Part shown: positions 1 to 11,139 of the stretch, in pieces
Numbering within the stretch: position 1 is the first letter of the stretch
Layout of the letters: each line of letters starts with the position of its first letter
IMG/VR virus record: IMGVR_UViG_3300045988_158900
Direction: 5' to 3' (one strand)
DNA length: 11,139 nt
DNA from: a virus
Made by a program: the position numbers and the translations under genes
The notes under the pieces: model-generated
Databases searched by the model: none
What the model was told of the DNA's origin: nothing
The model's input: only the letters and a program-made list of their open reading frames with translations

Positions 1-3
1 AAT

Positions 4-45
4 TTATAATATAATATATATATAAGATGAAGAAAGGAAATGATA
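4..45 (+). promoter_or_regulatory. AT-rich promoter/5'UTR cassette (TTATAATATAATATATATATAAG...AAAGGAAA) upstream of ORF 50-1789. Any -35 would lie outside the window.
   Basis: Same cassette recurs at 1829-1860 and 3329-3360 (TATATAATAT(A/T)TATA...TAAG...AAAGGAAG). It contains TATAAT-like hexamers and an AAGGAA Shine-Dalgarno-like element 9-10 nt before the ATG at 50. Confidence 0.4.
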
Positions 46-49
46 CAAA

Positions 50-1789
50 ATGAATCTGTATGACGCCCTGACTACGGAAGATATTGACCTGATTCGTGCT
101 TACATTGAGGCATATGGCGGCAAGAATGATGAGTATGATGCAACTGGCTGTTGTGTTCAGTCTATGCCGAACACGATGGCGCCGTGGGCAGAGGCTAAGG
201 AGCGTCTTTATACGATGTTCGGTGAGCAGCTTGTTCTGAGGAAGTCCTTTAACTTCTCTAAGGGCGTCGATGAGTTGGCCGATGAAATCAATGATGCTCG
301 TTATCGCAGAGATGGCAACGGTATCTCTGAGATGGACACTTTGATTCGTGAAAATTTCTGGCCTCGGAATATTTATTCCGCTCTGGGTCTGGATGATGAC
401 CAGGCGGATAATATTACTCGTCTGGTTGACTCCTATATACTGGCTAATAATTCTTGGAGCCGCACTGAGTTCACTGTGAATGGCGTTCGTGTGAATACTG
501 GTGCTAAGGCTGTGAAGATTCTGGGTAAGATTCTCGCCACTTTTGAGAATCCTGAGTGGAACGAAATCTTTGAGCAGTTCCGTCTGGAACATTCTCGTAT
601 TCTCAATCAGAAGAAGCTGACCGGTGAACTGTGCCTGTCTATTCACCCTCTGGATTTTATGACAATGAGCGATAATAACGAGGGCTGGGACAGCTGTATG
701 AGCTGGCAGGCTTGCGGTGATTATCGTCAGGGCACCGTAGAGATGATGAACTCTCCTTGTGTCGTGGTGGCGTATCTGCGGAATCCTGACTATGAGATGG
801 ATATTCCCGACGGCCATTGGAACAGCAAGAAGTGGCGTTGTCTGTTTGTTGTTGACCGCGATGTTATTGTTAATATTCGTGAGTATCCCTATTGTAATGA
901 TGAACTGGTGGGCGAGTGCCTGAATTGGTTGAAGAGCCTGGCCGAGAAGAATCTCCATTACCAGTATCGTGATACTACCTGTCGATATCGCGCAGATCGC
1001 GAGAACACTGTTCAGGTTGGCGAGAAGAAAATTCCTGTGAATTTTTTTACTGGTCATATGTATAACGATTTCCGTTTTGAGCATCTGATGTATCTGAATG
1101 CCGCTCTGCCGGATAAGATTGACATTTATTACTCTGGTGTGAGTGAGTGCCTGGGTTGCGGTAAGACTTCCAGCGGCTATGATGAAAGCCTCCTGAGTTC
1201 TAATGATTTGATTTGTCATAGCTGTAATGGCGATGGCGAGTGCGAAGAGTGCGGTCGTTATTGCGATGCTGAGGAATTGTATGAGGTTGAGGGCCATTTG
1301 ATTTGTCAGGATTGCTATGATAACGAGACTGCTGAGTGCCCCGTTTGTCAGCGTGAGGTTGACCTCCACAATGAAAAGTGTGAGAATTGGCGCGACCAAT
1401 TACCTGACCCTGAGCGCCATTTCATCCGTAGCGATAATACATTTGAAATCGCGTTCAATAACTATATCACTCATCTCCACTTTGATACTCTGTGTGAGTG
1501 TTGTGCTAAGAAGATTCGTTCTGGCGAAATCAAGGATTACGGCCCCGTTGAGCAGTTTGTTGATAAGTGGAACATTTCTCATACTTATCTGGATTTGGAG
1601 AAGATGACTGAGGACGCTGTTCAGGACATTATTCCTTGGAATGATAAGGGCTGGATGGAGCACCGCAGAGACAATCCTAACCGCAGTTGGGTAAGTCTCA
1701 AAACAGGATATTGCGATTTTGATAAGGGTTATTTCATTGATGAAGAGGGGAACGAAATCGAAAATCCTCGCAAAATTTTCTTCTCCTAA
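50..1789 (+). CDS. Hypothetical protein (579 aa), paralog of ORF 4411-5874. It has a conserved HPLD/SC/WNSKKWRC/YPY core and a C-terminal zinc-ribbon-like region with multiple CxxC pairs.
   Basis: Long uninterrupted ORF with an ATG preceded by AAAGGAAA, ending in TAA. Shares blocks with ORF 4411-5874: SIHPLDFMTMSD vs SVHPLDYLSLSE, DSCMSW vs RSCHAL, WNSKKWRCLFVVD vs WNSKKWRCLGFLAD, REYPYCND vs GRPYPYEA. C-terminus: CLGCG...CHSCNGDGECEECGRYC...CQDC...CPVCQ...CECC. Family not recognised by me. Confidence 0.8.
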   Translation: MNLYDALTTEDIDLIRAYIEAYGGKNDEYDATGCCVQSMPNTMAPWAEAKERLYTMFGEQLVLRKSFNFSKGVDELADEINDARYRRDGNGISEMDTLIRENFWPRNIYSALGLDDDQADNITRLVDSYILANNSWSRTEFTVNGVRVNTGAKAVKILGKILATFENPEWNEIFEQFRLEHSRILNQKKLTGELCLSIHPLDFMTMSDNNEGWDSCMSWQACGDYRQGTVEMMNSPCVVVAYLRNPDYEMDIPDGHWNSKKWRCLFVVDRDVIVNIREYPYCNDELVGECLNWLKSLAEKNLHYQYRDTTCRYRADRENTVQVGEKKIPVNFFTGHMYNDFRFEHLMYLNAALPDKIDIYYSGVSECLGCGKTSSGYDESLLSSNDLICHSCNGDGECEECGRYCDAEELYEVEGHLICQDCYDNETAECPVCQREVDLHNEKCENWRDQLPDPERHFIRSDNTFEIAFNNYITHLHFDTLCECCAKKIRSGEIKDYGPVEQFVDKWNISHTYLDLEKMTEDAVQDIIPWNDKGWMEHRRDNPNRSWVSLKTGYCDFDKGYFIDEEGNEIENPRKIFFS

Positions 1790-1809
1790 CTGGTTCAATA
1801 TAAAGTATT

Positions 1810-1838
1810 TTGATTTTTTTAAAAAAAAATTATATAAT
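1810..1838 (+). promoter_or_regulatory. sigma70-like promoter: TTGATT (-35, 1810-1815), 17-nt spacer, TATAAT (-10, 1833-1838). It sits inside the conserved TTATATAATATATAT cassette (1829-1860).
   Basis: Hexamers read directly: 4/6 match at -35, 6/6 at -10, 17-bp spacer. Downstream GTAAGG-N10-CCTTAC small hairpin (1845-1866), then RBS AAAGAGG before the ATG at 1901. Confidence 0.45.
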
Positions 1839-1900
1839 ATATATGTAAGGTAAAGGAAGACCTTACAACAAAAATAAATTTTTGAAAGAGGTATACAAAT

Positions 1901-2308
1901 ATGAAGACTACCGATCGCACCACTAAGCGTGATTTTTATGAGGCTATTATCAAGGCTATGGAGACTGGCGAGACTGATGTCGAGCCCACCAAGATTATCG
2001 AGTTCTGTGAGAACGAGATTGCCCTGCTGGACAAGAAGGCCGATAAGGCTAAGGAGCGCGCCGCTGCTAAGAAGGCCGAGGCTGACGAGCTGATGGATAA
2101 GGTGTATGCCGTCCTGAGCGATACCGAGTTTATGACTCGTAATGCTGTGATGGATGCTCTGGGTGATATGCCTGAGGATGTGACCATCGCTAAGGTCGGC
2201 GCTCGCCTGACTAAGTTGGTCGGGGCTGAGAAGGTCGAGAAGGCTGAGCAGACCGTGGCTAATGCCGAGGGCAAGAAGTCCAAGGTTATGGGCTACCGCA
2301 AGATTTAA
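1901..2308 (+). CDS. Hypothetical small protein (135 aa), Glu/Lys/Ala-rich and probably helical.
   Basis: ATG with RBS GAAAGAGG 7 nt upstream; TAA stop; followed by a strong terminator. Composition KKADKAKERAAAKKAEADELMDKV. Net charge is about neutral (about 25 K/R vs about 27 D/E), so I do not call it histone-like. Confidence 0.75.
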   Translation: MKTTDRTTKRDFYEAIIKAMETGETDVEPTKIIEFCENEIALLDKKADKAKERAAAKKAEADELMDKVYAVLSDTEFMTRNAVMDALGDMPEDVTIAKVGARLTKLVGAEKVEKAEQTVANAEGKKSKVMGYRKI

Positions 2309-2328
2309 TCAAAATACTCTGATTCTTG

Positions 2329-2366
2329 AATGAGGTTAGGATTTAATTCCTAACCTCATTTTTCTA
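2329..2366 (+). terminator. Rho-independent terminator: perfect 13-bp stem AATGAGGTTAGGA / TCCTAACCTCATT with loop TTTAAT, followed by TTTTTCT.
   Basis: Inverted repeat 2329-2341 / 2348-2360 is exactly complementary. The T-run follows immediately. It lies 21 nt after the stop of ORF 1901-2308. Confidence 0.7.
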
Positions 2367-2447
2367 TGGGTCTGCTCCGGGCGAGGTCGGGGGCAAAGAC
2401 CGAAAACCCAAATCAAAATATGGCTTACTAATTTTTCAATCAATTTA

Positions 2448-2476
2448 TTGACATATATTAAAAAATATGCTATAAT
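2448..2476 (+). promoter_or_regulatory. Consensus sigma70 promoter: TTGACA (2448-2453), 17-nt spacer, TATAAT (2471-2476).
   Basis: Both hexamers 6/6 with optimal 17-bp spacing. RBS AAAAGGA 2485-2491. ATG at 2501. Confidence 0.6.
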
Positions 2477-2500
2477 AAAAACAAAAAAGGATTTATTATA

Positions 2501-3313
2501 ATGAGATATTGTTTGAAATATATAAAAAATCAATATATCCAAGAGGCTGATGAAATTCTATTCGCAGATAATCATGGTGATGATATGATTGACGCAATAG
2601 AACAATATCCTCACGCAGATTTTATTTATGAGGTTGTTGATGAGCCTGATTGGGATTATTTAAAAATGATTAATAGTAAATTAAATGAAACTGGTCGGCG
2701 ATTAATCATTTCTACTCTTTATTCTATAATTGCCCAAGAGGCAAAAGAAAATGGATTGGCGTTTTATTTTTCATTTGCGATTAACAATTTCGCAGATTTA
2801 CAAGCTGTGTGTGAATTAGGCGCTTGTTATGCGCTTATTACGGCTCCAATCTTTTTCGAGCAGGATAAATTGGAAAAATTTTCCATTCCACTTCGCTATC
2901 GTGCCAATGTCGCATATAGTGGTAATTTGACTACAAAACGCGTAAATGCGAATGCGGCGTTTATTCGTCCTGAGGATGTAGACCTTTATGATTATGATAC
3001 AACAACCATTGAGTTTGGCGCAACCCATACTGAACAAGAAGAGGTTTTATATCGTTTATATAAATATAATAAGTGTTGGCCGGGCGATTTGAATATGGTA
3101 ATTACAACTCTTAATGTCGTGCCCGCACCGATGAATCGAATGATTGGGCCAGACTTCGGCAAGCATAGATTGAACTGCGGCCAACGATGCGTAGAAGGCG
3201 ATACTCTTCAATGCCATTTGTGTTTTAATCAAATGACATTAGCAAATCCGTCAAAAATTAAGGATTATATAGACAATGTAATTTTACCAGTTAGACAAGA
3301 AAAGATAAATTGA
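2501..3313 (+). CDS. Hypothetical protein (270 aa) with a C-terminal Cys cluster (CGQRC...CHLC).
   Basis: Uninterrupted ORF. ATG preceded by a consensus promoter and AAGGA RBS. TGA stop. More AT-rich than its neighbours. No family recognised. Confidence 0.75.
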   Translation: MRYCLKYIKNQYIQEADEILFADNHGDDMIDAIEQYPHADFIYEVVDEPDWDYLKMINSKLNETGRRLIISTLYSIIAQEAKENGLAFYFSFAINNFADLQAVCELGACYALITAPIFFEQDKLEKFSIPLRYRANVAYSGNLTTKRVNANAAFIRPEDVDLYDYDTTTIEFGATHTEQEEVLYRLYKYNKCWPGDLNMVITTLNVVPAPMNRMIGPDFGKHRLNCGQRCVEGDTLQCHLCFNQMTLANPSKIKDYIDNVILPVRQEKIN

Positions 3314-3338
3314 CAATTTTATTTAAATATTATATAAT
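3310..3338 (+). promoter_or_regulatory. Consensus sigma70 promoter: TTGACA (3310-3315, overlapping the TGA stop of the upstream gene), 17-nt spacer, TATAAT (3333-3338). It is embedded in the conserved TATATAATAT...TAAG AAAGGAAG cassette (3329-3360).
   Basis: Hexamers 6/6 and 6/6, spacer 17. The RBS AAGGAAG inside the cassette lies 7 nt before the ATG at 3371. Confidence 0.6.
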
Positions 3339-3370
3339 ATTTATATAAAATAAGAAAGGAAGATTGATAG

Positions 3371-4411
3371 ATGCGAGTGATGAAAGACTCTGAGTATCTA
3401 GCATTTAAGCAGTTAGCCAAGCTTACTCAAGACCAAATGATTAGGGCTATGCGTGCGGTGTTAGAGGCTCGTTATACAGATATTATCGCAACAAAGGAAT
3501 ATATTGTAGCCAAGGGAGATATTCCTATCGGATTGGTTGCCCATATGGATACAGTGTTTCCGCTTCCTCCTACTGAAATTTATTATGATACTACACAGAA
3601 TGTTGTGTGGAGTCCGCAGGGTCTTGGAGCTGATGACCGCGCTGGTATATTCGCGATTCTTCAGATTCTGAAGACTACAAAATTGCGTCCGCATATTATT
3701 TTGACAACTGATGAAGAGAAGGGTGGATGGGGCGCGTACGCCCTTGTTGAACAGCATCCCGATTTTCCGTTTGGTGATTTGAAATATCTGATTCAGTTGG
3801 ACCGCCAGGGCGCGAATGATTGTGTGTTTTATGATGGTATCAATGAAGATTTTATTCGTTATGTATCTTCTTTTGGTTTCGTAGAGCATATTGGTTCATT
3901 CAGCGATATTAGTATTCTGTGTCCATTCTGGGATGTGTGCGGCGTCAATCTTTCTGTCGGTTATAAAAATGAGCATAGTCTCATTGAAACATTAAATATT
4001 AGCCATTTGTTCGATACCATCCAAAAGGTGAAGAGAATGTTGATGGTGAAGGAAATTCCTGATTTTGAGTGGAAGGAAAAATATTATCCTTATTTCACTA
4101 ATGGGTATCCTTTGGATGATGACATTGATGAATATAGCGCGGCTTATGGCTATAATTGGGTAAATGATAGACGTTCTGTTGATGCTTATACGGTAATTTG
4201 TCATAATTGTAAGAAGCCGTTTTATAATTATGAGACATTCCCCACTAAGAAAATCGATGGTGGAACTATGTTCTTGTGCCCCGATTGTGTGGGCGACCAT
4301 GCTAATTGGTGCGATTGTTGTGGCGAAGCATTTGAGCGCACACCGGAAAACGCCGGGGCCACTCTTTGCCCTGACTGTGCGAAAATTGAGAAGATTAAGG
4401 TTAAAGGTTAA
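3371..4411 (+). CDS. Metallopeptidase-like protein: a clan MH (M42/M20/M28-like) domain fused to a C-terminal four-CxxC zinc ribbon.
   Basis: Motifs in the order expected for co-catalytic zinc peptidases: VAHMDTV (H-x-D), GADDRAGIFAIL (DDRAG, as in M42/M20), TTDEEKGGWGA (the Glu-Glu pair). C-terminus: CHNCKK...CPDC...CDCC...CPDC. The TAA stop overlaps the next ATG (TAATG at 4409-4413). Confidence 0.55.
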   Translation: MRVMKDSEYLAFKQLAKLTQDQMIRAMRAVLEARYTDIIATKEYIVAKGDIPIGLVAHMDTVFPLPPTEIYYDTTQNVVWSPQGLGADDRAGIFAILQILKTTKLRPHIILTTDEEKGGWGAYALVEQHPDFPFGDLKYLIQLDRQGANDCVFYDGINEDFIRYVSSFGFVEHIGSFSDISILCPFWDVCGVNLSVGYKNEHSLIETLNISHLFDTIQKVKRMLMVKEIPDFEWKEKYYPYFTNGYPLDDDIDEYSAAYGYNWVNDRRSVDAYTVICHNCKKPFYNYETFPTKKIDGGTMFLCPDCVGDHANWCDCCGEAFERTPENAGATLCPDCAKIEKIKVKG

Positions 4412-5874
4412 TGAAGAGTTATAATTTAGATGAACTAAAGCAGCAAGTTAAACACGTATTAGAGTATAGTCAGGGTATTTATGATGTGAGTGAAGCCGCT
4501 CTTGATAATATGATGAATGAATGGGAGCGCAATAAAGCGCAATTCATTAATAATTTTATGGGCGGTAAACTCATTGTGGAACTGCCGGGCAAGCGCTTCT
4601 TCCATCTGGGAGAGAAGGCAAAACTCAAGAAATATAATGATTTCTTGGATTATGTTGCTCTGCGAATAAATAATTATGAGTTATGCCGATTTATCGAAAC
4701 GCAGGGTGAAGAAGGATTCTATGAGAATACCGTAAAAACTGGTTGGGACCATACTAAGAGTAATACATTTATTTCGCCGGGTTCTAAACTAATACGAGCA
4801 TTTAAATATTTTATTGAAGATAAGGATTTGCTGGAAACTGTTCAAAATGAGGCCAGTCGTATTATTCAAGGAGACTGTATTGAGGGCATTCTTTGTATAT
4901 CAGTCCATCCCCTTGATTACCTCAGCTTAAGCGAAACTACATATAACTGGCGTTCTTGCCACGCTCTTGATGGTGAATATCGCGCTGGTAATTTGAGTTA
5001 TTTGATGGATGGTAGTACATTTATCTGTTATTTAAGAGGCGATGATAAACAAAACCTCCCTTCATTTCCCGATGATTTACTCTGGAATAGTAAGAAGTGG
5101 CGTTGTTTGGGCTTCTTGGCTGATGATGAAAATGGTATCATTATGGGCCGTCCATATCCTTATGAAGCCGCAGATATTATTGATGAACTTCGTTGGGAAG
5201 TGTTTAATAGAGAATGGAATTTGGGCCTTGGTAGTTGGCGCGCAGACGCCATTCGTTCGGTTCAAGACCGCTTAACTAACTGGGATGAAGATTTAAGTCG
5301 TACTTATATCCCTTGGAATGGCCGTCTTGTAGAACTTGATAAAACTGTTCATGACTGTCCAAGTCCTACTCATTATAATGATATTCTTTTATCCAGTTGT
5401 TATTTGCCTATTTATGCTCGTGGTAAAGGATATTTTGGTAAGAATGATTGGAAGAAGGTTCAGTATCATATTGGACATTCAGTAATGTGTATCCATTGTA
5501 ATTCTGAGTATGTATCTCCTGGTGATGGCACAATGATGTGTCGTTCTTGTGAGATTAGATATGGCAATTCTGACAGTGATAATATTGTTTATTGTGAGAA
5601 TTGCGGTTGTCGTTTATGGTATGAAGATGCAATTGTTGTTGGAGATAATGGAAATTATCTTTGTAGTGAGTGCGCCAGTAGAATCACCAAAACTTGTAGA
5701 GATTGCGGTAATCCATATTACATTGATGATTTAACATATCACAAAGACGATGAAGATGAAAACGGCGGATATTATCTGTGTGGATGGTGCGAACAAGATA
5801 GACAGGACACGGAAGAAATCGCAGAAAATGAATCTTCTACTACTACCATCAGTTTTGATGAATTTGATCTGTAG
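4411..5874 (+). CDS. Hypothetical protein (487 aa), paralog of ORF 50-1789, with a C-terminal multi-CxxC zinc-ribbon region.
   Basis: Start codon overlaps the upstream stop, suggesting translational coupling. Shares the HPLD / SC / WNSKKWRC / YPY core with ORF 50-1789. C-terminus: CIHCN...CRSCE...CENCGC...CSECA...CRDCG...CGWCE. It ends at TAG, the only TAG terminator in the window (see findings). Confidence 0.8.
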   Translation: MKSYNLDELKQQVKHVLEYSQGIYDVSEAALDNMMNEWERNKAQFINNFMGGKLIVELPGKRFFHLGEKAKLKKYNDFLDYVALRINNYELCRFIETQGEEGFYENTVKTGWDHTKSNTFISPGSKLIRAFKYFIEDKDLLETVQNEASRIIQGDCIEGILCISVHPLDYLSLSETTYNWRSCHALDGEYRAGNLSYLMDGSTFICYLRGDDKQNLPSFPDDLLWNSKKWRCLGFLADDENGIIMGRPYPYEAADIIDELRWEVFNREWNLGLGSWRADAIRSVQDRLTNWDEDLSRTYIPWNGRLVELDKTVHDCPSPTHYNDILLSSCYLPIYARGKGYFGKNDWKKVQYHIGHSVMCIHCNSEYVSPGDGTMMCRSCEIRYGNSDSDNIVYCENCGCRLWYEDAIVVGDNGNYLCSECASRITKTCRDCGNPYYIDDLTYHKDDEDENGGYYLCGWCEQDRQDTEEIAENESSTTTISFDEFDL

Positions 5875-5992
5875 TCATTAAATACAAGACCTATATATTA
5901 TATACACGATGAAAATGGCGAATGGATACCTATTACGCGAGTGCGTCAAATACCTCCGCCAGAACGTGAGTAATTATTTAAATATTTAAGGA

Positions 5993-6292
5993 GTGATTAT
6001 TATAGCACGCGGAAGTATTGCTAAGGAAAATGTCGCTAAAGTGCTTGCTGAGTCATTCGGTAAGGACTGGATTGGCGAGTCTGATAAGAAGTATTATGTT
6101 TGGGCTAATGATGGCGGTGAACGCGTTCAAATCGCTATTAGTCTGACCTGCCCAAAGAATCCAGTAGGAGCAGCAGTATCTCCTACAAGCAATGAAATCA
6201 ATTTTGAGGCTGAGCCTGAGAGACCTGTAATGGAGATTACTCCTGATGAACAGGAAATGATTGAGAGACTTAAGGCTGAATTGAATCTTTAA
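5993..6292 (+). CDS. Possible small hypothetical protein (99 aa). The start is uncertain: GTG at 5993 overlaps the AAGGAG RBS, and the true start may be a downstream non-ATG codon.
   Basis: Open frame with moderate GC and coding-like composition, followed by a hairpin terminator. There is no in-frame ATG near the RBS. Confidence 0.4.
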   Translation: MIIIARGSIAKENVAKVLAESFGKDWIGESDKKYYVWANDGGERVQIAISLTCPKNPVGAAVSPTSNEINFEAEPERPVMEITPDEQEMIERLKAELNL

Positions 6293-6297
6293 TATAA

Positions 6298-6331
6298 TGA
6301 GATAAGTCATTTGACTTATCTCATTTTTTTT
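6298..6331 (+). terminator. Rho-independent terminator: 12-bp inverted repeat TGAGATAAGTCA / TGACTTATCTCA followed by an 8-T run.
   Basis: Arms 6298-6309 and 6312-6323 are exact reverse complements. T-run 6324-6331. Overlaps the -35 of the next promoter. Confidence 0.6.
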
Positions 6332-6339
6332 GTTATAAT
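6311..6339 (+). promoter_or_regulatory. sigma70 promoter with extended -10: TTGACT (6311-6316), 17-nt spacer, TGtTATAAT (TG 6331-6332, TATAAT 6334-6339). Probable promoter of the TAG-recoded operon.
   Basis: Hexamers 5/6 and 6/6, spacer 17, TGn extension. RBS AAGGAG 6359-6364. ATG at 6372. Confidence 0.55.
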
Positions 6340-6371
6340 TTAAATAGAATTAGATTATAAGGAGATTTAAA

Positions 6372-7073
6372 ATGTATAATCAAATTATTGAAGAATTAGA
6401 AGCTCTTAAATAGCATTTTGATGATGAAGATATTGTATCATATCAATTACTCTTAATTAAAATTAAGAAAATTATTGATTTAATTAATGATAAACAACTT
6501 GAGGAAGCAGATAAAAGCAAATTATCTAATTATATTCGAGATTATTTAGCAAATTTGCATTTAAATAGAATTTTCACAATTTCTGATTTGAATGAATTAT
6601 TTATTCCAGAAGTGAAAGATTTAGATATTGGTAATAAAAATATTTATATTACAATTTTTAATTTATTCGTGGAAGAATTATCTGATGTAGATAACATTTT
6701 TTCTCAAAAACTTAAATATTGTATTACAAATATGATTTCTAGAATTGCTACTTCTGTAGATGAAGCAATGGCCGTAGAAGATAAAACTCAAGAAACTGCA
6801 GTTAATGAACCTGTTCAAATTATTCCAACTATAAATACAGTAAATACTAATTCATTCGATTTGGATATTGATATTACTAATAAAAATTATTTGAAAGAAT
6901 ATATTATGCGTAAAAATTTAAAACCTTATCGATGTGATATTTGTGGATTAAGTTCTTGGCAAAACAATCCTCTTATGCTATATTTATACAGTAAAAATCA
7001 TATTTATTCAAATAAAAATTTAGAAAATTTGATGTTTTTATGCCCTAATTGCTATTCTCAGATTGGAGAGTAA
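6372..7073 (+). CDS. HNH (His-Me finger)-like endonuclease, 233 codons, with one in-frame TAG (6411-6413) read as sense.
   Basis: ATG 7 nt after AGGAG. Frame open to TAA except for the single TAG. C-terminal motif CDIC...NHIYSNKNLENLMFLCPNCY matches the C-x2-C...HI...N...NL..LC-x2-C HNH pattern. Confidence 0.65.
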
Positions 7074-7076
7074 TTT

Positions 7077-8264
7077 ATGTATTATAATTCTTATAATTAG
7101 AATTATTTTAATGAATTAAATAAAATATTCAATAAATTTGATACTAATAATATTAATGATTATTATAATTTATTAAAATTAATATATGATATATATTTTA
7201 ATGAAAATGTATTTATAATTGTTAATGATGATATAAAATATCAATTAGAATCAAATTTAAAATTACTTATTAAAAAAAATAATTGGTTTATAGATTTTGA
7301 ACAAACTGAAAAAAATATATTAATTTCATTATTTATTATAATTACTTAGAAAATTAATTTTGGAAATTATTATCAAATTAATAATACATTAAAACAATAG
7401 ATTGAATCATTATTATTAGATAAAAATTTAATTAATGAAAAAATGATTCATGATAGTAAAAATGTTTTTCATTTAGTTGATAGTTTTCCTGAAAATGAAA
7501 GTATGATTAAATTTTTTAAGCAATATAATATTGATATTATGAATTAGGAATTTTTAACTATTGGTGATACGAAAATTCCTAATTTTTATTTAAAACAAAA
7601 AAATAAAATGATAGATCATTATTATGAATTTTGCCATTTATTATTTAAAATTTATAGTCCAATCTTATATTATGGTGTTTCATTTGAAGAAGGATATGAA
7701 TATAAAATAACTAATAAAGATATTGTATTTGATTGTGGTGGAAATATGGGACTATTCGCGCTATACTGCGCTTCAAAAGGCGCGCGAGTATATTGTTTTG
7801 AGCCTATGTCTTATATTAGAGATTTTTTATATGAAAGTCAAAAATTATATCCTGATTTAATCCATATTATTCCTTGCGGAGTGTCTAATAGAAATTAGGA
7901 ACAATATTTTTCTCAAACCTATAATCCAGGAGCTGGATCGAATTCAATATTTCATGAATTAGAATATACATCTGATAGATTATATAAAGAAAAATGTAAA
8001 TTAATTACATTAGATTCATTTAGTTAGAATAATCATATTGTTCCTACATTTATTAAAGCAGATATTGAAGGGTCTGAAGCACAAATGCTTGAAGGCGCTT
8101 CACAAATTTTACAAACATATAAACCAACTATGAATATTTGTTTAAATCATCGGACGGAAGACCAATATAATATTCCTACCCTTATTTATAATATCAATTC
8201 TAATTATTCATTTTATTATTTTATTGAAGGAGAAATACATTCTAAATTTGTATTGTGTAAATAA
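7077..8264 (+). CDS. FkbM-family SAM-dependent methyltransferase (C-terminal about 220 aa) with an N/I/K/Y-rich low-complexity N-terminal extension of about 177 aa. Six in-frame TAG sense codons (7098, 7347, 7398, 7545, 7896, 8025). The methyltransferase domain could alternatively start at the ATG at 7608.
   Basis: RBS GGAGAG 8 nt before the ATG at 7077. In a stretch of about 85% AT the frame carries no TAA/TGA for 396 codons, which is very unlikely by chance. Motifs DCGGNMGLFALYCASKGARVYCFEP (FkbM DxGANxG...FEP) and FIKADIEGSEAQMLEGASQIL (FkbM IDxLKIDxEGxE). TAA stop. Confidence 0.65.
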
Positions 8265-8266
8265 AT

Positions 8267-9220
8267 ATGCCAAATATTATTTTAACAGAATATTGTAATC
8301 TTCAATGTCCTTACTGTTTTGCTAGTAAAATGATTGAAGAAAAAACAGATGATACTAAAAATATTTCTCTTGAATAGTTAGATATGATTTTAAAATGGTT
8401 ATTACCTTCAGCAACGAATTTAGATCGGATTGGATTAATTGGAGGAGAACCTACTTTACATCCTTAGTTTAGAGAGATATTAGGTAGAATAAATTCATTT
8501 AATGAATTTACAAATACTTCTTCAATAGTATTTACGAATGGAATTAATTTAAGTGAATTTTTATCTGCTATTGGACCAAATATGTCAATTTTAATTAATG
8601 TAAATGAATTGACTGGTAAATCATTAAATAAACTTAATAGTGTATTAGATGAAATTAATTATTTAAGTTGGTTTAAAATTGATAAAGTTATTTTAGGATG
8701 TAATTTATACCAAAATGAAAATGATTATTCTTATTTTTGGAATGTAGTTGATAAATATCCAGATATTTTAAGAATAAGAATGTCTATTACTGCACCCAAT
8801 AGCAAAGAATTAAGAGCAAATAAAGAATTGTATTATACTATTATGAAACCTATATTATTACAATTTTTAGAAGAAACTAAAAAACGTGATATAAAAATTT
8901 CATATGACTGTAATTAGATTCCGTTATGTTTATTAAACAATGAAGAATAGGATTTAATAAATCAATTAGGGGAATTAAATAGTTTTTGTGAGCCCGTTAT
9001 AGATATTACTCCAGATTTTAAAGCTACTTGCTGTTTTGGTGTTTATGATAATCCCATTCAATGTAATGATTTTAATAATATCGAAGAATTAACTAGATAT
9101 TTTAAAAATCAAATAGTAATAAAAACTATAAATAATAACACTTCCATGTGCAAAGATTGTAAAAAATTACAACTTGCTCAATGTCAAGGAGGATGTTTAT
9201 CATTTTCTAATGTTGGGTAA
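8267..9220 (+). CDS. Radical SAM enzyme with a C-terminal SPASM/twitch-type Cys cluster, a RiPP-maturase-like protein of 317 codons. Four in-frame TAG sense codons (8375, 8465, 8915, 8948).
   Basis: N-terminal CNLQCPYC (CX3CX2C) at residues 10-17. GLIGGEPTL glycine-rich SAM motif. C-terminal CEP...TCCFG...QCND...SMCKDCKKLQLAQCQGGC. No TAA/TGA in frame until the TAA at 9218. Start is 2 nt after the upstream stop. Confidence 0.85.
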
Positions 9221-9278
9221 GTATAAGTAATAAAGTTTTATAATTTTTTAATTCTAAAAAAGAAGGAGGAATTTTTTT

Positions 9279-9716
9279 ATGGCAAATATTACTTATGAAT
9301 TAATTTTTAAATTTACTTCTGGTAAAGAGGTAAATTTTATTGATGAAGAACATATATTTTCTATTGTAGAAGATTATCGTTCTCCAGTTCTTTTAACCCC
9401 TCAAATGTTTGGTATTGATGATTTACGTGAGTATTATGCATTATTATTAATTGATGGCAAACCTATGGAAGATTATGCATCAAATTATTGTAATTTTAAA
9501 AATTTTGGTAATTCTATTGTTGATTTGCTTAATAATGAAGATACTATTTCAGAAATTATTTTAAGAGATACTAATACTAAAGGAGAATATTTCCATATAA
9601 ACTCTGATCAATTAGTAGGTATTGAAGCCGGCGGAGGAACTGATAGAGGTTTTGATAATATAATGGTATATCGCATACAAATTTATTATAAAAAAGTTGG
9701 AAAAATAGGTGAGTAA
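9279..9716 (+). CDS. Hypothetical protein (145 aa) between the radical-SAM gene and the precursor-like gene. Possible accessory or leader-recognition partner.
   Basis: Strong RBS AAGGAGGA 8 nt upstream of the ATG. No internal stop codons. TAA stop 2 nt before the next ATG. No family recognised. Confidence 0.75.
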   Translation: MANITYELIFKFTSGKEVNFIDEEHIFSIVEDYRSPVLLTPQMFGIDDLREYYALLLIDGKPMEDYASNYCNFKNFGNSIVDLLNNEDTISEIILRDTNTKGEYFHINSDQLVGIEAGGGTDRGFDNIMVYRIQIYYKKVGKIGE

Positions 9717-9718
9717 TA

Positions 9719-10339
9719 ATGGGAGCTAATGCTACATCTGTAGGTACTTTAGTTAAATTATCTGATTTAGATGCATTATATTTACGTTTATATAATTTAA
9801 AAGTAGCCCATATTAATGATGCAGATTAGATTAATAAATCTGCTCTAACGGTTCCAGCTCAAAGTAGTGGATTGACACGAGGTAGTAAAGTAGGAGTTTC
9901 AACTGCTAAAATTGCAACATTAAAATCTGAATTGGCAAATTTAGCTCAATCAAAATGGTATCAATCTAACACAGCAAATACTGTAGTAACAATGACAGAT
10001 TTTAGTACAAATATTAAAGTACCTAATGTAGGAGATTTATTAAAAAGTGTAGATTTTAATCTAATTGAAACTGCAATCACTTCTGCAGAATAGATTATTC
10101 CTGCTTATTCCAATAAATATAATATTCGTTATAGTGGTCGTTATTATGGACATTATAGTGATTGTTATAGTGATTGTTATAGTGCTCGATATGGTACTTG
10201 TTATAGTAATTGTTATGGAGGCCGTTATAGTGCCCGATATGGCACTTGTTACAGTTGTTATGGCTGTTATGGTTGTTATCGCAGATATAGCTCAAGGTAT
10301 GGTAGATATGCTGCAAAAAATGTTCAAATTAGATGTTAA
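9719..10339 (+). CDS. Candidate RiPP precursor-like protein (206 codons). Leader domain of about 124 aa. TAG sense codons at 9827 and at the leader/core junction (10091). About 82-aa C-terminal core is a tandem [Y-(S/G)-x-(C/R)] array (9 Cys, about 20 Tyr).
   Basis: ATG with AGGTGA RBS. Core reads IIPAYSNKYNIRYSGRYYGHYSDCYSDCYSARYGTCYSNCYGGRYSARYGTCYSCYGCYGCYRRYSSRYGRYAAKNVQIRC, then TAA. The core has no internal Met, so it can only be made by reading through the TAG from the leader. Flanked on both sides by radical-SAM genes. Confidence 0.7.
10130..10279 (+). repeat. Degenerate tandem repeat with 12-nt (4-codon) periodicity, for example AGTGATTGTTAT x2, CGATATGGTACTTGTTATAG / CGATATGGCACTTGTTACAG. 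Collapses to 9-nt units (GGCTGTTAT GGTTGTTAT) near the 3' end.
   Basis: Read directly; encodes the Y-S/G-x-C/R peptide repeats. The periodicity leaves all three plus frames and some minus frames open. That explains the spurious ORFs 10065-10364 (+) and 10095-10316 (-). Confidence 0.8.
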
Positions 10340-10350
10340 AGGTGAATTAA

Positions 10351-11139
10351 ATGTTAATAAATAAATTAGATTTAATGGGATCCAGCAGCTGTGATTTAAA
10401 ATGTTCTTATTGTTATATTACAAAAAATTGTTCATTTTATAATTATGATTCCGCCGTTCAAGAAGCTTGGGAAACTGGATCTTATTTAACTACTATTAAA
10501 CAAGTTTTTTCGAAATTGGATGCAGACCCTACTCAAATAAAAGATTTAGAATTTTGGGGAGGAGAACCTACATTACATATTAAAGAAATGGCTTCTCAGG
10601 GAAAAGCATTAGGATAGTTATTTCCAGAAGTTGATTTTGTATTAATCCCAACTAATTGGTATTAGATTAATATGCAAGCCTTAGTAGATTTTATTTACAA
10701 TTTTAATGATGGTATCTCTCCTCGTGGAAGTAAATCAAAAAATGTTAATTTTCATTTACAATTATCCATTGATGGACCTCCTGGAGATTTTAATACTTAT
10801 GGTCATAAAGTACCTTGGGATACTTATAAAAAACAATTTGATGATTTTTGTTTTTATTTAAAAGAAAAAGAAAATTCTGGAAGAGAATTAAAAAATATTA
10901 ATATTATTTTCGCTATTAGTGGAACCTCTTAGCAAAAATATATTTTAAAAAATTTAAATACTTTAGATAAAATAAAAGAATTTCAAGAATATATTAAAAA
11001 AGTTTGTAAATATGTAAATGATGAACTAAAACAATTTAAAACTATAGATATATTTTTAGGAACTCCAATTTGGACTCCTACAGTAGCTATTCCAGATTCG
11101 ACAACCACGGAAGAAGCATTAGAATTAAATAAAATTGCA
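10351..11139 (+). CDS. Second radical SAM enzyme, 5' partial (continues past the window end), paralogous at its N-terminus to ORF 8267-9220. Three in-frame TAG sense codons (10615, 10663, 10930).
   Basis: RBS AAAGGTGA. CDLKCSYC (CX3CX2C) at residues 14-21. FWGGEPTL motif. Frame open to the window end with no TAA/TGA. Confidence 0.8.

What the first reader, a model, noticed from the sequence alone, without database searches (positions are those of the whole stretch)
6311..11139. Compact operon with radical-SAM/SPASM x2, FkbM methyltransferase and a Cys/Tyr-repeat precursor: a candidate novel RiPP-type system in a mobile genome
A single promoter (6311-6339) drives six genes with 2-12-nt gaps. 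In order they are an HNH-like nuclease, an FkbM-type methyltransferase and a radical-SAM enzyme with a SPASM-like C-terminal Cys cluster. Then come a 145-aa unknown, a long-leader peptide ending in a [Y-(S/G)-x-(C/R)]n core, and a second radical-SAM enzyme. In bacteria, SPASM radical-SAM enzymes next to a Cys-rich short ORF define sactipeptide/ranthipeptide/cyclophane-type RiPP clusters. The first radical-SAM has its CX3CX2C at residue 10, leaving no room for an N-terminal RRE domain, so the 145-aa protein may supply leader recognition. The setting is unusual: strong SD sites, sigma70 promoters, an HNH nuclease and recoded stop codons suggest a phage or other mobile element, though no terminase, capsid or integrase lies in this window. 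The precursor architecture matches nothing I recognise.
Basis: partly seen in the sequence, partly recalled or inferred. Interest (0 to 1): 0.9.

Follow-up and report, generated by a model that had tools for sequence, protein, structure and literature searches.

The report
Phage radical-SAM cassette modifying tyrosine-repeat protein
A large uncultured human-gut phage that reads the TAG stop codon as glutamine carries a conserved set of radical-SAM and tailoring enzymes next to a protein whose tail has a tyrosine every third or fourth residue; this looks like a new, phage-borne system for chemically cross-linking a protein or peptide.

Summary
With TAG read as Gln, window 6372-11139 encodes six same-strand genes behind a conserved sigma70-like promoter: a degenerate HNH zinc-finger protein, an FkbM methyltransferase, a SPASM-type radical-SAM enzyme, a 145-aa unknown, a 206-aa Tyr-repeat protein and a second radical-SAM enzyme. 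The window cuts the operon. On its 194-kb gut-metagenome scaffold the AT-rich recoded island has 12 genes.

The RiPP-like reading is partly supported. The gene order small protein, aromatic-repeat protein, rSAM-A, rSAM-B/SPASM, small protein recurs in about 11 divergent contexts. These use TAG-recoded, TGA-recoded or standard code; six lie on IMG/VR viral contigs.

The Cys emphasis is wrong. Only the periodic aromatic residue (Tyr, or Phe in distant members) is conserved, and Cys swaps freely with Arg, Gln or Lys. This argues against sacti- or ranthipeptide thioethers. It fits cross-linking at Omega-X-X motifs, as in triceptide cyclophanes.

The first radical-SAM model is closest to anSME, SuiB and the cyclophane synthase ChlB. 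No curated family, solved fold or paper I searched covers the substrate protein. The chemistry and the product's fate, released peptide or virion-associated protein, remain inferred.

The parts
6296..6325 (+). Intrinsic-terminator-like hairpin (13-bp stem, then a T run) that ends the upstream standard-code gene block. Its 3' arm contains the -35 hexamer of the operon promoter.
   Evidence: The same hairpin-plus-promoter layout is seen upstream of the g1 orthologue in L011 and L013.
6311..6339 (+). Sigma70-like promoter, TTGACT-17 nt-TATAAT with an extended -10 TG, 33 nt upstream of the g1 ATG.
   Evidence: Best match in the region, 11/12. Total promoter-like matches do not exceed shuffles (51 against 46.8). 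The support is positional conservation at -61, -63 and -65 in L001, L011 and L013.
6372..7073 (+). g1, 233 aa, one in-frame TAG. Helical N-terminal part plus a C-terminal CxxC...CxxC zinc ribbon derived from an HNH domain (aa 168-231, nt 6873-7064). It is the first gene of the cassette where the g3/FkbM submodule is present.
   Evidence: phrog_10822 and phrog_14736 HNH, E about 1e-15. Pfam HNH scores only 12.1 bits against a cutoff of 21.4. The catalytic His position is not conserved in six orthologues, and CPNC-H is replaced by Y, F or N.
7077..8264 (+). g2, 395 aa, six in-frame TAG. FkbM-family SAM-dependent methyltransferase (domain aa 217-363, nt 7725-8165) with a roughly 200-aa AT-rich N-terminal extension.
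   Evidence: TIGR01444, 4.7e-19, 69.3 bits against 37.7. PF05050, 39.7 bits against 22.7. Orthologues sit in the same position in L004, L005, L011, L013 and L014.
8267..9220 (+). g3, 317 aa, four in-frame TAG. Radical-SAM enzyme with CX3CX2C at aa 10-17 (nt 8294-8317) and no N-terminal RRE. It has a SPASM-like auxiliary Cys region at aa 215-310 (nt 8909-9196): C215, C221, C241, C256, then C295-x2-C298-x7-C306-x3-C310.
9279..9716 (+). g4, 145 aa, no TAG, strong AAGGAGG ribosome-binding site. Fast-evolving small protein that always lies immediately upstream of the repeat protein (108-145 aa in relatives). Function unknown; it may be an adaptor or chaperone.
   Evidence: No Pfam, NCBIfam, PHROG or PADLOC hit. 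Positional orthologues occur in the ten contexts read upstream of the repeat gene. Their sequence similarity fades quickly.
9719..10105 (+). g5 N-terminal domain (aa 1-129). Conserved helical domain, either leader-like or functional.
   Evidence: 40 columns invariant across the whole protein in 22 sequences, and P102, G105, L107 and H31 are near-invariant across 44 distant members. AF2 predicts three helices plus a hairpin, with block-mean pLDDT 60-84. No fold match in BFVD or PDB. Weak phrog_9648 'tail protein' hit in 17/21 members, best E 1e-3.
10106..10309 (+). g5 aromatic repeat, [R/C/K/Q]-Y-[S/G]-x with period 4 and then period 3. It holds 20 Tyr and is the proposed site of modification. 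At the DNA level it is a degenerate 12/24/48-nt tandem array.
   Evidence: Predicted disordered, pLDDT below 40. Length and non-Tyr residues are hypervariable among relatives.
10310..10339 (+). g5 C-terminal end, AAKNVQIRC, plus the TAA stop. The motif K-x-V-Q-I-R-C is conserved in the close clade.
10351..11139 (+). g6 (rSAM-A), the first 263 of 478 aa, three in-frame TAG within the window. Divergent radical-SAM enzyme with CX3CX2C at aa 14-21 (nt 10390-10413). The twitch-like C-x13-G-x4-C motif lies beyond the window end. It is the invariant downstream partner of the repeat protein.
   Evidence: Full length on L001. C14, C18, C21, the WGGE motif, and D317, G318 and C323 of the twitch-like motif are invariant in 8/8 relatives. 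Weak HMM hits are dominated by peptide maturases: PapB 8/8, YhhB 7/8, AmcB 5/8, GrrM 4/8. The PDB profile search gives anSME at 7.6e-4 and ChlB at 0.04.

Best explanation
Window 6311-11139 is the first half of an operon of about 11.7 kb and 12 genes. It is very AT-rich and TAG->Gln recoded, so it is probably expressed late. It lies on an uncultured human-gut phage scaffold of about 195 kb. It encodes a post-translational modification cassette whose substrate is the 206-aa g5 protein.

Shown:
- g5 has a conserved N-terminal domain of about 125 aa and a disordered, hypervariable tail in which only a periodic aromatic residue is conserved (Tyr every 4th or 3rd position; Phe in distant members).
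- g5 is always flanked by a small protein upstream (g4) and by two divergent radical-SAM proteins downstream: g6, and a SPASM protein that lies outside the window and has lost its SAM cluster in this lineage.
- g3 (a SPASM radical-SAM enzyme), the FkbM methyltransferase, the degenerate-HNH protein g1, a YcaO in some relatives, and GT8 or GT2 glycosyltransferases form a variable tailoring set.

Inferred mechanism:
- The N-terminal domain, possibly helped by g4, docks the substrate on the radical-SAM enzymes.
- Each enzyme reductively cleaves SAM and abstracts a hydrogen atom.
- This installs a cross-link at every aromatic repeat. The most likely product is a carbon-carbon cyclophane of the Omega1-X2-X3 (triceptide) type.
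- Methylation and glycosylation follow, and in some lineages YcaO backbone chemistry as well.

The result would be a rigid, protease-resistant poly-macrocyclic tail. Whether it stays on the N-terminal domain, for example as a virion or tail-associated protein, or is cut off as a peptide is not resolved.
For: Recoding and ORFs.

Synteny: the order g4-like, repeat protein, rSAM-A, rSAM-B, small ORF is conserved in L001, L005, L011, L013, L014, L015, L016, L022, L023 and L024. L004 has it with a truncated rSAM-B. In L029 the repeat genes lie downstream instead.

These contexts cover three genetic codes. Repeat-protein identity falls to about 20%.

The aromatic residue is the only conserved feature of the tail.

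The AF2 model of the g3 homologue P0059 (pLDDT 89) is closest to three SPASM enzymes that modify proteins or peptides. One of them is ChlB, a multiple cyclophane synthase. PMC12912966 gives ChlB's function and the Omega1-X2-X3 motifs YSK, HAS and FTK.

Weak HMM hits of the g6 family are enriched in peptide maturases, including the cyclophane-forming YhhB, AmcB, GrrM and XyeB.

A YcaO gene sits inside the cassette in L004, L013, L014, L015 and L024.

L022 carries a short RiPP-like core, CNYEACSYTPCVGCEYTYPCGGCCES, on the same N-terminal domain.
Against: There is no chemical evidence of any modification.

No radical-SAM protein here reaches the curated cutoff of any peptide-maturase family.

No RRE domain was detected.

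No dedicated leader peptidase or exporter is conserved.

The 'leader' is about 125 aa and folded, and the 'core' reaches more than 100 aa. Both are atypical for RiPPs.

Tyr+2 is Gly in 12-16% of repeats. Gly has no beta carbon, so it cannot form a C-beta cyclophane.

Glycosyltransferases and adjacent tail-fibre-like genes in L013, L014, L016, L022 and L029 fit a structural glycoprotein equally well.
Confidence: 0.6

Rival explanations
1. One reading: a Cys-dependent thioether RiPP (sactipeptide or ranthipeptide type). The SPASM radical-SAM enzymes would link Cys sulfur to acceptor carbons in the Cys/Tyr core.
Against: Cys positions swap with Arg, Gln, Asp, Asn or Lys within the close clade. 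The repeats of L011, L013, L015, L023 and L024 and many representatives have no or almost no Cys, yet keep the same enzymes. All PapB-type hits are far below cutoff and cover only the SAM-binding N-terminus.
Confidence: 0.08
2. g5 is a virion or tail-associated structural or adhesive protein whose Ser/Thr/Tyr-rich tail is O-glycosylated. The radical-SAM enzymes and FkbM would mainly build or tailor an unusual sugar rather than cross-link the peptide.
For: GT8 or GT2 genes occur in L001, L004, L014, L015, L016 and L023.

Tail-fibre, collar, Laminin_G or Flg_new genes abut the module in L013, L014, L016, L022 and L029.

There is a weak but recurrent phrog_9648 'tail protein' hit.

Heavy TAG recoding fits late genes. 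The preprint 10.1101/2021.08.26.457843 reports recoding concentrated in structural and lysis genes.

In P0192, P0194, P0198 and P0200 a C-terminal Hint domain follows the repeat. By my own recollection, not from a tool result, this resembles the self-cleaving C-terminal domains of phage fibres.

Against: The N-terminal domain matches no solved or predicted viral structural fold. In the window's own genome the neighbours within 10 kb are small unknown genes, tRNAs and non-structural proteins. The aromatic periodicity is not explained by glycosylation alone. The two invariant radical-SAM genes sit directly after the repeat gene, which is the typical enzyme-substrate layout.
Confidence: 0.17
3. 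The repeat tail is a multi-copy precursor of a small Tyr-derived molecule, with PQQ- or mycofactocin-like logic. Radical-SAM chemistry would act on each Tyr unit, followed by proteolytic release, methylation and glycosylation.
Against: No peptidase is conserved inside the core module. There is no PqqD/MftB-like RRE and no flavoenzyme. The non-aromatic repeat positions are too variable for a defined small product.
Confidence: 0.07
4. The linkage is incidental or only regulatory. g5 would be an unmodified low-complexity Tyr/Arg/Ser/Gly protein, for example a self-associating scaffold, and the radical-SAM genes would serve another pathway.
For: The tail is predicted disordered. Its [G/S]Y[G/S]-with-Arg composition resembles self-associating low-complexity domains; this is from my own knowledge and was not tested.
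Against: The gene order is conserved at down to about 20% identity, across three genetic codes and about 11 contexts. That is hard to explain without a functional coupling.
Confidence: 0.05

Closest known systems
Triceptides: three-residue cyclophane RiPPs made by rSAM/SPASM 3-CyFE enzymes such as XyeB, YhhB, GrrM/OscB, ChlB and MicB
   Different: No enzyme reaches a family cutoff. There are 15-30 consecutive repeats instead of 1-5. The N-terminal part is a folded 125-aa domain rather than a short leader. The dominant period is 4, not 3. X3 is Gly in 12-16% of repeats. Two or more radical-SAM proteins are present per cluster, and the setting is a phage genome with a recoded stop codon.
His-Xaa-Ser system (HxsA repeat peptide with the paired radical-SAM maturases HxsB and HxsC, plus HxsD)
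   Same: A ring-bearing residue repeats with short period next to small polar residues. A pair of radical-SAM proteins and a small accessory protein are encoded alongside. HxsB and HxsC models are weakly hit by g3 and g6.
   Different: Scores of 15-30 bits are far below the cutoffs of 268-370. Tyr or Phe replaces His. A large N-terminal domain is present. The Hxs system is bacterial (from my own knowledge, not tested here).
Anaerobic sulfatase-maturating enzyme (anSME, PDB 4K36)
   Different: No sulfatase and no C/S-x-P-x-R motif is present. TIGR03942 scores 30 bits against a cutoff of 349. Sequence identity is only 15%.
Proteusin/NHLP-type RiPPs with large, structured leader domains
   Same: They set a precedent for a protein-like N-terminal region of 80-100 aa that guides modification of a C-terminal core (PMC10858898 and PMC12537861, abstracts seen).
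   Different: g5 hits no NHLP or Nif11 model, and its fold has no detectable match.
Stop-codon-recoded gut phages (TAG->Gln or TGA->Trp; crAss-like, Lak, Jade, Sapphire and Agate clades)
   Same: In-frame TAG is concentrated in one gene block while neighbouring genes avoid it. The parent contig is large, the source is the human gut, and relatives of the cassette use either recoding.
   Different: Clade membership was not determined. No suppressor tRNA lies in the 20 kb available. The preprint I read does not mention radical-SAM genes.

Membership tests
Radical SAM superfamily (g3) | CX3CX2C cluster motif and PF04055 above the gathering score | tested here: met
   C10/C14/C17 are invariant in 29 homologues. 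PF04055 scores 43.1 bits against 29.5.
Radical SAM superfamily (g6) | CX3CX2C cluster motif and PF04055 above the gathering score | tested here: inconclusive
   CX3CX2C and the WGGE motif are invariant in 8/8 relatives. PF04055 scores 18.6 against 29.5 and Fer4_12 scores 20.8 against 22, both below threshold.
SPASM/twitch auxiliary-cluster domain (g3) | C-terminal CX9-15GX4C ... CX2CX5CX3C ... C motif, a hit to the SPASM HMM, and a SPASM fold | tested here: inconclusive
   No SPASM HMM hit at E<=1. The conserved Cys pattern is C241-x14-C256 ... C295-x2-C298-x7-C306-x3-C310, so the spacer is x7 rather than x5. The model aligns over about 270 of 317 residues with the SPASM enzymes anSME, SuiB and ChlB.
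FkbM methyltransferase family (g2) | TIGR01444 or PF05050 above the cutoff | tested here: met
   69.3 bits against 37.7, and 39.7 bits against 22.7.
HNH endonuclease (g1) | PF01844 above the cutoff, and a conserved catalytic His (general base) plus metal-binding His/Asn | tested here: not met
   PF01844 scores 12.1 bits against 21.4. Only the four zinc-ribbon Cys and one Asn are conserved. The catalytic His column reads Y, N, W, K, D or H in six orthologues. PHROG and PADLOC HNH hits cover the zinc ribbon only.
Sactipeptide/ranthipeptide RiPPs | Conserved Cys donors in the core peptide | tested here: not met
   Cys is interchangeable with Arg, Gln, Asp, Asn or Lys, and is absent from many family members' repeats.
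Sactipeptide/ranthipeptide RiPPs | Maturase belongs to a PapB, CteB, SkfB or AlbA-type family | tested here: not met
   PapB scores 28 bits (g3) and 24.5 bits (g6) against a cutoff of 340. SkfB scores 29.8 against 300.
Triceptides (3-CyFE cyclophane RiPPs) | Omega1-X2-X3 aromatic motif(s) in the core | tested here: met
   Tyr or Phe recurs with period 3-4, and units such as YSK, YSQ and FTS occur. Caveat: X3 is Gly in 12-16% of repeats.
Triceptides (3-CyFE cyclophane RiPPs) | Maturase is a member of the XyeB, YhhB, GrrM, AmcB or ChlB families | tested here: not met
   The hits have E-values of only 1e-7 to 1e-3 and cover only the SAM domain; for g6 itself (E 0.013-0.016) they score 14 bits against cutoffs of 445-450. 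ChlB is only a structural neighbour at 14% identity.
Triceptides (3-CyFE cyclophane RiPPs) | An aryl-C to C-beta cross-link (-2 Da per motif) in the product | not testable with these tools
   This needs expression followed by MS/NMR.
RRE/PqqD leader-recognition domain (g4) | A PqqD/RRE HMM hit or a winged-helix RRE fold | tested here: inconclusive
   No Pfam or NCBIfam hit at E<=1, apart from a spurious Cas10 hit at 0.14. Only homologues of at least 81% identity were retrievable, so no useful model could be built. Positional orthologues are barely alignable.
His-Xaa-Ser (Hxs) system | HxsB and HxsC equivalog models above the cutoff, and a His-x-Ser repeat peptide | tested here: not met
   HxsC scores 28.6 bits against 267.9. 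HxsB scores 26.8 and 17.2 bits against 370. The repeats are Tyr/Phe-based.
TAG->Gln recoded phage (code 15-like) | In-frame TAG in otherwise intact genes, aligned to Gln in homologues, with TAG not used as a stop in those genes | tested here: met
   There are 16 TAG in g1-g6 and up to 12 per gene further downstream. The five complete window genes end at TAA and all island genes on L001 end at TAA or TGA. Gln is the commonest aligned residue.
TAG->Gln recoded phage (code 15-like) | A suppressor tRNA(CUA) encoded by the phage | tested here: inconclusive
   A tRNA array (Trp, Phe, Asn, Leu, Ala, Thr) starts about 80 nt after the cassette on L001. No CUA anticodon lies in the 20 kb available. The rest of the 194-kb scaffold could not be read.

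The most novel reading that the evidence does not exclude
This would be a previously undescribed class of phage-encoded, ribosomally made and radical-SAM-cross-linked proteins. A folded N-terminal domain would carry a tail of 15-30 consecutive aromatic macrocycles, further methylated and glycosylated. It would be made only after the phage switches the cell to its alternative genetic code. Its use could be a protease-proof virion or tail appendage, or a peptide weapon or signal released at lysis. It would also be the first RiPP-type pathway shown to be a conserved core feature of a large phage lineage rather than of bacteria.
Probability: 0.35. Interest if true: 0.9.

Novelty: new variant of a known kind. 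Interest (0 to 1): 0.78.

Why it matters
Radical-SAM/SPASM peptide maturation is treated as a bacterial natural-product trait. Here an elaborate version, with 3-5 radical-SAM proteins plus, depending on lineage, YcaO, FkbM and glycosyltransferases, is a conserved module on large viral or phage-like gut-metagenome contigs.

It is confined to the recoded part of the genome, which is presumably expressed late. Its substrate family is absent from Pfam, NCBIfam and PHROGs, and has no match in the PDB.

If the chemistry is confirmed, three things follow:
- It adds a new substrate architecture, a long aromatic-periodic tail on a folded domain, to radical-SAM enzymology.
- It gives a function to a block of 'dark matter' genes in abundant gut phages.
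- It raises the question of what a phage gains from a heavily cross-linked protein or peptide: virion stability in the gut, adhesion, or killing of competitors.

Standard-code relatives (L016, L022) make the hypothesis directly testable in E. coli without recoding.

Tried and rejected
1. Phage reference matches. Megablast of the whole window, and tblastn of g5 and of the 579-aa upstream protein, found nothing in 50,697 GenBank phage records. g3 gave only about 30% N-terminal matches.

2. Fold of the g5 N-terminal domain. Foldseek against BFVD and PDB gave no match with E<0.1. The 'tail protein' lead therefore rests only on a weak PHROG hit.

3. U32-like hydroxylase idea. I suspected the conserved 'FE(I/F)PYNFD' proteins downstream of the window were U32-like anaerobic hydroxylases acting on Tyr. 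A seven-sequence profile hit nothing in the PDB, and no member hit anything relevant in Pfam. I dropped the idea as unsupported.

4. RRE role of g4. There are no HMM hits. The protein search returned only homologues of at least 81% identity, too shallow to model.

5. Genome scan. It was not repeated, so occurrence in cultured bacterial genomes or prophages is unknown.

6. g6 and rSAM-B against the PDB. Single-sequence searches found nothing useful. The g6 profile gave only weak hits to anSME and ChlB.

7. Defence systems. The PADLOC viperin hits to g3 and g6 cover only the generic SAM-binding region. The NCBIfam viperin model scores 49.7 bits against a cutoff of 180, so these are not viperins.

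8. RNA elements. An Rfam scan of the window and folding of the conserved block after the upstream TAG showed no RNA family or structure.

9. Literature. Five searches found no description of this system.

10. Spurious ORFs. The overlapping ORFs through the repeat (10065-10364 on + and 10095-10316 on -) were set aside as products of the repetitive TAT/TGT/CGT codon array.

Full report
**1. What is in the window**

Under the standard bacterial code the right half of the window is a field of short broken ORFs. Reading TAG as a sense codon gives six uninterrupted same-strand genes:
- g1, 6372-7073, 233 aa
- g2, 7077-8264, 395 aa
- g3, 8267-9220, 317 aa
- g4, 9279-9716, 145 aa
- g5, 9719-10339, 206 aa
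- g6, 10351 to the window end, 263 aa in the window

The six ORFs contain 16 in-frame TAG codons, and the five complete genes stop at TAA. I aligned the window genes with orthologues from five divergent relatives. The residue opposite a window TAG is most often Gln (18 cases) or another TAG (11 cases). Conserved columns include HPqF/HPQF, DCNqIP/DCNQIP and SRqIDY/SGQIDY. So TAG=Gln is supported.

Composition changes sharply at about 6300. G+C is 0.34-0.48 to the left and 0.14-0.33 to the right. The left-hand genes contain no in-frame TAG, and one of them (4411-5874) ends at TAG.

Intergenic gaps are 2-11 nt, except for 58 nt between g3 and g4.

A 13-bp terminator hairpin lies at 6296-6325. It overlaps the best sigma70-like site of the region, TTGACT-17-TATAAT at 6311-6339 (11/12, with TG). 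The total number of promoter-like matches in this AT-rich DNA is no higher than in shuffles. However, a similar terminator-promoter arrangement sits at -63 and -65 from the g1 orthologue in two relatives whose proteins are only about 50% identical (L011 and L013). I therefore accept the promoter.

**2. Where the window comes from and how far the operon extends**

The g4 protein is encoded on a 194,444-bp scaffold from a human-gut metagenome (ERZ28656439), and on several shorter contigs. Close relatives lie on contigs of 128-198 kb, including two IMG/VR viral contigs.

On the parent scaffold the AT-rich recoded island runs for 12 genes. After g6 (478 aa in full) come:
- a 394-aa protein with a canonical CX2CX5CX3C SPASM motif
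- a 122-aa protein
- a third radical-SAM enzyme of 467 aa
- a 513-aa fusion of an unknown domain with a GT8 glycosyltransferase
- two further GT8-like proteins

A tRNA array starts directly after the island. Upstream are about 25 small same-strand genes of unknown function. This gene layout is phage-like. No hallmark structural gene lies in the roughly 30 kb I could read, and nothing resembles a GenBank phage.

**3. The proteins**

- *g2* is an FkbM-family methyltransferase, clearly above curated cutoffs.
- *g3* is a radical-SAM enzyme with CX3CX2C at residues 10-17.
  - It has eight or nine further Cys that are invariant in 29 homologues of 41-99% identity.
  - No SPASM HMM fires.
  - These rank ahead of BlsE, TigE, MoaA, viperin, SkfB, CteB and PqqE.
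  - ChlB is a multiple cyclophane synthase of the triceptide class (PMC12912966, reference 52).
- *g6* is very divergent. Its Pfam scores are below threshold. CX3CX2C, the WGGE motif, and D317, G318 and the final Cys (C323) of the twitch-like C-x13-G-x4-C motif are invariant in eight relatives of 22-56% identity. Their weak NCBIfam hits are mostly peptide maturases, including four cyclophane-forming families.
- *g1* matches HNH families only through its C-terminal zinc ribbon. In six orthologues the four Cys and one Asn are conserved, but the catalytic His column is not. I read it as a degenerate HNH fold. It is a fixed member of the cassette, not a homing nuclease.
- *g4* has no detectable relatives outside its positional orthologues, and these diverge so fast that they barely align.

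**4. The repeat protein is the key, and Tyr rather than Cys is what matters**

- *Close clade.* g5 has 58 close homologues. Its first 129 residues or so are well conserved. From Tyr130 onwards the only conserved feature is Tyr, spaced by 4 residues (837 of 1,057 spacings in the close clade) or by 3 (170). The window's Cys positions are occupied by Arg, Gln, Asp, Asn or Lys in relatives.
- *Wider family.* An exhaustive profile search of 1.84 billion representatives found about 45 clusters, at 50% identity, that have the N-terminal domain.
- *Tail types.* Their tails are variations on one theme: RYGS/QYGS, YSK/YSQ with period 3, GYRSSYDS, HYGG, and Phe versions such as SFNSSFNA and NFTSNFTS.
- *Hint fusions.* Four clusters carry a Hint/intein-like domain directly after the repeat.
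- *Structure.* AF2 gives the N-terminal domain three helices and a hairpin at moderate confidence, and a disordered tail. Neither BFVD nor the PDB holds a similar fold.
- *Database hits.* The only hit is a weak, recurrent match to a PHROG annotated 'tail protein'.

**5. Conserved gene neighbourhood**

I read 13 contexts, about 12 of them independent. Those found through the repeat protein or g3:
- L001, L004, L005, L011, L013, L014, L015 and L016

Those found through g6 in IMG/VR:
- L022, L023, L024, L026 and L029

The order small protein, aromatic-repeat protein, rSAM-A (g6 type), rSAM-B/SPASM, small protein recurs in 11 of them:
- L004 has it with a truncated rSAM-B.
- In L026 the repeat ORF was not resolved.
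- In L029 the repeat genes lie downstream instead.

The contexts span TAG->Gln genomes, TGA->Trp genomes (L014, L023) and standard-code genomes (L016, L022). Six lie on IMG/VR viral contigs (L001 and L011; L022, L023, L024 and L029). The others come from unclassified metagenome assemblies. The contigs are mostly 118-250 kb where long enough to judge, but some are only 9-30 kb.

rSAM-B keeps its CX3CX2C in most lineages. It has lost it in the window's lineage.

g1, FkbM and g3 form an accessory submodule that is absent from L016 and L022. A YcaO gene is inserted in five contexts. GT8 or GT2 genes occur in six. A papain-like peptidase and an SDF transporter each appear occasionally.

Tail-fibre or adhesin-like genes (collar domain, Laminin_G, Flg_new, and a tail-fibre-like N-terminus recognised by eye, not by a tool) directly flank the module in five contexts. 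They do not do so in the window's genome.

L022 attaches a short core, CNYEACSYTPCVGCEYTYPCGGCCES, to the same N-terminal domain.

**6. Interpretation**

*Shown:*
- a recoded phage operon
- the enzyme families
- a new substrate-like protein family with a periodic aromatic tail
- an unusually stable linkage between that protein and two radical-SAM proteins

*Inferred:*
- The tail is the substrate.
- The radical-SAM enzymes cross-link it at each aromatic unit.
- The most economical chemistry is the Omega1-X2-X3 cyclophane of triceptides. This fits the motif, the ChlB structural neighbour and the enrichment in cyclophane-maturase HMM hits.
- The methyltransferase, glycosyltransferases and YcaO would then tailor the product.

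*Points against the specific chemistry:*
- None of the enzymes reaches a family cutoff.
- X3 is Gly in 12-16% of units.
- The dominant period is 4.

*Points against a classical RiPP:*
- The 'leader' is large and folded.
- The 'core' is very long.
- There is no conserved peptidase or exporter.
- Hint fusions, glycosyltransferases and tail-fibre neighbours would suit a modified virion-associated protein.

I therefore commit to 'radical-SAM modification of the g5 aromatic tail' at about 0.6. Within that, cyclophane-type links are the leading guess at about 0.3 overall. The fate of the product stays open.

**7. Novelty**

- g5 and g4 have no significant hit in Pfam, NCBIfam, PHROGs or PADLOC; only a sub-threshold PHROG 'tail protein' match.
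- Five literature searches found no description of such a cassette in phages.
- The stop-codon-recoding preprint I read does not mention radical-SAM genes.
- The enzymes belong to known superfamilies, so I rate this a new variant of a known kind (radical-SAM peptide or protein maturation), not categorically new.
- The substrate architecture, the multiplicity of radical-SAM proteins and the phage, late-gene setting are all unusual.

Noticed in passing
window 1-6300 versus 6300-11139: Composition and coding switch abruptly. G+C is 0.34-0.48 with no in-frame TAG on the left, and 0.14-0.33 with 16 in-frame TAG on the right. On L001 the higher-GC, TAG-free style returns after the cassette (gene at 19056-19505, GC 0.38). 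The genome looks like a mosaic of standard-code and recoded blocks with different base composition.
   Followed up: partly
window 5872-5973: The 487-aa gene at 4411-5874 ends at TAG. Read as Gln, it would extend 33 codons to a TAA at 5971-5973, and the public gene call does this (520 aa). The 97 nt after the TAG are identical in three relatives except for one base. The roughly 85 nt of coding DNA just before it carry about 7 substitutions. No Rfam hit and no RNA-fold signal (z -0.05). A possible 25-aa ORF, MKMANGYLLRECVKYLRQNVSNYLNI, lies in another frame.
   Followed up: partly
window 50-1789 and 4411-5874: Two paralogous large proteins (579 and 487 aa) share the motifs SxHPLD(F/Y) and NSKKWRC and have multiple CxxC zinc-ribbon repeats at the C-terminus. 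There is only a faint Prok-RING_4 hit. The whole five-gene block, including both paralogues, is syntenic in the distant relative L011.
   Followed up: partly
window 3371-4411: A 346-aa protein has a weak M20/M28 metallopeptidase signature (HxD...D...EE) fused to C-terminal CxxC zinc ribbons. It is conserved upstream of the cassette in L011 (Peptidase_M28, weak). It could be a processing peptidase, but it lies outside the recoded island.
   Followed up: no
L001 18915-20358 (about 80 nt downstream of the last cassette gene): An array of six tRNA genes (Trp-CCA, Phe, Asn, Leu-TAG, Ala, Thr). L008 has seven. No suppressor tRNA with a CUA anticodon lies in the stretch available.
   Followed up: partly
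L014 10001-11002 (P0192); also P0194, P0198 and P0200: Some family members carry a Hint/intein-like domain (PF01079) immediately after the aromatic repeat, beginning with Cys and, in P0192 and P0200, with an HN dipeptide near the C-terminus. This suggests autoproteolytic release or transfer of the tail's C-terminus.
   Followed up: partly
L014 and L023 (TGA->Trp); L016 and L022 (standard code): The same cassette occurs in phages with a different stop-codon reassignment and in standard-code genomes. So the module predates or crosses recoding events. The standard-code versions are convenient for expression.
   Followed up: partly
L001 12509-13693 (the gene after g6, outside the window): The SPASM partner protein has lost the CX3CX2C SAM-cluster motif in the window's lineage (L001, L005, L011) but keeps it in L013, L015, L016, L023, L024, L026 and L029. 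It is probably a catalytically dead radical-SAM protein retained for its SPASM domain.
   Followed up: partly
L001 15434-16260; L013 16375-18839 (three tandem paralogues); L004, L011 and L014: A conserved domain family of about 275 aa starts with FE(I/F)PYNFD and has an invariant C-x3-C-x-G-x2-H-W motif. It has no Pfam or PDB match. It occurs in one to three copies per cassette and is fused to GT8 in L001. My guess that it is U32-like was not supported.
   Followed up: yes
L029 645-1523 and 6159-7397: In one distant context the radical-SAM pair is flanked by a G-[F/Y]-S period-3 repeat protein upstream. Downstream are two proteins with His/Tyr repeats of the form T-H-x-x-x-Y-R-x-T-H. These may be alternative substrates.
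   Followed up: no
window 10065-10364 (+) and 10095-10316 (-): ORFs of 99 and 73 aa overlap the g5 repeat in other frames and on the other strand. They are by-products of the repetitive TAT/TGT/CGT/AGT codon array, not genes.
   Followed up: yes

What the first reader, a model, noticed from the sequence alone, without database searches (positions are those of the whole stretch)
6372..11139. TAG (amber) reassigned to a sense codon throughout the downstream module
Sixteen in-frame TAGs fall in five of the six CDSs that carry clear domain signatures (HNH, FkbM, two radical-SAMs, precursor). Four of them interrupt the radical-SAM gene 8267-9220 between the CX3CX2C, the GGEPTL motif and the SPASM Cys cluster, which must be one polypeptide. 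In this 75-85% AT DNA, random frames would hit TAA about every 15 codons, yet the frames stay open for 230-400 codons through the TAGs. All five complete genes terminate with TAA. Amber-to-Gln (or other) recoding is known in a few phage lineages and is usually confined to late genes.
Basis: seen in the sequence. Interest (0 to 1): 0.8.

Follow-up and report, generated by a model that had tools for sequence, protein, structure and literature searches.

The report
Amber codon read as glutamine
A gene cluster in a roughly 195-kb human-gut phage uses the stop codon TAG as a glutamine codon, read by a phage-encoded suppressor tRNA; this is a real but already known kind of phage recoding, here confined to very AT-rich, swappable accessory gene cassettes.

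Summary
Sixteen in-frame TAGs lie in five of the six tiled + strand genes at 6372-11139. There are no internal TAA or TGA codons (about 102 and 53 expected from off-frame rates), and all five complete genes end in TAA.

- Pfam domains span the TAGs, and 441 full-length homologues of the 317-aa radical-SAM protein exist.
- The same sequence occurs in at least two gut samples, and the source collection had already called these genes with TAG translated as Q.
- TAG swaps with CAA/CAG in 97%-identical relatives. An invariant Gln column is TAG in one homologue's DNA. Gln is the best fit over 50 TAG sites.
- Six close relatives carry a canonical tRNA(CUA) with its own consensus promoter. One of them holds a module 97% identical to this one. 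The tRNA sits in a 28-tRNA array that lacks only tRNA-Gln.

This is the known phage "code 15" with block structure, so it is a new member of a known kind.

Extras:
- In about 60 kb examined, TAG occurs only in genes with GC3 of about 0.1. Neighbouring genes (GC3 0.25-0.67) have none, except TAGs that look like true stops.
- The TAG-rich module is a promoter-anchored cassette. A sister phage carries a different YcaO/radical-SAM cassette at the same site.

The parts
1..6292 (+). TAG-free ('dual-coded') block: g1 50-1789, g2 1901-2308, g3 2501-3313, g4 3371-4411, g5 4411-5874, g6 about 5993-6292. GC3 is 0.28-0.67, the genes use CAG, AAG and CTG, and the stops are TAA or TGA.
   Evidence: about 1,950 codons with no internal TAG (CAG 28, CAA 22). 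Consensus sigma-70-like promoters lie at 2448-2476 and 3310-3338 (12/12) and at 1810-1838.
5872..5973 (+). TAG at the end of g5, followed by 32 sense codons in frame and then a TAA. It is probably the true stop of g5, with a C-terminal extension whenever the suppressor is active.
   Evidence: the TAG is kept in L006 and L008. Against L008 there are 8 synonymous and 2 non-synonymous changes before the TAG, but 2 and 3 after it. Distant orthologues align only up to residue about 462. A second case lies just upstream of the window: L004:3963-4160 has a TAG 7 codons before its TAA, inside the next gene's ribosome-binding site.
6296..6325 (+). Intrinsic terminator-like hairpin (13-bp stem plus a T run) that closes the upstream unit.
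6311..6339 (+). Sigma-70-like promoter of the module (TTGACT, 17-nt spacer, TATAAT, with an upstream TG). It is the left anchor of the swappable cassette.
   Evidence: 11/12 matches; identity with sister phage L008 runs through the TATAAT at 6339 and is lost within about 10 bases after it.
6372..7073 (+). g7, 233 aa, with a C-terminal HNH endonuclease domain; 1 TAG (6411).
   Evidence: phrog_10822 and phrog_14736, HNH endonuclease, E = 3e-15; TAG kept in a second sample.
7077..8264 (+). g8, 395 aa, FkbM-type methyltransferase; 6 TAGs.
   Evidence: PF05050, 38.7 bits, residues 219-363, spanning TAG codons 274 and 317; the exact TAG-to-Q translation is in the public collection, whereas a standard-code call from JGI gives only a 96-aa fragment.
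8267..9220 (+). g9, 317 aa, radical-SAM enzyme with a C-terminal Cys cluster (SPASM/twitch-like); 4 TAGs.
   Evidence: 441 homologues at E <= 0.001, the 120 listed near full length. TAG columns 37 and 67 are CAA in homologue DNA.
9279..9716 (+). g10, 145 aa, unknown function; no TAG.
   Evidence: no family hit.
9719..10339 (+). g11, 206 aa: a conserved N-terminal domain of about 130 aa followed by a C-terminal tail with Tyr at every fourth residue, rich in Cys, Ser, Arg and Gly. It looks like a precursor or substrate protein. 2 TAGs.
   Evidence: alignment with relatives; the Y-x-x-x periodicity is kept while the residues between vary. (89.5% nucleotide identity to L007, against about 97% for its neighbours).
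10351..11139 (+). g12, the first 263 codons of a 478-aa radical-SAM protein (it continues to L001:12509); 3 TAGs in the window and 6 in all.

Best explanation
The window comes from a roughly 195-kb human-gut phage in which TAG is decoded as glutamine.

Shown:
- The six genes at 6372-11139, and seven more downstream, are intact genes that contain 1-12 in-frame TAGs each.
- TAA and TGA are the only terminators.
- Codon swaps between relatives and homologue alignments identify the residue as Gln.
- Close relatives carry a canonical tRNA with anticodon CUA, behind its own consensus sigma-70 promoter, in a 28-tRNA array. One of these relatives holds a 97%-identical copy of this module. In that contig the tRNA lies about 19 kb downstream of the position corresponding to the window's end.

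Inferred:
- This tRNA is charged with Gln by the host machinery and out-competes release factor 1. The TAG-containing genes therefore yield full-length protein only in cells where the phage tRNA is expressed.
- The genome is block-coded. The roughly 40%-GC genes contain no internal TAG and read the same in either code. TAG is frequent only in the roughly 20-25%-GC genes.
- TAG abundance in the low-GC genes is most simply the result of AT-biased mutation in a TAG=Gln background. CAG decays to CAA or to TAG, and TAG cannot move on to TAA.
- The absence of TAG from the CAG-rich genes implies selection for translatability before the suppressor acts.

The module itself is a separate, promoter-anchored accessory cassette. 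It holds an HNH endonuclease, an FkbM methyltransferase, three radical-SAM enzymes plus a protein with a SPASM-like domain, GT8-like glycosyltransferases and a Tyr/Cys-repeat protein. Sister phages carry different cassettes at the same site.
For: Intact genes:
- The ORFs tile the region only if TAG is sense.
- Pfam domains cross the TAGs.
- g9 has 441 homologues, the 120 listed near full length.
- The collection's own gene calls are 233, 395, 317, 145, 206 and 478 aa, with TAG translated as Q.

Not an error:
- Assemblies are identical or 99.96% identical, from at least two samples.
- There are 132 conserved TAG:TAG pairs in 97%-identical relatives.

Gln:
- TAG aligns with CAA in 13 pairwise comparisons and with CAG in 1, between near relatives. 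After allowing for redundancy and an internal duplication, that is about 4 independent sites. Two independent sites show a non-Gln partner codon.
- The BLOSUM62 sum over 50 TAG sites against divergent orthologues is Q +26.8, K +9.7, E +7.5.
- The window's TAG columns 37 and 67 of g9 are CAA in P0018 and P0039. Column 67 is also CAA in P0043, a homologue without any TAG.
- A column that is Gln in 120 of 120 homologues (the CQGGC motif) is TAG in the DNA of P0044.

Suppressor:
- tRNA(CUA) sits at a conserved array position in all six close relatives.
- It is a canonical tRNA by Rfam (55 bits, full model).
- It has U1.U72 unpaired and G73.
- The array covers every amino acid except Gln.
- A 12/12 consensus promoter lies 84 nt upstream of it.
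- Contig IMGVR_UViG_3300045988_140174 holds both the module (L007; 96.7% identity to window 8330-11139) and the tRNA (L026:10595-10668).

Block pattern:
- Genes with GC3 of 0.20 or less carry 0-2.5 TAGs per 100 codons. Long ORFs with GC3 of 0.25 or more carry none, except terminal-looking TAGs.
- In the module CAG, AAG and CTG are nearly extinct (2, 2 and 0), while TAG occurs 16 times.

Cassette.
Against: - The suppressor tRNA was not seen on the window's own 194,444-bp scaffold. The stretch I could reach ends about 10 kb short of its expected position.
- There is no protein-level evidence.
- The tRNA's closest sequence matches among local tRNAs are weak and mixed (Asn, Met, Trp, Gln). Its 2:71 and 3:70 pairs are C:G, unlike E. 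coli tRNA-Gln (my knowledge of GlnRS identity elements). Its charging identity is therefore inferred from alignments, not from the tRNA.
- At g9 column 217, the five homologues annotated under the standard code have His where the recoded phages have TAG.
- Two near-relative swaps are TAG to AAC or ACT.
- No release-factor gene was found.
- Structural and lysis genes of this phage were not located. Whether TAG use follows expression timing or gene history is open.
Confidence: 0.87

Rival explanations
1. TAG is sense but encodes a residue other than Gln, such as Lys, Glu, Tyr, His or pyrrolysine.
For: - ARAGORN labels the tRNA 'Pyl' purely because of its CUA anticodon.
- Lys and Glu are the runners-up in the substitution score.
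- His occupies g9 column 217 in standard-code homologues.
- A distant relative (L021) has a 91-nt tRNA(CUA) with a long variable arm, so other identities exist in the wider group.
Against: - Q beats K by 17 half-bits over 50 sites.
- TAG swaps with CAA, a two-base change, far more often than with any single-step neighbour.
- An invariant Gln column is encoded by TAG.
- The tRNA is a standard cloverleaf with GG in the D loop and TTCGAAT in the T loop. From my knowledge, tRNA-Pyl does not look like this.
- No Pyl genes appeared in the roughly 60 kb examined, though there was no dedicated search.
Confidence: 0.06
2. TAG gating is the function. The TAG codons are kept by selection, so that this cassette is translated only after the phage's tRNA array, including tRNA(CUA), has accumulated. 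This is the regulatory late-gene model.
For: - Zero internal TAG in roughly 100 or more Gln codons of the CAG-rich neighbouring genes, against 25-50% of Gln codons in the low-GC genes.
- The model is proposed for other recoded phages (bioRxiv 10.1101/2021.08.26.457843; 10.1101/2022.06.29.495998).
- The module has its own host-type promoter, so any control would have to act at translation.
Against: - The suppressor tRNA also has a perfect host-type promoter, so a delay is not evident.
- The module's genes are not recognisable late genes.
- g10 and several other low-GC genes have no TAG.
- TAG enrichment is what AT-biased mutation alone predicts in a TAG=Gln background (inference).
Confidence: 0.35
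3. The TAGs are real stops. The region is then a set of decaying pseudogene fragments, or short ORFs that restart after each TAG.
For: Under the standard code, JGI annotations of relatives do produce fragments of 42-96 aa.
Against: - No TAA or TGA in 1,559 internal codons, against 155 expected.
- Domains are continuous across the TAGs.
- TAG positions are conserved under purifying selection.
- Hundreds of full-length homologues exist, including one without any TAG (P0043).
Confidence: 0.02
4. Artefact: a systematic sequencing error, or a chimeric assembly that joins a 40%-GC phage to a 22%-GC recoded one.
For: There is an abrupt GC drop at about 6300.
Against: - The same junction occurs in ENA, Logan and IMG/VR assemblies from at least two samples.
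- High-GC and low-GC genes alternate repeatedly along one contig.
- A sister phage keeps both flanks with a different low-GC cassette between them.
Confidence: 0.01

Closest known systems
TAG-to-Gln ('genetic code 15') recoding in gut phages: crAss-like phages and the Lak, Jade, Sapphire, Agate, Garnet, Amethyst and Topaz clades (Borges et al., bioRxiv 10.1101/2021.08.26.457843; proteomic proof in Peters et al. 2022, PMC9523058)
   Same: - In-frame TAG in intact genes.
- Gln inferred from alignments.
- A phage-encoded Sup-CTA tRNA.
- A low-GC background.
- Recoded genes grouped in modules spread along a large genome.
- Gut origin and a genome of about 195-200 kb, close to the mean sizes that paper lists for its large-genome clades.
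   Different: - The recoded module seen here is an accessory biosynthetic cassette, not a structural or lysis module.
- No release factor or aminoacyl-tRNA synthetase was found nearby.
- Membership of any named clade was not tested, because no reference sequences were available to me.
Block-wise 'multiple genetic codes' and dual-coded early blocks (Mgcod; bioRxiv 10.1101/2022.06.29.495998)
   Same: - One block (1-6292) translates almost identically in code 11 and code 15, and the adjacent block needs code 15.
- A Sup-CTA tRNA is present, as in 225 of their 303 genomes.
   Different: - There, the code switch usually coincides with a switch of coding strand. Here every gene is on one strand.
- Here the switch coincides with a terminator-promoter pair, a twofold drop in GC and a cassette boundary.
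- Here the blocks are small and interleaved (islands of 1-12 kb).
Amber suppressor tRNAs derived from tRNA-Gln (E. coli supE type)
   Same: A CUA anticodon on a tRNA with U1, an unpaired 1:72 position and G73, features compatible with Gln identity (my knowledge).
   Different: - The 2:71 and 3:70 pairs are C:G, not G:C.
- The charging enzyme and the host are unknown.
- It is encoded by a phage as a regular member of a near-complete tRNA set.

Membership tests
Phage stop-codon recoding, TAG to Gln (code 15) | Many in-frame TAGs inside otherwise intact, conserved protein genes | tested here: met
   16 TAGs in 5 genes of the window and 47 more in the 7 genes downstream. Domains and full-length homologues span them.
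Phage stop-codon recoding, TAG to Gln (code 15) | TAA and TGA stay excluded from reading frames and serve as the terminators | tested here: met
   No internal TAA or TGA, against 102 and 53 expected. All five complete genes end in TAA.
Phage stop-codon recoding, TAG to Gln (code 15) | TAG positions correspond to Gln in homologues | tested here: met
   TAG swaps with CAA or CAG. Q is the best fit by BLOSUM sum. An invariant-Gln column is encoded by TAG, and the window's TAG columns are CAA in homologue DNA.
Phage stop-codon recoding, TAG to Gln (code 15) | Phage-encoded suppressor tRNA with anticodon CUA | tested here: inconclusive
   Present in all six close relatives, including the contig that carries a 97%-identical module. 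It could not be read on the window's own scaffold, because the reachable DNA stops about 10 kb short.
Phage stop-codon recoding, TAG to Gln (code 15) | Uneven use: a subset of genes avoids the recoded codon and stays translatable in the standard code | tested here: met
   no internal TAG in long ORFs with GC3 of 0.25 or more. TAGs at 5872 and L004:4134 sit where stop codons would.
Phage stop-codon recoding, TAG to Gln (code 15) | Recoded genes are the late structural and lysis genes | tested here: inconclusive
   The recoded genes seen are HNH, FkbM, radical-SAM and GT8 genes plus a repeat protein. No structural or lysis genes were found in the roughly 60 kb examined.
Phage stop-codon recoding, TAG to Gln (code 15) | Gln found at TAG positions in peptides | not testable with these tools
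   Needs metaproteomics, as in PMC9523058.
Phage stop-codon recoding, TAG to Gln (code 15) | Accessory code-change genes (RF2, aminoacyl-tRNA synthetase); optional, found in only some clades | tested here: not met
   A degenerate scan for GAGGQHVN over all IMG/VR contigs gave 11 hits, none on this lineage's contigs. The scan would miss a divergent motif, or a Gln written as TAG.
Pyrrolysine decoding of TAG | Atypical tRNA-Pyl architecture and pylS/pylBCD genes | tested here: not met
   The tRNA matches the general tRNA model end to end at 55 bits, with normal D and T loops. No pyl-like genes appeared among the annotated neighbours, though there was no dedicated search.
RiPP-like biosynthetic gene cluster (function of the module) | A precursor peptide plus dedicated maturases assigned to a defined RiPP class | tested here: inconclusive
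   Radical-SAM cores and one SPASM-like domain hit only generic models, far below the NCBIfam cut-offs. g11 has a Y-x-x-x repeat tail. The sister cassette has a YcaO protein at 83.9 bits. No class could be assigned.

The most novel reading that the evidence does not exclude
The ultra-AT-rich, TAG-laden gene sets are a distinct pool of mobile accessory cassettes. These include RiPP-like radical-SAM or YcaO clusters and homing-endonuclease genes. They move between suppressor-carrying phages into fixed, promoter-anchored sites. They are 'code-locked': because of their many TAG codons they can be expressed only in a cell where a phage tRNA(CUA) is active. On this reading, recoding works as a containment or compatibility barrier for horizontally exchanged cargo, rather than, or in addition to, a timer for late genes.
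Probability: 0.25. Interest if true: 0.6.

Novelty: new member of a known kind. Interest (0 to 1): 0.35.

Why it matters
Practically, any annotation of this phage with the standard code shatters 13 or more genes into fragments. JGI calls of relatives give 42-96-aa pieces, which hides a radical-SAM, methyltransferase and glycosyltransferase cluster. So the code has to be set correctly.

Biologically, the case adds a clean example in which the code-15-only genes are not virion or lysis genes. They are small, compositionally distinct, exchangeable accessory islands, sitting beside a near-complete phage tRNA set. This bears on why phages recode: timing of late genes, passive AT-driven drift, or compatibility of mobile cargo. 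The recoding itself would not surprise a specialist.

Tried and rejected
- Megablast of the whole window against GenBank phages found nothing. A tblastn search with g4 found only distant matches (at most 39% identity) in Enterococcus, Bacillus and Cellulophaga phages. No annotated reference genome was therefore available.
- Assigning the suppressor's amino acid from tRNA sequence similarity was inconclusive. The best non-self scores were low and spread over Asn, Met, Trp and Gln.
- A first all-against-all tally of residues opposite TAG was noisy, because it included spurious ORFs and redundancy. I replaced it with a per-site analysis restricted to the module's genes.
- To reach the suppressor on the window's own scaffold, I searched homologues of the gene next to it. 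The representative looked up sits on a more distant 176-kb relative instead.
The cluster look-up served instead.
- The release-factor motif scan was negative for this lineage.
- NCBIfam gave no specific subfamily for any radical-SAM protein.
- The minimum-free-energy fold of the tRNA alone does not give a cloverleaf (z = -1.4). The covariance-model match is the relevant test.
- I considered and rejected pseudogenes, chimeric assembly, sequencing error and pyrrolysine (see the rival explanations).

Full report

Yes. With all three stop codons, the + strand of 6372-11139 holds only scattered ORFs. With TAA and TGA as the only stops, it resolves into six abutting genes:
- g7, 6372-7073
- g8, 7077-8264
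- g9, 8267-9220
- g10, 9279-9716
- g11, 9719-10339
- g12, 10351 to beyond the window's end

They hold 1, 6, 4, 0, 2 and 3 in-frame TAGs, which makes 16. All five complete genes end in TAA.

In 1,564 codons there is no internal TAA or TGA. The off-frame rates of the same DNA predict 102 and 53 (P = 3e-45 and 1e-23). TAG occurs 16 times. ORFs of at least 140 codons cover 98.8% of the region if TAG is sense and 33% if it is not. In 1,000 shuffles the longest ORF never exceeded 164 codons, against 396 observed.

The Pfam Radical_SAM and FkbM matches run straight across TAG codons.

**2. Source, and exclusion of artefacts**

The window is part of a 194,444-bp scaffold from a human-gut metagenome. 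It is identical in two other assemblies, probably of the same sample. It is 99.96% identical in contigs from a second sample, with every covered TAG kept.

The public collection's own gene calls for these contigs are 233, 395, 317, 145, 206 and 478 aa. That means TAG was read through. The exact TAG-to-Q translations of g8 and g9 are in the collection, in clusters of 107 and 125 variants seen on dozens of contigs. A standard-code JGI call from a relative yields only a 96-aa fragment.

IMG/VR holds six close relatives of 128-198 kb. Against those that share this module, there are 132 conserved TAG:TAG codon pairs at about 97% nucleotide identity.

g9 has 441 homologues at E <= 0.001. The 120 listed are 312-450 aa, nearly all 312-335 aa, and cover 99-100% of the query, so g9 is one polypeptide.

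**3. Which amino acid?**

Three independent lines point to Gln.

(a) Between near relatives, the codon that replaces TAG is overwhelmingly CAA. That is a two-base change and is not expected unless the two codons are synonymous. CAA appears in 13 pairwise comparisons and CAG in 1. After allowing for redundancy and an internal duplication, this is about 4 independent sites. Two independent sites show a non-Gln partner (AAC, ACT).

(b) I compared 50 TAG sites in the module with sense codons in divergent orthologues. The BLOSUM62 sum is Q +26.8, K +9.7, E +7.5, and negative for every other residue.

(c) In the g9 family I read the DNA of four homologues:
- The window's TAG columns 37 and 67 are CAA in P0018 and P0039.
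- Column 67 is also CAA in P0043, a homologue with no TAG at all.
- A column that is Gln in 120 of 120 homologues (the CQGGC motif) is written TAG in P0044.

One column disagrees. At column 217, standard-code homologues have His.

**4. The decoder**

The window has no tRNA. About 7 kb past its end a tRNA array begins. In all six close relatives the array has 27-28 tRNAs, and at a fixed position it includes a 74-nt tRNA with anticodon CUA.
- It matches the general tRNA covariance model end to end (55 bits; gathering threshold 29). It has normal D and T loops, an unpaired U1.U72 and G73. It is therefore not a tRNA-Pyl, despite ARAGORN's label.
- A perfect TTGACA-17-TATAAT promoter lies 84 nt upstream.
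- The array supplies every amino acid except Gln. This fits the CUA tRNA being its Gln member, but similarity to other tRNAs does not settle its identity.
- Contig IMGVR_UViG_3300045988_140174 carries both the module (96.7% identical to window 8330-11139) and this tRNA, about 19 kb further on.

I could not read that far on the window's own scaffold. A degenerate scan for the release-factor motif GAGGQHVN hit 11 IMG/VR contigs, none of this lineage.

**5. Pattern along the genome**

I examined about 60 kb (L004, L001, L026, L069). Genes fall into two compositional classes:
- Genes with GC3 of 0.25-0.67 prefer CAG, AAG and CTG and contain no internal TAG. This class includes all of window 1-6292.
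- Genes with GC3 of 0.07-0.20 have almost no CAG, AAG or CTG, yet carry 0-2.5 TAGs per 100 codons. In them, TAG makes up a quarter to a half of all Gln codons.

The only TAGs in the first class look like true stops:
- Window 5872 ends g5, 33 codons before a TAA. Constraint appears weaker after the TAG.
- L004:4134 lies 7 codons before a TAA, inside the next gene's Shine-Dalgarno sequence.

This is the 'dual-coded block next to a code-15 block' arrangement described by the Mgcod authors (10.1101/2022.06.29.495998). It also matches the modular use of recoding reported for large gut phages (10.1101/2021.08.26.457843). Here, though, there is no strand switch, and the boundary is a sharp compositional one.

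My reading (inference) is as follows. In a TAG=Gln background, AT-biased mutation drives CAG to either CAA or TAG. TAG is then trapped, because TAG-to-TAA is lethal. That explains why TAG is abundant exactly where G-ending codons are otherwise purged. The complete absence of TAG from the CAG-rich genes argues that those genes must be translatable without the suppressor.

**6. What the module is**

A strong terminator (6296-6325) and an 11/12 promoter with an extended -10 element (6311-6339) precede g7. The unit runs 12.4 kb to L001:18834. Its genes are:
- an HNH endonuclease (g7)
- an FkbM methyltransferase (g8)
- a radical-SAM enzyme with a Cys-rich C-terminus (g9)
- an unknown 145-aa protein (g10)
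- a 206-aa protein whose tail has Tyr at every fourth residue and is rich in Cys, Ser and Arg (g11)
- two more radical-SAM proteins and a protein with a SPASM-like domain
- GT8-like glycosyltransferases

. No radical-SAM protein reaches any specific NCBIfam cut-off.

In the sister phage L008 both flanks are 95-97% identical, but the interior is a different low-GC, TAG-containing cassette. It holds a YcaO protein (83.9 bits), three radical-SAM proteins and a Ser-rich tail protein. Identity ends just after the promoter's -10 element.

The locus is thus a promoter-anchored slot for exchangeable, RiPP-like accessory cassettes. That functional label is an inference.

**7. Comparison with what is known, and verdict**

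Every defining feature of phage TAG-to-Gln recoding that I could test is met. Two were not fully settled: the suppressor on this very scaffold, which was reached only in relatives, and the association with late genes. Protein-level proof is outside these tools.

The phenomenon is established. It was predicted in 2014 and later, surveyed by Borges et al., and shown by proteomics in PMC9523058. Current gene callers already handle it, as this collection's calls show.

I therefore rate the finding as correct but a new member of a known kind, of moderate interest. The points worth a follow-up are the strict coupling of TAG use to ultra-low-GC, exchangeable accessory islands, and the apparent retention of TAG as a stop in the other genes.

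Noticed in passing
window 5993-6292: A 97-codon ORF (g6, GC 0.43) that the public gene calls omit is clearly coding. All 11 differences from sister phage L008 fall on third codon positions. It has no ATG start. The candidates after the AAGGAG at 5987-5992 are GTG 5993, ATT 5996 or 5999, and ATA 6002.
   Followed up: partly
window 5872-5973; L004:3963-4160: In the TAG-free gene class, two genes have a single TAG where a stop is expected. One is followed by a 33-codon extension to a TAA, the other by a 7-codon extension, and the second TAG lies inside the next gene's ribosome-binding site. These genes would gain C-terminal extensions once the suppressor is active.
   Followed up: partly
window 50-1789 and 4411-5874: g1 and g5 are paralogues. 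Both match phrog_18912 (unknown function) and share motifs such as S(I/V)HPLD and NSKKWRCL. Both end in several CxxC zinc-ribbon-like repeats. g4 (3371-4411) is an M28/M20-like peptidase that also has a CxxC-rich tail.
   Followed up: partly
L008:632-9771 versus window 6352 to L001:18825: A sister phage has a different low-GC, TAG-containing cassette between the same flanks. It holds YcaO, three radical-SAM proteins and a Ser-rich tail protein. The left breakpoint is just after the promoter's -10 element, and the right one is at the stop of the last cassette gene, just before tRNA-Trp. L009 and L012 differ again.
   Followed up: partly
window 9719-10339 (g11): The C-terminal 70 residues form a (Y-x-x-x)n repeat. 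The same periodicity, with different intervening residues, appears in a 45%-identical relative (L050/L052). The gene diverges faster than its neighbours (89.5% against about 97% identity to L007). It may be a substrate for the neighbouring radical-SAM enzymes.
   Followed up: partly
L004:5681-6574 (just upstream of the window; ends at L001:666): An isolated low-GC gene (GC3 0.16, 4 TAGs) sits inside the high-GC block. It has four repeats of a G(R/K)RFGRL...CxCDCG...SCGCL motif and a C-terminal part that looks endonuclease-like to me, though I ran no family search on it. Together with the HNH gene g7, this suggests that the low-GC islands include mobile endonuclease genes.
   Followed up: no
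L025/L026/L007 tRNA array (e.g. L025:149-14098): The array has 28 tRNAs covering all amino acids except Gln. It is biased to U34 anticodons (UAA, UAU, UCU, UUU, UCC and others) that read the A-ending codons favoured by the low-GC genes. It includes an unusual tRNA-Phe(AAA). Low-GC, TAG-containing radical-SAM/SPASM gene pairs are inserted between the tRNAs (L026:6037-7852 and 12206-16081).
   Followed up: partly
L001:16240-16672 and 18114-18546: An internal duplication (87-93% identity across relatives) covers the GT8-like segment shared by the 513-aa and 241-aa genes of the module.
   Followed up: no
L069:10620-14813: Two large TAG-free genes use CAG only, with no CAA. One is 509 aa with DUF2828 and DUF7788. 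The other is 830 aa, with major-vault-protein shoulder and repeat domains (PF11978 at 78.5 bits, PF17795). That is an unexpected domain for a phage.
   Followed up: no
L031:14942-15091; L021:7354-7723 and 10979-11069: More distant relatives differ in their code-change equipment. A 402-kb contig has two adjacent, dissimilar tRNA(CUA) genes plus tRNA-Gln(UUG) and tRNA-Gln(CUG). Another contig has a 91-nt tRNA(CUA) with a long variable arm, and a tmRNA gene.
   Followed up: no
window 1810-1838, 2448-2476, 3310-3338, 6311-6339; L026:10483-10511: Near-perfect TTGACA-17-TATAAT promoters, set in a recurring AAAAAATAT..TATAATATAT context, precede both TAG-free genes and the TAG-rich module. They also precede individual tRNAs, including the suppressor.
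   Followed up: partly

What the first reader, a model, noticed from the sequence alone, without database searches (positions are those of the whole stretch)
9719..10339. Precursor-like gene: 124-aa leader, TAG exactly at the leader/core boundary, and a tetrapeptide-repeat core (Y-S/G-x-C/R)x~16
The core YSGR YYGH YSDC YSDC YSAR YGTC YSNC YGGR YSAR YGTC YSC YGC YGC YRR YSSR YGR Y is encoded by 12-nt periodic DNA. It has Cys or Arg at every fourth position and Tyr at every first. Several C-x-x-D/N spacings (CYSD, CYSN) resemble the Cys-Xn-Asp acceptor motifs that radical-SAM ranthipeptide synthases (PapB/freyrasin-type) crosslink. Alternatively the regular Tyr-x-x-Arg/Cys spacing resembles three-residue cyclophane (triceptide) motifs (aromatic-X-X). 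The leader (rich in A/T/S/V, 124 aa) is far longer than typical leaders, and the in-frame TAG sits precisely between ...ITSAE and IIPAYS.... If TAG were partly terminating early in expression, the cell could make leader-only versus leader-core products in a regulated ratio.
Basis: partly seen in the sequence, partly recalled or inferred. Interest (0 to 1): 0.9.

Follow-up and report, generated by a model that had tools for sequence, protein, structure and literature searches.

The report
Phage tyrosine-repeat protein with radical-SAM cassette
A large gut phage encodes a protein with a conserved 125-residue domain and a tail carrying a tyrosine every fourth residue; it always sits beside unannotated radical-SAM enzymes that most likely modify it, and the in-frame TAG is just glutamine in this phage's altered genetic code.

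Summary
The repeat is real. Residues 130-197 of the 206-aa product of 9719-10339 carry 20 Tyr, mostly 4 apart (0 of 200,000 shuffles match this), encoded by 12-nt periodic DNA.

The TAG at the "leader/core boundary" is not special:
- Seven of the eight genes in the AT-rich island carry in-frame TAGs (17 in all).
- TAG aligns with Gln in orthologues.
- The boundary position is Q/T/A/S/K in homologues.

The gene belongs to an unannotated, metagenome-only phage family. It has a conserved helical N-domain plus an aromatic-periodic tail (Tyr or Phe every 3-4 residues), sometimes followed by a Hint/intein domain. In all 10 independent lineages examined, it sits in the order ~135-aa protein, repeat protein, ~478-aa radical-SAM enzyme. 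This holds across TAG-recoded, TGA-recoded and standard-code phages. A SPASM protein follows wherever the contig reaches that far, usually with more rSAMs, an FkbM methyltransferase, and YcaO or glycosyltransferases.

The enzyme's nearest solved relatives are RiPP maturases (SuiB, SkfB, EpeE, TigE, ChlB).

Cys is not conserved, so ranthipeptide chemistry is disfavoured. Modification centred on the aromatic residues is the best reading, but it is unproven.

The parts
6296..6339 (+). Start of the AT-rich, TAG-rich island: a terminator-like hairpin (6296-6325, 13-bp stem plus T-run) overlapping the best sigma-70-like promoter match in the region (TTGACT-17-TATAAT, 6311-6339, 11/12)
   Evidence: GC drops from about 0.40 to about 0.25 here. 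These are consensus matches only; function is inferred.
6372..7073 (+). First island gene, 233 aa, with an HNH-endonuclease-like C-terminus (1 in-frame TAG). It holds the same position in L001, L003, L004, L006, L011 and L012
   Evidence: PHROG phrog_10822, E 2.8e-15; synteny
7077..8264 (+). FkbM-family methyltransferase, 395 aa, 6 in-frame TAG
   Evidence: Pfam PF05050, 39.7 bits (cut-off 22.7); TIGR01444, 69.3 bits (cut-off 37.7)
8267..9220 (+). Radical-SAM enzyme, 317 aa (CNLQCPYC near the N-terminus; C-terminal Cys cluster CKDCKKLQLAQCQGGC resembling a SPASM motif), 4 in-frame TAG
   Evidence: Pfam PF04055, 43.1 bits (cut-off 29.5). Best PDB sequence match is SkfB, E 2.6e-4. The SPASM-like motif was read from the sequence.
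9279..9716 (+). Small 145-aa protein of unknown family, always immediately upstream of the repeat protein (130-146 aa in all loci). Candidate partner or chaperone
   Evidence: Synteny. No Pfam, PHROG or NCBIfam hit. The role is inferred.
9719..10090 (+). Conserved N-terminal domain of the repeat protein (residues 1-124), predicted helical. Contains the in-frame TAG at 9827-9829, which is the invariant Gln37
   Evidence: Alignments A1-A3. AF2 pLDDT of about 60-87 over residues 11-125. No fold match.
10091..10093 (+). An ordinary Gln sense codon, not conserved in homologues
10106..10309 (+). Aromatic-periodic tail: 20 Tyr from residue 130 to residue 197, consensus Y-[S/G]-x-[R/C], predicted disordered. 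Followed by the conserved C-terminal ...K-N-V-Q-I-R-C (10310-10336)
10351..11139 (+). N-terminal 263 residues of a ~478-aa radical-SAM enzyme (CDLKCSYC at residues 14-21), cut off by the window end, 3 in-frame TAG. Always immediately downstream of the repeat protein
   Evidence: Full-length orthologue in L001:10633-12069. Family. AF2 pLDDT 91.5. Nearest solved folds are SuiB, SkfB and EpeE. Nearest PDB sequences are TigE and ChlB.

Best explanation
The gene encodes the substrate protein of a conserved, phage-borne post-translational modification cassette. The protein has two parts: a conserved ~125-residue N-terminal domain, and a disordered tail with an aromatic residue every 3-4 positions (here Y-[S/G]-x-[R/C], about 16-20 units).

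Proposed mechanism:
1. The N-domain serves as the recognition or handling module, like a very long leader. It may work together with the small ~135-aa protein encoded just upstream.
2. The adjacent ~478-aa radical-SAM enzyme acts repeatedly on the tail at or next to each aromatic residue, together with the SPASM-domain protein and the other radical-SAM enzymes of the island.
3. The most likely reaction is a carbon-carbon (cyclophane-type) cross-link between the aromatic residue and a neighbouring side chain.
4. Lineage-specific tailoring follows: FkbM methyltransferase, GT8 or GT2 glycosyltransferases, YcaO.

The island is dense in TAG=Gln codons. Expression should therefore depend on the phage's amber-suppressor system, which is thought to mean late in infection.

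Shown:
- the anatomy of the protein;
- TAG = Gln;
- family-wide conservation of the aromatic periodicity;
- strict gene adjacency across three genetic codes;
- the RiPP-maturase-like fold of the enzyme.

Inferred:
- that the protein is the enzymes' substrate;
- the type of chemistry;
- the timing of expression;
- the biological role (released weapon or signal, versus virion or assembly component), which remains open.
For: 1. Adjacency from the protein side. W, L001/L002, L003, L004, L006, L007/L008, L009, L010 and L011 all have a ~135-aa gene, then the repeat protein, then the rSAM-478 homologue.
2. Adjacency from the enzyme side. Three distant rSAM-478 homologues (35%, 33% and 22% identity, on 180-247 kb contigs) each have an N-domain plus aromatic-repeat protein immediately upstream and a SPASM protein downstream.
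3. The arrangement survives a change of genetic code: TAG-recoded in most loci, TGA-recoded in L009, standard code in L014.
4. What is conserved in the tail is the aromatic residue and its spacing. In 58 close homologues Tyr-Tyr spacing is 4 in 79% and 3 in 17%. Across 34 cluster representatives at 50% identity the aromatic is Tyr (75%) or Phe (25%), and spacing is 4 or 3 in 76%. A Phe-only member (L010) keeps the enzyme.
5. The tail evolves about 3 times faster than the N-domain (18/372 versus 38/249 nucleotide differences), as in leader/core precursors.
6. The AF2 model of rSAM-478 is confident (pLDDT 91.5). Its best solved neighbours are peptide maturases: SuiB at E 1e-6, then SkfB and EpeE. 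Its best PDB sequence hits are TigE (8VPO, E 5.6e-7), which acts on a TIGSVS-repeat precursor, and the triceptide synthase ChlB (PMC10878394, PMC11499958).
7. SPASM signatures. The 405-aa neighbour scores 24 bits on TIGR04085 against a cut-off of 27. A CX2CX5CX3C motif is visible in its sequence.
8. TAG = Gln. Gln is 5.1-fold and TAG 9.3-fold enriched opposite TAG codons in orthologue alignments.
Against: - No experiment links the enzymes to this protein. Adjacency is only correlative.
- None of the radical-SAM proteins reaches any curated NCBIfam cut-off for a known peptide maturase.
- Structural similarity to SuiB is remote (TM 0.41-0.45). The PDB sequence hits cover only the radical-SAM core.
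- No RiPP recognition element was detected in the enzyme or in the small neighbouring proteins.
- No dedicated leader protease or exporter lies in the island.
- The N-domain looks like a folded domain with invariant residues, so the product may be a modified protein rather than a released peptide.
- S/Y/G/N/Q/R-rich tails could function unmodified as sticky low-complexity regions.
- Gly is frequent at the position two residues after Tyr (18%). An Omega1-X2-X3 beta-carbon cross-link could not form at those units.
Confidence: 0.55

Rival explanations
1. Cys-based thioether RiPP (ranthipeptide or sactipeptide, or Haft's CXXX-repeat type). The radical-SAM/SPASM enzymes link the Cys at every fourth position to neighbouring residues such as the Asp/Asn in CYSD/CYSN.
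For: The window protein has 12 Cys, 9 of them in the Y-x-x-C register. Among close homologues, position 4 is Cys in 37%. There are weak core-only hits to PapB (23.6-36 bits), the CXXX-repeat maturase TIGR04115 (15-16 bits) and CefB.
Against: Cys is not conserved. There are 3 per tail in P0058 (50% identity, same synteny), about 3% of tail residues family-wide, and none in many members that keep the enzyme (L012, L013). Arg, Lys, Gln or Asn replace it at the same position. All scores lie far below curated cut-offs (340, 350, 600). At best this is a subfamily-specific extra.
Confidence: 0.1
2. The protein is not a substrate. It is an unmodified low-complexity, "sticky" phage protein (a virion, assembly or condensate-forming component with a FUS/prion-like S/Y/G/N/Q/R tail). 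The neighbouring radical-SAM, methyltransferase and glycosyltransferase genes act on something else, such as a glycan, cofactor or nucleic acid.
For: The tail is predicted disordered (pLDDT below 40). Its composition is S 19.5%, Y 17%, G 12%, N 8%, R 7%, Q 5%, typical of Tyr/Arg sticker-spacer or prion-like domains (own knowledge). The N-domain is conserved like a folded domain. No RRE, protease or exporter was found. In L012 the island lies next to a giant protein and a Gp10_C tail-fibre-like gene.
Against: The enzyme is immediately adjacent in 10 of 10 lineages and three genetic codes. This is hard to explain without functional coupling. SPASM-type radical-SAM enzymes and the nearest solved relatives are peptide and protein modifiers. 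The island is not consistently located in a structural module.
Confidence: 0.2
3. Multi-core precursor of many copies of a small Tyr-derived molecule. Each Y-x-x-[R/C] unit is modified and then excised. The product would be comparable to mycofactocin or PQQ-type cofactors, or to the proposed multiple small products of TvgA/TigB. Glycosylation and methylation would be late steps.
For: The units are short and back-to-back, with only the aromatic residue conserved. A basic residue at position 4 in about 50% could give protease sites. Peptidases lie near the island (M28-like gene at 3371-4411, phrog_34186; Peptidase_C1 in L003). The combination of rSAM-SPASM, small protein, glycosyltransferase and methyltransferase parallels mycofactocin biosynthesis (own knowledge). 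The TvgA/TigB papers propose several identical products from repeat precursors (PMC9062424, PMC10878394).
Against: Peptidases are not part of the conserved core. Position 4 is often Cys, Gln or Asn, so there is no uniform cleavage site. Glycosyltransferases and the FkbM enzyme are absent from some loci (L014). It is unclear why a lytic phage would need such a cofactor. Phe-only variants argue against chemistry that depends on the phenol group.
Confidence: 0.12
4. One reading: TAG at the leader/core junction terminates part of the time, giving leader-only and leader-core products in a set ratio.
For: A TAG does sit at codon 125, three residues before the conserved Pro-x-Tyr that opens the tail.
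Against: TAG is a general Gln codon here, with 18 in-frame TAGs in the window. An upstream TAG at codon 37 would stop translation first. The junction TAG is replaced by ACN, GCN, AAR or CAR codons in homologues. The same architecture occurs in a TGA-recoded and a standard-code phage.
Confidence: 0.03

Closest known systems
Radical-SAM cyclophane RiPPs, especially triceptides (3-CyFE enzymes such as ChlB, YhhB, HtkB; Omega1-X2-X3 motifs)
   Same: The precursors carry several aromatic-X-X(-X) motifs. An aromatic ring is cross-linked to a side chain within a 3-5-residue motif by an rSAM/SPASM enzyme. All aromatic residues can serve (PMC11499958). Here only the aromatic residue and a 3-4-residue spacing are conserved, Tyr and Phe are interchangeable, and ChlB is the second-best PDB sequence hit of the rSAM-478 profile.
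   Different: No enzyme reaches a triceptide-synthase cut-off (YhhB model: 32.6 bits against 445). There are 16-30 contiguous units with no spacers, against a few motifs in known precursors. The protein has a 125-aa conserved N-domain instead of a short leader. The cassette carries 3-5 rSAMs and is phage-borne. The chemistry is untested.
Repeat-motif rSAM RiPPs TvgA/TvgB (TVGG repeats) and TigB/TigE (TIGSVS repeats)
   Same: A tandemly repeated short motif is modified once per repeat by an rSAM-SPASM enzyme (PMC9062424, PMC10878394). TigE (8VPO) is the best PDB sequence hit of the rSAM-478 profile, at E 5.6e-7.
   Different: Those enzymes make cyclopropylglycine from Val or Ile and share a GYW motif, which I do not see in the rSAM-478 sequences (read). 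The motifs here are aromatic. The similarity covers only the rSAM core (profile positions 4-85). The hosts are bacteria, not phages.
Haft-type bioinformatic systems: CXXX-repeat target (TIGR04115), Cys-every-fifth CefA/CefB (NF038107), His-Xaa-Ser HxsA-D
   Same: A short-period repeat precursor sits next to one or more rSAM/SPASM maturases.
   Different: Scores are 15-29 bits against cut-offs of 350-600. The conserved residue here is aromatic, not Cys or His.
Proteusins (polytheonamide type) and mycofactocin (own knowledge, not tested here beyond Pfam)
   Same: Proteusins have a very long, conserved leader-like N-region plus many rSAM tailoring enzymes. Mycofactocin combines rSAM-SPASM, a small partner protein, a glycosyltransferase and a methyltransferase acting on a Tyr-containing precursor.
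   Different: There is no NHLP or Nif11 leader homology (no Pfam hit). There is no MftB/PqqD-like RRE hit. Here the substrate is a repeat tail rather than a unique core or a C-terminal Val-Tyr.
Stop-codon-recoded gut phages (UAG read as Gln through suppressor tRNAs)
   Same: In-frame TAGs align with Gln. Terminators are only TAA or TGA. The source is gut metagenomes, on large contigs of 128-247 kb (PMC10879173, PMC11210395).
   Different: TAG use is concentrated in a GC 0.18-0.31 island inside a genome region of GC 0.36-0.53. No suppressor tRNA was present in the stretches fetched.

Membership tests
Ranthipeptide (PapB/freyrasin type) | Maturase belongs to the PapB rSAM/SPASM family (NF047865, cut-off 340 bits) | tested here: not met
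   23.6-36.1 bits, rSAM core only
Ranthipeptide (PapB/freyrasin type) | Conserved Cys-Xn-Asp/Asn acceptor motifs in the core | tested here: not met
   Cys ranges from 3 to 11 per tail among close homologues and is about 3% family-wide. Asp/Asn are not conserved.
Ranthipeptide (PapB/freyrasin type) | Thioether bond from Cys sulfur to a beta or gamma carbon in the product | not testable with these tools
   Needs MS/NMR
Triceptide / rSAM cyclophane RiPP | Aromatic Omega1-X2-X3 (or 3-5-residue) motifs in the precursor core | tested here: met
   Tyr or Phe every 3-4 residues, invariant in alignments. A period-3 (Y-S-N)n form occurs in L013.
Triceptide / rSAM cyclophane RiPP | Maturase is a member of a known 3-CyFE family (for example NF041707 YhhB, cut-off 445) | tested here: not met
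   32.6 bits for rSAM-467. ChlB scores E 0.0044 over the rSAM core only.
Triceptide / rSAM cyclophane RiPP | Cross-link from the aromatic ring to a beta carbon (-2 Da per motif) | not testable with these tools
   Needs co-expression plus MS/NMR
CXXX-repeat peptide system (TIGR04115) | Maturase above the 350-bit cut-off, and Cys conserved every fourth residue | tested here: not met
   15.4-16.2 bits. Cys is not conserved.
Radical-SAM superfamily, SPASM/twitch peptide-modifying branch | CX3CX2C cluster motif | tested here: met
   CNLQCPYC (8267-9220) and CDLKCSYC (10351->). C14, C18 and C21 are invariant in 45 homologues. PF04055 scores 43.1 bits for rSAM-317.
Radical-SAM superfamily, SPASM/twitch peptide-modifying branch | Auxiliary-cluster (SPASM/twitch) Cys motifs | tested here: inconclusive
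   The 405-aa neighbour scores 24 bits on TIGR04085 against a cut-off of 27 and carries CX2CX5CX3C. rSAM-317 has a C-terminal CX2CX7CX3C. rSAM-478 has only three further invariant Cys: C305, C324 and C429.
Radical-SAM superfamily, SPASM/twitch peptide-modifying branch | Fold closest to known peptide maturases | tested here: met
   The top Foldseek PDB hits are SuiB, SkfB and EpeE, at E 1e-6 to 1e-4 but with TM only 0.3-0.45.
RiPP precursor with NHLP/Nif11-type long leader (proteusins) | Leader homologous to the NHLP or Nif11 families | tested here: not met
   No Pfam or NCBIfam hit for the protein. No fold match.
Stop-codon-recoded phage (TAG read as Gln) | In-frame TAGs in many genes; genes tile only if TAG is sense; TAG aligns with Gln | tested here: met
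Stop-codon-recoded phage (TAG read as Gln) | Phage-encoded suppressor tRNA (anticodon CUA) | tested here: inconclusive
   None among the tRNAs in the ±10-kb stretches fetched. The rest of the 128-198-kb contigs could not be read.
Hint/intein domain (subset of family members only, not the window protein) | Pfam Intein_splicing or PT-HINT above the gathering score; N-terminal Cys and C-terminal His-Asn | tested here: met
   P0080 scores 42.9 and L013 scores 45.6 bits against 35.8. P0076 and P0071 score about 33 bits against 27.7. The sequences begin C[LF].. and end ..HN. The window protein lacks the domain.

The most novel reading that the evidence does not exclude
Large gut phages carry a mobile, late-expressed radical-SAM "factory". 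It converts a dedicated protein's aromatic-repeat tail into a long run of small cross-linked rings (16-30 per molecule), possibly methylated or glycosylated. This would be a new class of ribosomally made, heavily modified polymer. The phage would use it either as a rigid, protease-proof virion or adhesion element, or as a weapon or signal released at lysis. In some lineages a C-terminal Hint domain would supply a reactive thioester to attach or release it.
Probability: 0.3. Interest if true: 0.85.

Novelty: new variant of a known kind. Interest (0 to 1): 0.72.

Why it matters
Radical-SAM peptide maturation is known almost entirely from bacteria. My searches found no description of a conserved, multi-enzyme cassette of this type in lytic-looking, large, code-switching gut phages.

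If the tail is modified as proposed, this would have several consequences:
- It would add a phage-specific class of modified protein or peptide.
- It would add several unannotated enzyme families: rSAM-478, the SPASM-only ~420-aa protein, and the 270-aa "PYNFD" family.
- It would give a clean repeat substrate for discovering new radical chemistry on Tyr and Phe.

It also gives a concrete example of why gene callers using the standard code miss such systems. Here the gene is split into fragments by two Gln-TAG codons.

Tried and rejected
1. TAG as a special junction signal. Rejected.
2. Known family for the repeat protein. Pfam, PHROGs and NCBIfam gave nothing. Foldseek of the AF2 model against BFVD and PDB gave nothing significant, best E 0.3-0.7.
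3. Known phages. megablast and tblastn of the window, the repeat protein, the 579-aa flank protein and rSAM-478 against 50,697 INPHARED records found no match.
4. Bacterial and archaeal genomes. A pattern scan of GTDB species representatives found no relative. The broader alignment A3 was too divergent to scan with.
5. My guess that the 270-aa "PYNFD" family is peptidase-U32-like (anaerobic hydroxylase). Not supported by Pfam or a PDB profile search.
6. Glycogenin-like Tyr-O-glycosylation by the GT8 genes. The GT8 hit is marginal (26 bits against 24.3; glycogenin E 0.03). Glycosyltransferases are not universal, and Phe-only family members argue against phenol-dependent chemistry as the core function.
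7. RRE/PqqD-like domain in the 145-aa partner. No hit.
8. Splicease XYG motif. Only about a third to half of the units are Y-G, and this is not conserved.
9. Literature searches for phage rSAM or RiPP systems of this kind found nothing relevant.
It was repeated with P0001.
Full report
**1. The observation**

Under the standard code the region shows only fragments. If TAG is read as sense, the + strand from about 6340 to the window end is tiled by closely spaced genes. One of them runs from 9719 to 10339 (ATG to TAA, 206 codons).

There are 20 Tyr. Twelve of the 19 Tyr-Tyr intervals are 4 and six are 3. None of 200,000 shuffles of the tail reaches 12. Tandem Repeats Finder reports periods of 12, 48 and 9 nt across 10126-10279. 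The repeat is real and far beyond chance.

**2. The TAG**

- In the window, seven of the eight genes of the AT-rich part carry in-frame TAGs, 17 in all. The 520-aa gene upstream has one more.
- Every gene ends in TAA or TGA.
- In alignments of seven orthologous gene families from diverged loci, the residue opposite a TAG is most often Gln (5.1-fold enriched) or another TAG (9.3-fold enriched).
- Gln37 is invariant in 24 homologues.

This is the UAG-to-Gln recoding described for gut phages (PMC10879173, PMC11210395).

The junction position is Q, T, A, S or K in homologues. Its TAG therefore has no special status. Without suppression, translation would already stop at codon 37.

**3. The protein family**

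A word-indexed search found 58 homologues, all from metagenome assemblies and none with a name. A profile search of 1.84 billion cluster representatives found 111 hits. About 45 of these match the N-terminal domain.

The family has two parts:
- an N-domain of about 125 residues, with invariant His31 and Pro102 and near-invariant Ser78, Gly105 and Leu107;
- a low-complexity tail with an aromatic residue every 3-4 positions.

In close relatives the unit is Y-[S 48%/G 34%]-[S/T/G/N/A]-[R 44%/C 37%/K 8%]. Distant members have (Y-S-Q)n, (N-Y-S)n, G-Y-R-S-S-Y-D-S or Phe-based N-F-T-S units. Family-wide, tails are S, Y, G, N, R, T, F and Q-rich, with only about 3% Cys.

AlphaFold2 predicts a helical N-domain (pLDDT of about 60-87) and a disordered tail (below 40). 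Neither BFVD nor PDB holds a significant structural neighbour. Pfam, PHROGs and NCBIfam give nothing.

Some members (P0071, P0076, P0079, P0080 and the L013 protein) carry a Hint/mini-intein domain directly after the tail.

**4. Gene context**

In the window the gene is flanked by radical-SAM genes.
- Upstream lie an HNH-like gene, an FkbM methyltransferase, a 317-aa rSAM with a C-terminal SPASM-like Cys cluster, and a 145-aa protein of unknown family.
- Downstream lies a second rSAM that is cut by the window end.

A near-identical 198-kb contig (L001) shows the rest: rSAM-478, a 405-aa SPASM-domain protein, a 122-aa protein, rSAM-467, a 471-aa protein (a 270-aa unknown domain fused to GT8), two more GT8-like genes and a GIY-YIG gene.

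The same order recurs in every other locus with enough flanking DNA, although short contigs show only part of it:
- L003 (50% identical protein; adds YcaO, Peptidase_C1 and five rSAMs);
- L004;
- L006 (pig gut);
- L007 and L008 (IMG/VR);
- L009 (a TGA-to-Trp recoded phage);
- L010 (Phe-type tail);
- L011 (adds ThiF and YcaO).

I also tested the link from the enzyme side. The rSAM-478 family has 67 members, again metagenome-only and unnamed. Three distant members (35, 33 and 22% identity, on 180-247-kb contigs) each have an N-domain plus aromatic-repeat protein immediately upstream. Each also has a ~130-aa gene before it and a SPASM protein after it. One of these loci (L014) uses the standard code.

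The trio of ~135-aa protein, repeat protein and rSAM-478 is therefore conserved in all 10 independent lineages and across three genetic codes. The SPASM protein follows in every locus long enough to show it.

**5. The enzymes**

None reaches a curated NCBIfam cut-off for any known maturase. Scores against cut-offs are PapB 24-36/340, CXXX-repeat 15-16/350, YhhB 33/445 and CefB 25-29/600.

The AF2 model of rSAM-478 is confident (pLDDT 91.5). Its best solved neighbours are the RiPP maturases SuiB (Lys-Trp C-C cross-linker, E 1e-6, TM 0.41-0.45), SkfB and EpeE. These rank ahead of viperin and MoaA.

By sequence profile, the only PDB hits are TigE (8VPO) and ChlB. TigE modifies a TIGSVS-repeat precursor (PMC10878394). 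ChlB is a Tyr-acting triceptide synthase (PMC11499958). Both hits cover only the rSAM core. The enzyme is thus a remote, new branch of the peptide-modifying rSAMs.

**6. Most likely mechanism**

The conservation pattern points to the aromatic residue as the site, or partner, of modification. Three observations support this:
- aromatic identity and spacing are kept while everything else drifts;
- the tail evolves about three times faster than the N-domain;
- Tyr and Phe are interchangeable.

Phe-only members that keep the enzyme argue against phenol-dependent chemistry (O-glycosylation, DOPA or dityrosine) as the core reaction. Loss of Cys in many members argues against thioether chemistry as the core reaction.

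Ring or beta-carbon radical chemistry fits best. rSAM cyclophane synthases cross-link an aromatic ring to a side chain within 3-5-residue motifs and accept all aromatic residues (PMC11499958). This is an inference, and I give the specific chemistry about 0.25-0.3. I give the broader claim, that the protein is the substrate of the cassette, about 0.55-0.6.

The methyltransferase, glycosyltransferases and YcaO would be lineage-specific tailoring. The dense TAG use implies dependence on the phage's suppressor, and hence probably late expression (model from PMC10879173 and PMC11210395; not tested here).

A terminator-like hairpin and the best promoter match of the region sit exactly at the island's start (6296-6339).

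**7. Rivals**

- Cys-thioether RiPP. Possible only as a subfamily extra.
- An unmodified sticky or low-complexity structural or condensate protein. The composition fits, but the strict adjacency does not.
- A multi-core precursor of a small Tyr-derived molecule. Possible, but there is no conserved protease or uniform cleavage site.
- The TAG-ratio idea. Refuted by the comparative data.

**8. Novelty**

No match was found in 50,697 deposited phage genomes or in GTDB species representatives. No paper was found describing such a phage cassette. The concept of a repeat precursor plus rSAM is known (TvgA, TigB, triceptides, Haft's CXXX and HxS systems). The protein family, the enzyme families, the phage setting, the very long conserved N-domain, the 16-30 contiguous aromatic units and the Hint-bearing variants are new.

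I rate it a new variant of a known kind, with interest of about 0.7.

Noticed in passing
window 1-6300 versus 6300-11139; L001:6654-19297; L003:223-16224: There is a sharp compositional island. Genes of the cassette have GC 0.16-0.31 and 1-14 in-frame TAGs each. Flanking phage genes have GC 0.36-0.53 and almost no TAG. The island starts with an HNH-like gene and, in L001, ends with a GIY-YIG gene. This suggests a horizontally acquired or mobile module.
   Followed up: partly
window 9827-9829 and the equivalent codon in L001, L003, L004, L006, L013: The invariant Gln37 of the N-domain is encoded by TAG itself in 6 of 8 TAG-recoded loci for which DNA was read. TAG makes up only about 27% of Gln codons in the island. 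This may be a conserved early "gate" codon. The loci are phylogenetically non-independent, so the signal is weak.
   Followed up: partly
P0071, P0076, P0079, P0080; L013:9019-9990; L009:505-1497: A subset of family members has a Hint/mini-intein domain fused directly after the aromatic tail (Cys1 ... His-Asn). In most, the residue after His-Asn is not a nucleophile, which suggests cleavage or thioester formation rather than splicing. The window subfamily instead ends in a conserved ...VQIRC with a terminal Cys.
   Followed up: partly
L009 (Logan SRR17035133) and L014 (ERZ28575672 scaffold_38): The same three-gene core occurs in a TGA-to-Trp recoded phage (in-frame TGAs at conserved Trp positions) and in a standard-code phage. 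The cassette therefore crosses three genetic codes.
   Followed up: yes
window 50-1789 and 4411-5973: Two large paralogous Cys-rich proteins (579 and 520 aa, many CxxC pairs) both match phrog_18912, of unknown function. The second contains the only TAG outside the island, at 5872. It is conserved in L001.
   Followed up: no
window 3371-4411: A peptidase-like gene (phrog_34186, E 8e-45; phrog_4191 "peptidase") with a C-terminal zinc-ribbon-like tail lies just upstream of the island in W, L001, L006 and L011. It could be a processing protease, but it is outside the AT-rich island.
   Followed up: no
window 10326-10376: An 18-nt tandem repeat (2.8 copies, AAATTAGATGTTAATAAAT) spans the end of the repeat gene (...VQIRC-stop), the intergenic ribosome-binding site and the first codons of the downstream rSAM gene. 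Its meaning is unknown.
   Followed up: no
L001:14993-15800, L003:12534-13361, L011:7920-8747, L012:13108-15572 (three paralogues), L013:13068-13877: A ~270-aa family begins ..F-E-x-P-Y-N-F-D and has 51 invariant positions, including conserved Cys and His. It is a frequent member of the cassette and has no Pfam or PDB sequence relative.
   Followed up: partly
L001:18470-20587, L006:18465-20025, L008:18471-20290: A tRNA array (Trp, Phe, Asn, Leu, Ala, Thr) lies just downstream of the island. None has a CUA anticodon.
   Followed up: partly
L012:1-3054: In one distant phage the cassette lies directly after a protein of over 2,500 aa and a Gp10_C (tail-fibre or baseplate-like) gene. This is the only hint of a link to virion structure.
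   Followed up: no
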